Part shown: positions 1 to 64,000 of the stretch, in pieces
Numbering within the stretch: the stretch's first letter is position 1
How the letters are laid out: each line of letters begins with the position of its first letter
From: Candidatus Hydrogenedentota bacterium
Lineage (GTDB): Bacteria; Hydrogenedentota; Hydrogenedentia; Hydrogenedentales; SLHB01
Reading direction: 5' to 3'
DNA: 64,000 bases
NCBI GenBank assembly: GCA_963745075.1
Contig: CAVUWV010000021.1
Coordinates: 96,001-160,000, forward strand
The notes under the pieces: generated by a model
What the model saw: the letters and a program-made list of their open reading frames with translations, nothing else
The model's database searches: none
Told to the model about the DNA's origin: nothing
Made by a program: the position numbers and the translations under genes

Positions 1-367
1 CACGCAACGCCGCAACGTGATGTACGTGGACGACTGCGTCGATGCCCTGATCAAAGTGGCGCTGGACGAGAAGACGGAAGGAGAGGTCCTGTTCGCGGCC
101 GGCGACACGGAACATACGATCGCCGAGTTCGCGGAGATGGTCGTTGACGTTATGGGCGCGGGCGGCGTCAAACACGTGCCGTGGCCGGAGGATTGGAAGC
201 CCATGGACGTCGGCGACGTGTCCATCTCCAACGAGAAGATCCGCGCAATGCTCCATTGGATACCGACCGTTCCGCTTCGAGACGGACTCGCGCGCACGAA
301 AGCGTTCTTCGAGGAGCGGCTCCCCACGTATCTCGGCGAACGCCGCTGGGGCGTGATGGTGCATTGA
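1..367 (+). CDS. NAD-dependent epimerase/dehydratase, C-terminal part (5' truncated by window)
   Basis: RNVMYVDDCVDA...GDV...SNEKIRAMLHWIPTVPLRDGLART is typical of an extended-SDR C-terminus. Confidence 0.8.
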   Translation, partial: TQRRNVMYVDDCVDALIKVALDEKTEGEVLFAAGDTEHTIAEFAEMVVDVMGAGGVKHVPWPEDWKPMDVGDVSISNEKIRAMLHWIPTVPLRDGLARTKAFFEERLPTYLGERRWGVMVH

Positions 368-373
368 CTGGAA

Positions 374-411
374 ACGTCCGCCGGAATGGTTTCATTCATT
401 CCGGCGGACGT
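374..411. terminator. Perfect 15-bp hairpin between convergent genes, probable terminator
   Basis: ACGTCCGCCGGAATG (374-388) / CATTCCGGCGGACGT (397-411); no long U-tract. Confidence 0.6.
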
Positions 412-425
412 ATCGCTTCAATCCA

Positions 426-1580
426 TCAAGCCACGGACACCTCCACCGTCCGGCGGATGATATCCACCAGATCTTTGTCTGACACCGCGCCATTCCGATC
501 CTGGGCGACGGCGATGAATTCGCGGTAGACGGCATCGCCAACACCATTCGACAGGTCAAAACCCATCTCACGGGCTTTGAATTCGATGGCGCGCCGGCCG
601 GAACTGGCCGTCAGCACAAAGCGATGGCCGGGCACACCAACCATCACCGGCGGCACGAACTCGTAGCAGACGGGATCTTTAATGATGCCGTCCTGGTGAA
701 TGCCGGAACTGTGGGCGAAGGCGTTATCACCCACCACGGCACGGTTCGGCTGAACCGGGACGCCCGTGATTTCGGATACGCGCCGGCTCAACGTGGCCAT
801 TCGAGTCAGGTCCAAACCCGTCTGGGCGATCCCCTTCAGGGCGCATACGACACCCACCTGCTCCACAGCCGTGTTGCCGGCGCGTTCACCGATTCCGTTG
901 ACGGTCACCTCGACTTGTCCCGCGCCGGCTTGGATGGCCGCGACGGAGTTGGCCGTGGCCATGCCCATGTCGTCGTGACAATGGGCGCAGACCATCGCGG
1001 CGCCGTCGACATAACGCACGACGTCGTCGATGATTTCCGCGTATTCGACGGGTACCGCGCATCCAACCGTATCGGGGATGTTGATCCGTGTCGCGCCGGC
1101 ATTGATCGCGGTCTCGACACATTGCCGCAGAAATACGCGCTCCGTGCGCGTGGCATCTTCGGCGCTGAATTGGACCACCTCGACCCGCTCACGAGCACGC
1201 GACACGACGCGTTCGATGGCACGGATGGCCTGCGCGCGCGTCATGCGCAGCTTACGGGCCAGGTGGATGTCGGATACGCCCAAGAACACGTGAACGACCG
1301 GATGGACCGCTCGCGACACCGCTTCACACGCAGCGTCGACGTCACCGGGAACACACCGTGCCAATGCCGCGACTTCGCACCGTTGAACCACGCGGGCCAC
1401 TTCAGACACGGCGGCCTTGTCGCCGGGCGAAGACGCGGGGAACCCCGCCTCGATGGTGGCGACCCCGAAGTCTTCCAACATCCGGGCCACTTCCACTTTG
1501 TATTCGGACGGGATGTGCACGCCGGGGGTTTGCTCCCCGTCGCGCAGGGTTGTATCGAAAATTCGCACTTGAACGGACAT
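426..1580 (-). CDS. leuA: 2-isopropylmalate synthase, short form without C-terminal regulatory domain
   Basis: IFDTTLRDGEQ, IEAGFP, HCHDDMG, NGIGERAGN, AFAHSSGIHQDG motifs; 384 aa; Leu-rich leader upstream. Confidence 0.85.
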   Translation of the reverse strand: MSVQVRIFDTTLRDGEQTPGVHIPSEYKVEVARMLEDFGVATIEAGFPASSPGDKAAVSEVARVVQRCEVAALARCVPGDVDAACEAVSRAVHPVVHVFLGVSDIHLARKLRMTRAQAIRAIERVVSRARERVEVVQFSAEDATRTERVFLRQCVETAINAGATRINIPDTVGCAVPVEYAEIIDDVVRYVDGAAMVCAHCHDDMGMATANSVAAIQAGAGQVEVTVNGIGERAGNTAVEQVGVVCALKGIAQTGLDLTRMATLSRRVSEITGVPVQPNRAVVGDNAFAHSSGIHQDGIIKDPVCYEFVPPVMVGVPGHRFVLTASSGRRAIEFKAREMGFDLSNGVGDAVYREFIAVAQDRNGAVSDKDLVDIIRRTVEVSVA

Positions 1581-1716
1581 GACTTGTCTCCTTTGCGTAA
1601 CGTTTGCTTTGTTGAAAACTCACCGAATACGCAAAGCTTCAAGCGCCTGGACAGCGGAAACTACCTGAGCCCCATGTCCATAAGACATCACCTCCTTTCG
1701 AGCGCCCTCATGGCGC

Positions 1717-1753
1717 AAAAAAAGGAGGCCGCGAGCATCTGGCTCGCGGCCTC
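1717..1753 (-). terminator. Attenuator terminator hairpin upstream of leuA
   Basis: Minus strand GAGGCCGCGAGC-CAGAT-GCTCGCGGCCTC-C-TTTTTTT: 12-bp stem plus 7 U. Confidence 0.9.
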
Positions 1754-1781
1754 TACCTAAAACCCTATGTGGGGAAGTTAC

Positions 1782-1868
1782 TTAGGAAATTCGAGGCACA
1801 CCGAGCCCGCTATCCTCCAGGAGGAGGAGTGGGAGAAGCAGGCTCTCGATATGGCTCGAATTACACAT
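1782..1868 (-). CDS. Leucine attenuator leader peptide (28 aa, MCNSSHIESLLLPLLLLEDSGLGVPRIS)
   Basis: 7 Leu codons within 8 codons (CTG CTT CTC CCA CTC CTC CTC CTG), directly upstream of the terminator and leuA. Confidence 0.85.
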   Translation of the reverse strand: MCNSSHIESLLLPLLLLEDSGLGVPRIS

Positions 1869-1933
1869 AATAGAATTTACCTTGGCGCAAGTGTACCACG
1901 GCAGCGGCCGGATTGCAACCGCGGCTGCACCGC

Positions 1934-3571
1934 TTACTCCGTCTTCATCGGTGTGAAGACCATAGGCGGCATGTAGACGCCGACGAGTTCCCGCCGCCAC
2001 CAGTTGCCGGTTTCGCGCTTGGTCTTCAAATCCGTGAAGTGGTACTGGTAGAGCATCGCCCGAATCTCTTTCGGAGGTTGATCGGGGAACGGATTGTCTT
2101 TCAATAACCCCAAGACTGCCTTGTCTCCTTCGAGGAGGCGATAGCAGAAGTTGAGAAACCAGTTGGGCGGACGCTGTCGCAGGGCCGCGAACCACATCTG
2201 CCAGTCCAGTCGCGGTTGGAATGGGGCAATTCGCCGTGGCGCCTCGTCCAACGCGTCCGGTTTGTACTTGAAATTGTATGCCTTCCAATGAACCCCGTCG
2301 TCGCTTCCTTCGATGATGATCTCGGGCCGCGTTGTCGTCATGTGGGCAAAGAGGCCGTACCGGTTGGCGATGTAGAAGGGGAACATGCGCTGCTCCAAGG
2401 GAAACAACAATGGCGGCGGGCCGGACGATTTCGGGAGCAACTGCGCGATCTGGGAGCCCGTAATCACGGCGATCAGTACGGCAACTCCGCCCATGATCAG
2501 TTTCCGGTAGAGCGGCAGCGGCCGAATGAACTCGGGCGGATTCAGCCATGCAATGAAGCGCTTCGGCAACATGACCTTCCAGTGCCGGTCGTCGAGCAGC
2601 AAGAGGCACAGAGCGATGGTGAGCAGGTTGAAGAACGTGAAGTTGCCCGTCGCGACAATCAGAAGCTGGAAGCCGATGAGAATCCCCGCGGCTACGCCGC
2701 GAATGCTACGGGGCGCCAGCATGAGAAACGGCACGAACAGTTCGATGCCGAACATACCGACCACAGACACTTTCTGAAACCATTCCGGAAGGTGCGCGGC
2801 GTACCAGCCGATCGTGGTGGGCAGGGGTTGGGTTTCGTAGTGGTAGTCCAGGGCCGTCAAATTGCGCCAGTTCGCGTCGGCAAGCTTGACGACACCGGAC
2901 ATGAACATGAGGCGGAACAAGAGCCAGCGCAACAGCAGGAGCATGACGCGAGAATGAACGTCCTCCTTTGCGAGCTTGGGCCGCCATTGCATGGGAGCGA
3001 AGAAGATCGCGAGAAAGGTGGCTTCCAAGAGCAACGTGTCCCACTGGAAACTGAGAAAGTCCGGGCTAACGGAAACGAATGACAGATACAGGATGTACAG
3101 TGCGGCTAGACACAAGGGCGGCGCGTATCCGACGATGAGCACCAGCGCAAAGAATACCCCCGCGCCGCAGACTGCATGCAAAAACCAATTGCTGTCATTC
3201 AGCCAAAAAATGGTGGGGAGCTTCCAGATGCGTTCGAACCCCGTGCGGTTGCGGATGAAATCGAGCAGCATATACGCAGGCGCAATTCCGCGGCGTCCGA
3301 TCAAGCCGTCGATCTGAACCCAGAGGGAACTGAACGCGACAAGATGGACGATGCCCAGCACCCGCAGGAACATCCAGCGAGTGACGAAGTACCGAGGCGA
3401 GATACCGCCGACGAAGAAATCCCGACGTAAGGCCGTGTGCACCCGCTCGTACAAGGACAGCGTCTCCGGGTGCGCGCGTGGTACCTCGGACGTTTCGGAC
3501 CCGACCCGTTCGCCGGCATTGCCGGACGCCCGAACCTCCGGCGCCGGGATTTCGTGGTCGGATGCGCTCAA
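1934..3571 (-). CDS. Lipase maturation factor (LMF) family membrane protein
   Basis: FLSFQWDTLLLE, FRLMFMSGVVKL, YHYETQPLP, ATGNFTFFNLLT, PRLDWQMWF motifs; start placed at TTG 3571 (uncertain). Confidence 0.85.
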   Translation of the reverse strand: MSASDHEIPAPEVRASGNAGERVGSETSEVPRAHPETLSLYERVHTALRRDFFVGGISPRYFVTRWMFLRVLGIVHLVAFSSLWVQIDGLIGRRGIAPAYMLLDFIRNRTGFERIWKLPTIFWLNDSNWFLHAVCGAGVFFALVLIVGYAPPLCLAALYILYLSFVSVSPDFLSFQWDTLLLEATFLAIFFAPMQWRPKLAKEDVHSRVMLLLLRWLLFRLMFMSGVVKLADANWRNLTALDYHYETQPLPTTIGWYAAHLPEWFQKVSVVGMFGIELFVPFLMLAPRSIRGVAAGILIGFQLLIVATGNFTFFNLLTIALCLLLLDDRHWKVMLPKRFIAWLNPPEFIRPLPLYRKLIMGGVAVLIAVITGSQIAQLLPKSSGPPPLLFPLEQRMFPFYIANRYGLFAHMTTTRPEIIIEGSDDGVHWKAYNFKYKPDALDEAPRRIAPFQPRLDWQMWFAALRQRPPNWFLNFCYRLLEGDKAVLGLLKDNPFPDQPPKEIRAMLYQYHFTDLKTKRETGNWWRRELVGVYMPPMVFTPMKTE

Positions 3572-3751
3572 AACCTTCCCCCCGCTTTCTATCGTACGGT
3601 CAAAGACGGGAGTGTACCACAGCCGGTGGGCCCGTTTGGACCAGGCCAGCACCGCCCACCGATCCAATTTGGAGGGGACCCCGCAACGTGGCACTTCGGG
3701 CACAGAACCTGCTATTCTATGCTCGGTTGTTTGGGGAGGTAGCGGCTTGTG

Positions 3752-4135
3752 ATGTCGAACACACTGACGCAGCAGATTCGCGTTCGGTGCGAAAGTTATT
3801 TCGTGCCGGAACGGTCGAAGCAAAAAGAAGACTTGTACTACTTCGGGTACCGCATTCAAATCACCAACGAAGGCACCGAACCGGCGCAGCTCATCAGCCG
3901 GCACTGGCTCATCACCGACGGACTCGGCCAAATCGAAGAAGTGCGGGGGCCCGGCGTGGTCGGCGAACAGCCGCGGCTGGACCCGGGCGAGACGTTCGAA
4001 TACACCAGCGCCTGTCCGTTGCGCACGCGGTACGGCAACATGCGCGGCGAATACCGCATGGTCAAAGATAACGGTTCGACGTTTCACGCGGACATCGCGC
4101 CCTTTGAAATGATCGTCCCGTCCATTTCGAACTAG
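3752..4135 (+). CDS. apaG: ApaG protein
   Basis: YRIQITNEG, QLISRHWLITD, GPGVVGEQP, FEYTSACPL motifs. Confidence 0.92.
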   Translation: MSNTLTQQIRVRCESYFVPERSKQKEDLYYFGYRIQITNEGTEPAQLISRHWLITDGLGQIEEVRGPGVVGEQPRLDPGETFEYTSACPLRTRYGNMRGEYRMVKDNGSTFHADIAPFEMIVPSISN

Positions 4136-4174
4136 CCGTCCCCCATCGCGGGCGGAGTGAGGACTGATTCCCGG

Positions 4175-5059
4175 ATGAAGGTGCGCGTTATCGCCAACCC
4201 TATTTCGGGCGGAGGGAACGGACGCCGCCTGGGTGAGGCCATGCTGACCGCGTTGCAGGGACGCGGCATGGACGCATCGCTGCATATCACCTCGCGTGCC
4301 GGTGAAGCCGGCGAGGTCGCGGCGACCCCGGGCTACGACTGCGTGGTCAGCGTCGGCGGCGATGGCACCACCAACGAAGTCGCAAACGGTGTCGCGGGAT
4401 CGAACACCCTGCTCGCTATCCTTCCCCTGGGCACGGCCAACGTCGTGTCGCGCGAACTCGGAATTCCTCTCAGCGCCGACGCCGTAGCGGACCTCATCGT
4501 CAGCGGCAGCGTTCGCACCATCGACGCGGGCCGGTTCGCCGGACGTTTGTTTTTGCTGGGTACCGGCGCGGGGCCCGATGCGGCCATCGTTTCGGCCATT
4601 CATGCGCGCCGGGGTAAGCGGCTCGGGATTACCGGCTACTTCGCTCCCACGCTCCAGACCTTGTGGCGTTATCCGTGGCCGCACATCCGCGTAATAGTGG
4701 ACGGGGAAGAACTCTGCGACGACGGACACTACGCGATCGTCGGAAACTGCAAATTCTCGGCGGGGGTTTTTCGATTCACGCCCGAAGCGCGGATCGACGA
4801 TGGTTTGTTGGATGTCTGTGTGATGCGAAATCTTTCCATGCTCCGGCTGGCGGCGCACGCCATCGCTTCGTGGCGGCCACGGTTCACCTCGCGCAAGAAC
4901 GTCCTGTACCGGCGCGGGAAACGTATCGTCTTCGAGTCGGCTGATTCACAATCGATGCCCCTACAGGTCGACGGCGATCCCGCGGGCACACTTCCGGCTG
5001 AATTCGAGGTGCAGGAAGCGGCGTTACGCGTTGTGGCCCCGATCAAGCGGAACCTGTAG
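4175..5059 (+). CDS. Diacylglycerol/lipid kinase family (YegS/DgkB-like)
   Basis: IANPISGGG, GGDGTTNEV, LPLGTANV, QVDGD motifs. Confidence 0.9.
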   Translation: MKVRVIANPISGGGNGRRLGEAMLTALQGRGMDASLHITSRAGEAGEVAATPGYDCVVSVGGDGTTNEVANGVAGSNTLLAILPLGTANVVSRELGIPLSADAVADLIVSGSVRTIDAGRFAGRLFLLGTGAGPDAAIVSAIHARRGKRLGITGYFAPTLQTLWRYPWPHIRVIVDGEELCDDGHYAIVGNCKFSAGVFRFTPEARIDDGLLDVCVMRNLSMLRLAAHAIASWRPRFTSRKNVLYRRGKRIVFESADSQSMPLQVDGDPAGTLPAEFEVQEAALRVVAPIKRNL

Positions 5060-5083
5060 CCTCGCTCACTAGCCCCAGCCTAG

Positions 5084-6606
5084 CAGCCCGTGGTAAAAGT
5101 CGCTTATCGCCAATTTTTTCTTGACAGATCGTTGGACGTTTGGCACATCGTCATTGTAGCACTGGAGAGGAGAGCGTGCGATGGCGATGGGCGAAGAAAA
5201 ACGGGACCGGCAGGAAACGATGTGGGTGGAGACGAGCTTGTTGCCGCGAGCGCCGGGCCACCCGTTTTACGAGCGGTTGAACGGGGTGCTGAAGAAGCAC
5301 GGTTTCACGCAGTTCGCGGAGGAGGAGTGCAGGCAGTACTACGCGGAGAAGCTGGGGCGGCCGAGTATTCCGCCGACGGTGTACTTCAAGATGCTGTTCA
5401 TCGGTTTCTTCGAAGGGATCGATTCGGAACGAGGGATCGCATGGCGCGTGGCGGACTCGATGGCGCTTCGGGATTTCCTCGGATATGACTTGACCGAAGG
5501 GACTCCGGACCATTCGAGCCTTTCCCGGACGCGGCGCTTGATGAGTTTGGAGACGCACCGGAAGGTGTTTCAATGGGTACTGACGGTGCTGGCCAAAGAA
5601 AAGATACTCAACGGCAAGACGCTGGGCTTTGACGCATCGACTCTGGAAGCGAACGCGGCACTACGCAGTATTGTGCGCCGGGATACGGGCGAGAGCTACG
5701 AGGAGTTCCTGACGCGGCTGGCCCAAGCATCGGGCATCGAGACGCCGACGCGGGCGGACTTGGCCAAGCTGGATAAGAAACGCAAGGGCAAAGGGTCGAA
5801 TAAGGACTGGGAACACCCGTTTGATCCCGACGCACGCATCACCAAGATGAAAGACGGGCGTACGCATCTGGCCCATAAGGCTGAGCACGCCGTGGACCTG
5901 GATAGCGGCGCGCTGGTCGCAGTGACCTTGCAGCCCGCGGACAAAGGCGATCCCGAAACCTTGCGCGAGACGGTGAGAGAAACCGCCGGGAACCTGGCTG
6001 AAGTGGAGCGCGATGAAGAGGCGGCAGACGAATTGGACGAGGACCTCATGAGCGAGGCGGTTCTGGACAAAGGCTACCACAGCAACGAAACATTGATGGT
6101 CCTGGATTTCATTGGTATGCGTTCCTATGCTTCCGAACCGGCCCGTGGCAGACGCGACTGGGAAGGCAAAGACTACGAGCGTTACTGCGTATACGGAAAC
6201 CGGCGGAGGATTCGCGGGAACCGTGGAAAGGCCTTGTTACGCCAGCGCGGGGAAAAGGTCGAACGCACCTTTGCGCACATGTACGAAACCGGCGGCATGC
6301 GACGAACGCATCTGCGCCATCGGGAGAACATCCTGAAACGGGTCCTGATTCACGCCAGCGGATTCAACCTCAGTCTCATCCTGCGCCGCCAACACGGATT
6401 CGGCAAGCCAAGGAGATTGCAGGACGGGTACCGGGTCGCAGAACCGGCCCTTTCTCGTCTGTTTAAGGCGTGCGTGAACACCATACAACGGTTATTCGGC
6501 GTACAAGGCCGCCCAGACAACTTCTGGAATCCCAACCACATCGTGCCGAACGCCACGTGACTCAACTACGAGAGAGAACTCAAAAGATGCCTTTTACCAC
6601 GGGCTG
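5084..6606 (+). mobile_element. Complete insertion sequence (IS1182/IS5-like), 1523 bp, 16-bp perfect TIRs, CTAG target duplication
   Basis: CAGCCCGTGGTAAAAG (5084-5099) / CTTTTACCACGGGCTG (6591-6606); CTAG at 5080-5083 and 6607-6610. Confidence 0.93.
5181..6560 (+). CDS. DDE transposase (DUF772 N-terminus, IS1182/IS5-like)
   Basis: GRPSIPP, SERGI, PDHSSLSRTR, FDASTLEANA, LDKGY, VERTFAH motifs. Confidence 0.92.
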   Translation: MAMGEEKRDRQETMWVETSLLPRAPGHPFYERLNGVLKKHGFTQFAEEECRQYYAEKLGRPSIPPTVYFKMLFIGFFEGIDSERGIAWRVADSMALRDFLGYDLTEGTPDHSSLSRTRRLMSLETHRKVFQWVLTVLAKEKILNGKTLGFDASTLEANAALRSIVRRDTGESYEEFLTRLAQASGIETPTRADLAKLDKKRKGKGSNKDWEHPFDPDARITKMKDGRTHLAHKAEHAVDLDSGALVAVTLQPADKGDPETLRETVRETAGNLAEVERDEEAADELDEDLMSEAVLDKGYHSNETLMVLDFIGMRSYASEPARGRRDWEGKDYERYCVYGNRRRIRGNRGKALLRQRGEKVERTFAHMYETGGMRRTHLRHRENILKRVLIHASGFNLSLILRRQHGFGKPRRLQDGYRVAEPALSRLFKACVNTIQRLFGVQGRPDNFWNPNHIVPNAT

Positions 6607-6947
6607 CTAGACTTCTGGTTGTTTCTTCAACCGAACCCATGAACGCCGGGAACAGATCTACAACCTACCAGATAACTGGAGTCAAGTATGATAGCGCGAA
6701 AGGTGTGGGGATATTCCCGGGCGCGGCAGCGGTAGCGTCAAATGTCAGGGAGCGCGCGAGGGAGCTGTCAAATCGAGAACGTTTATCTCGCATGCTGACG
6801 CCAACCAACCGTCCTCGACCGTGACGATTCTTTCACTCACCTGACGTACCGTTTTCGCGATGCATCACGGCAGACTATTTAGATGACACATGGTTACAGA
6901 AATGTCACTTCTCATATATCCCTGATTGCTAGATATGTAAACTGCAC

Positions 6948-6976
6948 TTGACAAGGACTTAGATTGATGTTATTTT
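6948..6976 (+). promoter_or_regulatory. Putative sigma70 promoter of the 7129-13526 locus
   Basis: TTGACA-17 nt-TATTTT with upstream TG in an AT-rich tract; bracketed by ACTGCAC/GTGCAGT inverted repeat. Confidence 0.5.
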
Positions 6977-7128
6977 AATGGTGCAGTGGGTTGTTAGATC
7001 TAAAGGGTAACTAGAGATAATTGTTCGCTAAGGGGAGAATGGTGCATGATCGGGCTGCACTGCGGTTCGCTGCGTCGCTGGCCCCCTCCCTGCCCCGGGT
7101 TCTCCGGGAACTTCAAAGGACTTACACC

Positions 7129-8364
7129 ATGAGAAATGTTACCACCATCGCTCTGACTCTGCTTTTCTTGGGAAGTCTCGCACAGGCTGCAGCACCAACT
7201 GAGTCGGATCTTCTGACACAACGCCATCAAGCATTCCGAACGATGACAGCCGGGTATCCCATGCAGGCGGCCGTGGATCTCCTCAATGGGATTCATGCAT
7301 TGCCCACGGACGACCCGGCGGTTCTTGACTACGCGGGGGGAAACCTCCAACTCCTGCTCTTCGACACCAACCTTCTCATGACCGAACCCATGCGGAACGA
7401 GTTCTTTACGAAGCTCCTGGATACAAAAGAAAACGAGATTGACGCGTTGATCGCGACCCTGCATGAGGCTTCGTTGAAGCTTACGCCGGAGCAGGCCGAA
7501 GACTTCTTGGGCCGGCTTTGGAAGTACTCGCAAAGTTCCAACGATCTCGTTGCCGGGGTCGCACTGTATCTCCTGGCCGACCCTTACTATACGGAGGACA
7601 TGGACATCGGGATCGAGGCAAGCCACGAGATGGTAACCCGGTATCCCAACCTGGAAGCCACCCGCAATATGCTGGCGCTGCCGATCTACCACCGAAAGCT
7701 CCGCCCAGCCATCGCCGGGGAATGGATACGGGCCTACAAGGGTAAGCCTCAGGAGCCGGGAAAGCCGCGCATCCGCGAGACCACGAACGCGGAGAAGAAT
7801 GTGGCTGCACAGGATCCCTTCATCACGAACGTGGAACCTCTGGTGGACTATTTGAGCCAAAACGAAACGAAACGGAAAGGCATTGAGGGACTTCTCGCGC
7901 TCCTGGCTGATGAAAACACGGATTGGCGGGACCGCTACAGCTACCTGCGGATGCTGGAACCCGAAATGAAACCCCAGCCGGGTGGGACAGGCGCGCAAGG
8001 GTATTGGAAGCTCATCCAGCCCGGTGTGGAATCCCTCGCAAACCGCGGTGAACTCACACCGGATGTATACCACGCCCGGGTGTTGCTTTGCGAAGTGGAA
8101 AGCGCGGCCGGTGAGTTCGAGGACGCTTCGTATTGGGCTGAACGGCTCCTGACCGAGCAGGAGCGGCTCTACGAACATCCTGAACGCATTCTTTACGAAG
8201 AGACGATTCGAGTCTACACGGAGTTCGCGGAGAGTCTCGAAAAGGGGCAGTTGTACGAGGAGGCCGCGAAAACGTACGAACGCTTGGGGGACTACTATCC
8301 GAATAGCGCGATCGCGATTCAAGCACGGCAACTGGCATCGGAGGCGCGCGAGAAGTCCAAGTAG
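7129..8364 (+). CDS. Secreted all-helical TPR-like protein
   Basis: RBS AAAGGA; signal peptide MRNVTTIALTLLFLGSLAQA; C-terminal GQLYEEAAKTYERLGDYYPNS resembles a TPR. Confidence 0.7.
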   Translation: MRNVTTIALTLLFLGSLAQAAAPTESDLLTQRHQAFRTMTAGYPMQAAVDLLNGIHALPTDDPAVLDYAGGNLQLLLFDTNLLMTEPMRNEFFTKLLDTKENEIDALIATLHEASLKLTPEQAEDFLGRLWKYSQSSNDLVAGVALYLLADPYYTEDMDIGIEASHEMVTRYPNLEATRNMLALPIYHRKLRPAIAGEWIRAYKGKPQEPGKPRIRETTNAEKNVAAQDPFITNVEPLVDYLSQNETKRKGIEGLLALLADENTDWRDRYSYLRMLEPEMKPQPGGTGAQGYWKLIQPGVESLANRGELTPDVYHARVLLCEVESAAGEFEDASYWAERLLTEQERLYEHPERILYEETIRVYTEFAESLEKGQLYEEAAKTYERLGDYYPNSAIAIQARQLASEAREKSK

Positions 8365-8479
8365 CGGCGCCGAACGAGGTTTGGACATCATCCGTCCATT
8401 TCATCAGGACGTATAACGAAAGCGAAGAGGGCTGAACGGGCGATCCGGCGCGAGCGCCGCCGCCAAAGGGGACACGGTA

Positions 8480-11400
8480 ATGGGTGGAATCGTTGTTCGG
8501 CGGATGCGGGCCGTCGCTGTTGGCAAGGTCCTTCTTCTGGTGCTGTTAACCGCGCTACTGGGACCCCAAGTCTTCCACCTCGTGGTCCTGGCCTGCGGAG
8601 ACGGGGGAAATGACCCGCCGAACCCTCCCCCACCTGCGAACACGCTCATTGTCAGCATGTCGGGAGCCGGAACCGTTACGGTGAACCCCTACGGAACGGG
8701 AGGCTCGTCTCAAGTCGTTACGTGGTCGGCGCATGTCAACTACACGTCCCCACAGTATGTCTCCTTAACGGCCAGCCCGGCTACGGGTTGGGTCTTTGAC
8801 AAGTGGGAGGAAACCGGGTCTACAAGCGCGTCGATTAGCCCCTATATCTCGGGAACGGACGAGTTCACTGCTATTTTTTCACCAAAACCGCCGGATGAAG
8901 ACCCGGACCAGTGGGTCTCGCTGCGCACGTCCGTATCACCCTCGGGAGCGTTGGCCGCGGGGTGCACGGTATCGCCGGCCGGCAAAACCAACCACGCCTT
9001 GGGAACGGAAGTGCCGCTCAAGCCGCAGGGCGCGGGCGGCTGGACGTTCAGCGGCTGGGACGGACCGGACGCGGACGACGTGGACACCTTCAACGATCCG
9101 CACATGATTGTGATGGACGCGGACAAGAAGGTTACAGCGGTCTTCACACAACAATTCGTGCTGAAAACAAGCACCAAGGGTAAAGGCGAGGTGACGGCCG
9201 TTCCCACCGGACCCACCTATAGTTCGGGAACGTCGGTCGAACTCACGGCCGAGCCGAATACAAGTCAAGGTTGGACCTTCGTGGAATGGCGCAACGATGC
9301 CTCCGGGACCAATGCAGTAACCAATGTGACGATGGACGCGGACAAGCACGCCAAAGCGGTATTCACGCGCGCAAACAGGAAGAGCCTGACGATCACCACC
9401 CCGGAAGGCTGCAAGATCCGGGTCGACGCGAATCCAAACGGGACGAGCAGCGGGACGAATCCGACGGAACCGGGCAACACCATTCTGCAGTTTACAGGTA
9501 CTTCCCAAGTGACATTGCGGGCGCACGTCTTCAGCGAGTACCGGGGGCAGGGCTACCGGTTTGTGCGGTGGGAAGGAGACGTGCCGGCGGGACAGGAGAC
9601 GAGCAATCCGGTGACGATCTCGGTGGACTCGGACAAGTCCGTCGAAGCCGTGCTCGAAGAGACGTTCCGGCTCAAAGTGGAATCCGAAGGGCCCGGCAGC
9701 GTGGATATCGATGCGCCCGCCGGATCGCAGGTGGGCAATAATCGCTACGTCGCTGGCACCGAGATCGGCCTGAGCGCAACGCCGCCGGAGAACTTTGTCG
9801 AGTGGGAAGGGTCCATCGGGGGAAGCAGCCCGGATAAGACGGTGACGATGGACTCAAACAAGTACGTGCTGGCCCAGTTTATGCCGGGAACGGGGGATTC
9901 GCCGCTGGTGAACATCAATTCCGTGGACATCGTGGCGGACACGATCAACGTGACCCTGGCGCCGGATGGCCATTCGGGGCCGTTTTCATTGACCCTGCAA
10001 GGGGACGGCACATCGCACGAAATCATGAGCGCGTCCCGTTCCTCCGGCACGCGGGACGAAAGTTTCGGCGTGTCCGCCATCCCGCCGGGCACGTACCACA
10101 GCATCCTCGCGGAATGGACGGTGGACGACGTGTCGTATTACGACGATTATCCCCTGAACCTGACCATCCTCGGCGGGGGCGAGGGTGAAGCCGAGGCAGA
10201 AGCGGAAGCCGAGGCAGAAGCCGAAGCCGAGGCAGAAGCAGAGGCCGAAGCCGAGGGCGAAGGCGAGGAGGAAGACCCGCCGCCGGTGGTGGTCTATCAT
10301 TATTCGGTTTCCGGCAGTTCGGTGGTCGATCTTCCACCTGCCTATACGTCTTCCGTTCCCGCTACCGAGGATTTCGTGTACGGCTACTTCAACGGCATCG
10401 CCGAGACTTACGCGAACGGGTATCCGGCGAGCGAAGACCCGGCGAATGGGACCAAATACTGCGGTCACAGTTGGGGTTACAGCGGGTATCTAACCGCTGA
10501 GACCAATTTCACGGTGGACTTCGAGGTCGAAAGCCCCAACGCACCTTGCGAGATTACGACGCCTGCGCCCGGAGACAAGGTCACACTGTTCCACAAATGG
10601 ACGGCCAGTGACAGTACCGAGTCCGCCGAGTACGCGGGAACCGCAGAGGTTAACCCGCAAGCCCCCAGTTTGGCGTTGACGGCGCATTTCAGGAACCATC
10701 AGTTGGTACTGGGCACGAATAATGGTCGTGATTATCTTTTGCCGGGCGAAGACTTGGAAGACGTACTTACGTATGATTTCGAGCCAGCTCTTCCAGAATC
10801 TGTGTCGGCCGAGTATACGGTGGAAACCATTGAGAACACGGATGATCGACAGGTTGTCCGAGTTACGGCGACGCTGACTACACCGACCGGAGTTCGATAC
10901 GCGGTGGCAACCGTAAACCACAACAAACTGAATCTTTCTAACATCGACTTCCTTGTCCCCGATGGACAGGGCGGGATGACCGTGCTTGCGCAGGGTGCGA
11001 ACGTTCCGCTCGACTTGGGCCATTACGAGTCGGCAACACAGACGTTTACACCGTGTGCCATGCCGGAAGTGACGGTGAGACTCAACGTACCTTCAAGCGT
11101 GCCGCAGGGAACTACCTACCGGTTCGTCGTCGGTAGCGATGCCTCAGGAGCCCACGCGCTGGAGTATGCCGACGCCCCAGCAACCGGTTACACGCATCCG
11201 GGGGCGTTGGACTCTGGCCAGCTCGCCCAGAACTCGTGGCAGATTGCGTGGGACCAGAATAGCAACGTCACGAATGAAGGGATCTACGGAGGCCATCTTA
11301 AGCGCCTGACCGTGGAGGTCCAGGTGCCGAATCAGGACCCTGAAAAGCAGACTCTGGTCGCGGGTAGCACCGCTGGATTCTCGGGAATCTATATTGTGGG

Positions 11401-12463
11401 GGGCGCGCTGCAACAAGCGACGGTAAATCAGTACATAAACTCCCGGACGCTCAACGATTTTGGACTTAGCACCAGTACAGTACCATTGAGTCAACTGCAG
11501 GCCATGGGTCGCGGTGTGGCTCGATGGGAGACATCGGACAACACTCACTTTCTTCCCATAAACCGTCACGGTTTGGACGGGTACGTATCGCATGACCGCT
11601 ACCCTATTTGGGAACTCAAGTTCACCAACGGTAACCCCAGCAGAGGTTTCGGGGTAGGACTTATGCAGATTTCGGAACAGCAAAACATAAATCGAGCCAC
11701 AATCTGGGACTGGCAACAAAACGTCAACGAGGGGATACAAATGCTCGAATCGTTTTATGCCAGTCAATCGATATTTTACTTGACGGCGCATACCGCCAAC
11801 CCGACAGCCGTTGACCTGCGGTTAACTACATACACGCATTATAACGGTGGCTCCGATTCCCACTATTATTGGTGGAACGATCAGGGCAGCGTCGTATCAT
11901 GTACAGAACTCACGTCGAGCACGACGAACAATACAGAGTCTCACAACCAAGCAACCACCAACTTGAACCTTGAGGTTAACAGTCTCGTTACGGGGCTTAC
12001 AGCGATCACACTTCAAAACGAGAGCAGTTCGACAAACGTAATCCCATGGACCGACCCATTGCCATCAACAAGCCCGTTTCAATGGACTTCGATCGCACTT
12101 ACGCTTTTTGCGACGCAAGGCAACGACTTCGTGTCAGGTTCAGACCAAGATCAAATAAACATCTTCCTATCCCTTGCTTATCAGGGGTCCACAACGCGAG
12201 AACGAATACACGAAGGAGCTCCGGCACCGTATGCAGTAAGCAATACGGCCGGTTTCCGGCCCGCCGCCGGGTGGGCCAAGATGGGATACATCCCTGTGGG
12301 AAATAGGAATGCTGGCTATCGGGATTACAACAGCGACGGGGTTCGTGATCAGCCAGGGGACCCATATAGCATACCCACATTTACCCCAGATTCCGCTCAC
12401 TTGAATAATGTAGTTGCTGATCGCGCTCCGCGATATGCTGACCGAGCATTGGCAGAAGAATAG
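8480..12463 (+). CDS. Large exported protein: five InlB-B-like repeats, (EA)n linker, beta-rich stalk, C-terminal lysozyme/lytic-transglycosylase-like domain
   Basis: Hydrophobic N-terminus ending VLAC; repeats of type V.LTA.P..GW.F..W.....MD.DK...A.F; ARWETS, GVGLMQI, WQQNVNEG and YNGG motifs. Confidence 0.75.
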   Translation: MGGIVVRRMRAVAVGKVLLLVLLTALLGPQVFHLVVLACGDGGNDPPNPPPPANTLIVSMSGAGTVTVNPYGTGGSSQVVTWSAHVNYTSPQYVSLTASPATGWVFDKWEETGSTSASISPYISGTDEFTAIFSPKPPDEDPDQWVSLRTSVSPSGALAAGCTVSPAGKTNHALGTEVPLKPQGAGGWTFSGWDGPDADDVDTFNDPHMIVMDADKKVTAVFTQQFVLKTSTKGKGEVTAVPTGPTYSSGTSVELTAEPNTSQGWTFVEWRNDASGTNAVTNVTMDADKHAKAVFTRANRKSLTITTPEGCKIRVDANPNGTSSGTNPTEPGNTILQFTGTSQVTLRAHVFSEYRGQGYRFVRWEGDVPAGQETSNPVTISVDSDKSVEAVLEETFRLKVESEGPGSVDIDAPAGSQVGNNRYVAGTEIGLSATPPENFVEWEGSIGGSSPDKTVTMDSNKYVLAQFMPGTGDSPLVNINSVDIVADTINVTLAPDGHSGPFSLTLQGDGTSHEIMSASRSSGTRDESFGVSAIPPGTYHSILAEWTVDDVSYYDDYPLNLTILGGGEGEAEAEAEAEAEAEAEAEAEAEAEGEGEEEDPPPVVVYHYSVSGSSVVDLPPAYTSSVPATEDFVYGYFNGIAETYANGYPASEDPANGTKYCGHSWGYSGYLTAETNFTVDFEVESPNAPCEITTPAPGDKVTLFHKWTASDSTESAEYAGTAEVNPQAPSLALTAHFRNHQLVLGTNNGRDYLLPGEDLEDVLTYDFEPALPESVSAEYTVETIENTDDRQVVRVTATLTTPTGVRYAVATVNHNKLNLSNIDFLVPDGQGGMTVLAQGANVPLDLGHYESATQTFTPCAMPEVTVRLNVPSSVPQGTTYRFVVGSDASGAHALEYADAPATGYTHPGALDSGQLAQNSWQIAWDQNSNVTNEGIYGGHLKRLTVEVQVPNQDPEKQTLVAGSTAGFSGIYIVGGALQQATVNQYINSRTLNDFGLSTSTVPLSQLQAMGRGVARWETSDNTHFLPINRHGLDGYVSHDRYPIWELKFTNGNPSRGFGVGLMQISEQQNINRATIWDWQQNVNEGIQMLESFYASQSIFYLTAHTANPTAVDLRLTTYTHYNGGSDSHYYWWNDQGSVVSCTELTSSTTNNTESHNQATTNLNLEVNSLVTGLTAITLQNESSSTNVIPWTDPLPSTSPFQWTSIALTLFATQGNDFVSGSDQDQINIFLSLAYQGSTTRERIHEGAPAPYAVSNTAGFRPAAGWAKMGYIPVGNRNAGYRDYNSDGVRDQPGDPYSIPTFTPDSAHLNNVVADRAPRYADRALAEE
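8640..9880 (+). repeat. Five tandem divergent InlB B-repeat-like (Flg_new_2-type) domains
   Basis: GWVFDKW, GWTFSGW, GWTFVEW, GYRFVRW, NFVEW cores; MDADKK/MDADKH/VDSDKS/MDSNKY ends; boundaries approximate. Confidence 0.75.
10172..10275 (+). repeat. Coding low-complexity GGGEGE(AE)nGEGEEE linker
   Basis: Degenerate hexamer repeats GAAGCC/GAGGCA/GAAGCG. Confidence 0.9.
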
Positions 12464-12521
12464 GCTGATTCCTGTAAAGCAATACGATGTGCAGGAGAAA
12501 TAGAACCAAGGAGATGATTCG

Positions 12522-13526
12522 ATGTCCACTCAGATGCGTGTAAAGCGCGCGCTTCAGACCAGTGCCCTCGTGCTGATGTCGTTTTTCTTGACGTTGGGAC
12601 AGGGCTTCGCTCAGGAGCCGGACTTCCATGATTTACTCCAAGTAGTTCGTGCGGCAACCGCCGATGGTGCCCGGTCTGCGCCGGGGATCGTTGCGCCGCC
12701 GGGTGCTCAGGGTCGTGCAGAGCAAAGCGCGTTAGTACGTGCCCAGGATTTGGCTGATTTGTATCATTCCACGAGTAAACCCATTTTCGGATTGGTCGTG
12801 AAGGGGTTCGAAGCGGGCTTGACGTTGGAGGGTATTCAGCAGCTCTCGGATCCGTACCTGACGTGGAGCGATTGGCCTTACAGGATTGGTCTCGACTCAG
12901 CGGTTAGACCCACCGGATTCGACAACAACGCGGCAAACCAGACTGCTGAAGACTCGCTCAGGGAGCAGGTCGTTCTGATATACCGGGAACATCGGGTGTC
13001 CGCCGACCTGCAACTAATATACCTCCAGACTTCGTACTGCTTTCCTAAGGTTCATGACCAATTCTTCTGGCGAAGCGTGGATATGGGGGTCATTATTCGA
13101 TCACCCGGGGAGGTCCGTCTGACCAGACTGCAATACCCGTTGGGGAATGAGTGGGTCGTGGGCAAGATCCCCGGACTCTTCCCCCTCTTGCTAGGATTCC
13201 TGCAACTCCCAGAGAGGGAGATGCCACTGATACTGGTTGGGCAGGCACCATCCGGTACGCAGCGGAACTGCTCCGTCTACATGTACCTTTGGTCCGACGA
13301 ACAAAACGAGTGGCTACACTTCAAGCTGATAAGCATGGAACACGTTGGAGACCTGATGTTCGATCCTGACACATCGAACTTGCTGATGTATAGCGGCTAT
13401 GCTTTGAATGAGGCGACTGGCCAGGTTGATGTTCCGATCCTCAATACCTCGATTCACGTACCGACGTTCTTGAAGGAGCACATAGAATACGTCAAAGAAC
13501 ATACCGGTATAGACCTATTTGACTGA
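12522..13526 (+). CDS. Secreted hypothetical protein, candidate immunity partner
   Basis: RBS AAGGAG; Sec signal peptide ...LVLMSFFLTLGQGFA|QE; 58 nt after the lysozyme-like gene; lower GC. Confidence 0.6.
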   Translation: MSTQMRVKRALQTSALVLMSFFLTLGQGFAQEPDFHDLLQVVRAATADGARSAPGIVAPPGAQGRAEQSALVRAQDLADLYHSTSKPIFGLVVKGFEAGLTLEGIQQLSDPYLTWSDWPYRIGLDSAVRPTGFDNNAANQTAEDSLREQVVLIYREHRVSADLQLIYLQTSYCFPKVHDQFFWRSVDMGVIIRSPGEVRLTRLQYPLGNEWVVGKIPGLFPLLLGFLQLPEREMPLILVGQAPSGTQRNCSVYMYLWSDEQNEWLHFKLISMEHVGDLMFDPDTSNLLMYSGYALNEATGQVDVPILNTSIHVPTFLKEHIEYVKEHTGIDLFD

Positions 13527-13529
13527 ACA

Positions 13530-14690
13530 GTGGGTATTGAGAATCCGGAAACCGAATTTGTAGAGAACAAATGCGCGAACAATGGAAGTACACGGGGTTG
13601 CACTCAATCTACTCTCTCTATAGGGTATAGCGATGTCCCAAGTGCTCAACAGGTCCGAGCGGCGCGTTTTGCGGTCGCAACTGTCGCACTATTCCTCGTA
13701 AGCACTCTCCTTCCGTGTGCGGCGCAGACCATCAACATCCACGAGCACATCCAGTCCGAGGCCGAAGTGCCGAAGCTGCTGGCAGTGATGGACGCGTTGG
13801 GGATCGAGCGGACGGTGTTGGTGGGGAGTTCGTGGTTCACGATTACGTTGAACGAGGACGTGGGGTTTACCCGGTACGATGAGAACAACGAGGCGTTGTT
13901 GCGTATCGTGGAGCGGTATCCGGGTCGGTTCGAGGCGTGGCCGACGGTCAACCCGGAAGACCCGGAGATGCTGCCGAAGTTTCAGTCGCTGGTGGACCGT
14001 GGCGCGACGGGATTGAAACTGTATCTTGGCCACGGGTTCAAGTCCAAGAAGACGGGCACGTACTTCTTCCACACGCGGCCCCTGGACGACTCGTCGATGC
14101 TGCCACTCTATGCCTATTGCGAGGAACACTTCATCCCGGTGTGTTTCCACGTGAACCCCGGACCGAAGACGCCGGGGTTCGCCGAAGAGTTCATCGCGGT
14201 GCTCACGCAGTTCCCCGATTTGAAAGTCATCTGCCCCCACTTCATGTTGTCGTCGATCAAGGATTCGCGGCTGCGGGAGTTTCTGGACACCTTTCCGAAC
14301 CTGTATTCCGACATCAGCTTCGGCCACGACGACTACCTGAAGGCGGGGCTCAAACGGGTTTCGCGCGATCCCGCCAAGTTCCGGGGGCTGTTCCGGGAGT
14401 ATCCCGACCGGTTCATGTTCGGGACGGACTGCGTGATCACCGCTAACGAGCGGAAACACGAGGCCTGGATTCGCGCGCGGTACCAGTCCTACCTCGACAT
14501 GCTCCGGAAAGAGACCTACCAGTCCCCCCTCCTCCCCGGCCAGACTCTCCACGGCCTCGCCCTGCCCGCCGACCTCCTCGACCCCATCCTCCGCACCAAC
14601 TACGAAGCTTTCCTCAACAAGAAACCCACCGGCACACAAGTCACCAGGGAAATCGATTGGCGCCGCATGGGGGTGATGCACAAGAACTAA
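13530..14690 (+). CDS. Amidohydrolase_2 family protein, probably exported (true start probably downstream, uncertain)
   Basis: INIHEH, GATGLKL, PVCFH, FPDLKVICPH, RFMFGTD motifs; signal-like RAARFAVATVALFLVSTLLPCAA. Confidence 0.8.
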   Translation: MGIENPETEFVENKCANNGSTRGCTQSTLSIGYSDVPSAQQVRAARFAVATVALFLVSTLLPCAAQTINIHEHIQSEAEVPKLLAVMDALGIERTVLVGSSWFTITLNEDVGFTRYDENNEALLRIVERYPGRFEAWPTVNPEDPEMLPKFQSLVDRGATGLKLYLGHGFKSKKTGTYFFHTRPLDDSSMLPLYAYCEEHFIPVCFHVNPGPKTPGFAEEFIAVLTQFPDLKVICPHFMLSSIKDSRLREFLDTFPNLYSDISFGHDDYLKAGLKRVSRDPAKFRGLFREYPDRFMFGTDCVITANERKHEAWIRARYQSYLDMLRKETYQSPLLPGQTLHGLALPADLLDPILRTNYEAFLNKKPTGTQVTREIDWRRMGVMHKN

Positions 14691-15466
14691 CCGATCGGCA
14701 CCACGAGTCCATCGGCGGCGGCGACAATCGGCACGCCAAACTCTTCGGTCAACGATTCGGCAACCCGCTCGGGCCCGGCTTCCAGCATGCTCATCCCAAA
14801 GTGCGTGAGAATTACTTTCTTCGGCCGCGCCTCCCGAACAATCGTGCGGACATCGTCGATGCCCAAGTGCAGAATGCGCGGATGGGGCGGGGATTCGAAG
14901 AACGTCACGTGGATCACCAGGGTATCGACGTCCTGGTACATGGCGGGGAGTTCGGGGAAGTAGCGCGTGTCCACGAGAAACCCAAGCTTCGTCTCTCCAA
15001 CATCAAACGTGATTCCGAAGGTGTCGACTCCGTGATGGTGAGGCGCCGACGTTGCAAACGATACGTTGCCGAAGGAATAGCGCGTACCAGCCTCAAGCGG
15101 AACGATCGTGTCCAGAAATGGCCGCAGGTAGCCCATGACCACGGCGTTCTCGCCTTCGAGACACGCCGCGGGCGCGAACAGCGTCCCCCCTTTATTGAAC
15201 CCGCCGCCCGTCATGGAATCGATGAGGATATTGACATCGTTGCAGTGATCGATGTGGCTGTGCGTGACGATAACGGCCTCGATCTCCGCGGGATCGATGG
15301 GCGGGTCCGCCTGGGCACATCGCACCAGCGCCCCCGGGCCGGGATCCAGGTAAAGCCGATGTCCGCAAAGCGAAAGATACACCCCTCCCGATGCGCGCAA
15401 CTGTCGCGCCACGACCCACCGGGATCCGGAAGTGCCAAGAAACTTGATGTAGTTCGATTCAGACAC
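14687..15466 (-). CDS. MBL-fold metallo-hydrolase
   Basis: FLGTSG, LDPGPG, THSHIDH, DT, LTHF motifs; start at GTG 15466. Confidence 0.88.
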   Translation of the reverse strand: MSESNYIKFLGTSGSRWVVARQLRASGGVYLSLCGHRLYLDPGPGALVRCAQADPPIDPAEIEAVIVTHSHIDHCNDVNILIDSMTGGGFNKGGTLFAPAACLEGENAVVMGYLRPFLDTIVPLEAGTRYSFGNVSFATSAPHHHGVDTFGITFDVGETKLGFLVDTRYFPELPAMYQDVDTLVIHVTFFESPPHPRILHLGIDDVRTIVREARPKKVILTHFGMSMLEAGPERVAESLTEEFGVPIVAAADGLVVPIG

Positions 15467-15625
15467 TGTCGCGTCGTTTCTTATGCGATTTGTGAAGCGC
15501 CATGCACTTCCACGCCAAACACACCGGCCGAGCGGGAATGTCACTCGTGAATGAACGTTCTGGAGGGTATTCGGGCAGGCCGACGTTGCAGCGCCGATCC
15601 TGAATCGTACTTCTCCGCAGGCAGA

Positions 15626-16282
15626 TTACGGGATTGCCGTTTCCGAATCAACCGGTGCTGGACTGCGCAAAATCGCCGTATCGGTGACGCCGCTCGAGGT
15701 TTCAGTCAGTTCCCACGTTGCGAGCATGTCGGCAACGCGCGCCCAGCAATCGGTCAGCGGTTCGGCGGCAAGAGCCAGCGCACGCGGTGAACGCGATTCG
15801 GACGGAAGGTAACGGTGAATGTCGTCGAGAATCAAGAGTCCGCCGGGCCGGATCTTTGGGATGATGCATTCCGCGCATTGATCGCGCATCGCACTGATCC
15901 CGTCGATGAGCGCAAAGTCGAGGCTGGCGTCCTCCAATGCGCGGGCGGGCCGGAGATAGTCATCGGGTTCGGACACTGCCAGTACGAGCGTAACGTTGTT
16001 GCGAGGGTGTTCAAGCAGATTCCGCTGCACGCGCTGGTACCACTGCGCGTCGTGTTCGATGCTGATGAGACTCTCGACACGCGACGCAAACCAGAGCGTG
16101 CTGCGTCCGGCGCCCCATTCCAAGCCAACATATTCGGGACGGAGCCAGTCCTCGAGAATAGAGATTGCCTCCGGTGTGAGCCATGGCGCGTCCGGATGGG
16201 ATGCCTGGTAAAGAAGAAGTTTGAACCGGTCCATGAAATACCGGGGAGACCAATGTGCAAATCGATCCATCACCCCCCGCAC
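15626..16282 (-). CDS. Class I SAM-dependent methyltransferase
   Basis: GLEWGAGRST, SIEHD, DFALIDG, RPGGLLILDD motifs. Confidence 0.85.
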   Translation of the reverse strand: MRGVMDRFAHWSPRYFMDRFKLLLYQASHPDAPWLTPEAISILEDWLRPEYVGLEWGAGRSTLWFASRVESLISIEHDAQWYQRVQRNLLEHPRNNVTLVLAVSEPDDYLRPARALEDASLDFALIDGISAMRDQCAECIIPKIRPGGLLILDDIHRYLPSESRSPRALALAAEPLTDCWARVADMLATWELTETSSGVTDTAILRSPAPVDSETAIP

Positions 16283-16291
16283 TCCAACGTA

Positions 16292-17254
16292 TTAATGGCC
16301 CAATTTCGCGGCATCCGTGTAGGTCTGAAACGCCCTGGCAACGCCCGCTTCCTCCGCCGATCCGCGGTGGACGAGCAGCCGGTACCGCAATTCAACGGAC
16401 TCTCCCGGCTGCAGGATGTAAGGATCGTTGTGTGGCCACGACGCTCCCAAGAAGGCGTAGTGGCGGAATATCCAACCGGGATGCGGATAGCCGGGGTCGG
16501 ACGGGTGTTGGAAGATGGCGACGCCGGTGTGCGGTCCATCGGTAAACCGCTGCCAGGAGACGTTGGCCCACGGGGTTTGGCACGTCAAGGCGTCCTCGGC
16601 CGCGATCCCGTTGGCCGTGGTGAAGGTGAAGGGCTGATACACATTGTCGGGACGAATCCCGAACCCACCATATCCCTTATTCTGCACCGGTGATCCCAAG
16701 AACGTGACGGGCTGCGTGGCGATGTTTTCGAAACGCAGGATAAAGTCAATCGCGCGGATATCGCCCTCCGTGGGATGAACCGTGATGTCGACGTGCTCGC
16801 GAACGGGCGTCGATCCGTCGTCGTCGTACCGCCACAGATTCTCGACAGCCAGATGGGCCGTGGCGCCGGCCTCGCGCGCCACCCAGTGGTCGAAGACCGG
16901 CCGCACGCCGTCAAGACTCCAAACGTCCAACAACCGATCGCCGACGGAACAGTGAGGCCATGCCCAGAATACGCCACGATGGTGATAGTGGTCGTCGGGA
17001 AAATCCTGCGTGATGACGCCGCCATCAAGATCGTAGAGCGGATGAATATAACTCGACCGCCGGTAACGCTGTTGATCAACCCCTTCCGGTGGCTCGATCA
17101 TCCCGTAGTTGTACACGAGTACGGGCGACCCATTTTCGGAGATGAGGACGTGCTCCCCATCGTTGTCGAGGGCAAACTCCGCTTGAGCGGAAGCGGCCAG
17201 TACAAACGCCCCAAGGATCATCGTCTGTTTCATCATCACCACACCCCGTTTCAT
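16292..17254 (-). CDS. Secreted DUF6807/'PmoA-like' supersandwich protein
   Basis: Signal peptide; SYIHPLY, PDDHYHHRGVFWAW, KGYGGF motifs. Confidence 0.7.
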   Translation of the reverse strand: MKRGVVMMKQTMILGAFVLAASAQAEFALDNDGEHVLISENGSPVLVYNYGMIEPPEGVDQQRYRRSSYIHPLYDLDGGVITQDFPDDHYHHRGVFWAWPHCSVGDRLLDVWSLDGVRPVFDHWVAREAGATAHLAVENLWRYDDDGSTPVREHVDITVHPTEGDIRAIDFILRFENIATQPVTFLGSPVQNKGYGGFGIRPDNVYQPFTFTTANGIAAEDALTCQTPWANVSWQRFTDGPHTGVAIFQHPSDPGYPHPGWIFRHYAFLGASWPHNDPYILQPGESVELRYRLLVHRGSAEEAGVARAFQTYTDAAKLGH

Positions 17255-17285
17255 GCTGTCGGGTCTCCGTCATTCTTGCGCGATG

Positions 17286-18515
17286 TTACGATGCGCTCTT
17301 CGATTGTTCCACGAGTTCGGCGACCTTCGCTTCGTCCACTTCGATCCCGAGGCCCGGCCCCTTGGGAATTCGAACCTTGCCGCCCTTCGGTACAAACGGT
17401 TCCGTGATGACGCTCGTGCCGAGGAACTGGGGGCCGTTCAGCGCCGCAGGGAATTTCAGCCCGAACGCGCCGTACAGAATCAGCGACGCTGCCAGCGAGA
17501 CATCCGGATCCGTCAAGCCGCTGCCGAGGAACATGAGTCCCGCGTCTTCCATAATTTCGACCTGTTGCACCGCGGACACCAGCCCGCCGCAACGCGCCGG
17601 TTTCATGGCCACGCCGTCGCAGCATCCCAGCTTCATGAATTCGAGGAGGTCCGACGGCGACACGACGCCTTCGTCCATAATAATCGGGAGCGCGCCCTGG
17701 CGTTTCAATTCCTGGTACCCGGTCAATTGATTTGCCTTGAGTGGTTCCTCGAAGACTTCCATACCGGCATCCGCCAGCTTCGGCGCAACGTCCATCGCGG
17801 TCGTGAGATCGTAGCCGCCGTTGGCATCTCCCCACAAGAATCCATCCGGGACAAGCCGCTTCACGATCTTGCACATCTCGATGTCAAACTCGGGATGCGG
17901 GGCCACTTTGACGTTGAAATTCTCGAAACCTTCTTCGCGTCCTTTCGCGATCAGCGGTTCCAGGTCATCTAGCGTCTTCGGGTTTAACGTCCAACTCAAG
18001 ACGAGTTCGTCGGGCAGCGAACGCCCCCACAGTTCCGCCAGATTGCGGCCCGTAATCTTGCCGATGAGATCGTGCAAGGCGATGTCGAGACCTGCCTTCG
18101 TAATCGGAGAACCGGTCGAAAAGGAGTTGGCGATCTCTTTGTTCATCGCGTCGTGAATGCCCTTCAAATCGAAGGGGTTCATGCCGGTCACGATGGGGAT
18201 CAGATAATGCTCGAGCGTGCTGACGGCGCCTTCCAGGGTTTCGTAGCTCCAACGCGGCACGGGAACGCTTTCGCCCCATCCGACCGTGCCGTCGTCCGCG
18301 GTGACTTTGATCAACACCGAGGCCCGCCCGCTGCCGGAAGTCGGTCCCTCGAAGAACTTGAAGCGCATCACCGTAGGATAGCGGACCGGAAAGATCTCGA
18401 TGCGATCGATGGTCACCGGTTTGACCGCTTCCGCTTCGCTCAATCGATCCAACGCCATCATCGCGGCGACTCCCATGGTTCCCTGCAAGAATTCGCGGCG
18501 GGTAAACCCGTTCAT
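17286..18515 (-). CDS. Tat-exported enolase-superfamily (muconate lactonizing/dipeptide epimerase subgroup) protein
   Basis: TRREFL twin-arginine signal; GWGE, DIALHDL.GK, DANGGY, FEEP, MDEG, MKPARCGG motifs. Confidence 0.85.
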   Translation of the reverse strand: MNGFTRREFLQGTMGVAAMMALDRLSEAEAVKPVTIDRIEIFPVRYPTVMRFKFFEGPTSGSGRASVLIKVTADDGTVGWGESVPVPRWSYETLEGAVSTLEHYLIPIVTGMNPFDLKGIHDAMNKEIANSFSTGSPITKAGLDIALHDLIGKITGRNLAELWGRSLPDELVLSWTLNPKTLDDLEPLIAKGREEGFENFNVKVAPHPEFDIEMCKIVKRLVPDGFLWGDANGGYDLTTAMDVAPKLADAGMEVFEEPLKANQLTGYQELKRQGALPIIMDEGVVSPSDLLEFMKLGCCDGVAMKPARCGGLVSAVQQVEIMEDAGLMFLGSGLTDPDVSLAASLILYGAFGLKFPAALNGPQFLGTSVITEPFVPKGGKVRIPKGPGLGIEVDEAKVAELVEQSKSAS

Positions 18516-18615
18516 TCGCACGTCTCCCCTTCGTTGCCTCCGATTCCGCGCCGGCTACCTTCGGTAGCATCTAAGTATACGCGCTGAATGTGTGGTTTCA
18601 ACTCCAGCCGACGGA

Positions 18616-20388
18616 TCACTCGCGGTCCTTGACCAGTGTTTCGAGAATCGTTTGTTCCCGGATCAGCAATTGCCGGCCGGCCGCGCGGACGCTCAACGCA
18701 TACAGCAGCACCGTGCATCCGATCAGTAGCGCTGCCGTCAGCAGCCCCGCGGCGGTGCCGGCCCATCGGGGAAGTTCGTCCACCGACAAGCGCAGCGCAA
18801 GGGATACGCCGGCGGGAAGCAGCGCAAGCAATGCGGACACGAACCCCAGGGGAAAGATCGCCAGCACGGCCAGCGTGCGCACCCATCCCCCGCTCTGCAA
18901 GGCCTGTCTCCCCTGATACCGGATTCGATACGGTGCATACACGGAAATGAAATTACCCACGATACAGAACAATGCATAGACCAACAAGACGTGGAGGATC
19001 GATTGCACGAAGCTCAAGGCAGTATACGACATGAGCAGTGCGCAGAGCACGAGAAAGATAGCGGCGATACCGCCGGTAATCGGTAACAACGCCAGGTTCT
19101 TTGCGAAGAGGTATTTCGCGCGGTTGGTGGGAAGCAGCACCAAGGTCCGGAACCCTTCGGCGTCGATTCCGAACACGTTGAAGATGAAGTGCCCCATGGT
19201 CAACACCGGCCAAATCGCCACGCCGATCGGCGCCAGCGTCCGCATGAAAGCGCCATGCGCGACTCCCGAACCGATCTGGCGGAAATACAACAGCATGATC
19301 GCGCCGACCACCACCGGAAACACAAGCTGCATGCGAATCTGCGGATGGCGCAGGTATCCCAGAAACGCGGCGATGGTAAAGGCGGAGGTCTCCGGGTCCA
19401 GAAGGGGAATCTTCCGGGTGACCAGCGCGGCCCGTCCATGTTTGCAGGCTCGCGACCCCGGTCGCGCGACGCGGCGCTTTCTCCCGCGCCCCTTCCCGGT
19501 GTAGTGAAGTAAGGTGGATCGATATCCCAGGCCGAGGCCGCTCAGACCTAAGCCCGTCAGACCCAGAAACGCAAACGCCGGCACGGCGACGCGACCGTCA
19601 ATAAGCGTGGACATGCCCACCGGAAACCACCCGATCGGGATGACTGAGTTCGCGGCGAGCACGGTCTCGGTCAGCATCTCCGACGTAAATGCGGAATTGC
19701 GCCCCGGCCGCGCCTGCGACCCCGCGTGGTCCTTCGCCCAGGACAGAATCGTGAAGTTCATCAGGGCCGGCAGTTGTCCAATGAGGGCAAAACCCATCGT
19801 GATCAAGACGAGAAGCGTCCGGCGGCGGCGCTTATTTTCCATGAGGTACACCAAAATGCCGCGCACGTAGTAGGTCCACCCCGCGAGCGTAAAGTAAAAC
19901 GCCACGCCCAATGGGAACGTCAATACCATCACCGGGCCGTACGCGATGGTCAAGCCCAACGTGAACCCCACCAAAGGCAGCATGAAGAAGATCGTCCCCG
20001 GCGAGATCAGAGAAACGGCGAAGTTCAAGAGAAAAACGAGTCGAAGCGGAACGGGCAGAAAGAGCATCTTGCGAAAGTCGATCACTTCGGACCGCTGCAA
20101 CTCGGCTACCAATCCCGTTGTCCATACAAACAGGAACACGACGACCAATACGTCGCACACCCAAAGCACGAGTTCCGATGACGAAACCGCTCCGTGCGTG
20201 CTCGTAACGATGGCGGGGAAATAGATGCCGAGCACGAGAAGCCCCAGCGCGAAACCGATGGCGGTTCCTACGAACAGAATCGAATACAGCACGGCCAGGA
20301 TGAACGACCAGCGCTGCCCCCGCATCCACGAATTCCGCAGAAGCGTGTATCTCAAAATGACGAGCGCCCGGATTTGCGTCCCGATCAC
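18616..20388 (-). CDS. ABC exporter permease (about 14 TM helices)
   Basis: Highly hydrophobic; FNVFGIDAEG...LLP....YLFAKNLA; 4-nt overlap with the ATPase gene. Confidence 0.75.
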   Translation of the reverse strand: MIGTQIRALVILRYTLLRNSWMRGQRWSFILAVLYSILFVGTAIGFALGLLVLGIYFPAIVTSTHGAVSSSELVLWVCDVLVVVFLFVWTTGLVAELQRSEVIDFRKMLFLPVPLRLVFLLNFAVSLISPGTIFFMLPLVGFTLGLTIAYGPVMVLTFPLGVAFYFTLAGWTYYVRGILVYLMENKRRRRTLLVLITMGFALIGQLPALMNFTILSWAKDHAGSQARPGRNSAFTSEMLTETVLAANSVIPIGWFPVGMSTLIDGRVAVPAFAFLGLTGLGLSGLGLGYRSTLLHYTGKGRGRKRRVARPGSRACKHGRAALVTRKIPLLDPETSAFTIAAFLGYLRHPQIRMQLVFPVVVGAIMLLYFRQIGSGVAHGAFMRTLAPIGVAIWPVLTMGHFIFNVFGIDAEGFRTLVLLPTNRAKYLFAKNLALLPITGGIAAIFLVLCALLMSYTALSFVQSILHVLLVYALFCIVGNFISVYAPYRIRYQGRQALQSGGWVRTLAVLAIFPLGFVSALLALLPAGVSLALRLSVDELPRWAGTAAGLLTAALLIGCTVLLYALSVRAAGRQLLIREQTILETLVKDRE

Positions 20389-21146
20389 GGCGCGCTTCCC
20401 AGCCAGGACAAGGCCGAGTCTCCCCGCCCGGCGTCGCCCACAACGTCGATAAACGCGCGTTCGAGCGACCCGTGCAGCGACAACTCGGCTTTGGAGGCCT
20501 GTGTCACCAGCAGGCCGTTGTTAATGATTCCGACGTGGGTGCACAATCGTTCGACAATCTCGAGGATATGGGACGTAATGAAGATCGTCGACCCCCGTTC
20601 GACGAATCGCTCCAGGACCGTCCGCAGCGTCCGCGACGCAATGGGATCGATTCCCTCAAAGGGCTCGTCGAGAAAGAGCAGCTCGGGATCGTGAATCAAC
20701 GCGGCGGCGAGGGACAGTTTTTTCTTCATGCCGTGCGAGAATTCGAGTGTCAACGCCTTCTCGTTTTCGGTGAGGTTCATGAGCGTCATCAGTTCGTCGC
20801 ACCGCTCGTCCAGCACGTGGGCGGATAGCCCGTGCATCCTCCCGATAAACGTCAGATACTCGCGGGCGGTCAAATTCTCGAAGAGGCACAAATCTTCGGG
20901 TACCACGCCGATGCGGCGCTTGACCCTAAGCGGATCGCGCATCAGGTCCAGCCCCAACACGCCGATATCTCCCGACGTCGGCGCCATGAGCCCGGTGAGC
21001 ATCTTGATCGTCGTGGACTTGCCGGCGCCGTTCGGCCCGAGAAAGCCGTAGAGGCTTCCGCCCGGTACCTGGAGATCGATCCCGTTCACCGCAGTCTGGC
21101 TGCCGAAAATCTTGGTAAGTTTCGTGGTCTGAATCGCGTAATCCAT
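20385..21146 (-). CDS. ABC transporter ATP-binding protein
   Basis: GPNGAGKST Walker A, FSHGM signature, LFLDEP Walker B, SH switch. Confidence 0.95.
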   Translation of the reverse strand: MDYAIQTTKLTKIFGSQTAVNGIDLQVPGGSLYGFLGPNGAGKSTTIKMLTGLMAPTSGDIGVLGLDLMRDPLRVKRRIGVVPEDLCLFENLTAREYLTFIGRMHGLSAHVLDERCDELMTLMNLTENEKALTLEFSHGMKKKLSLAAALIHDPELLFLDEPFEGIDPIASRTLRTVLERFVERGSTIFITSHILEIVERLCTHVGIINNGLLVTQASKAELSLHGSLERAFIDVVGDAGRGDSALSWLGSAP

Positions 21147-21551
21147 ACGTGCTCCCTGGACCCCACACTATACCCTACCCGGCACTCGCCGCGAATAGCC
21201 CGTGTTGCGGCCTATCCACCTTGCCGGAACCAAGTTCGAATGACTGAAACGAAGGAAATCTAAGATGGACGGACGGGAGAATCCCACGGATGACGGGTGG
21301 CCGAACGATTCAACTGAGAGATTCACTGTCAACGGACCAGACACTCCCGAGCGCGAGTCCGGATGAGCGCATGGAAAAGATCCTCCGGTCCCCCGGCTAT
21401 CTCCACTGAGCAAGAGACGAGCGCTACCGACCGCCGAATTCCTCTGCCGGATCTTCTCTTGACTAAATTCAACCTTTCTTGGTACACTTCGACTTGGAAC
21501 TTGCTTTTCCCTGCTGTGTTCGAGAAGGGCGGAGAAACTTTGTACCTTAGT

Positions 21552-21658
21552 CTTTTGAACCGGGAGCCCAACATTCGTCGTAGCTAACGACAAGCCATCG
21601 TAGAGTGGAAGCCGGTCGGCTATCGTGAGGGCACCCCCTTAGTGGGTAGGTTCAAAAG
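21552..21658. ncRNA. Candidate structured RNA element (multibranch); identity unknown
   Basis: Closing stem CTTTTGAACC/GGTTCAAAAG, inner GGGAGCCC/GGGCACCC and three small hairpins. Confidence 0.3.
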
Positions 21659-21694
21659 TTTCCCACCCAACGGCAATGTGCGGGGAATTTTTTC

Positions 21695-21731
21695 TGAGCG
21701 GGACACTGAAATGGTCCCGCTCATCTTATTT
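21695..21731 (+). terminator. Putative intrinsic terminator inside the intergenic region
   Basis: TGAGCGGGAC/GTCCCGCTCA 10-bp stem followed by TCTTATTT. Confidence 0.5.
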
Positions 21732-21747
21732 GGGCGAAACAAAACAG

Positions 21748-21776
21748 TTGACAAATTTATAGAATAATGAAACAAT
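21748..21776 (+). promoter_or_regulatory. Putative distal sigma70 promoter toward pilM
   Basis: TTGACA-17-AACAAT with extended -10 TG. Confidence 0.45.
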
Positions 21777-21968
21777 TAGAGACAGACGGATCTACGGGGT
21801 ATTCGGAGCCGTCAATTAAATAATCTCGCTTTAGTGGGGCCGTGGAACGGAGGGGTCAGTTGACCAATTGTCTATCGTTGACCACAAAGTATTGCAAAAT
21901 GGAACGATACGACACAAAACCGGGGTGTTTAGCATCCATGACATACATAATCGGCCACGGGTTAAGTA

Positions 21969-21997
21969 TTGACAGATACTCATATTTTTGCTACCAT
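21969..21997 (+). promoter_or_regulatory. Putative proximal sigma70 promoter of pilMNOPQ
   Basis: TTGACA-17-TACCAT with extended -10 TG. Confidence 0.65.
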
Positions 21998-22107
21998 CGT
22001 TTTGAGTGGCAGAGTACGGATGCAGGCGTCATGGCCATACATGCCTATGGGGTTGGTACGGCTAAGTCGTTTGCTCGCTTGGCCAGAAACGTCCCTGCGG
22101 ACGGGGA

Positions 22108-23355
22108 GTGTACCTAGCCTTGCTATTCTCGAAACCCACGAAAGCCGTCGGTCTTGACATCGGTTCCCACTCGATCAAGGCGGTTCAGATGTCCCGGCAC
22201 GGGGGCAGGCTCCGAGTCGACAATGTGGGCTTTGCATACGTCGACCGGTCCCAATTCAACATGGACCCCGTCATCGCCCAGGCAAGTGCCCTGCGCGAGG
22301 CGGTCCGCACCTTGTCCCTGTCGGGAGCGTATGTTGTCGGAGCGCTTCCCGGACAGACGGTGGTAATCCGGTACCCGCGTCTTCCCGAGATGGACGATGC
22401 CAAGTTGGCGGACTCCATCGAACGCGAGGCGGGCCAGAACATTCCCTACGAACGGTCGGAAGTGTTCCTGGACTGGACGCCGCTGGACCGCGTGACCGAA
22501 GGTTCCAAGACGATGCTCAAGGTGCTGTTGGTAGCAGCGCGGTATGAGGTGGTCGAAACGCGCGTTCAGATTGCCCACGAGGCGGAAATCAACTACGCCG
22601 CGCTGGGGGTGGATTCGCTGGCACTGGCGGACGCCGCCGAAGGGTGCGATTTCCTCCGGGTGGGAGAAACGGTGGCCTTGGTCAATATCGGGCAAACCAC
22701 CACAAGCATACACTTTGTGAAAGACGGTATCTCAAACTTCATCCGTGATGTAAGTTGGGGCTCGCGCGAACTGATTCAATCCATCGCCAAAGCGCGGCGC
22801 GTGGAAATCTCGGATGCGGAAAAACTGTTGGTGTCCTCGGCGGAAGAAGAGCCCGCCGCCTTGGCGCCCCCGCCGCTTCCCGAAGATGACGAGGAGATTC
22901 CCGAGTCTCCCCCGCCGGTCGAGTCCCAATTAGGGGGGCTGGATGAAATGGGAGGCAGTCTCCTCGACCCACTCGAGGAGGAGTTGGGCGGCCTGGACGT
23001 GTCGGCTCCCACCCCGGCAACGCCGGCCCCAGCCGTTGAAGACAAAGATGTCGGCGAGATTCTCGCAACGCCGCTCGCGCGACTGGTCAGTGAGATTCGC
23101 CGTTCCTTCGATTATTACGAACAACAACTCTACGAGCACCCGGTGGACCGGCTGATCGTGAGCGGCGGCGTAGCCCATTTGCCGTTGCTGCGGGAAACGG
23201 TGGCCGATGAACTTGGCGTCGCCGTGGAACTGGCCGATCCGACCCGCAGCGCGCTGGTCCTGGGACCGGAGCACAACGTGGGCCGGATGTTGGAACAGCC
23301 CGCGCAGTTTATGGTGGCCGTGGGACTGGCCGCGAGGGGGATGGCTGACCTATGA
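22108..23355 (+). CDS. pilM: Type IV pilus assembly protein PilM
   Basis: VGLDIGSHSIK, VNIG, EIRRSFDYY, LIVSGG, VAVGLAAR; first gene of the MNOPQ order. Confidence 0.92.
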   Translation: MYLALLFSKPTKAVGLDIGSHSIKAVQMSRHGGRLRVDNVGFAYVDRSQFNMDPVIAQASALREAVRTLSLSGAYVVGALPGQTVVIRYPRLPEMDDAKLADSIEREAGQNIPYERSEVFLDWTPLDRVTEGSKTMLKVLLVAARYEVVETRVQIAHEAEINYAALGVDSLALADAAEGCDFLRVGETVALVNIGQTTTSIHFVKDGISNFIRDVSWGSRELIQSIAKARRVEISDAEKLLVSSAEEEPAALAPPPLPEDDEEIPESPPPVESQLGGLDEMGGSLLDPLEEELGGLDVSAPTPATPAPAVEDKDVGEILATPLARLVSEIRRSFDYYEQQLYEHPVDRLIVSGGVAHLPLLRETVADELGVAVELADPTRSALVLGPEHNVGRMLEQPAQFMVAVGLAARGMADL

Positions 23356-24029
23356 TTCGGATAAACCTGCTTCCCCATCATCTACGACCGATCAAGCGAA
23401 CCCCGCTCCCCTATATCGCGTGCGCGGCGTTGTTCGTGATTCTGCTCCTGGGGATGTTCAGCAGTTACGTCACGACCCAAGCGCAGGTCATGGCCGAGTC
23501 CAAGCATCTCAACCAGTTGCAGACCGACTTACAGAATCTTCAGCACATCGTGGACGAGTCCAACCAGTTGGAAGCGCTGAAACTCCAGTTGGCCGACAAG
23601 ATCAAGACCATCGATGAAATCGTGAAAGACCGGATCATCTGGTCGCGGCAGTTGTGGTTGTTGTCCAAATTGACACCGCCCAACTTCTGGTACAGCGAAA
23701 TACTGGTCACGACAAAGTCGTATCCCATGCAAGAACCCGTATTGGACCCCCAAACCAAGAAACCCAAAATCAATCCCAATACGAACCGCATCGAAATGAA
23801 GACCGTTCAGGTCAGCCGTCCGATCCTGCGGTTGTCGGGCTACGTCATCGACTCGCCGGACGGCAATCAGGATGTAAGTCCTTTGACGGACGCGCTGACC
23901 GAGGACGAGGAGTTTTCCAGCCTGTTCCAGTTGGAACAACCGTCGTTCTCTTCGGATGAATTCGAGGGATTCCCGGTGAAACGGTTTACGTTGGAGTTTC
24001 TCATCACGGCGGGAGGGGCCCGAGAATGA
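23352..24029 (+). CDS. pilN: Type IV pilus assembly protein PilN
   Basis: MIRINLLP motif, TM helix, coiled coil. Confidence 0.9.
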   Translation: MIRINLLPHHLRPIKRTPLPYIACAALFVILLLGMFSSYVTTQAQVMAESKHLNQLQTDLQNLQHIVDESNQLEALKLQLADKIKTIDEIVKDRIIWSRQLWLLSKLTPPNFWYSEILVTTKSYPMQEPVLDPQTKKPKINPNTNRIEMKTVQVSRPILRLSGYVIDSPDGNQDVSPLTDALTEDEEFSSLFQLEQPSFSSDEFEGFPVKRFTLEFLITAGGARE

Positions 24030-24633
24030 TCGAAATCCTGAAAGGCACGGTCACTCCGAAGGACTGGGCGGCGGTCGGTGTGATGGTGGGCATTATGGTG
24101 GCGCTCGTCGCGATCTACGTGTTGTTCGTGCACAAGCATCAGACCGAAGCCCTGGCGCGCGTAGAAGCCCAAACACAGGCCATTCAATCCGATCTCGCCG
24201 AGGCGCGGGATCGGAAAAAGGGATTGGCGAACTTCGCGAAGAGACACGGAAGATTCAGCAATTGGTGTCGGATTTCAACAAGCGGCTTCCGACCCAGCGC
24301 GAAATCCCCGACTTGGTGCGCCAGTTCGAGTCCATGGCCAACGACGTGGGGCTCTCCCATTCGCTGAAACCGGAAGCGCCCCAGCGTGACGAGACCAAGG
24401 AAACCATCCCCTACAGTGTCGACACGTTCGGGAATTTTCACCAGACCGCGAGTTTCATCAATCGCCTTGAGCGATTTGAACGCTATCTGAAAATCAGCGA
24501 CCTCAAGATCGAAGAAGAGGACGCCGGCGTGTCCAAAGCCAGCTTCACGCTCAGTACGTTTCGATTCCTGGGTGAGAATCCGCAAGAAGGACTGCAAAAC
24601 ATGGCGGCTGCGAACACGGGGGGTGCGCCGTGA
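24026..24633 (+). CDS. pilO: PilO, split by a 1-nt frameshift at the A5 run 24215-24219
   Basis: TM N-terminus in one frame; RLPTQREIPDL...GNFHQTASFINRLE in the -1 frame; adding one A gives RKKGIGELREETRKIQQLV. Confidence 0.85.
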
Positions 24634-25274
24634 ACCCGAAGCAACGTAGGAACGTAATCATCCTTATCGTGCTAGGCGTTGCCACGCTGGGAGTATTGTA
24701 CTGGCAATTCTTCACGGAGTCGGATTTCGACCGCCAGTACCGGGAGAATCTGGCCAAGACCTCGGTGCCCGGTGCTGACGCGACCCCAGCCGCAAGCACG
24801 CCGAGCCCCGCCGCTACTGCGGCGGCCCCGGCAACCGGCGCGGCCCCGGCCGCCCAGGCAAGCGCGTTTCAGAAGGCCGACGTCAATATTGACGAATTGA
24901 TCGCAGGGATTAAGGAAGTCGACTTCGACTACGATCAAGTCGCCATGGACGTAAACCCGATGACGCCGCTGGTTGGCCCCTTTGCCCCGCAGCGGATCGC
25001 CGCCACGGGAGAGGAAGGCGGCAGCGAGGCCACGCCCATGCGGCACGACATTCAGGCCCTGGTCCGCACCCTCAAAGTGACCGGGATCATGTGGGACAAG
25101 TACGATCCTATGGCGGTCGTTAGTTTCCCCGTGCAAGGCGAGACGATCAGCGAAGTTGTGACGCGCGGATTCGAATTCCCGGATATGGGAGTTACGGTTC
25201 ACGATATCGAAAAGGATCGGGTCATTCTGAACATTAACGGTGTTGAGGTCCCCATCGAGCTAGAGGAGCGGTAG
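24630..25274 (+). CDS. PilP-like protein
   Basis: Lies between pilO and pilQ; NPM motif; LKVTGIMWD...VHDIEKDRVIL beta domain. Confidence 0.7.
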   Translation: MNPKQRRNVIILIVLGVATLGVLYWQFFTESDFDRQYRENLAKTSVPGADATPAASTPSPAATAAAPATGAAPAAQASAFQKADVNIDELIAGIKEVDFDYDQVAMDVNPMTPLVGPFAPQRIAATGEEGGSEATPMRHDIQALVRTLKVTGIMWDKYDPMAVVSFPVQGETISEVVTRGFEFPDMGVTVHDIEKDRVILNINGVEVPIELEER

Positions 25275-25277
25275 GCG

Positions 25278-28200
25278 ATGTTACCACGGAATAGAACGTG
25301 CACTGTGGCCGTACTGGCCGCGCTACTCGCCGTAGCGGCATTTGCCGCGACGGATGCCATCGAGGAGCGTAAGGAGAGCATAGTTCGTGTCGCCCTGGAG
25401 AAACAGGGACGCGAGGCGGACACCGCTCTACTCGAATCGGCGCGCAACGCCGCGGCGATTGTGAGCCTGAAGTTGAGCGGCACGCCCGGAGGCTCGATGC
25501 TCCAGATCCATACCAATGGGCGCCCGGAATACGACTGGTTTTTCCTGGATGGCGAGGCAAAACTGGTGGTCGATTTCAAGAACACCATCAACTTCGAATC
25601 GGGCAACGTGCTGAAAGCGGAAAACGACCCATTGATCGAACGGGTGCGAACCAGCTTGTTTGCGCTGGAGCCTCAGTTTGTATCGCGTGTGGTCATCGAT
25701 ATGAAACGCGAAGCAAAACCGCTCTTCCGAGAAGTGGAAAAAGGACTCGAACTGCAATTCGCGTCCGCGGGCGCGCCCATCCAAGAATCCGCGCCTGCCC
25801 CCATTGGCAAAGCGATCGAAGACGTTACGCCAACTTCTCCCTCGGGCGCGGATGGTGAAAAGCCCGCACCGTTGCCGGAGGGCGCCAAACAGATTCTGGC
25901 GGACTTGAACCAACAGGAGCAGGCCATTCGCGACACCCGCGCGAAACTCGAAGAGGCCGCCCTTCGCGATCGCGCGGACCGTCCCGCGGTGAGCCTTGGC
26001 GAGACGCCGGACGCGGACTCGCCGGCCCAGCGTGCGTTGCGCACATTTATCGCGCAAGACGAAGCGACCAGCGCGGAATTCTGGCAGCGGGTCGACGACC
26101 TTACCGCTGCCGCAAACGACCGGATCGCCAAGTTGCGGGCTCGCGTCCGGGAACTTCAGGCATCCATCGAAAACGGCAACGTCGCTGAAAAGGCCGGCAA
26201 GTCGGCCATGCAGGGCCTCGCCAAAGAAGCCCGTGCCGGGATCGATACGGATCGGGCCGCGTTCGCCGATCGTTTCGCTGAACTGAATTCGCAGCAGGCA
26301 CAGTCGCAGGAAGCGTTCGTGCGACTGGCCAACGCCGCCGAACGGTCCCCCTCCCCCACTCCCGATACGGCCCCGGGTGTTTCCGCGAAAACCGTTACCG
26401 AAGCCTTGGAGGGGCTGAGCAAACAGTTGGCGAAAATGCCCGAACTGACCGATGCGAAGCGTGAGGCGGGTTCGGAAAAACAAACCGATGTCGCGGACGT
26501 GGCAGACGCCCCGGAATCGCCCGAAGCGGATGCGATGCTGGACAATACGCTGGCCTCGCTTCAGGAACCCGTCGCCCCGGTGATCGAAGACACCGTCCTG
26601 ACGACACCGGCGTCGGAAATGCAACTGGTAACTTCGGTGCCGTTGGATCTCGCTGCCGCGCAACTCCAGCACGGCGCAGACGCGGCCGCCACCGACCCGC
26701 CTGCGAAGCCGAAGCCGGAATCAACACCGAAGCCAGAATCTACACCGGAACCGGCGCCCGCGCCGGAGACAGAAAACAAAGCAATGCCGACGCCAGCCAA
26801 GGAAGCGGCGCCCGCAAAGGAAAAGGCGCCGGTGCAGGAGAAGCAGGCCGAACCGGTCGAGGCCAAACCAGCCAAAGAAGAGCCCAAACCGGCCGCCGCC
26901 GAGATGAAGCCGGAAGCGAAACCCGCTATGGAGAAGCCCGTCGAGAAACCGGTCGAGCAACCGGCGGCTGCCACGCCGGCAATTGAAACCGTGGAACAGG
27001 AACCCCTCGGCGAAGTCGAACGCCAGCAGCTCCCTCCGGGAATGGACCCCTTGGACCAGCCCGTCAACATCGACTTCCGGGAGATGGATCTGAGCGCAGT
27101 CGTCTCGCTGCTCGCGAAAAAAGCCCAGGTCAACGTGATCGCCGGTACGGACATCATCGGCACCGTAACCGCGGATATCCGCAATGTACCCCTGCGTCAG
27201 GCGATGGACATGGTCCTGCGCATGAACGGCTTGGGGATCGTTGAGGAAGAGGGCGTCTTTCGAATCGTTCCCTATGACGAAGCAGTCGCGGCGCGGCGCA
27301 TGACGCGCATGGTCGTGCTGAAGAACGCGCAAGCGAATGATGTAAAACTAACGTTGGACGGTATCCTCGTCGGTGCGCAGGACGCGCAGCTCGTTACGCT
27401 GTCCGCCAACGACGCCACAAACGTATTGATCGTTTCGGGCCCGGAAAAGCGCGTCGACGAATTTGAAGACCTGGCCCATCAGCTCGATGTATCGGAGCCG
27501 GCATTGCCGACGGTCACCGAGGCGATCAAGTTGAACTACCTCGAACCGGCCGATGCCAAGCCGATCGCCGAGTCGCTCATCACCGAAGATATCGGTAAGG
27601 TCGAGGCGGACGCACAAGGCCGCCACTTGATTGTGACGGATATGCCGGTGGTCGTCGAACAGATCCGCCGCGTCCTGAGCGACGTGGACAAGCCCGTGAA
27701 ACAGGTCGCCATCGAGGCGATGATCGTGGATGCCGTCATGCGCGATGCGTCGCAGACCGGCGTTTCGTGGATGCTGGACGCCATCCGGAAATACAGTACC
27801 AACGGCGACTTGATCAGCGATGTATCGCAGGCGGGTTTCCGAAGCAACCTCGGCGTGCCCTTCGACATAACGGGCAATCCCAGCGCGGCCGGCCTTCCAC
27901 AGGCCCTCGATGCGGGTGCCATCACGTTGGGAATCCTGACCAACGACATCCGGCTCAACAGCGTGATCGCCGCCGAAGCCCAGAGCCGGAACGCGGAAAT
28001 CCTGGCCAATCCAAGCGTGGTCACGGTGGAGAACCAGCCCGCCACGATCTCCATCGTGCAGGAATTCCCCTATCAGGAAATCACCCAGGGGCTGACGGGA
28101 CCGCCCGTCGCGACCACCGAGTTCAAAGACATCGGTGTGACCCTCGAAGTGACTCCCCGGGTCACGCATGAGAACGACACGATTATCGCCATCAAGGCGA

Positions 28201-28613
28201 AACAGAGTTCCGTGAGCGGACTGACGGAAACGGGCGTGCCCATCGAGGATCTGCGCGAAGCCGAAACGACACTGCGCGCTGAGGATGGCCGGACCATCTT
28301 CATCGGCGGCCTGCGCAACGTTTCCGACACCCACGCCGTGAGCAAGATTCCGGTACTCGGCGATATCCCCTTGCTCAACATCATGTTCAAGAACAGCAAC
28401 ATCGAAAAGGTCAACACCGAGCTGTTGATCTTCCTGACGTGCAAAGTGCTCGGCGACAGCCTTCCGGAACTGTCGCCGTCCCATCAGCGGGAATACGATA
28501 AGCTCGATGCGACGCCTGAGGTCCCGGACTCGCAGCGGGCGCTCTTCAAAGATTACGTGAAACCGCAGGAGATGCGCGACCCCATTTGGAAATGGCGCCG
28601 CTCCGTTCGATAG
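25278..28613 (+). CDS. pilQ: Type IV pilus secretin PilQ with AMIN domain and long insertion
   Basis: KLVVDF...VRTSLF...SRVVID (AMIN); VNIDFREMDL (N0); QVAIEAMIV, GVTLEVTP, IPVLGDIPLL, ELLIFLT (secretin). Confidence 0.92.
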   Translation: MLPRNRTCTVAVLAALLAVAAFAATDAIEERKESIVRVALEKQGREADTALLESARNAAAIVSLKLSGTPGGSMLQIHTNGRPEYDWFFLDGEAKLVVDFKNTINFESGNVLKAENDPLIERVRTSLFALEPQFVSRVVIDMKREAKPLFREVEKGLELQFASAGAPIQESAPAPIGKAIEDVTPTSPSGADGEKPAPLPEGAKQILADLNQQEQAIRDTRAKLEEAALRDRADRPAVSLGETPDADSPAQRALRTFIAQDEATSAEFWQRVDDLTAAANDRIAKLRARVRELQASIENGNVAEKAGKSAMQGLAKEARAGIDTDRAAFADRFAELNSQQAQSQEAFVRLANAAERSPSPTPDTAPGVSAKTVTEALEGLSKQLAKMPELTDAKREAGSEKQTDVADVADAPESPEADAMLDNTLASLQEPVAPVIEDTVLTTPASEMQLVTSVPLDLAAAQLQHGADAAATDPPAKPKPESTPKPESTPEPAPAPETENKAMPTPAKEAAPAKEKAPVQEKQAEPVEAKPAKEEPKPAAAEMKPEAKPAMEKPVEKPVEQPAAATPAIETVEQEPLGEVERQQLPPGMDPLDQPVNIDFREMDLSAVVSLLAKKAQVNVIAGTDIIGTVTADIRNVPLRQAMDMVLRMNGLGIVEEEGVFRIVPYDEAVAARRMTRMVVLKNAQANDVKLTLDGILVGAQDAQLVTLSANDATNVLIVSGPEKRVDEFEDLAHQLDVSEPALPTVTEAIKLNYLEPADAKPIAESLITEDIGKVEADAQGRHLIVTDMPVVVEQIRRVLSDVDKPVKQVAIEAMIVDAVMRDASQTGVSWMLDAIRKYSTNGDLISDVSQAGFRSNLGVPFDITGNPSAAGLPQALDAGAITLGILTNDIRLNSVIAAEAQSRNAEILANPSVVTVENQPATISIVQEFPYQEITQGLTGPPVATTEFKDIGVTLEVTPRVTHENDTIIAIKAKQSSVSGLTETGVPIEDLREAETTLRAEDGRTIFIGGLRNVSDTHAVSKIPVLGDIPLLNIMFKNSNIEKVNTELLIFLTCKVLGDSLPELSPSHQREYDKLDATPEVPDSQRALFKDYVKPQEMRDPIWKWRRSVR

Positions 28614-28630
28614 AATAATCGGAACGATCG

Positions 28631-28671
28631 ACGAGGCCGCGGACCAAAACCGGTTCGCGGCCTCGTTCGTT
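28631..28671 (+). terminator. Hairpin after pilQ, probable terminator
   Basis: ACGAGGCCGCGGACC/GGTTCGCGGCCTCGT followed by TCGTT. Confidence 0.6.
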
Positions 28672-28829
28672 GATGGTAAAATGATTCGTCCCCCGCCCCA
28701 CGACGGGATCGTGTGTAAGGCAATAAACCTGCGCCTATTTGCCGTGCAGGGAGGCGATTCGGTACACTCGCCTGACGGCTTGCGTCGCGCAACGAAAGCC
28801 CCCCATGACAGGTAAATCAGAGAAGCTAG

Positions 28830-29318
28830 ATGTTCGGTTCTGATGAAATGCGTGAGATATATCTCCGCACAAAGATCGTCAAACGGCCAACGTACGGTGT
28901 CGTAAGCGGTTACCACGAATTGCCTTACGTTTGCCTGGGCAAACAGTGGGAAACCGCGAACGGCACGGTACGGGTCCGCGGAACGGTACACGTGTCGCCG
29001 CGATTCATAATCCGGCCGTCGCAATATGAACCCAGCTATGAGGAAATCTTCGGCGAGGAGAATGTCGACACGGCGCTTACGGGTCGCCTGTTCGGTTTTC
29101 TCGGGTTCCGCGGCAAACCGGTGGAATGCACATCCGACCGTCTGGACGTGAAGCGGCTGGAGGCGCATCTCGATCGGGTCCTTGCCGAGACGCTGGACGA
29201 ATTGGAACGGCACGAAGACATTTCAACCGGGGTCATTATCACGCCGAACAGCCGGTACTTTCCCGTTTCGGTCGAGCGATTCATCGCCAGTGTACTGGAC
29301 GACGAATTCTCGCTATGA
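28830..29318 (+). CDS. Hypothetical cytoplasmic protein (162 aa)
   Basis: Natural-looking composition and codon usage; no family recognised. Confidence 0.7.
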   Translation: MFGSDEMREIYLRTKIVKRPTYGVVSGYHELPYVCLGKQWETANGTVRVRGTVHVSPRFIIRPSQYEPSYEEIFGEENVDTALTGRLFGFLGFRGKPVECTSDRLDVKRLEAHLDRVLAETLDELERHEDISTGVIITPNSRYFPVSVERFIASVLDDEFSL

Positions 29319-29365
29319 TCGGCCCGTCGGCGTCCCCCGGCGATCCCCAACATGTGAAGGAGGAA

Positions 29366-29641
29366 ATGGTGAAAAGCGCATACGAAATCGCCCTCGAACG
29401 CCTGGAAAAAGAGCACGGTCCGGTCCAGACGCTCTCCGACGACCAGCGCCAGGAAATCGCCGCGATCGACAAGCGGTATGACTCGCAAATCGCGGAAGAG
29501 CGTCTGAAACTCGACGGCCGGCTTTCTCAGGCGGCATCGGCCGAGGAGGTCGAACAAATCCGCGCGGAGTCGGCGGAGCACATCGCCTCCCTCGAGGAGA
29601 AGCGCGAGAAAGAAAAAGAAACCATCTGGAACGCCAACTAG
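29366..29641 (+). CDS. Small coiled-coil hypothetical protein (MVKSAYEIALERL...)
   Basis: Strong RBS AAGGAGG; helical and charged. Confidence 0.75.
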   Translation: MVKSAYEIALERLEKEHGPVQTLSDDQRQEIAAIDKRYDSQIAEERLKLDGRLSQAASAEEVEQIRAESAEHIASLEEKREKEKETIWNAN

Positions 29642-29653
29642 GTTGGCCCGGCC

Positions 29654-31091
29654 TTGATCCCGATCCTCAGCAGGGTTGCTTCGGGCCTCCGGGGGTGGCG
29701 CGCACTTCTTGCGACGATTCTCGTCCTCGGGGGACTGGTCGTATGGGACCAGCATATCCAGCAGACCGCTCCTCTGTATGGGGTGCGTCCGGCCAACGCG
29801 ACGTGGGTTCTCTCCACAGGCGACTTTCCCAAGTTCTGGCGTGATTTCGAAGGGGGCGACGTGTTCGCGCGCGTCCAGGATGACTGGCCCCGGCCCCAAG
29901 GAAGCTTCGAACTGGCCCTCCGGCTTGCGACCGGCGTTCGCCCCACTCCCACGCGCTGGCGCGTTTGGATGGGCAAACGATTGACGGTCAGCCAGTCCCC
30001 CGACGGAATCGGTTGCAGTGTGTACCCTGGACTCCTCCTGCGCATCGTATCCCGCGGAGTGCAAATGTTCGGCCACGGCCCGGACGCATCGGGTATTGCC
30101 CGAATGGGGGACGTTCTACTACTCGTGGCGCAGCGGTTTCTTGATTCTTTCCCGCGATCGCCCCTATGTCGAAGCCTGCATGATGAACACCGATGCAACT
30201 CCTTTGCGATCCGGGAACGACGCGCAAATTGCGTTGCAGTGGACCGGCCCCAACGAGGGCTATATCCGCACGCTCCCGGGTACCGGGTTACCGGTCGAAG
30301 GACGCTGCCGCATACCACTGTCCGACGGCGACACGCCGCTGAGTCTCACCAACGCCTGGCCTGCTCCCCCCGTCTTTGCGGTCGCGGCGCGAACCCCGCA
30401 GGACTTGGAGACGCTGGGAAATGTCGCCGAACGCGCCTTACGTTCAACAGCCCCCTGGAAGGAGATCGCGTCGACGGCGCGTGAACTCGTGAAGACGTGG
30501 GATCTGCATGCTCCGCCGAAGGATTGGGATCGGGGCGTCGAGCAAGTGGCCGTCGCCGTGCTCGGTGTTGACACCGCCGAATTCCTCCCGATTCCCGATA
30601 CCGCATTCGTCATGCGGCAAAATGGTCCGACCGACGGCGAACATCCCCTTCGGCCAATGTTTGGCGATGACTTGACCATCGATTACGAGTGGCAAGGCCA
30701 GCCGGGAACGTCCGTACCATGGCTCGGAGAAAGCGTATCGCCATGCCTGTGCGGGTACGGCCGTGACTGGATTCTGACCACGAACGAACCCCGCATGGCC
30801 TCCCTGGCGGGCGCGCTCCTCCCAGGCCCCACCGAGGCGCCGGACGTTGACGTGACCGCCCGCGTCGAGTGGGATGCCACCGCAGGCGCCGCAAAGTCGA
30901 TGCTGCTCCAACTCGCATCGCGGGACCTGCTTCCCGAGTATGGTCTTCAGGATGCCGAGGCCGACCTGTCCCCCAAGCTCGACGCCCTTGGCAAACTCGG
31001 GTCGTTTCGGCTCGATGGCCGGGTCCTCGAGGACGGCTGGCTCGAATTCGATGGTCGTCTATTCGATTCGGGACCGTCTGATGAGGAATAA
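29654..31091 (+). CDS. Membrane-anchored hypothetical protein split by a 1-nt frameshift at the G5 run 30106-30110
   Basis: Removing one G joins ...SGIARMG to TFYYSWRSGFLILSRDR...; N-terminal TM helix. Confidence 0.6.
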
Positions 31092-31416
31092 GCGGCGGAA
31101 TACTGTCGTGACTCCAAAAACAGCAGTCGACGCGATGGCACGGTTGCGAGAGCGGACTCTTCCAAGGGTTTCCGCAAGGCCTGCTGGTCGTCATCGCGGC
31201 GAGCACCGCATAACCAGAAAGACCACAGCCGGGAGCGGCTGTGCCACACGCGCTTGCCTGGCATTCGTGTCCCGGATGTCGGCCGCGGTTTTGGGCGAAT
31301 ACGCTTTCCGGATTGATAAAGCCGGAGTCGGTCGAGTTAAACGTGTGGCACAGCCGCTCCCGGCTGTGGTCTTCCAACAAGAACCGCGACGGTCTCGTTC
31401 AACTGCCGTTTTGAGA

Positions 31417-33324
31417 ATGGCCGCTTGGTGCCTCTGTGCCGTGACCGTTGCTGCCGCATCCCCTTATGGGTTTATCGGGACTCTCGGCGATGGAAATGGC
31501 AGCACGGCGGTTTCGGGCAACGGGCGATTGACCGTTGGCGTGAATGCCTTCGGACACATTGACGCGTGCCGGTGGCCGGGTCCGGCCCGAGCCAATCAGA
31601 TTTCCTCCGTGCCCGCAGACCCTGAGACCGATAGCCGATACGGCCTGCTGTGGGGGCTTCGTATTGGCGACAAGACGGTATGGCTCGACGGCGCCCACGA
31701 AATCACGCACTCCCAATCGGTCCCTGCGAACGGACCGATTATCCGCACGCAATCGGATCTCGACGGGGTTCCGGGCGCGGTCGTCCAAGAAACTTTCGTG
31801 CTTGGCGACCGCGACGTCTTGGTCGCCCGGATTCAGGTCTCACCTGCGATGCAGGGCCAGGCGATTTGGTACGCAGATGCATCGCCGTGCTCGACGGTCG
31901 TTCCGGAGCTGCCCTTTCTGTCTTTCCTTTGGCGCGGCGGGCAGGATTTCGCCGCATTCGCCGACGAAACGCGTCGCACTGTCTATCAATTTCGGCCCAA
32001 GGATCTCGCGGCGCAGGATTGGGCCGAAGCGCGCCGCTGGATCAGCGACCCTGAAACACCGCAGCCGGAAGTATTTCAACGGGACGGCGTATGGATCGCC
32101 TATGCCTGCGCCGGCGGTCTGCAATCGTCTTCCTGCAGTGACGGCACGCACGCCGGTCCATCCGCAGTCGGTGACTGCACGGCGACAGCAGTCCCCACTC
32201 TGGAAGATGGAGACCGGGTACGAACGGCCACGATGTACGTGGCGTTTGGGGCCAGCCGGAAGGGCGTGGACGACGACATCGCGTTTGCGCTGGAGCGTGG
32301 ATACGACGCCTTGCGCCAGTCAATGCTCGACGCCTGGGAGCCCGTCCTGGCGGGGGCGTCGCATGTGCTTTCGCCGGACTCGCCCGAATTTCGGGAACCG
32401 TTGCTTCACGAGTTGACAACCCTCTCCATTGCCACAAGCCAGGAGAGCGGCGCCATCGTCCGGGCGCCTGGATCGCAACCGGTCCTCGCTCTGGATTACC
32501 CGCGCCACAGCATTTGGGCCGGGTTGGCCCTGGACTTTCTAGGGCTGACGGAAACGTCGCAACGGCATCTCGAGTTCCTGCTTTCCCTCGTACGGATCGA
32601 AGACCGCACCGGAATGCCCGCCGGGTCGCTCCCCGTCGCCGTCTATGGCGACGGCACGCAGGGGCTTCCCCATGCGGTGCTGGACGGTGAAGCGGCCGGA
32701 TGGCTGCTCTGGGCGGTTCAACAGCACGACACCTTCCTGTCCGGGGAACGTCACGAAGCGTTCATTGCAGACTCCTGGCCCGCCCTGGATAACCTGGCAA
32801 CGTTTCTCATGAGCCGGTCGGACGTGGACTCGGGTATCCCGCCCTATTCGTTCAACTCGCGCGCACTACGCGAGGAAACCACAGACGATTTCCTGATTGC
32901 GTGTTGCGTGGGACTGCGCAGTGCCTCGGCCCTCGCCCACCTTGCGGGACAGGATCGGCCCGAATGGGCCGCGCGCGTAAAGGCCCTGGAGGATGCCCTC
33001 GAATCGCGGGCGTTCTCGACCGGCGGAACCTGGACTGCTGCGCGCCCCCTCTCCTACTGGGCGGCGGGGATACTGGACCCGGGCGACCCACGGTGGGACG
33101 CGGCCACACAACAGGCCCTCGCATCGCTCGATGCCGCACCTCCGGACGAAGCCCTGCGCACGCTCTGCGATCTGGCGTTTCTTTGGCGTGACCAGCCCGG
33201 CCGTCTTCAAACGTTGAAACCAATCCTGTTACCGGCAATAGAACGGGCTCGCGCCGTACGCCCGGTGGACAGCCTGGACGCCGCCCGCGCAATCCTAGCA
33301 ATCGTAATGGCTTGCGGTTCTTGA
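31417..33324 (+). CDS. GH15/glucoamylase-like (alpha/alpha)6 protein, probably exported (start uncertain)
   Basis: SGNGRLTVGVN...RWP N-domain; SGAIVRAP, YPRH.., DGEAAGWLLWA core. Confidence 0.6.
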   Translation: MAAWCLCAVTVAAASPYGFIGTLGDGNGSTAVSGNGRLTVGVNAFGHIDACRWPGPARANQISSVPADPETDSRYGLLWGLRIGDKTVWLDGAHEITHSQSVPANGPIIRTQSDLDGVPGAVVQETFVLGDRDVLVARIQVSPAMQGQAIWYADASPCSTVVPELPFLSFLWRGGQDFAAFADETRRTVYQFRPKDLAAQDWAEARRWISDPETPQPEVFQRDGVWIAYACAGGLQSSSCSDGTHAGPSAVGDCTATAVPTLEDGDRVRTATMYVAFGASRKGVDDDIAFALERGYDALRQSMLDAWEPVLAGASHVLSPDSPEFREPLLHELTTLSIATSQESGAIVRAPGSQPVLALDYPRHSIWAGLALDFLGLTETSQRHLEFLLSLVRIEDRTGMPAGSLPVAVYGDGTQGLPHAVLDGEAAGWLLWAVQQHDTFLSGERHEAFIADSWPALDNLATFLMSRSDVDSGIPPYSFNSRALREETTDDFLIACCVGLRSASALAHLAGQDRPEWAARVKALEDALESRAFSTGGTWTAARPLSYWAAGILDPGDPRWDAATQQALASLDAAPPDEALRTLCDLAFLWRDQPGRLQTLKPILLPAIERARAVRPVDSLDAARAILAIVMACGS

Positions 33325-33536
33325 TTCGTTAATTTTCGGGTTGTCCCGCGCCATGGTATGATGCGGTACCTGGAATCTTTCGGATGCGAGCCCAGTGGGG
33401 TTACTCGCGAACACAGTCCATCGCCGGTTGCGGTGGAGAATGTGGGTTTGGTTTGCGAAGAGACCAGCGTTTCTCTATGCTAGAGCGCTAGTGGCGCTGG
33501 TCCACAACATGCAGGGGTTCATAAGGGGAACACACG

Positions 33537-34301
33537 ATGGCATGGTACTACGCGCAAGGGAATGACCGGGTTGGACCGCTCACGGACGAGGCGTTCCAGC
33601 AGTTGGTCCACCAAGGGTCGATCACCGAGGAAACGCTGGTCTGGCGTGAAGGGATGGAGAATTGGGCCCCGTACGGGACGGTCCAGCCCCAGACGCCGGC
33701 CGGCGGCCCCCCACAGCCGGAAGACATTCAAGCAGCGCCCATGACGATCTGTTCCTCGTGCGGCCGCACCTTCCCCTCGGATGAAGTCATCGAGTATCAG
33801 GGCAGCTACATCTGCGCCGAATGCAAACCCATCTTCTTTCAACAACTGAAGGAAGGCGCCCTGGTAGGCGGAGCCATGGACTACGCCGGGTTCTGGATTC
33901 GCGTCGGCGCCTATCTCATCGACTACGTCATCTTGTTTGTTCCCAGTTTGGTCGTTGGTTTATTGATCAATTTGGTTATGGCGGCGATGCAGCAAACTTC
34001 GTTCAATCCACTTTATGCCTTGGTGATGGCGCTGTTGTATTTGCTCAATATCGCGATTCCCATGACGTACGAGACCTATTTTGTCGGAAAGTTCGGCCAG
34101 ACCCCGGGCAAAATGGTCTGCGGAATCAAGATCGTGCGTCCCGACGGGTCCTCGCTGACCTATTTGCGGGCCTTTGGACGCTATTGGGCGAGGATCCTGA
34201 GTTTCATGGTGTGCTTGGTCGGCGTAATTATCGTTGGCTTCGACGAGGAAAAGCGCGGGTTGCACGATCACATATGCGACACGCGGGTCATTCGCGTGTA
34301 A
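33537..34301 (+). CDS. GYF_2 + zinc-ribbon + RDD membrane protein
   Basis: WYYA...GP...TLVWREGMENW (GYF_2); CxxC...CxxC; YAGFWIRVGAYLID, GQTPGK, GLHDHICDTRV (RDD). Confidence 0.88.
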   Translation: MAWYYAQGNDRVGPLTDEAFQQLVHQGSITEETLVWREGMENWAPYGTVQPQTPAGGPPQPEDIQAAPMTICSSCGRTFPSDEVIEYQGSYICAECKPIFFQQLKEGALVGGAMDYAGFWIRVGAYLIDYVILFVPSLVVGLLINLVMAAMQQTSFNPLYALVMALLYLLNIAIPMTYETYFVGKFGQTPGKMVCGIKIVRPDGSSLTYLRAFGRYWARILSFMVCLVGVIIVGFDEEKRGLHDHICDTRVIRV

Positions 34302-34313
34302 GGTTCAGATGGT

Positions 34314-34910
34314 ATGCAGGAAACGGTTCTTACTTGCGGTGTGTGTGATGCCCCCATCCCCTTCGAGGCCGTCAACGGCGCGGCCCCGGTGTTGTGCCGG
34401 CAATGCGGTGCCCACGTCGAGGCGGTGGCATATCCCGCATTGTTTCGTGAATTGACGGCGGGCACGTCCGGCGAACGCGTGTTGTTTGACGATGAGAGCA
34501 GTTGTTTCTACCACCCCAAGAAACGGGCCGTTGTACCCTGCGACCTCTGCGGCCGGTTTCTTTGTGCCCTGTGCGACGTGGAACTGAACGACCAGCACCT
34601 GTGCCCATCTTGCATCGACGCGGGAAAGTCAAAAGGCAAGATGGAACACCTCGAGAATAAGCGCACGCGCTACGACCGCGTGGCCTTGGCGCTCGCCCTT
34701 CTACCTATTGTGTTCTTTATTCCGATGATCTATTTTGTCATCTTCACGGCTCCGGCTGCGCTGTTTGTAACGGTCCGGCATTGGCGAACGCCTTTGAGCC
34801 CGGTGCGGCCATGGCGGTGGCGCTTTGTCCTCGCGTTTCTTATCGGGATTCTCCAGATTTCGGCTATCGGGATATTCATCACGATGATCGTCCTTGAGGC
34901 GGTCTCGTGA
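34314..34910 (+). CDS. Zinc ribbon + B-box-like zinc finger membrane protein
   Basis: CGVC...CRQC; CFYH-x7-CDLC-x4-CALC-x9-CPSC; C-terminal TM helices. Confidence 0.75.
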   Translation: MQETVLTCGVCDAPIPFEAVNGAAPVLCRQCGAHVEAVAYPALFRELTAGTSGERVLFDDESSCFYHPKKRAVVPCDLCGRFLCALCDVELNDQHLCPSCIDAGKSKGKMEHLENKRTRYDRVALALALLPIVFFIPMIYFVIFTAPAALFVTVRHWRTPLSPVRPWRWRFVLAFLIGILQISAIGIFITMIVLEAVS

Positions 34911-35956
34911 TGGCGGAGGCGCAAATACCCTACAAGAGAATTGGGGCATGGTCCGTTAAGCGGATGACCGGCCAACGGTTATGGCTGAACGGTGACCATC
35001 TGTTGTCGATTTCGTCCCATTACATCACGGAACATTATAAGCGATTCTATTTCAATGACATACAGGCCATAACCATTACCCGAACCGTGACCGGAATGCT
35101 CATCAATGTCGCATTGGGGATACTCGCTGGCACTTTCTTCCTTTGGGCCGTATTCGCGTACATGACGCCGGGCTGGAGTCTGGGTGCTGTAAGCGCGATC
35201 GGCGTGATTGCCGCGTTCTGCACGGTATTCCTGGCACTCAACATCGTTCTGGGCCCCACATGCCGATGCTATCTCTATACGGCCGTTCACTGTGAGGAAC
35301 TATTCTGCCTGGGCCGCGTCCGGCGGGCTCGCCGCGTCATTCGAAATGTACAACCCCTAATCGAAGCGGCGCAGGAAGGTACCCTGAGCGATGGCGATAT
35401 GGACGCCTTACGGATGCGGCAAGGCGATGTTTACGGCTCCCCCGCAATGCTTGTCGAGACGGCGGCACGGGGCAAAACCCCGTTGCGCAGGGAAAGCGGT
35501 ACCGTTCACATGGCTCTCTTCGCGGTGCTCATCATCGACGCAATGATGAGCGTAATCGCGCTGATACAACCGGCAGCGGTGCCGATGCCCGTATCGCTGA
35601 GCGTTCTTCTCACCGTGATCGCGCTCACGGTCACCGCGCTGATTCGTCAGGCCAACAGCACGCTTCCCCGCCAACTGCGCAGCGTGACGTGGGCCACGTT
35701 CTTCTACATCTGTCTGACGGTTTTCTTTCTGTGGGGCGTTATGATCGCCGACCAGGTTGTGCGGGAGATGGATAATCAGGACGTGCCGCCAGACCTGGTT
35801 GCCTTCCAGGCCGGACTCGGCCAGGTCGTGAGTGCGATTTCCGTTATCTTTGACGTGCTATTGAGCACCTTCGGGCTTCGCGTCCTTTGGGAATACCGTA
35901 ATCGCTCGAAGGTCGCGACGGGCCCCTCCCCTGCGTCGTTGTCGGAACAGGAGTAG
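34910..35956 (+). CDS. Multi-pass membrane protein of unknown function
   Basis: EHYKRFYFNDIQAI segment, about 6 TM helices, translationally coupled. Confidence 0.7.
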   Translation: MAEAQIPYKRIGAWSVKRMTGQRLWLNGDHLLSISSHYITEHYKRFYFNDIQAITITRTVTGMLINVALGILAGTFFLWAVFAYMTPGWSLGAVSAIGVIAAFCTVFLALNIVLGPTCRCYLYTAVHCEELFCLGRVRRARRVIRNVQPLIEAAQEGTLSDGDMDALRMRQGDVYGSPAMLVETAARGKTPLRRESGTVHMALFAVLIIDAMMSVIALIQPAAVPMPVSLSVLLTVIALTVTALIRQANSTLPRQLRSVTWATFFYICLTVFFLWGVMIADQVVREMDNQDVPPDLVAFQAGLGQVVSAISVIFDVLLSTFGLRVLWEYRNRSKVATGPSPASLSEQE

Positions 35957-35959
35957 ACT

Positions 35960-36286
35960 GTGGCAAGTTTGGCGGACCAACGCTGTCTCAACCACGCCTT
36001 GCGCGAAGCGGTGGCGCGATGTCCGGAATGCCGCCGATTCTTCTGCCGCGAATGCGTCGTCGAGCACGACGACCGAATGGTCTGCTCGTCATGCCTGCGG
36101 AAACTGGCGGAACAAAAATCGGTGGGAACGCGGCGGCTGATTGCCACGTGGCGCGTCGTGCAATTCATGGGCTGCGTATTCGTCCTGTGGATCTTCTTCT
36201 TTCTCATGGGCCACGCCCTGCTAAAAATCCCGTCCGTCACCCATGATGAGTCGCTCTGGGTAATCAACGGGGCGGACGACCAATGA
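35960..36286 (+). CDS. Small B-box-like zinc finger protein with C-terminal TM helix
   Basis: CLNH-x7-CPEC-x4-CREC-x9-CSSC. Confidence 0.75.
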   Translation: MASLADQRCLNHALREAVARCPECRRFFCRECVVEHDDRMVCSSCLRKLAEQKSVGTRRLIATWRVVQFMGCVFVLWIFFFLMGHALLKIPSVTHDESLWVINGADDQ

Positions 36287-38055
36287 AGCGGCGGCAAAGC
36301 GGCATGCCCGCGCTCGAACTCATTGAAGAGGCGGTGCACCTTCTGCGCACCTCACCCTTCTATATCCTGGGCATGTATTACGTGGGGACACTCCCGTTCA
36401 TCCTGGCGCTGTTGTACTTCTGGGTCGACATGAGTCAGGGCGCATTTTCCCAGAACCATGCGGCCGGGAGCGGGCTTATGCTGGCCGTACTGTTCGTCTG
36501 GATGAAGTCCTGGCAGTCAATCTTCGGCACCTTGGTTCGTGCCCGGCTTTGTGACGACGATCCGCCGCCCTGGACCCTGCGGCGCATCGCGCGGCTCGTG
36601 GAAACGCAGACGATTCTGCAAACGACCGGCCTGCTGGTGCTGCCGGCGGCCATGTTGACCATGCTGCCCTACATCTGGGTTCAGGCCTGGTATCAGAACG
36701 TGACCGTGCTGGGTGATGGCGAAGACAGCAACTTGCGAAAACTTTCGGCACGGGCCTTTCGGCAGGCCCGGCTCTGGCCACGGCAATGCAGCACCATGGT
36801 GTGGCTCCTGAGTCCCGCGCTCGTCGTGATGGCCGCGGCATTGTTCCTGGTCATCGCACCCGTCGTGGAAGCGACTACGCCGGGATGGACGAGCAACTTG
36901 CTCGGAATGTACACGATGCTTTTTACCGTTCTCATGATTCCGTTCAGTCCGTTGGGCATGATCGTCGCCCTGGATTTCGGCGCGCTGATCGCCGTCCTGC
37001 CCAGCATTCTGGAGCGCGTGTTCGGCATCGAAAACATTCTGGCCATGGGTGGAGGCGTCGGCGATTCCACGTTCGAAGCGATCTGTTGCGCCGTGGTCTA
37101 TCTCGTCCTGGATCCCGTCCAGAAGACGGCATACGCCATGCGTTGCTTTTACGGCGAGTCGCTGCAAACCGGCGAAGATTTGAAGGTGGCCTTGCGTCGC
37201 GTGGTGCGCGCGGCGAACCGTCGGGCCACATCGCTGCTGTTGATACTGGCAACCGGTGCAACCATTTGCCTCGGCGCCGCGCCGGTCGCGCACGCGGGCG
37301 ATACGGCCGTGTCTGCGCAAGCGCTGAATCGTGCCATCGATCGCGTGCTCGAACAGCGTGAATACGCATGGCGGCTCGACCGAAAGACGGATACCGACGA
37401 GGAAAAAGGCGCACTCACGATTTGGATGGAATGGATTCAGGAGAAGATCGCCGAGGGCGTACGCAAAGTCCAGACGTGGGTCGAAAAGATCGTGGATTGG
37501 TTCCGGAGTTGGTGGCCCAAGTCAAAAGACGAAGAGCCCAAATCGTGGAGCGGGTGGCGCACGATTCCACGGTGGACCATGTACGGCATTCTCGCCGTAT
37601 TGGCGATTCTGCTGGCCTTCCTCACGTATCGTGCCTGGCGCGTACGGCGATCGCCCATCGCAAAACTCGAAGCAATGCCCGTGCTCCAGGTGCCCGACAT
37701 CGAAGATGAGAGCGTGGGCGCGGACGCCCTGCCGGAAGACGGCTGGCTGGCCTTGGCGCGCGAATTGATGGAAAAGGGCGAATGGCGTCTCGCAATGCGC
37801 GCTTTGTTCCTTGCCGGACTGGCGCTGCTCGCGCGAAACGAAATGATCCGGGTCGCCAAGTACAAGTCCAATCATGAGTACGAACGGGAACTGGCCCGGC
37901 GCGCCCACGCGGAACCGGAAATCCTCAACGTCTTCTCCCAGAGCGTGACCCTCTTTGAACGGGTATGGTACGGAACGCACGAGGCCGGACCGGACCTCGC
38001 GCGCCAGTTCAACGACAACCAGAACAGGATGCGGGCCCTTGCCGAAAAGCCGTAA
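36283..38055 (+). CDS. Membrane protein with C-terminal DUF4129-like domain
   Basis: GEWRLAMRALF...KSNHEYEREL...FERVWYG; multi-TM N-half. Confidence 0.8.
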   Translation: MKRRQSGMPALELIEEAVHLLRTSPFYILGMYYVGTLPFILALLYFWVDMSQGAFSQNHAAGSGLMLAVLFVWMKSWQSIFGTLVRARLCDDDPPPWTLRRIARLVETQTILQTTGLLVLPAAMLTMLPYIWVQAWYQNVTVLGDGEDSNLRKLSARAFRQARLWPRQCSTMVWLLSPALVVMAAALFLVIAPVVEATTPGWTSNLLGMYTMLFTVLMIPFSPLGMIVALDFGALIAVLPSILERVFGIENILAMGGGVGDSTFEAICCAVVYLVLDPVQKTAYAMRCFYGESLQTGEDLKVALRRVVRAANRRATSLLLILATGATICLGAAPVAHAGDTAVSAQALNRAIDRVLEQREYAWRLDRKTDTDEEKGALTIWMEWIQEKIAEGVRKVQTWVEKIVDWFRSWWPKSKDEEPKSWSGWRTIPRWTMYGILAVLAILLAFLTYRAWRVRRSPIAKLEAMPVLQVPDIEDESVGADALPEDGWLALARELMEKGEWRLAMRALFLAGLALLARNEMIRVAKYKSNHEYERELARRAHAEPEILNVFSQSVTLFERVWYGTHEAGPDLARQFNDNQNRMRALAEKP

Positions 38056-39490
38056 ATGGATCAATCTCGGAATCGCTGCGCTCTTCGTCGTGTTCGGTTA
38101 CGGCGCGTTGCACCTGTATCTGCTGCGGTTCACCGCCGGCGACGTCTATCCGCCGTATTCATCGTTTCGCGCCGACCCGGTGGGAACCCGCGCGTTGTAC
38201 GAGTCGTTGAAGGAACTTGATGGGGTATCGGTCAAACGGCATGCACAACCATTCTCCAGCGATTCCGTGCGTAATACCGTTGGCAATCTTGCGTCCACGT
38301 GGCTGGTCTTGGGAACCGATGCGCACGATCCCGACCATGCGCCGCCGGATATCGTAACCGGTGTCGAGCAAGTCATGCAGCACGGCGGCCGGGTAGTCAT
38401 CGCCTTCAGTCCGACGGGAAAAGATCTGCGGAAAGAATTCGAGAAATGGGAGGAGCGGGAGGAGCGTATGCAGCGTATGCGCGAACGCCGCCGCGGGAAG
38501 GACGATAAGGCGGACGAAGGGGACGAGCCGGAAAAGGGCGCAAACAATGAAGCCAGCCCGAACGCGGATCGATCGGAAGAATCCCAGGCGACTAGTAAAG
38601 ATGACCAACCAACGGAATCGGTTGATGCTAAGAAGTCTGAATCCCCCGACAAATCCCCGGAAGACGACGAGACGAACGAGGACGACGAAAAACGCAACGA
38701 TTACGAGGACATGTTCGGACCAACGGTCGACATCGAGAAACACTGGGGAGTCCGGCTGGAATTCGATCCGGTCCAGGTGGACGCCGAAGACAAAATCGCA
38801 AAACAAGACGCAAAACTGGTCGCCGATGATAACTTGCCCAAGAACGTAACGTGGCATACGGCGACGTCGTTCGATACACTCAGCGACGAGTGGCAGGTCC
38901 TGTACGAGCGGGACGACAAGCCGGTGGTGATCGAACGGCCGTTCGGCGCGGGCACCCTGGTCTTTGCGTCGGACACTTACTTCCTCAGCAACGAGGCCTT
39001 GCGCGACGAGCGACATCCCCGCTTGTTGTCCTGGATGGTGGGCGACAACGACCTCATCGTATTCGAGGAATCGCATCTGGGCGTGGCCCACGTGCCCGGC
39101 GTGATGACCTTGATTCGGGGCTACGGCCTCTACGGGGTGTTCTGGGGTCTCATCGGCCTCGCGGTTTTATACCTGTGGAAGAACGCCGTTCCATTCGTGC
39201 CGCCTTACCGGGACGAAGCGCCTTCCGATGCGCGCCATGCCGCAGGACGGGATTCGGCCGCCGGGTTCGCCAACCTGATTCGCCGCAGCGTCGCGCCACG
39301 AAAGTTGCTGCAGACGTGCATCGCGCAATACCGAAATTCACTTGGCGCTCGGCAACGCGATCTGGCCGAACCGATACGACAAATGGAATCCATCGCCGCA
39401 CAGGAAGATTTGAAGCCGGCAAATGAGCGGAACCCCGTAAGCGCCTACCGCGCGATGTGCCGCGTCTTGAAAGAATACGTACGAGGATAG
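38039..39490 (+). CDS. DUF4350-like membrane-anchored protein
   Basis: YSSFRADPVGTRALYESL, GGRVVIA, GAGTLVFASD.YFLSNEAL, FEESHLG; acidic insertion; start uncertain. Confidence 0.78.
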   Translation: MPKSRKWINLGIAALFVVFGYGALHLYLLRFTAGDVYPPYSSFRADPVGTRALYESLKELDGVSVKRHAQPFSSDSVRNTVGNLASTWLVLGTDAHDPDHAPPDIVTGVEQVMQHGGRVVIAFSPTGKDLRKEFEKWEEREERMQRMRERRRGKDDKADEGDEPEKGANNEASPNADRSEESQATSKDDQPTESVDAKKSESPDKSPEDDETNEDDEKRNDYEDMFGPTVDIEKHWGVRLEFDPVQVDAEDKIAKQDAKLVADDNLPKNVTWHTATSFDTLSDEWQVLYERDDKPVVIERPFGAGTLVFASDTYFLSNEALRDERHPRLLSWMVGDNDLIVFEESHLGVAHVPGVMTLIRGYGLYGVFWGLIGLAVLYLWKNAVPFVPPYRDEAPSDARHAAGRDSAAGFANLIRRSVAPRKLLQTCIAQYRNSLGARQRDLAEPIRQMESIAAQEDLKPANERNPVSAYRAMCRVLKEYVRG

Positions 39491-39555
39491 CCTCCACAGA
39501 TTCGATTCCTCACAAGGGATCGCTACGGAAACCGGAGAGGAAAGGAAGCGACAAC

Positions 39556-40521
39556 GTGCAACTCGATCTGGATCACCTAAAAGAAACCCTGACGCGGACG
39601 CGTGAGGAAGTCGGCAAGGTTATCATCGGACAGCGCGACGTGGTGGACAAATGCCTCATCGCGATCTTCACCAACAACCACGCCTTGGTGGAAGGCGTGC
39701 CGGGGGTGGCGAAGACGCTGTTAGTCCGCACGCTGGCAAAGGTGCTGGGCTGCGAGTTCGCCCGCATCCAGTTCACGCCCGACTTGATGCCGGCGGACAT
39801 CACCGGCACCAACGTGTTCAACCTCCAGCACAACCAGTTCACCCTGCTAAAGGGTCCGGTTTTCACAACGTTTCTCTTGGCCGACGAAATCAACCGGGCG
39901 CCCGCAAAGACGCAATCTGCATTGTTACAGGCCATGCAGGAGCGCCGCGTGACCATCGACCGGGAAACGCACGTCCTCTCCCCCAACTTCACCGTGTTTG
40001 CCACGCAGAATCCCATCGAATACGAGGGAACCTACCCGCTGCCGGAGGCACAAAAGGACCGGTTCATGGTCAAGATCTCCATGGGTTGCCCCGAGCGGGA
40101 CGAGGAACTGTCCCTGGCAACGCGTACGCTCGGGACGGAATCGCCCGAGGCGACCTTGGCCAGCGACGCCGTGCAGCCGGTTATCACGGCCGATGAGCTG
40201 ACCAAAATACGCAGCGCGCTTCAAAGCGTCACCGTACGCGAAGAGTTGATCGGATACATCGTGGACATCGTGCGTAAATCCCGCACCCACAACACCGTCC
40301 TGGTCGGCGCAGGACCCCGTGCGACGCAGGCCATCCTGCTGTCCAGCCGGGTTCAGGCGGCCATCGCCGGCCGCGATTTTGTGACCCCCGACGACGTCAA
40401 AGAAATGACACGTCCCGTGCTCGAACACCGGTTGATACTGCGACCCGAATACGAGATCGAAGGCCTGACCGTGTCCGAAGTAATTAGCCGAATCGTGGAA
40501 GAGGTGGCAGTCCCCCGATGA
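39556..40521 (+). CDS. moxR: MoxR-family AAA+ ATPase
   Basis: [43 protein letters not shown]. Confidence 0.95.
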
Positions 40522-41870
40522 TCGTTCCCCGGACATTGCTCCTGATTTGCGTCGGCGGCGTCATCGCGATTGCCGCGGTGGGCGTCACAGTGCCGTCGGT
40601 CGCGCCGAACATCCCGTATGCCGCCGCGTTGCTCGTTCTGATCGCGGTGGTGGATGCGTTGCTCGGAGCCGGCACGCTTCGTGGTATCGCCGTCACCCTT
40701 CCGGACGTGATTCGCCTCAGCAAGGATCGGGACGGCGACGTGGATATCTACGTGCGCAACGATCGGCGCCGGGCGCAACGGCTGCGGATTGGATTGGCCT
40801 TTCCCCGGGAGATCGGGTCCGAATTGGACAGCGTCCACACCGTAGCGCCGCCCGATACGCAAGTCGCCCATCTCGCGTGGTCGGTAAAGCCGTCCCGCCG
40901 TGGCAACTATCGACTCGACCGGGTATACATGGAAAGCCCGTCTCCTTTGGGCCTTTGGTCGATACGCGGTTCGTCGGAAGTCCAATCGGAACTGCGCGTC
41001 TATCCGAACCTCGTGACCGAGCGGCGGCGGCTTGCGGCGCTCTTTCTCAATCGGGGGGCGTTCGGGGTCCACGCGCAACGGCAGGTCGGACAAGGCCGCG
41101 AATTCGAGAAATTGCGCGAGTATGTCCCCGGCGACGGCTACGAAGACATCCACTGGAAAGCCACCGCCAAACGAGGCCGCCCCATTACTAAGCTCTACCA
41201 GTTGGAGCGTACCCAGGAAATCTACGTCGTTATCGATACGTCCCGCCTGAGCGCCCGCCGCGTCTTGATGCCGGGCGGCGAGGACGGCGGTGACACGATG
41301 GAAGTGACTCAACTGGAACGATTTATCACAGCAGCACTGATTCTTGGACTGGTTGCCGAGCGGCAGGGCGATTTGTTCGGGTTGCTGACCTACGGCGGTT
41401 CGGTGCGGAGTTTCGTGCGGGCGAGCACCGGTCAGGCGCACTATTCGGCCTGCCGCGACGCGTTGTACACCCTCGAACCCCAGACGGTGAATCCGGATTT
41501 TGACGAACTGTTTACGTTCTTGCGCATGCGGTTGCGTCGACGGGCGCTGCTGGTCTTCCTGACAAACCTGGACGACGCGGTCCTCGCGGAGAGTTTTGTG
41601 CGAAACGTGGAGATGATCCGGCGCCATCACCTGGTGCTGGTAGGCATGCTGTCACCACCGGGTATTCGGCCCCTGTTCTCCGACGAGAAGACCGAATCCA
41701 TGGACGATATTTACCGGTCCCTGGCGGGCCACATGAAATGGCACGATCTCCGCGAACTCGAGCGCGTGTTGCACCGTCAGGGCGTAAACTTCTTTCTGCT
41801 CGACAACGAGCGCATGTGCGCGGAATTGGTCAGCCAGTATGCGAGCGTCAAACAGAGGCAACTCTTGTGA
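40518..41870 (+). CDS. DUF58 (vWA-like) protein
   Basis: GREFEKLREYVPGD..IHWKATAKR, IDTSR. Confidence 0.9.
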   Translation: MIVPRTLLLICVGGVIAIAAVGVTVPSVAPNIPYAAALLVLIAVVDALLGAGTLRGIAVTLPDVIRLSKDRDGDVDIYVRNDRRRAQRLRIGLAFPREIGSELDSVHTVAPPDTQVAHLAWSVKPSRRGNYRLDRVYMESPSPLGLWSIRGSSEVQSELRVYPNLVTERRRLAALFLNRGAFGVHAQRQVGQGREFEKLREYVPGDGYEDIHWKATAKRGRPITKLYQLERTQEIYVVIDTSRLSARRVLMPGGEDGGDTMEVTQLERFITAALILGLVAERQGDLFGLLTYGGSVRSFVRASTGQAHYSACRDALYTLEPQTVNPDFDELFTFLRMRLRRRALLVFLTNLDDAVLAESFVRNVEMIRRHHLVLVGMLSPPGIRPLFSDEKTESMDDIYRSLAGHMKWHDLRELERVLHRQGVNFFLLDNERMCAELVSQYASVKQRQLL

Positions 41871-41922
41871 CGTGGCAACGGATTCAACACGGTAGAACCA
41901 ATACGCCGCTGGAGCGCGAGAC

Positions 41923-42981
41923 GTGATTATCGATCTGGAACGTTTCATCACGGAAGAACGTCCCTACTGGACGGAACTCGAGGAAACCCTGAACCGCCTC
42001 GAAGCGGACGTCGCGTACCGCTTAGACCTGAAGCAGGCCCGCCGGCTCCACTACTTGTACGAACGGAGCGCCACCGATCTGTCCAAGCTTTCCACGTTTG
42101 CATCGGAGCCCGCGCTGAGCCGGTACCTCGAAACGCTGGTGGCACGCGCCTACGGCGAGATTCACGAGGTCCGCGGAAAACCGCACCGGTTTCACCCGAT
42201 TCGCTGGGGGGGTCGCACGTTTCCGCGAACGTTCCGGCGTCATATCGCGGTGTTCTGGGTCAGCGTCGCCATAACCCTGGCCGGGACGACCCTGGGTGGC
42301 GCGGCCGTGACCTTCGACCCGAACGCGAAAGACGTTTTGATGCCGTTTCCTCATCTGCGCATCGACCCTCGCGAGCGCGTTGCAAAGGAAGAGAAGACGC
42401 AGAAATTCGATCCGCGCGCGGGAACAAAAGCCATGGGCACGAGTTTCTACATAGCGAACAATACGAAAGTCGCGATCATGACGCTCGCACTGGGTGCGCT
42501 TTGGGGGCTGGGCACCATCCTTGTCCTCTTCAGCAACGGCGTCATGATGGGCGCCGTGACGATGGATTATCTCAACGCGCACGAAGGCGTCTTTCTGACG
42601 GCCTGGTTACTCCCCCATGGCGCCCTGGAGATACCCGCCATTGTAATCGCCGGGCAGGCCGGCCTCCTGCTCGGGAAAGCGTTAATAGGATGGGATTCCC
42701 GGCTTTCCACTCGTGCGCGGCTCCGCAGCGTCACGCCGGACCTCCTGACGCTTATCGGCGGCGTGGCACTCATGCTGGTATGGGCCGCCTTCGTGGAAGC
42801 GTGGCTGTCGCAATACCATGAACCCGTGATTCCCTATGCCGTCAAGATTACCTTCGGTGTCATCGAGCTGATCCTGCTTATTTCGTTTTTGACCTGCGCC
42901 GGACGCAAACGGTGGAAGGATGAATCGGAGGAATCCACACACGACGTGACGCACGAAACCGTCCCATCCACACCCGCTTAG
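41923..42981 (+). CDS. Stage II sporulation protein M (SpoIIM/DUF95) family
   Basis: NNTKVA, NGVMMG, LLPHGALEIPAI, AAFVEA motifs. Confidence 0.9.
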   Translation: MIIDLERFITEERPYWTELEETLNRLEADVAYRLDLKQARRLHYLYERSATDLSKLSTFASEPALSRYLETLVARAYGEIHEVRGKPHRFHPIRWGGRTFPRTFRRHIAVFWVSVAITLAGTTLGGAAVTFDPNAKDVLMPFPHLRIDPRERVAKEEKTQKFDPRAGTKAMGTSFYIANNTKVAIMTLALGALWGLGTILVLFSNGVMMGAVTMDYLNAHEGVFLTAWLLPHGALEIPAIVIAGQAGLLLGKALIGWDSRLSTRARLRSVTPDLLTLIGGVALMLVWAAFVEAWLSQYHEPVIPYAVKITFGVIELILLISFLTCAGRKRWKDESEESTHDVTHETVPSTPA

Positions 42982-42987
42982 GCCATC

Positions 42988-43839
42988 ATGGAAGCACGAA
43001 CCAACAAGCTGACCATTCACACGCCGGAGGGAATTGCGTTTTCGCTGAACCTGGCCGGGCCGGTGACCCGCTTTCTTGCGCGGACCATCGATTTCTTTAT
43101 CGAGGTTCTTGCAACCATAGCGATCGCCTACCTCATCAACATACTCAACGTTCTCCCGCTCATATTCCGCGTAAGCCTGGCAGATTGGGCATTCGCCTTC
43201 GTGATGATTGCATACTTCGTGGTACCCATCGTCCATTCGATGCTGTTCGAATGGTTCATGCGCGGTCAGACCTTCGGCAAACGTGCCCTGCGCATACGCG
43301 TCGTGGATGCGGACGGGCTTCGCCTGCAATTCAGCCAGGTCGCGATCCGAAATCTGATGCGGTTCGTGGACAGTTTGTACCCCTTCTACGTCATCGGGGG
43401 AATCGCCTGCATCCTGAGCCGCCGTTCGCAGCGCCTGGGCGATTACGTGGCCAATACGGTCGTCATGCGGCTGCCCAGGATTTCGGACCCGGACCTGAGC
43501 CACGTCCTCAGCGGCAAGTACAACTCGTTTCGGGAATACCCCCATCTGGCGGCCCGGTTACGACAGCAGGTTTCGCCGGAAGAGGCGCGAATCGCGCTTC
43601 ACGCAGTCCTGCGAAGGAATACATTGGATCCGCAGGCACGCGTGGAACTGTTTGCAGATATCGCGGATCATTTCCGATCGTTGGTGGAGTTTCCCGAGGC
43701 CGCGACGCTGGGCATGGCCGACGAACAGTATGTCCGCAACGTCGTCGAGATCTTGTTTCAACCGCGCACGAACGGCGGAGGCGCCAAGGCCGAGGCGACG
43801 GCACAGAGTAGCCTGCGGCCGGCGAACCCAGTACAATAA
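42988..43839 (+). CDS. RDD family protein
   Basis: TPEGI...AGPVTRFLARTID, GQTFGKRALRIRVV, RNLMRFVD, QRLGDYVANTVV. Confidence 0.92.
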   Translation: MEARTNKLTIHTPEGIAFSLNLAGPVTRFLARTIDFFIEVLATIAIAYLINILNVLPLIFRVSLADWAFAFVMIAYFVVPIVHSMLFEWFMRGQTFGKRALRIRVVDADGLRLQFSQVAIRNLMRFVDSLYPFYVIGGIACILSRRSQRLGDYVANTVVMRLPRISDPDLSHVLSGKYNSFREYPHLAARLRQQVSPEEARIALHAVLRRNTLDPQARVELFADIADHFRSLVEFPEAATLGMADEQYVRNVVEILFQPRTNGGGAKAEATAQSSLRPANPVQ

Positions 43840-43921
43840 AGGCCCCGAGTCCAGGCGGTGGATGTGGCGAGAAAGCGGGCGTCCCTGATGACGCCCTCAC
43901 CCGAGTTGCAAGGTGGGAGCA

Positions 43922-44728
43922 ATGGCAAGATTACTCGACAAACTGCGAACCGGTTTTCTCTTCGACCGGGGCGTACGTCTCGCCGAACGCGGGAACTATC
44001 AGCGGGCATTGGTCTACTTCGAGACGGTTATGCAACGCGCACCCGACTTTGCGCTGGCCCATTCCAACATGGGATTCTGCCACTACAAGATGGGCGCGGC
44101 CGGCGACGCGCAGCGTGCCTACGAACAGGCGCAGGAACTCGCGCCGGACGATGCGGAGAATTATTACGATCTCGGGTGCATTCACCACGCGCAAGGGCAG
44201 CGGCAGGCGGCGCTGGAATGCTTTCGCGAGGCCCTGCGGTTGCAGCCCAACCACGCGGAGGCTTACACGGCCATCGAGCAGGTACGGATCGAACTCGGCA
44301 TGCCGGCCATCGATGCCCCGCCCGTCGCAGCAGAAGACGTCAACCCGACCGAGCCGAACCCGGCGGCCAAGGCTGTAGAACTCCTCCGCACGGGGGAATC
44401 TGACTACGAAACGGGCGACATGGAGGCCGCCCTGAAAGCATGGGACGAAGCGGCGCGGCTCGACCCGAAGAACCCCACGACCCAAAACAACCGTGCGGCG
44501 GCGCTGCTCGAACTCGGCCGCCACCAGGAGGCGATCGAGGCCTGCACGCAAGCACTTCGGATCAATCCGAAATACGCCGTCGCGCACATGACCCGCGCCG
44601 AAATCTACGCCGCGCTGGGAAATCGCGATGCGGTCATGCGCGAGTATACGGCCTTAAACGGTATGGACGAAGGTTTGGCCGAACAACTGCTCGAACTCAT
44701 ACCCGAGACACCGGAGAAGGAAGCGTGA
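43922..44728 (+). CDS. Tetratricopeptide repeat protein
   Basis: Multiple TPR motifs (AHSNMG, YYDLG, ALRLQPNHAEAY, ALRINPKYA). Confidence 0.9.
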   Translation: MARLLDKLRTGFLFDRGVRLAERGNYQRALVYFETVMQRAPDFALAHSNMGFCHYKMGAAGDAQRAYEQAQELAPDDAENYYDLGCIHHAQGQRQAALECFREALRLQPNHAEAYTAIEQVRIELGMPAIDAPPVAAEDVNPTEPNPAAKAVELLRTGESDYETGDMEAALKAWDEAARLDPKNPTTQNNRAAALLELGRHQEAIEACTQALRINPKYAVAHMTRAEIYAALGNRDAVMREYTALNGMDEGLAEQLLELIPETPEKEA

Positions 44729-45210
44729 AGGTACTGCGCTGGTTGATGCTGGGATTGCTGCTCGGCTGGACCGCCGGGTGCGGCGCGCCCCCGAATGGCT
44801 CGACACAGGAAGGTGGTTCCCAAAAACTGTCCGACCGGGTGCAATCGGCGTTGCAGAACGTCAAGACTGCAACGCAGGATCAAATCGAGAAACAAGCAGT
44901 CGCACTGGTGGCCGAGTTGGACCGCCGGGTCGAGGACACCGAACGGCGGGCCGCCGAATCGGCCGAAGCATCGGTTCGGGAGTCCCTCGAACAGGTGCGC
45001 ATGAAATTGGAAGAGAAACGGGACGAGATACGCGAACGTCTTGCGGCCCTCCGGGATGATACGCAAACGCGGGATGAGCTCCGCAGGGATCTATCCAAAA
45101 CCTTGACGGACCTCGGCACTTCCATCGAGGAGGCGACCCGATTGCTGCTGGAGAAGCCCGGCAACGGCCAACCGCCCGATGGGAACCGCCCGACCCAAGC
45201 GGCGTCGTAA
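44725..45210 (+). CDS. Putative lipoprotein, helical bundle
   Basis: VKVLRWLMLGLLLGWTAG-C lipobox; GTGA overlap with upstream stop. Confidence 0.7.
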   Translation: MKVLRWLMLGLLLGWTAGCGAPPNGSTQEGGSQKLSDRVQSALQNVKTATQDQIEKQAVALVAELDRRVEDTERRAAESAEASVRESLEQVRMKLEEKRDEIRERLAALRDDTQTRDELRRDLSKTLTDLGTSIEEATRLLLEKPGNGQPPDGNRPTQAAS

Positions 45211-45246
45211 CGCACATTTACGCGACGGGAGCATTCAAGGAGTACC

Positions 45247-45969
45247 ATGATCGAACTTGGTGTGAATATCGACCACGTGGCGACCTTGCGCGAAGCGCGT
45301 AAAGCCGTCGAACCCGACATAATTGCGGCCGCAAAGATCTGCGAGTTGGCGGGCGCCCATCAGATCACCGTGCACCTGCGCCAGGACCGGCGTCACATTC
45401 AGGACCGCGACGTGGAACTGCTTTCACAAGTGCTCCAGGTGCGGATTAATCTGGAAATGGCCGCGGTCGACGAGATCGTCGCGATCGCCCATCGCATTCG
45501 ACCGGCCGTCGTGTGCCTGGTTCCGGAGAATCGACAGGAGATTACGACGGAAGGCGGCCTCGACGTGGCGGCCCAGGTGAAACGCCTGAAAAAAGTCGTG
45601 CAGGGGTTTCACGACGGCGGCATCAAGGTCAGCATGTTCATCGACCCCGATCTCGATCAAGTCGACGCCAGCGCCGAGACGGGCGCAGACTTCGTGGAAC
45701 TGCACACGGGCGCATACGCCAACGCGGCCGATCTCGACATTCTCGGTGAAGTCAACCGTTTGGCCGGCGCGGCGGCGCGGGCCATCGGGGCGGGCCTCGT
45801 CTTCAACGCCGGTCATGGGTTGACGGTGCGCAACCTCCGGCCTGTCGCGGCCATTCCGGGTCTCAATGAGGTAAACATCGGGCACTCCATCATTTCGCGC
45901 GCCCTCTTCATCGGGTTGCACCAAGCGGTGGAAGAGATTCTGGCCATCCTGCGAGAGTACTCCACGTAG
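45247..45969 (+). CDS. pdxJ: Pyridoxine 5'-phosphate synthase
   Basis: [48 protein letters not shown]. Confidence 0.97.
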
Positions 45970-46074
45970 CGCCCCAGGCGGCGTGAAACTCTCCCGAAGG
46001 CTGACATCGGAATACCGCATCGGGTACACTGATTGTTGGCATAGGAAACGCAACAATCTCGGTACCACACGATC

Positions 46075-46422
46075 ATGGAAATTCGCCATCATAAGACCGC
46101 TGGCGTGGCCGTTGTAACCCTCAGTGGGCGATTCGACGCCCCGTCGGCCCCGGAAGCAGAAGACGCATTCAAGGGCTATCTGCAGGATGGAACCAAGAAA
46201 GTGCTCATTGACCTGAGCGGCGTCGAATACATCAGCAGCGGCGGTCTTCGCGTCATCATCATGGTGACGAAAGCCCTGGAAAAAGTGAACGGTACGTTGA
46301 AGCTTTGCGGCTTGACCCCCTTTGTGTCGGAAGTGTTCGAGATCACGAACCTCTCGAAACGATACGAAATCTGCGAGGACCAACGTGCGGGACTCACCGC
46401 CTTCGGCGTACAGGAGTCGTAA
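46075..46422 (+). CDS. STAS-domain anti-sigma factor antagonist
   Basis: LSGRFDA, IDLSGVEYISSGGLR, VSEVFEIT. Confidence 0.92.
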   Translation: MEIRHHKTAGVAVVTLSGRFDAPSAPEAEDAFKGYLQDGTKKVLIDLSGVEYISSGGLRVIIMVTKALEKVNGTLKLCGLTPFVSEVFEITNLSKRYEICEDQRAGLTAFGVQES

Positions 46423-46428
46423 CCTTTC

Positions 46429-48378
<1,950 letters not shown>

Positions 48379-48430
48379 TGCGGCGGGCATCGGCCCAACT
48401 GCTGCGCAGCCTTGCGCGCGCCAAAGTCGA

Positions 48431-49978
48431 ATGCGATTACCAAACGAAACACCAAAAACTATCACGCTCGTAGAGGCCTGCATGGTCGCCGGCATCCTCC
48501 TACTAGCTGCCGGGCTTCGGCTCTATCGCCTTGAGTCGGAGTCCCTCTGGTACGACGAAGTCGTGAGCGTGCGGGCGCTGGATGCGCCGGGGCTCGCCGA
48601 GTTCTTGAACGACGAGCGCGTTCTGGACCCGGCGGTCGTGCCCGCATACTTCTGCCTGGAGTACTTCTGGTGGCACTACGTTGCGAATTCCGAGTATTCG
48701 CTGCGCTTGCTTTCGACATTCCTTGGGCTTCTCACGGTAGGCGCGGTCTGGTGGATGGGGCGCGTGATGTTCTCCCCTGGAGCCGGCTTGATTGCGGCAT
48801 TCCTCACGGCCTGCTCCCAAATCCTCATCTACCAATCGCAAGAGATCCGCATGTACGCGTTGATGTATCTCCTGGCCGCACTGTCGATGCTGTTCCTCGA
48901 ACGGGCCTTGGCTACCGGCCAACCGCGATGGTGGATCGCACACTGGGCATCAAACGGCCTGTTGGTCTGGACCCATCTCTTCGGAACACTCGTGCTACTG
49001 GCCCAGGGTCTCGCCCTGCTGTGGATATGGAGACGTCGCTACCGGGCGGTCGCGGCATGGGTCATGGCGCAGGGTGCGTATCTGGCGCCGCTCGGCTGGT
49101 ACCTGCTCCGTATGCCGCAGGTCTCCCTCGAGAAACACTTGCGCTGGATCCCCATGCCACCGTTCCCCGCCGTATTAGACACCTTCTGGACGGTGCTCCC
49201 CGGAGTCGCTCTCGACGGTGGAAAGCAAATTCAACTGACCACGATGCCGTCGTTGTTGAGCCACGCGACGGGGTTCCTGGTATGGCTCTGTGCAGGATGG
49301 CTCGTGTGGCGCAGGGTGCGATCGAAACATGACGGTGCACGCGGGACGTTGCCGGAGCGCTTCAGAAAAGCACCAGTATTGCTGCTCGTGCTCTGGCTTG
49401 CGGCACCGGTCCTCACCCTCGTCGCGCTTTCATACGCCGTGCAGCCCTGCTTTGTCGAGCGCTACGCGGGACATTGCGCGCTGCCACTATTTCTGCTGGC
49501 TGGCGCCGGCGTGAGCGCCATAAACCGGCGCTGGGTGAAACGCGGCGTCGTAGTCCTTCTGGCACTGCTGTACATCCCCGCGATTGCGCAGTGGCCGAGA
49601 CCCCTGCGCCCGAATCTGCGCGGCGCCTTGGCTGTGATTGAACGCGACAGTGTGGGAGGCGAAACGTTCGTCCTGGACAACATCTACGAGTCGGGGCTCG
49701 CTTTCGCCTTCTACGCCAACGTGCCGGTGGAAGATCTAACGATGGGGCAGAAGTATCTCCGCCACGCAAAACGCGAAGTCATAAGCGGTCACCCGATCTG
49801 GATTCTGTCGGTGGGAGGCGACCGCGGGATCGAGCGTTTTCAAAACGCGCGTCAACAACTGGGCGTCAAAACCAACTATTACCGATTCAATGGACGACGG
49901 AGCGTTCATCTGATTCACGCCGTACCCCGGCATGGGAAAGGGACCGAGGAAGACCGTGGCTCGCTAGCTACCGAGTAA
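48431..49978 (+). CDS. GT-C (PMT/ArnT-like) membrane glycosyltransferase
   Basis: SLWYDE, P.YF, LRLLS, SQEIRMY motifs; multi-TM. Confidence 0.85.
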   Translation: MRLPNETPKTITLVEACMVAGILLLAAGLRLYRLESESLWYDEVVSVRALDAPGLAEFLNDERVLDPAVVPAYFCLEYFWWHYVANSEYSLRLLSTFLGLLTVGAVWWMGRVMFSPGAGLIAAFLTACSQILIYQSQEIRMYALMYLLAALSMLFLERALATGQPRWWIAHWASNGLLVWTHLFGTLVLLAQGLALLWIWRRRYRAVAAWVMAQGAYLAPLGWYLLRMPQVSLEKHLRWIPMPPFPAVLDTFWTVLPGVALDGGKQIQLTTMPSLLSHATGFLVWLCAGWLVWRRVRSKHDGARGTLPERFRKAPVLLLVLWLAAPVLTLVALSYAVQPCFVERYAGHCALPLFLLAGAGVSAINRRWVKRGVVVLLALLYIPAIAQWPRPLRPNLRGALAVIERDSVGGETFVLDNIYESGLAFAFYANVPVEDLTMGQKYLRHAKREVISGHPIWILSVGGDRGIERFQNARQQLGVKTNYYRFNGRRSVHLIHAVPRHGKGTEEDRGSLATE

Positions 49979-50773
49979 GCGCGCCGCGTTCTGTCCGAGA
50001 ATGTTGGACTGGGTCAGCCCCGCGAGACCGCTTTGCAGCAGGACGGAGTTTCTCGTCTGTTCGATGGTTTGCCGGGCGATATCGGCGTCCCGAATCCGCG
50101 ATTCCGACTCCGCGGCGTTCTGCGATTCCGTTTGGCGAACGTCAATGGCGCGTGTGAACCGGTTCGCTTGGGCGCCGAGTTCTGCCCGGCTATTCTGAAT
50201 TTGGGTCAACGCATTGTCCACGGTGTCAATGCCGTTCTGCGCCCCCGCCTGCGTAGACAAGTCAAGCCCATTGATTCCCAGTGAATCACCTGTGGACTCC
50301 TGGATGTTGACCTCCACGTTGCCTTCGACACCCAATTGGACGTTGGCGGCGGTTCCATCCAGCAGATTCCGACCGTTGAACTCCGTGTTGTTCCCCGTTT
50401 CGTTAATCTGTTGGACGAGTTGTTGGGCTTCCTGGTTGATCGCAGCGCGCTGGTCGTCCGTCAAGGTTCCGTTCGATGCCTGCAGGGCCAGTTCCCGGAT
50501 ACGCTGCGTGGCATCTTGTTGCGTACCGATGGCGGCATCCGCGGTCTGGACTACATTGACTCCGGATTGAAGGTTGGACACCTCCTGATTGAGCTGATTG
50601 ACCTGGGCACGGAATCGTTCGACGATGGCCAGACCGGCCGCATCATCGGCGCCCTGGTTGATCCGTTGTCCCGTCGCAAGACGCTCGAACCCCTTCAACA
50701 GGGCGTTGGACGTTTGCTGTGTTTGACGTTGGATGAATAAGGCTGACTCGTTCGAGTTGATCCGCAAACCCAT
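49964..50773 (-). CDS. fliC: Flagellin, minimal (269 aa, D0/D1 only)
   Basis: RINSN, RLATGQRINQGADDAAGLAI, TEFNGRNLL, RAELGAQANRF, ESRIRDADIA. Confidence 0.93.
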   Translation of the reverse strand: MGLRINSNESALFIQRQTQQTSNALLKGFERLATGQRINQGADDAAGLAIVERFRAQVNQLNQEVSNLQSGVNVVQTADAAIGTQQDATQRIRELALQASNGTLTDDQRAAINQEAQQLVQQINETGNNTEFNGRNLLDGTAANVQLGVEGNVEVNIQESTGDSLGINGLDLSTQAGAQNGIDTVDNALTQIQNSRAELGAQANRFTRAIDVRQTESQNAAESESRIRDADIARQTIEQTRNSVLLQSGLAGLTQSNILGQNAARLLGS

Positions 50774-50790
50774 TTCGACCACTCCCAAGG

Positions 50791-50817
50791 CAATCGACTT
50801 CCCATAATACTCTTTTA
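50791..50817 (-). promoter_or_regulatory. Sigma28 (FliA)-like promoter of flagellin
   Basis: Minus strand TAAA-N15-GTCGATTG versus consensus TAAA-N15-GCCGATAA. Confidence 0.65.
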
Positions 50818-50919
50818 TAGAATACCACTTGAGACAGGGTTTTGGCAAATTCCAGTGCTCAATTGTATGAAAAACAATAAATTATCTGCCGAAAACCCGG
50901 CAAGGCAAGGTACGGTGAT

Positions 50920-51735
50920 ATGACGCAGAATGCAAAGGACCCCGTCCGTTTGGGTACCTGTAGCTGGAGTACCCGCGACTGGGTAGGCTCGATCTACTCG
51001 GCCGATACGAAGGCCGCAGACTACATTGCCGAGTACGCGCGACGGTTCAACACCGTGGAAATCGATTCGACGTTTTACGGCACGCCGCGTCTGTCCACGG
51101 TCGAAGGTTGGCGAGACCGGACTCCGCCCGAATTCATCTTTTCCGCCAAAGCGCCACAGGGTATCACTCACGAGAAGTTTCTCGCGGGATGCGAACGCGA
51201 GCTGGCCGAATTCTTGCAGACGATGGACGTCCTCGATTCGCGCCTGGGTCCGATTGTCTTTCAGTTCCCGTATTTCGCAAGGAAACGCCAGGTAACCCAA
51301 GACGACTTCTTGGCCCGGCTTGCGCCTTTTCTGAGGAATCTACCCAAAGACGGCCATCGGTACGTTGTCGAGGTGCGAAACAAGGCTTGGCTGAACCGCC
51401 GGTTGACCGATCTCCTCGGCGAACAGGATGTGACGTTGGCGTTAATCGACCATCCCTGGATGCATCGGCCCGAGCAGCTCGCACGAATCGACGGAACGGC
51501 GGCAGGCGGTTTTGCGTACATTCGGTGGCTCGGGGATCGGTACGCGATCGAGAAGATTACGAAAACTTGGGGATCGCACGTATACGACCGGAAGGCGGAT
51601 CTCGAGAACTGGGTCCCCATCATTCGGAAGACGCTGGAAAACCGGACCCCCGTATTCGGCTACATCAACAGCCACTACTCCGGCTACGCACCGGGAGACG
51701 TGGAACTACTTACCGCGTTGCTCGGGTTGGGGTGA
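50920..51735 (+). CDS. DUF72 family protein
   Basis: LGTCSW, FNTVEIDSTFY, KAPQGITH, VEVRN, YIRWLG. Confidence 0.92.
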   Translation: MTQNAKDPVRLGTCSWSTRDWVGSIYSADTKAADYIAEYARRFNTVEIDSTFYGTPRLSTVEGWRDRTPPEFIFSAKAPQGITHEKFLAGCERELAEFLQTMDVLDSRLGPIVFQFPYFARKRQVTQDDFLARLAPFLRNLPKDGHRYVVEVRNKAWLNRRLTDLLGEQDVTLALIDHPWMHRPEQLARIDGTAAGGFAYIRWLGDRYAIEKITKTWGSHVYDRKADLENWVPIIRKTLENRTPVFGYINSHYSGYAPGDVELLTALLGLG

Positions 51736-53910
51736 CACGGTGTCCGCGTTGGGCCACGGCGGACCGTGCCCGGTGTCGGTGGCGACCTGCATTCGCCAAA
51801 GAAGCGCACAAGCCGGGAACTTGTCGCGGGTCTTCATCTCGAGTCCATACCCTTTGTCCCCGCCTTGTGAACCTTCGCGCTCTTTCTCGACCCGCTTTTC
51901 AAAATACAGCGAGAGGATATTGAGACCCGTCTTGGTCAACTCGGCCGGGACCTCCAGCGTGATTTCGGAGCGCGTGCCTTTCTCGAGATCCGCCGAGCCG
52001 ATGGGTTCGCCGTTGAACGAGAACCCCACGTACTGGTTCTCCTGCATTTCGTTGGGCAAGGACAGGGATAGCCCAATAAAGTACGCGTGCCCTTCCTGGC
52101 AGTACACAAACAACTCGGACTCCCGCTCTTCTGCCGGATAGGCGCCCTTCAACAAAGCCGCGAAACGGAAATTGCCCTGCCATCCCTTGCCCAGATATGG
52201 CCGCAACGCAATTCCCTGGACATCCAATTCGGCATTGGGAGGCACGCCGCTGGCAACGTCGTACTGTGCCGGGGATACGTCGTGTTTGAATGCAAACCAC
52301 AGATTCGCGGGATACGAGAAGGGGTTGCCGAATGCATCATGGAAGATCGTCGCCGATGACGACCAGATCTGCTGGAATGAAACCGGCTTGAGAAAATCGG
52401 TCCACCCCTGGCGATACTGGATGACCAGCGTCGCGTTGTAGATAGTGAGCAAAGCAATGACAGCGCTCACGGGTACCGCTGGCCGCCTGCGGCAAAAGGT
52501 GACGAACCACGCGCCGAACGCCGCAATCCCGGGCGCCATGAACGGCAGCACGCCCACGAAACGACGCATGCCAAACGAGCCTCCTCCATACCAGCTGGCG
52601 ATGGAAGCGTTCATGTAGACATATCCCGCCAACAGCGCCGCTATGCATAACGCGTCATAGCGACTGCGCCGCCAGAAGGGCACGACGCCGATGAACCCAA
52701 GAAGCAGGACGGGATGAAACGCAAAGAGGCCGTGATGGGCCGAAAACAGGACGTGAGAAATCGCGGGATTGCCCCATTGCATGGGCGATCCGGGCGGCGG
52801 GCTAAAGCCGTACCGGAACCACCACGTGGCGAGCTGCCATGCGAACACGACGAGTGCGCCCGCGACCGACAGACTCGCGCCCAACGCGACGCGGCCGACC
52901 TGCCGGCCACTCTTCACAAGAAACGCGACGTCCAGCAACGGCAACGCGATGAGCACCGCGTGGCTGGGTCGCACCAGCATGGCGAGACCAATCGCCGCGC
53001 CTAGTAAAACCCAATCGCGGACGCGCCGGCCGTCCCGATTGCGCACCCAAAGCCAGAACACCAGCGCCGCGGCAAAGAATGAACAGGCGTGAGACATCCA
53101 CGGCTGGTCGGTCAGATACCAGATCAGGGGCGAGGCCAGTCCGATGAGCAACGTCGCAAAGAATCCGGTCCGCGGCGTGAACCACCGGCGCAATGCCGCG
53201 TAGACCATGAGCAACCCGAGGAACACCGTGAAATGACTGCCGAACGCCGCGGCCAGAGCATACGGACTGGCGATTCCGTTCGTGGGCACGTCGAGGCCCA
53301 TCCCGGACAACACCAGCATCAATCCGTGCGCGGCGAGGTAAAACGGGAGCCAGACAACGGCCGCGCCGATGGGTGCGACGTTGTACTCGGGACGACTCGG
53401 ATGCGCTTCCGACATGAGATCCCAGACGCCCGGAATCGCTTTGAGTTCGTTCTCGAAGTTCAGGTCGTGATCGAACACCCAGGAATGAAGGTACGCGTAG
53501 TACTGCGGAGAGTCGTGTCCCGAAACGACACCCCAGTGGGTATATCCGCGCAGACTTATGACGAAGACGTTCAAACAAACGAGGAATACACAGAGAAACG
53601 CGAAACGCGCCCAGCGGTCCTTCCGCACCTCGGGCGACTCTTCATCATCGAGCAAGGGGCGGTACAAGGACGAATTCCGCAACCACGTGTATTGTACCGC
53701 GACGAAGGCGAGCAGAATGCTGTGAACCAGCACCGCGTCCATTCCCAGAAACCCGCCGAGCACGACGTTATAAAGCGACGCGGTAGTGACCGCCGCAAAC
53801 AAAAGCGCAAGGAAGAAGGCCTGCGCGCCGATCTGCAGCTTTACGATGAGCCCAAGCAGCGGAATGGTCTCGTCGGATGGATTTGTCGCGTTATCGTCTG
53901 CGTCGTGCAT
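51706..53910 (-). CDS. GT-C-like multi-pass membrane glycosyltransferase
   Basis: DSPQYYAYLHS, MSHA, LVRP, HGLF, WYGGGSFGMRRF motifs. Confidence 0.75.
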   Translation of the reverse strand: MHDADDNATNPSDETIPLLGLIVKLQIGAQAFFLALLFAAVTTASLYNVVLGGFLGMDAVLVHSILLAFVAVQYTWLRNSSLYRPLLDDEESPEVRKDRWARFAFLCVFLVCLNVFVISLRGYTHWGVVSGHDSPQYYAYLHSWVFDHDLNFENELKAIPGVWDLMSEAHPSRPEYNVAPIGAAVVWLPFYLAAHGLMLVLSGMGLDVPTNGIASPYALAAAFGSHFTVFLGLLMVYAALRRWFTPRTGFFATLLIGLASPLIWYLTDQPWMSHACSFFAAALVFWLWVRNRDGRRVRDWVLLGAAIGLAMLVRPSHAVLIALPLLDVAFLVKSGRQVGRVALGASLSVAGALVVFAWQLATWWFRYGFSPPPGSPMQWGNPAISHVLFSAHHGLFAFHPVLLLGFIGVVPFWRRSRYDALCIAALLAGYVYMNASIASWYGGGSFGMRRFVGVLPFMAPGIAAFGAWFVTFCRRRPAVPVSAVIALLTIYNATLVIQYRQGWTDFLKPVSFQQIWSSSATIFHDAFGNPFSYPANLWFAFKHDVSPAQYDVASGVPPNAELDVQGIALRPYLGKGWQGNFRFAALLKGAYPAEERESELFVYCQEGHAYFIGLSLSLPNEMQENQYVGFSFNGEPIGSADLEKGTRSEITLEVPAELTKTGLNILSLYFEKRVEKEREGSQGGDKGYGLEMKTRDKFPACALLWRMQVATDTGHGPPWPNADTVSPQPEQRGK

Positions 53911-54074
53911 GGCGCGTATCCTAACGATGGGTGCGGGGAAGCGCAAGGTGATGAACTGAAGTGGATTCTACTATGACCCAGCGCAGATGCGGGCAAAGCG
54001 AATCAGGTCCGCCACACCGATCGGACGGATCCGACCGATTGGTCCGATCCTTCCGGGTAATCTTCTCCACGCAT

Positions 54075-54311
54075 TTACAACCGCTTGTGGTTGCCGTCAC
54101 AGAAGGGGGAATTGCCGGTGTGTTTGCATACGCACATGGCGTAGCGGCGCTTCTCCGTGATCACGACTTCCACGGGCGAGAATTCGGTTCCTTTGTGGGA
54201 ACCATCGCACCAGGGTTGCGTCTTCGAGCGGCCGCATCGGCACCACCAGTACGAGCCGCAGTCGAGTTCAAGTACGGCGGGTTTACGGTCGGGGATCTCC
54301 GGTTCTGCCAT
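54075..54311 (-). CDS. Two-motif CDGSH iron-sulfur protein (MiNT-like)
   Basis: WCRCGRSKTQPWCDGSH and MCVCKHTGNSPFCDGNH. Confidence 0.92.
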   Translation of the reverse strand: MAEPEIPDRKPAVLELDCGSYWWCRCGRSKTQPWCDGSHKGTEFSPVEVVITEKRRYAMCVCKHTGNSPFCDGNHKRL

Positions 54312-54416
54312 TGAACAACTCCTTATAAGCGAATGGGGTGTCGGCGAAGGATTCATCATACCGATGCAGGCGTTGGTGAAGTCAAGAATTGCGCGGTCTG
54401 CCGGAGAACGCGATGG

Positions 54417-55136
54417 TCAGCGGTTGACCCGGTACCAGAAGAAATCCGCGATTTCCCGCTCGCGCAGGCAGGCGCGGATCAGCCAGGTGGGATGACGAAA
54501 CATGAACCAATCGCCGTGCGCATCGAACTTGCGCGCGCAAAACGTAACATGCGCCTTGCGAAGATTCATAAACTTCAACCCTTGCGTCTTGCCGTGTCGT
54601 TTGAGCTTTAACGCAAAATCGACGTCTTCCATCACGAGCTTGCCCTCGTCAAAGCCGCCGATTTCCCAAAAGGTCTCGGTTCTCATATAGAAAATGTAGA
54701 GCGAAACCCCCGTCAAGGGAACGAACGGCGCCAGGGCGAGAAAGGTCAACCTAATCCCGAGCGACTGGCGGTCGGTCCGCACGTTGGCCACGCCCCCGCC
54801 AATGTACAGGCCGGAGTCCAAACAATTCTTGATTTCAACCAGCATGGTATCCGACATGGTATTGTCGGCATCGGTGAAGATGAGGTACTTTCCGGTCGCG
54901 GCGGCCGCGCCGTGATTCTTAACCGTCGAAATGCAGCGTCGTTCCACATTGACGATCGTTGCGCCGCGGGCAGCGGCAATCTCCGCGGTACGGTCGGTGC
55001 TGTCATTGTTCGCGACGATGACTTCGACGGGTTCACCGGCCTTTTCGGCGGCCACGGCTATCGAGTCGAGACATCGCGCGATCAGCTTCTCCTCATTGTA
55101 TGCGGGAATGACGATACTGAATGTGGGTGCGCTCAC
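54417..55136 (-). CDS. Glycosyltransferase family 2
   Basis: SIVIPAYNEE, NNDSTDRT, FTDAD, GGFDE..EDVDF. Confidence 0.92.
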   Translation of the reverse strand: MSAPTFSIVIPAYNEEKLIARCLDSIAVAAEKAGEPVEVIVANNDSTDRTAEIAAARGATIVNVERRCISTVKNHGAAAATGKYLIFTDADNTMSDTMLVEIKNCLDSGLYIGGGVANVRTDRQSLGIRLTFLALAPFVPLTGVSLYIFYMRTETFWEIGGFDEGKLVMEDVDFALKLKRHGKTQGLKFMNLRKAHVTFCARKFDAHGDWFMFRHPTWLIRACLREREIADFFWYRVNR

Positions 55137-55339
55137 GGCTGTGTATTTGCTCCGGTCGATACGGTCGTTGGGCTACGTTCTCTCCTGCGCATTTCCGATC
55201 GCATCGCGAGTCCGGAACAAGGATAAAAACTATAGCGATCCTGTTTTGGTTACGTCGAAGCCTACTGGCTCGGCTCTCCGCTCCTCGGGGGCTGCTGAGG
55301 GACGCAACTCCGATACGCTACCACCTGGAAGTCCAAACG

Positions 55340-57217
55340 TTACGGCGTTTGCGCGTTGGAATCAATCGAATTCCATGCGGCCGTTCCCAGGTAGAATCCG
55401 TCTTGGTGGCGCCACCTGACAATTGGGGGATATTGTAATGATTTCGGCGACTTTCTGGTAATGAATATCCCCTCCCCCGAGGCCAGGGCTCCCAGACGCT
55501 GGGTCCCGAGGTCGAGATTCTTCGGGCTCACCTCCGGCCAGGCGCCCCCGGCAATTCGGCGGTGGGCAAAAAAACCCAGCATCAGCGCCGTGTCCCGGTC
55601 GTCGTCCACGTAGAGAATCTGGTCCGGCTTGGTCGAGGCGGCGATAAGCTGCCCCAGATCCTCCGCTTCCCGTACCCCCAGGTTCCCCAAGTCCTTTCTC
55701 GTTTCGTCCACGATGGAGAACCCGAGGCCCCCGACGCCGGAGGCCGCCAAAAGCCACCCGGATACGTTCAGCATGGGTCCGGGCGGAATTCCCTTGCTGT
55801 CGACACCGGCAATCACGATCGACGGACATACGACGGCCAGCGCCAACATGGCCAGGACGCGTCGCATGGGGGGCCTGCCTGCGAGAAAAGGCACAAAAAC
55901 GACCGCAATGAGGATGGACCAGAGTTCAAACGTGTGAATGAAGAACCGGGCGCCGTAGGAGAACAGCATGGGAATGAACGCGAGGATGACCGCGGCCAGC
56001 AGCCCATTGCGCTTTTCGGACCATTTGGTGAACCCCCAAGCGCGTATCATCAGGAGCACCATGACGACGTTGATGGCCTGCATCCAAAACAGCTTGAAGA
56101 AGAACCGCGCGACGGGACCGGCGTTCCGGAGGATTTCCGTGTCCACGGGATTGCTGAACCAGTCCCGATAGTGCCAGACGTGGGCGTACCAGGGCAGCAC
56201 CAGGGGCACGGCACAGGCCACCATGCCCAACCAAAACCGCAAATAATCGCGTTGCCAGAGGGAAAAAAGCAGAAGCCCTCCCACAAAGAAGGGCGGAACG
56301 CCCATATGGTCGTACAGACCAAGCACGACAAGCAATACCGACAGGATGAAACGCTTGGATAAAAAACACACCAGGAGCAGCAGCATCAGCACGTTCACCA
56401 GCGCGCTGGGGGTGCACATGAAACTGAAGGTCACAAGGGCGAGGTCGGTGCCCGCAATCAGCATGGCCAGGTAAGCCCGCCTGTCGTTGAACAGCCATCG
56501 GGCGAGGTACCACGTGCATAGCAGGGACAAGGGAAAAAGGGACGCCTGGAGAACCTGGAATCCCCGGAGCACGTCGCCGCTGAATGGCAACGAACACGCG
56601 ACGATGAGAAGGTGAAAGAGCGGCGGATACAGATGTGGACGCCCCTCCGGAGCGAAGCTCCAGGTATCCCAGAGCGGGATGTGCCCGGTCTCGATGATAG
56701 TGCGCGCGACGGAGAGGTGGTAATACGAATCCGGGGGAAAGGCGAGAAACCGGTTGCGGGAAACCCACAAGGCGATCCACACCACGCCTATCACCGCCAA
56801 GCTAACATAGTCGAGCCGTTCGAGCCGGAACGTAAGGGGGCGCTTCGGCCAAAGCGGTTCCGGTGCTTCGACCGGTTTACGGCGAAGATGTTTCCCCTGC
56901 CGCAGCACCACGAAGATGCAAACAAGCCAAGCCACACAAATCGCCACACGAGCGGGGGACAGAAACGTGGCCAGCCAAAGCAGCAGGGGAAGCCAGGCAA
57001 GACACAAAAGCCAGCCCGCGCAACGGGCGCTTGCCCGTCCAAAATCCGACCGGATGGGCCAACGCCACAGAGCTAAACCCCAGTCTCCCAAGAACAGCGT
57101 GACGATGCAGAGACCGGCGCGGCACCAGTCGTCGCCGGCCGCCCATCTTACACCATACTCCACGGCTTCAGTCAGGAGGACCGGAAGACGCGCGACGTAA
57201 AACAAGAGGGAGCGCAA
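55340..57217 (-). CDS. Multi-pass membrane protein, GT-C-like
   Basis: PDSYYHL, P.GRPHLYPPLFH (STT3/PMT-like N-terminal loop); start uncertain. Confidence 0.6.
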   Translation of the reverse strand: MRSLLFYVARLPVLLTEAVEYGVRWAAGDDWCRAGLCIVTLFLGDWGLALWRWPIRSDFGRASARCAGWLLCLAWLPLLLWLATFLSPARVAICVAWLVCIFVVLRQGKHLRRKPVEAPEPLWPKRPLTFRLERLDYVSLAVIGVVWIALWVSRNRFLAFPPDSYYHLSVARTIIETGHIPLWDTWSFAPEGRPHLYPPLFHLLIVACSLPFSGDVLRGFQVLQASLFPLSLLCTWYLARWLFNDRRAYLAMLIAGTDLALVTFSFMCTPSALVNVLMLLLLVCFLSKRFILSVLLVVLGLYDHMGVPPFFVGGLLLFSLWQRDYLRFWLGMVACAVPLVLPWYAHVWHYRDWFSNPVDTEILRNAGPVARFFFKLFWMQAINVVMVLLMIRAWGFTKWSEKRNGLLAAVILAFIPMLFSYGARFFIHTFELWSILIAVVFVPFLAGRPPMRRVLAMLALAVVCPSIVIAGVDSKGIPPGPMLNVSGWLLAASGVGGLGFSIVDETRKDLGNLGVREAEDLGQLIAASTKPDQILYVDDDRDTALMLGFFAHRRIAGGAWPEVSPKNLDLGTQRLGALASGEGIFITRKSPKSLQYPPIVRWRHQDGFYLGTAAWNSIDSNAQTP

Positions 57218-57270
57218 GGCTAGTTTCCTTACCGAATCGCTGGGCGAAGGCGCACGCCGTGGCCGTAACC

Positions 57271-59896
57271 TCAGCCGGTTGCCCCCAACGTCACATTCGC
57301 GGTGAGGAGTCCATTCTCCGGGGTACCCTCCACCACGTCAAAGACCTCAATATGAAGCATGCGCATGATGTCGTCGCGGGTGGCTTCGACCGCAGAAAGA
57401 ACCTCCGCGGGAGCCGAAACCACGAGTCGTTCGACGGGCGCTTTCATACTGAGATTGGCTTCGGCCTTGGCCTTGCGCACGGCCTCCACGACCGCCACCG
57501 CCGCATCGAAGGTCTGTGGAGCGGCAGGTCGCGGCACGGCCTCGAATTCGGCGGTCGACGGCCATCGGCTGCGGTGTACGGATTCGTGCATCCCCTCGTC
57601 GCCGTTGTAACACCAGTGCCAGACTTCCTCGCTCAGGTACGGCAGAAACGGCGCCAGCATCCGGACCATCGCGCGGTGTACGAGACGCAGCGCGGACGCG
57701 GCGGACAACCGGCCCTCGGTGAGTTCCTCGTCGTACGTGCGGGGTTTTGCGAGTTCGAGGAAGTTGTCGCAGAACGTGCGCCAGAAGAAATCCTCGATCA
57801 GCGAAAGCGCCTGGGCGTAGTCGAACTGCTCGAACGCCGCAGTCGCCCGCTCGATGGTGGGGCGCAGCTCCTGAATGACCGCGCGGTCGGTTTCGTTCAC
57901 GATCTTTTCCGGGCCCAGCAGCGCGGTATCGATCCCTTCAAAGCGGCCGATGGCGAACTTGCTGGCATTGAAAAGCTTCGTGCAGAGCCGTTTACCGACT
58001 TTGAAGACCTGCTCGTCATAGGCCGTATCCACCCCGAGCCGTGCGCGCGCCGCCCAATAGCGCACCGCGTCCGCGCCGAACTGGTCGATGAGCGGCTCGG
58101 GCGTGACGACGTTGCCCTGGCTTTTGGACATCTTCTTGCGGTCGGGATCGAGTATCCATCCGCTGATGACGACATTGCGCCAGGGAATTTCGTTCTCATG
58201 CAGATAGGCCTTCACGATCGTGTAGAAAGCCCATGTACGAATGATTTCGTGGCTTTGCGGACGGATGTCCATGGGAAAAAGTTTTCCGTGGCGTTCGCCA
58301 TCGAGTAACCAATGCGTGGCGATCTGCGGCGTCAGCGAACTCGTCGCCCAGGTATCGAACACGTCGGGGTCGCCGGTGAAGCCGTTCGGTTCGTCGCGCT
58401 GCTCCTGGGTATACCCCGGCGGCACGTCGTCCAACGGATCGATAGGCAGCGATGCCGCACTAGGCACGATTTGTTCGTCATGCAGAATCCGACCATCCAC
58501 GTCAATCTTGTACCACACCGGGATCGGCACGCCGAAGAAGCGTTGCCGGCTCATGCACCAATCCTGGTTCAACCCCTCGACCCAGTGCTCGTAACGAATG
58601 CCCATGTGCTTGGGATGCCACTGGATTTTGTGCCCCTGACCGACAAGCGCTTCCTTGTGATCGAGGATGCGCGTGAACCACTGGCGTGCCGGAATAAGTT
58701 CCAGGGGCCGATCACCCTTCTCAAAAAACTTCACGGCGTGGGTAATCGCTTCGCTCGGCCGGGCGATGACGCCGTCAGTCGCAGTGGCGATTTCGACAAT
58801 CCGCTTCTGCGCCTGTTTGACGTACATGCCCTGCAATTGCGCGTAGATTTCGTTGGCCGCGTCGGGGTTCACGCTGACGAATCGGTGATCCGTATCCGGC
58901 GCGCCAAACCGGACGGCAAGAAGATGCCCGTCACGATCCAGCACTTGACGAATCGGCAGGTTGTATTCGCGCACCCATTCCATATCCGTCTGGTCGCCGA
59001 AGGTACAGACCATCACGATCCCGGTTCCCTTTTCGGGATCCGCTTTGGGATCGGCCATGATCGGCACCGGCGCCTCAAACATCGGCGTGACCGCGTTCTT
59101 ACCCACGAGATGCTGGTACCGGTCGTCGTCGGGATGGACGAGCACCGCAACGCACGCCGGCAGCAATTCGGGCCGCGTCGTCGCGATGACAATCTTCTCG
59201 TCGCTCCCCTCAATGCCAAACCGCAGAAAATGAAAGGCACTGGGACGTTCCTTGTCCACGACTTCGGCCTGGGCGATGGCCGTGCGGAAATCCACGTCCC
59301 ACATGACGGGCCGCTCCGCTTGATAGACTTCGCCCTGCCGCAGCAATTCAAGGAAGCTCAATTGCGAAATCCGCCGGCAATGTTCGTCGATGGTGGCGTA
59401 TTCCTGGTCCCAGTCGTAGGACAGGCCGAGGCGGCTCCACAGATGCCGGAAGGCTTCTTCATCCTCGCGCGTGACTTCCTGGCACAGCTCGATGAAATTG
59501 CGGCGGCTGATGGGCAAAGGATCACCCTTGCGGGCGCGTTCGCCCTTGAATTCCGGGTCGTAATGCAGGTGAGGTTCGCACTTCACGTTGTAGAGGTTCT
59601 GAACGCGGCGCTCGGTCGGCAAGCCGTTATCGTCCCAACCGATGGGAAAGAAAATGTTCTTGCCGCACATGCGCTGGAAGCGAACAATGAAATCCTGGTG
59701 CGAGTAGCTGAAAAGATGACCGACGTGCAGCGACCCGCTCACCGTCGGCGGCGGGGTGTCCACCACAAACGTTTCGTCGCGACCCTTGGATGGATCCCAC
59801 GCATAGACGTTCTTTCTCTTGCCACTCGCTGCGCCACCGCTCTTCAAGACTCTCGGGCGCATACCTTTTCGGCAGTTCGGTATTCGGAACGCTCAT
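57271..59896 (-). CDS. valS: Valine--tRNA ligase; 1-nt frameshift near the 5' end (about 59813-59815)
   Basis: DTPPPTVSGSLHVGH, DWCMSRQR, KMSKS; N-terminus MSVPNTELPKRY lies in another frame and is restored by deleting one A. Confidence 0.93.
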
Positions 59897-60015
59897 CAAT
59901 CACTCCTGGAAAACACTCTACGGATCCGAGGCGGAACCGTAACCGCTGCAAGAAGTTGAAAGGCATAAGTATAACAGGACAACTCGCCGCGTTGCACCCT
60001 TCACGGCGCGAGAAA

Positions 60016-60663
60016 TCACCCGCCGAGAACAAAGATTAGTACGGCCTTGCGCAGAAACATCAGTGGGCCTGGAAGGATGGTGTTGGCCGCGACAATGGCG
60101 ATGAGAATACCAAATGGTCCGATGGACGCGAGTGCCTTCTGACCTTTCTCGGGAAGCAAATAATGCAGTACGTAGTGTCCGTCCAATGGTGGCACGGGGA
60201 TAACGTTAAACAGCATCAACAGCAGATTGATCATGATCAACGCCATGGGAATGCTGTACTGCGGAGCCGTCAGAAACTCGGACACCCCCATGGGCGGATT
60301 CACCATGATAATAATCTTCAGAGCGATGGCGCTCACAACGGCGAGAATCAAATTCGAGACCGGCCCGGCGATGGCAATGAGCATGGGGTCGCGACGGATG
60401 TTGTGAAGATTGACGGGGTTGAACGGGACCGGCTTGGCCCACCCGAACAGGTAGGGAATTCCGGTAAACATCATGAACAGGGGCAGCACGACGGTGCCGA
60501 TGGGGTCAATATGGGCCAAGGGGTTAAGGGATACCCGGCCCAATAGCCGGGCAGACGGATCGCCGCATCGGTCGGCGGTTATTGCATGGGCAGCTTCATG
60601 AACGCACAATGAAAACAAGAGCGCCATGTATTGAATCAGGAGTACGGAAATGTTTATATTCAA
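60016..60663 (-). CDS. Site-2 protease (peptidase M50)
   Basis: HEAAH, LNPLAHID, AGPVSN, FNVIPVPPLDG. Confidence 0.92.
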   Translation of the reverse strand: MNINISVLLIQYMALLFSLCVHEAAHAITADRCGDPSARLLGRVSLNPLAHIDPIGTVVLPLFMMFTGIPYLFGWAKPVPFNPVNLHNIRRDPMLIAIAGPVSNLILAVVSAIALKIIIMVNPPMGVSEFLTAPQYSIPMALIMINLLLMLFNVIPVPPLDGHYVLHYLLPEKGQKALASIGPFGILIAIVAANTILPGPLMFLRKAVLIFVLGG

Positions 60664-60830
60664 AGGACTTACCTCGCCATGAATGTGGCGCGATACCGCT
60701 GGAGGCCGGTGCGCGGTGAGTGAAATACCCGTACTACGGGCTTGTCATGTGCTAGCGTCGGCAGTATACGGCAACGCCGTATGGGGAGTCAAAATCCACG
60801 GCAGACGCTCCAGCCTACCTATCGAGGTGG

Positions 60831-60904
60831 TTGACAAGTCGGCTCAGATATTCTAAGCTGCCTTTAGAAATGGACTTGCAGAAATGGGGCCCATTCCGTA
60901 TAAT
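60831..60904 (+). promoter_or_regulatory. Tandem sigma70 promoters upstream of the HU gene
   Basis: TTGACA-17-TAAGCT (60831-60859) and TTGCAG-17-TATAAT (60876-60904). Confidence 0.65.
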
Positions 60905-60988
60905 GCATTTCGTCCTTAGTTCGGTGCAATGGGTGCACGCTTCCGCATGGGCGGGAGCAGGCCGTCAGTGGAAGGAGGGTCTGGCTCG

Positions 60989-61386
60989 GTGACAATGACA
61001 AAACGCGAACTGGTGATCCGGGTGGCCAACATGCTGGGAATGACCCAGAGCGACGTGGCCAAGATCATCGAAGGTACTTTCGACACCATTTCCCGCACGC
61101 TGGCCGAAGGGCAGCGCTGGGAACTGCGCGATTTCGGCGTGTTCGAAGTCAAGACCCGCGCCTCGCGCATCGGCAGAAACCCCCGCACGGGCGAGCAAGT
61201 TCCTGTGCCGGAACGACGTGTGGTGACATTCCGTCCAGGTAAAAAGATGAAGGAGCTTATTGCCGACACAAACCGGGTGAAGCACGCCAGACCGACACCG
61301 GTGCTCCATCCAGCCCGACGCCGCCACCGTCTGCGCCCGAACCGCCTTCATCCGGCGGTGAGTCCAGCGGTGGCATGTCGTTTTAA
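60989..61386 (+). CDS. HU/IHF family DNA-binding protein with Pro/Ser-rich tail (1-nt frameshift near 61270)
   Basis: MTKRELV, FGVFEV, GRNPRTGE, FRPGKKMKE; -1 frame tail GEARQTDTGAPSSPTPPPSAPEPPSSGGESSGGMSF* ends just before a terminator. Confidence 0.85.
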
Positions 61387-61403
61387 TCGTCCCTTCATTT
61401 CCG

Positions 61404-61440
61404 AGCAGCCGTCTCCCGAGAGGCGGCTGTTGTTAGTTCT
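61404..61440 (+). terminator. Intrinsic terminator after HU
   Basis: AGCAGCCGTCTC-CCGA-GAGGCGGCTGTT followed by a U-rich tail. Confidence 0.65.
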
Positions 61441-61485
61441 AGGTCCGGGTGTAAACACGTTCGACCCTTTGCCGTGTAGCGCAGA

Positions 61486-62556
61486 ATGACTCATCCCTCG
61501 TCTTCCAGCCGTTCAACACTGCGTCGCCGTCTCCCAGCGGAATGGGAACCACAAGCCGGCATTCAACTTACATGGCCCCATGCGGACAGCGACTGGGCGC
61601 CCGTCTTGGACGCCGCCGAAGCCACGTTCGCGGAAATCGTCCGGCAAGTTACGAAATGGGAACCGGTCCTCCTGGCCGCTTCGGACCGGCAACATTCACG
61701 TTCCGTCTTGCGCGATGCCGGCGTCGACCTCTCGAGCGTTCACACGTACGAGATCCCGTCGGACGACACGTGGGCGCGGGACCACGGCCCCATAACGGTT
61801 TACGAAGACGGGGCGCCCCTGCTCCTCGATTTTACGTTCAATGGGTGGGGCGGGAAGTTCACGGCCGATCGCGACAACCGCGTCACCCGCGCGCTACATG
61901 AGGCCGGAGCGTTCGGGACGACGCCGATTCGCAGCCTCGACGTTGTGCTCGAAGGCGGGTCGATCGATTCCGACGGTGCAGGCACGCTCTTGACCACGTC
62001 ACAATGCCTGTTGACGCCCACCCGCAATCGGGAACTCGATCAAACCCGGATCGAGGCGACGTTGCGCGATGCCTTCGGCGCGGATCGTATTCTGTGGCTC
62101 CACCATGGTTATCTCGCGGGCGATGACACGGACTCGCATGTGGACACGCTGGCACGCTTCTGCAATAAATCAACCATCGCGCATGTGTTTTGTGATGACG
62201 CACAGGACGAACACTTCGAGTCGCTTCGTGCGATGGAAAATGAATTGCAGGCCTTTCGCACGCGGGACGGCGCGCCATACCGCCTCGTGCGCCTGCCGCT
62301 GCCTACACCATGCTATGATGACGAAGGGAATCGTCTTCCCGCAACATACGCGAATTTTCTGATACTCAACGGCGCCGTATTGGTGCCGGCGTACAATGTA
62401 CCGGAAGACGCGATTGCGCGGTCCGTGTTGGCAACGTGCTTTGCCGATCGCGTGGTAATCGGAGTTCCATGTAATACCTTGATCGCACAGCACGGCTCGT
62501 TGCATTGCGTGACGATGCAACTGCCAACGGGAGTGGAATGGTGCCTGAAACCTTGA
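61486..62556 (+). CDS. aguA: Agmatine deiminase family (PPAD fold)
   Basis: PAEWEP, DTWARDHGP, FNGWGGK, LEGGSI, DDTDSHVD, GSLHCVT. Confidence 0.88.
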   Translation: MTHPSSSSRSTLRRRLPAEWEPQAGIQLTWPHADSDWAPVLDAAEATFAEIVRQVTKWEPVLLAASDRQHSRSVLRDAGVDLSSVHTYEIPSDDTWARDHGPITVYEDGAPLLLDFTFNGWGGKFTADRDNRVTRALHEAGAFGTTPIRSLDVVLEGGSIDSDGAGTLLTTSQCLLTPTRNRELDQTRIEATLRDAFGADRILWLHHGYLAGDDTDSHVDTLARFCNKSTIAHVFCDDAQDEHFESLRAMENELQAFRTRDGAPYRLVRLPLPTPCYDDEGNRLPATYANFLILNGAVLVPAYNVPEDAIARSVLATCFADRVVIGVPCNTLIAQHGSLHCVTMQLPTGVEWCLKP

Positions 62557-63428
62557 AGGTTGGCCTTATCCAGCAACGCTGTGTTGCCGACCGGACCGCA
62601 AACCTCGAAAAAACGATCGAAAACATTCGCGAGGCGGCCGCCCAAGCTGCACAGGTCGTCGCGCTTCAGGAATTGCACACCGGCCCCTATTTCTGCCAAA
62701 CGGAAGACACGCAAATCTTCGATTGGGCGGAGCCAATACCCGGCCCGACGACGCAACGATTGGGCGAAGTGGCGAAAGCGTGCAACGTGGTTCTTGTCGC
62801 GTCCCTCTTCGAGCGGCGAACCTCCGGTTTGTATCACAATACCGCAGTCGCCATTGAAAAAGACGGTTCCATTGCAGGTAAGTACCGAAAGATGCACATT
62901 CCGGACGACCCCGGCTACTACGAGAAATTCTATTTCACGCCCGGCGACTTGGGCTTCGTTCCAATTCAAACCTCCGCCGGCCGCGTTGGCTCGCTCATAT
63001 GCTGGGACCAATGGTTCCCCGAAGGCGCCCGCCTGATGGCCATGCGCGGCGCCGAGTTCCTCGTGTACCCCACGGCCATTGGATGGACTCCTTCCGATTC
63101 CCAGGACGAAAAAGACCGCCAACGCGACGCGTGGATCACCATCCAACGCGCCCATGCCGTGGCAAACGGTCTTCCCGTAATCAGTGTCAACCGCGTCGGG
63201 CACGAAGCGGATCCATCGGGTGCTACCGACGGGATCCAATTCTGGGGGTCGAGTTTCGTTGCCGGACCGCAAGGAGAAATCCTCGCACAGGCTTCCGTGA
63301 ACGAAGAAGCAGTACTCGTCACGGAAATCGACCTGAAACGCAGTGAAGACGTTCGCCGTATCTGGCCGTTTCTTCGCGACCGGCGCATCGATGCCTACGA
63401 AGGTCTTGAAGAGCGCTTCCTGGACTAA
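62538..63428 (+). CDS. aguB: N-carbamoylputrescine amidohydrolase (nitrilase superfamily)
   Basis: QELH..PYFCQ, YRKMHIPDDPGYYEKFYF, ICWDQWFPE, YPTAIGW; adjacent to aguA. Confidence 0.88.
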   Translation: MVPETLKVGLIQQRCVADRTANLEKTIENIREAAAQAAQVVALQELHTGPYFCQTEDTQIFDWAEPIPGPTTQRLGEVAKACNVVLVASLFERRTSGLYHNTAVAIEKDGSIAGKYRKMHIPDDPGYYEKFYFTPGDLGFVPIQTSAGRVGSLICWDQWFPEGARLMAMRGAEFLVYPTAIGWTPSDSQDEKDRQRDAWITIQRAHAVANGLPVISVNRVGHEADPSGATDGIQFWGSSFVAGPQGEILAQASVNEEAVLVTEIDLKRSEDVRRIWPFLRDRRIDAYEGLEERFLD

Positions 63429-63576
63429 ACCCACCCGCTTCGCCATGCATCGATCGTTCGAACTGTCCTTCAAAACATGCATGTGAGATACATCGTTATG
63501 AACTTTGATCTCAAATGTAGATTGGGTGCCCAGGGAAGGTGCTGCAATGTTCTGTACTCGATAAGGGGATCCTCAC

Positions 63577-64000
63577 ATGCGTAGATTTAGTCTCTTGCCG
63601 ATTCTGTTTCTCACCTTGTCCATTTTTCTTCTCTTGTCCGGTTGCCCATCCAGCACCCCACCACCGGGAAAAGGCAGCGTGGTCGTGCTCGGTTACAACG
63701 ATCTCGGCATGCACTGCATGAACGAAGACTTCTCAGAACTGATGATTTTGCCACCGTACAACAATTTACATGCACAGGTGATCGAACGCCGTGGTGAAGA
63801 ACCGCGGATTCTGCAAAGCGGAATTACCGTCAGCTATACGATTCCCGGGAACACGACCTCCTCGAACAAAACGAACTTTTGGGACTACGCCTACGATCTG
63901 TTCGGCGTCAATCTGGCGCCGGATGTTGGACTGGCCGGGAATGGGCTGTCCGGCACGATGGTGCCGACCGGCGACAACGATTGGATCGCGGAGGGCATCC
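63577..64000 (+). CDS. Lipoprotein, N-terminus resembles that of some multiheme cytochromes c (3' truncated)
   Basis: MRRFSLLPILFLTLSIFLLLSG-C lipobox; LGYNDLGMHCMN..FS...ILPPYNNLHAQVI; no CxxCH inside the window; absent from the ORF track because it runs off the end. Confidence 0.6.
   Translation, partial: MRRFSLLPILFLTLSIFLLLSGCPSSTPPPGKGSVVVLGYNDLGMHCMNEDFSELMILPPYNNLHAQVIERRGEEPRILQSGITVSYTIPGNTTSSNKTNFWDYAYDLFGVNLAPDVGLAGNGLSGTMVPTGDNDWIAEGI

Follow-up and report, generated by a model that had tools for sequence, protein, structure and literature searches.

A likely Sec-exported polymorphic toxin-immunity system with a predicted goose-type lysozyme tip in Hydrogenedentota

The 64,000-nucleotide stretch of a Candidatus Hydrogenedentota genome analysed here (the window) contains three consecutive genes, the second of which encodes a long repeat protein ending in lysozyme motifs, raising the question of what such a protein attacks and whether the gene behind it protects the producer. 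The sequences point to a probable Sec-exported polymorphic toxin-immunity system with a predicted goose-type lysozyme tip and an exported partner specific to that tip. Since tip and partner are swapped together in relatives, this is likely an undescribed antibacterial toxin-antidote system, with antidotes predicted to act outside the cytoplasm. The papers searched contain no description of it.

Organisation of the locus

An open reading frame check of the window confirmed the three co-oriented genes of an earlier note, at 7129-8364, 8480-12463 and 12522-13526 on the plus strand, and added a fourth that the note had overlooked, an amidohydrolase (13530-14690, plus strand; PF04909) common in the phylum. 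All features below lie on the plus strand. The insertion sequence reported alongside is represented by a transposase gene with DUF772 and DDE domains (5181-6560), a neighbour outside the system. The single AT-rich promoter proposed for the genes was borne out in composition, with a GC of 0.37 against 0.59 for the genome, and in a sigma-70-like candidate (TTGACA-17-TG-TATTTT, 6948-6976) scoring 10/12, but not in the number of promoter-type sites, three against 3.4 expected by chance. The lower GC noted in the 3' part of the large gene and in the next gene was also found, at 0.51 in the tip and 0.54 in the partner gene, values equally low in 2.1% and 5.0% of 6410 genome windows, respectively. 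All three products have hydrophobic N-termini (11-residue Kyte-Doolittle maxima of 2.4, 3.3 and 2.5), in keeping with the export signal claimed for each, though the test is crude and has no cytoplasmic control.

The first gene (7129-8364) encodes a helical, TPR-like helper of 411 aa, predicted to be exported and counted from the ATG at 7129, whose TPR_6 match (E 3e-5) falls under the Pfam cut-off. Homologues are present in 30 of 135 genomes of the phylum, and at 24 of 31 readable loci the next gene encodes an InlB-repeat protein, the ends of these proteins being variable; for comparison, the entire 6.8-Mb genome contains three strong InlB ORFs. The TPR gene is a marker of the system, tightly linked to InlB-repeat proteins with variable ends, and belongs to it as first suggested. 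The stalk repeats of TPR-led members are of adhesin types (InlB B, Ig-like, PKD and Calx-beta), and some members (L137, L149, L158) include RHS cores (RHS_repeat, DUF6531).

The second gene (8480-12463) encodes the large protein of 1327 aa. Its export leader (8480-8596), recognised from the sequence and homologous leaders, ends in VLA-C, a candidate site for either signal peptidase I or II. The VLAC motif is present as described (8585), and its status as a lipobox is doubtful; the cysteine recurs in L163 (GAG-C) but is missing at that place from several homologous leaders. The stalk (8645-9889, limits approximate) consists of the five InlB B-repeats already noted (PF18998, five stretches, E 3e-29). 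It is followed by a beta-rich domain (9920-10171), inside which the leaderless cassettes of contig C14 begin, the expected (EA)n acidic spacer (10178-10274; EAEAEA at 10187), and a conserved trunk (10280-10930), whose homology to cassettes with other tips stops at about 10900-10930. A C-terminal anchor was looked for in this protein and none was found.

The lysozyme-like tip

The tip comprises a beta-rich domain (10931-11404), which travels with the lysozyme-like core in the family; the goose-lysozyme-like core itself (11420-11881), with the Glu1017 helix, a G-x-G-x-MQ hairpin and YNGG; and a region (11882-12463) made up of a beta-rich insertion, confined to a subset of the family, and a conserved tail (GYRDYNxDG ... 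RYAD). The motifs on which the lysozyme assignment had been founded are present, ARWETS at 11519, GLMQI at 11657 and YNGG at 11840, and the family profile, compared with solved structures, gave five hits, every one a goose-type lysozyme (best E 0.0022). The core motifs align with those of the goose-type structures PDB 1gbs, 153l, 3gxk, 3mgw and 4g9s, to which the tip adds the flanking beta domain, insertion and tail as differences. In the ten closest relatives (alignment A2), Glu1017 (codon 11528) and the G-x-G-x-MQ and Y-N-G motifs never vary, and a structure model places Glu1017 where a long helix ends, ahead of the hairpin. The tip is likely lysozyme-like, with Glu1017 as the putative catalytic acid. 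The window tip on its own reached only E 0.087 against Pfam Lysozyme_like, and the broader profile A1 matched no lysozyme in the PDB. In the suggested structural check, a Foldseek search with the 510-residue model gave no match at E<=0.001; its list was topped by beta-sandwich proteins and included no lysozyme.

The partner gene

The third gene (12522-13526) encodes a protein of 334 aa, predicted to be exported, from an unnamed family, a candidate immunity protein from its co-occurrence with the tip. The family lies directly 3' of the lysozyme tip at 13 of 16 close and 0 of 37 distant metagenome loci, and at 0 of 6 distant genome loci, many of the loci in this analysis being kin (genus g45, duplicate metagenome contigs); the same position is taken in G003, G057, G052 and a Verrucomicrobiota genome. 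The proposed link between the tip and an adjacent immunity-type gene is upheld by these counts. Four further tip types have their own partner repeated in a second genome, and for the weak tip pair DUF7689 (G026 against G047) the partners did not match each other at E<=0.001. A hydrophobic N-terminus is present in each of the 21 partners examined, by the same crude Kyte-Doolittle test lacking a cytoplasmic control. At five loci of the phylum (G003:C42, G031, G114, G023 and G002) the partner family occurs with no lysozyme tip upstream, which fits orphan immunity and, equally, an independent job.

PliG and PliI are periplasmic inhibitors of goose-type lysozymes. The partner matched no inhibitor in Pfam, NCBIfam or the PDB, and its nearest named Atlas cluster, PliI (score 0.85), serves as a lead only. 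The complex prediction that had been suggested for tip and partner scored 0.58 against 0.00 for the best control, with a partner pLDDT of at least 67 and runs agreeing in at least 58% of contacts. In the benchmark, 116 of 157 solved pairs attained the mark, as did 2 of 215 mismatched ones, but those attaining it with a score of 0.60 or under comprised just 18 of the solved pairs and the two mismatched ones. The model favours binding of the tip by the partner weakly.

Exchange of tips and partners

The trunk occurs at eight places in 4 of the 135 genomes, bearing five different tips: lysozyme-like at three, alpha/beta hydrolase (DUF900; mutual identity 32% over 363 aa) at two, a polysaccharide deacetylase at one and unnamed domains at two. 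The predicted variable C-terminus on a shared N-terminal part was therefore seen; the opposite pattern, a constant C-terminus with no linked downstream gene, was looked for and did not appear. Tips of the system also include metallopeptidase-like domains, and an M74 endopeptidase is one of the named tips. The earlier description of a peptidoglycan-toxin platform stands for its polymorphism and lysozyme-like tip but not for these other alpha/beta hydrolase, deacetylase and metallopeptidase-like tips.

Standalone tip/immunity cassettes were found in an array on C14 of the window genome, at G057:C2 and at G026:C140. Two trunk-tip-partner cassettes on C14 are leaderless, with an N-terminal hydrophobicity of 1.2 against 2.0-3.4 for partners, and may serve another, unassembled full-length gene, because their trunk DNA is only 72-74% identical to that of the window locus. 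The partner was kept after toxin loss at G005:C90, and within a genus some genomes have the system and others do not. In the genus of the window genome the amidohydrolase, a passenger, is the repeated 3' neighbour of each cassette.

Comparison with known systems

The available text of PMC4287609 and PMC3482391 describes a similar arrangement in MafA-MafB-MafI of Neisseria, where a helper is followed by a toxin that has a signal peptide, a constant N-terminal part and a variable C-terminal part, then by cognate immunity and CT/immunity cassette arrays. Both systems are lineage-restricted, and no route across the outer membrane is assigned to MafB in that text. They differ in that the helper here is TPR-like and the toxin has a repeat stalk, which MafB there does not, and in that the named tips act on the envelope and the examined partners have the look of exported proteins; the MafB that has been characterised is an RNase. 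Neither the MafA lipoprotein nor the DUF1020/MafB-N domain gave a Pfam or NCBIfam match at the locus. By analogy, the system may work like MafA-MafB-MafI with no shared domains.

Sec/T2SS-dependent polymorphic toxins, RHS types included, likewise have the signal peptide as their only secretion marker in the available part of PMC3482391, and RHS_repeat and DUF6531 are shared by some TPR-led members. Table 1 of that source gives this class no signature neighbour gene, whereas the present locus begins with a TPR-like gene dedicated to the system, the stalk is of InlB B-repeats and an RHS core is missing from most members. The lipobox/signal-peptide toxins of PMC12419801, whose immunity proteins are in the membrane or periplasm, as far as its available text extends, also combine an exported toxin, an envelope target, an extracytoplasmic partner and Ig-like anchoring repeats, but with cystatin-like and GbpC/MucBP carriers and other toxin domains.

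Searches of the locus with Pfam and NCBIfam found no CDI markers (TpsB transporter gene, haemagglutinin repeats). The T6SS markers Hcp and VipB were not found in the 89.7%-complete genome, the toxin bears an export leader, and secretins are present in the genome. The claim that RHS, CdiA and T6SS markers are missing holds for the window locus, which has no RHS YD-repeat core, but not for the TPR-led relatives with RHS cores named above.

Proposed mechanism and alternatives

All three proteins would enter the periplasm through Sec, as their leaders suggest, and the helper may chaperone or pilot the repeat protein to which it is linked. The toxin would cross the outer membrane and then stay attached to the cell surface or be released. 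Its tip, with the conserved Glu1017 as presumed catalytic acid, would cleave peptidoglycan in competitor bacteria, and the co-inherited partner would bind and block the tip in the producer's own envelope, as the complex model weakly predicts. Tip and partner could be replaced jointly through trunk recombination with leaderless cassettes of the kind seen in arrays, the amidohydrolase gene possibly providing homology on the other side in the window genus. If the target has an outer membrane, a lysozyme must also get past it to the wall, and no device serving this purpose was found.

It is rather unlikely that the producer instead secretes these proteins side by side as hydrolases, to feed on other cells, dead or alive, or to remodel its own wall, with the partner as a folding chaperone or regulator and no antidote. 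The tips that have names are all ordinary hydrolases of the envelope (lysozyme-like, M74 endopeptidase, deacetylase, alpha/beta hydrolase), the partner family stands alone at five loci, and the available text of PMC3482391 describes constant-N, variable-C effectors used in parallel; yet leaderless mid-domain cassettes each with its own partner, RHS-core members, partners outlasting toxin loss (G005:C90) and occurrence in only part of a genus form the pattern seen in polymorphic toxin loci. There is a slim chance that the toxin system is as proposed and the tip is a binding domain or has other chemistry, which the weak sequence matches, the missing structural match to lysozyme and a long conserved tail that lysozymes are not known to have would suit; the invariant motifs aligning with goose lysozyme and the modelled position of Glu1017 argue otherwise. 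Catalytic motifs retained in the tips, and partner identity that tracks the tip and not the stalk, make it very improbable that the proteins are variable surface adhesins or antigens in a gene order reflecting co-transfer only, despite stalks built of adhesin-type repeats.

An extension of the toxin-immunity reading to the whole phylum is tentative. It would be an undescribed Hydrogenedentota weapon platform in which a dedicated TPR-like pilot sends out InlB-repeat carriers, some of them containing RHS cores, that bear interchangeable envelope-attacking tips; the helper would mark an export or display route that differs from every named secretion system, and the partner would found a new lysozyme-inhibitor family. 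As the tips would attack the envelope from outside, the entire immunity repertoire would be extracytoplasmic.

Significance

The toxin-immunity system is the first candidate interbacterial-conflict system for the nearly unstudied phylum Hydrogenedentota, in which one marker gene finds dozens of unnamed toxin tips and matched partners. It adds a putative new lysozyme subfamily and a candidate new inhibitor family, both of small size. Because the system is probably Sec-exported, with envelope-acting tips and exported immunity, it would allow tests of how toxins with signal peptides, MafB likewise, exit the cells of diderm bacteria and reach their target.

Architecture of the locus

The window (positions 96001-160000 of contig C21 of the source genome G000, a 6.8-Mb assembly that is 89.7% complete) encodes a TPR-like helper (7129-8364), a protein of 1327 aa ending in a conserved trunk and a variable tip (8480-12463) and a 334-aa exported partner, the candidate immunity protein (12522-13526). 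The open reading frames and motifs, the five InlB B-repeats, the (EA)n spacer and the upstream transposase described in the earlier note are all present in the sequence and domain scan, and the lower GC proposed for the tip was confirmed, its value of 0.51 lying in the lowest 2% of the genome. The promoter-like site ahead of these genes is plausible, but such sites are no more numerous than chance would give. An amidohydrolase gene (13530-14690) is the fourth in the same orientation. By all three genomic criteria this is a polymorphic toxin-immunity locus, with predicted toxin and immunity functions.

A lysozyme-like tip

Comparison of the last 357 residues with 1.84 billion representatives recovered 32 proteins at E<=0.001, in which the tip module sits behind unrelated N-termini (TSP3, CARDB/fn3, InlB). 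In the 90% collection a single relative covers the tip region in full, and it is labelled Candidatus Hydrogenedentes. The ten closest relatives share, without variation, Glu1017, G-x-G-x-MQ, W-x-W, Y-N-G and the tail RDYNxD..RYAD. Motifs of this kind mark goose-type lysozymes, and PliG and PliI are periplasmic lysozyme inhibitors. Residues 818-1327 gave a confident model (pLDDT 83.5, pTM 0.84), which runs from a beta domain through a helical core and a beta insertion to the tail, with Glu1017 ending a long helix that is followed by a hairpin. A core profile of 25 rows, all collected with the window's protein and including no added known lysozymes, had five PDB matches at E<=10, every one a goose-type lysozyme (best E 0.0022). 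The wider tip profile matched no lysozyme in the PDB, the Pfam lysozyme match is weak (E 0.087 for the window's protein and at best 0.001 among its relatives), and a Foldseek search with the complete model (818-1327) gave nothing significant and no lysozyme among its entries. The tip is thus probably lysozyme-like, with good support of a non-structural kind.

At L023:12499-13380, 5 kb away from the G003 locus, a standalone gene combines, by eye, peptidoglycan-binding and goose-lysozyme-like parts. At L032:235-3977, L052, L063, L065, L080 and L081, distant relatives of the lysozyme-like core precede small lipoprotein-like genes, that of L032 adjoining a gene that by eye resembles ClpV, and further ones precede beta-propeller-like genes. 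On contig C30 of the source genome, a fragmented secreted gene (L002:5819-10403, minus strand) with peptidase M23, BACON, SLT-like and InlB-repeat parts represents a second wall-hydrolase architecture.

One trunk, different tips

The trunk profile, built without the spacer and searched in the 135 genomes of the phylum, was found at 8 places in 4 genomes, joined to a lysozyme-like tip in G000, G003 and G057, an alpha/beta-hydrolase tip in G000 and G107, a polysaccharide deacetylase tip in G057, and an unnamed tip once each in G057 and G000. Two of these lie in a minus-strand array at the end of contig C14 of the source genome (L001:7795-19971), composed of cassettes, that is, leaderless trunk-tip units with their own partner genes. 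It begins with a 667-aa partner of alpha/beta-hydrolase type. The toxin belonging to this partner lies past the end of the contig and was found nowhere else in the assembly. The array continues with an amidohydrolase, a 556-aa trunk-tip gene whose tip is unnamed, a HEAT-repeat gene, a second amidohydrolase, a trunk with an alpha/beta-hydrolase tip divided between two ORFs (kept unjoined), a gene of 673 aa and an amidohydrolase that is shortened. The two amidohydrolase-trunk units share 93.6% identity over 1887 bp, and their trunks are 72-74% identical to that of the window, homology with which stops near window 10900-10930. The cassettes start mid-domain, overlapping the amidohydrolase stop, and have no leader.

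In G057, adjacent InlB-repeat genes have an M74 murein endopeptidase domain or an HExxH motif at their ends, and behind each lies an exported gene of its own. Contig C140 of G026 carries a complete array that includes orphan tips and orphan partners. At L024:9063-10945 (G003:C32) the pre-spacer domain is fused to a small tip, 3D-domain-like by eye and with no Pfam match, and an exported gene follows.

The amidohydrolase occurs in 46 of the 135 genomes. Among the loci examined it accompanies the system only in this genus, where every cassette has its own duplicate copy, and we read it as a passenger and the source of 3' homology.

Partner genes follow their tips

The window's partner shares 25% identity (E 1e-20) with the gene behind the G057 tip, and a profile of four such behind-tip genes matched the ORF directly 3' of the tip at 13 of 16 close metagenome loci, which include three likely duplicate pairs (L037/L038, L044/L045 and L040/L048). 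Of the three misses, two break off no more than 400 nt past the tip, and in the third the tip itself is truncated. The profile matched at none of 37 distant metagenome loci and none of six distant genome loci, where other genes lie downstream. In the reverse test, the partner family was found in 10 of the 135 genomes. Four of its places lie behind the tip and two at the ends of contigs, and five loci lack an upstream tip. An orphan ORF at L102:6632-10021 (G003:C42) carries two copies of the partner domain.

Alpha/beta-hydrolase tips (G000 and G107, different families) repeat their own partner in a second genome, as do a metallopeptidase-like tip across G057 and G107 and two unnamed tip types (G107/G057 and G003/G037); for one weak tip pair the partner did not recur. 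A hydrophobic N-terminus is present in all 21 partners examined, several of which also have a C-terminal hydrophobic tail. The partner is modelled with helices at its N-terminus and a domain of beta-sheet (pLDDT 76). The predicted tip-partner complex lends weak support to pairing. It scored 0.58, whereas the highest of three controls scored 0.00. Of 157 solved pairs, 18 reached the mark with a score of 0.60 or under, and so did both of the passing mismatches among 215; across runs, contact agreement was at least 58% and partner pLDDT at least 67.

The helper gene and possible export

Helper homologues occur in 30 of the 135 genomes, many of them kin. Besides the window there are 40 helper loci, nine of which stop too early to be read. 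The next gene encodes a protein with InlB-type repeats, as called by a lenient self-built profile, in 24 of the 31 readable loci; a Pfam scan of 18 of these proteins matched PF18998 at E<=0.001 in 13 and above the cut-off in 11. Strong InlB ORFs number only three in the whole source genome. The proteins after the helper range from 260 to over 3700 aa, some with DUF7689 ends or RHS cores (L137 and L149, and inside the second gene in L158). The seven exceptions comprise two loci interrupted by an insertion element, of which G003 retains a truncated trunk-tip with its partner and G005 an orphan partner plus the amidohydrolase; two loci on short contig ends; one locus with two partner-like genes after the helper; a fragment of the helper that follows a tip-partner pair; and one locus (L165:1878-3859, G054:C13) with a Cys-rich protein that has a twin-arginine-like leader and lacks an InlB repeat. 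In two genomes of this genus, the locus is interrupted within the helper gene or just after it by the same short transposase-like element (L023:4806-5561 and L133:9703-10458).

The leader of the large protein ends in VLA-C; among homologous leaders one has a classical GAG-C and several have no Cys at that place. The protein has no C-terminal anchor. Neither Hcp nor VipB was found in the 89.7%-complete genome, which has seven secretin matches. PilM/PilN/PilO-like genes, recognised by eye, lie at window 22108-24247 and a secretin match at about 27978-28451; these genes, 9-15 kb downstream, are a possible export route.

Relation to known systems

Literature outside subscription journals on Hydrogenedentes or Hydrogenedentota and toxins gave no account of this system, nor was it described in that on InlB B-repeats with toxins, DUF7689 or Flg_new_2, a scope beyond which the supplements of PMC3482391 and PMC12419801 could list InlB-repeat toxins. 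The Neisseria MafA-MafB-MafI system, as portrayed in PMC4287609 and PMC3482391, has the same layout, including cassettes, but no domain in common with the present one. Exported toxins with extracytoplasmic immunity are known on other carriers, according to PMC12419801. In the literature covered the system is undescribed, and it would be a variant of a polymorphic toxin type already known.
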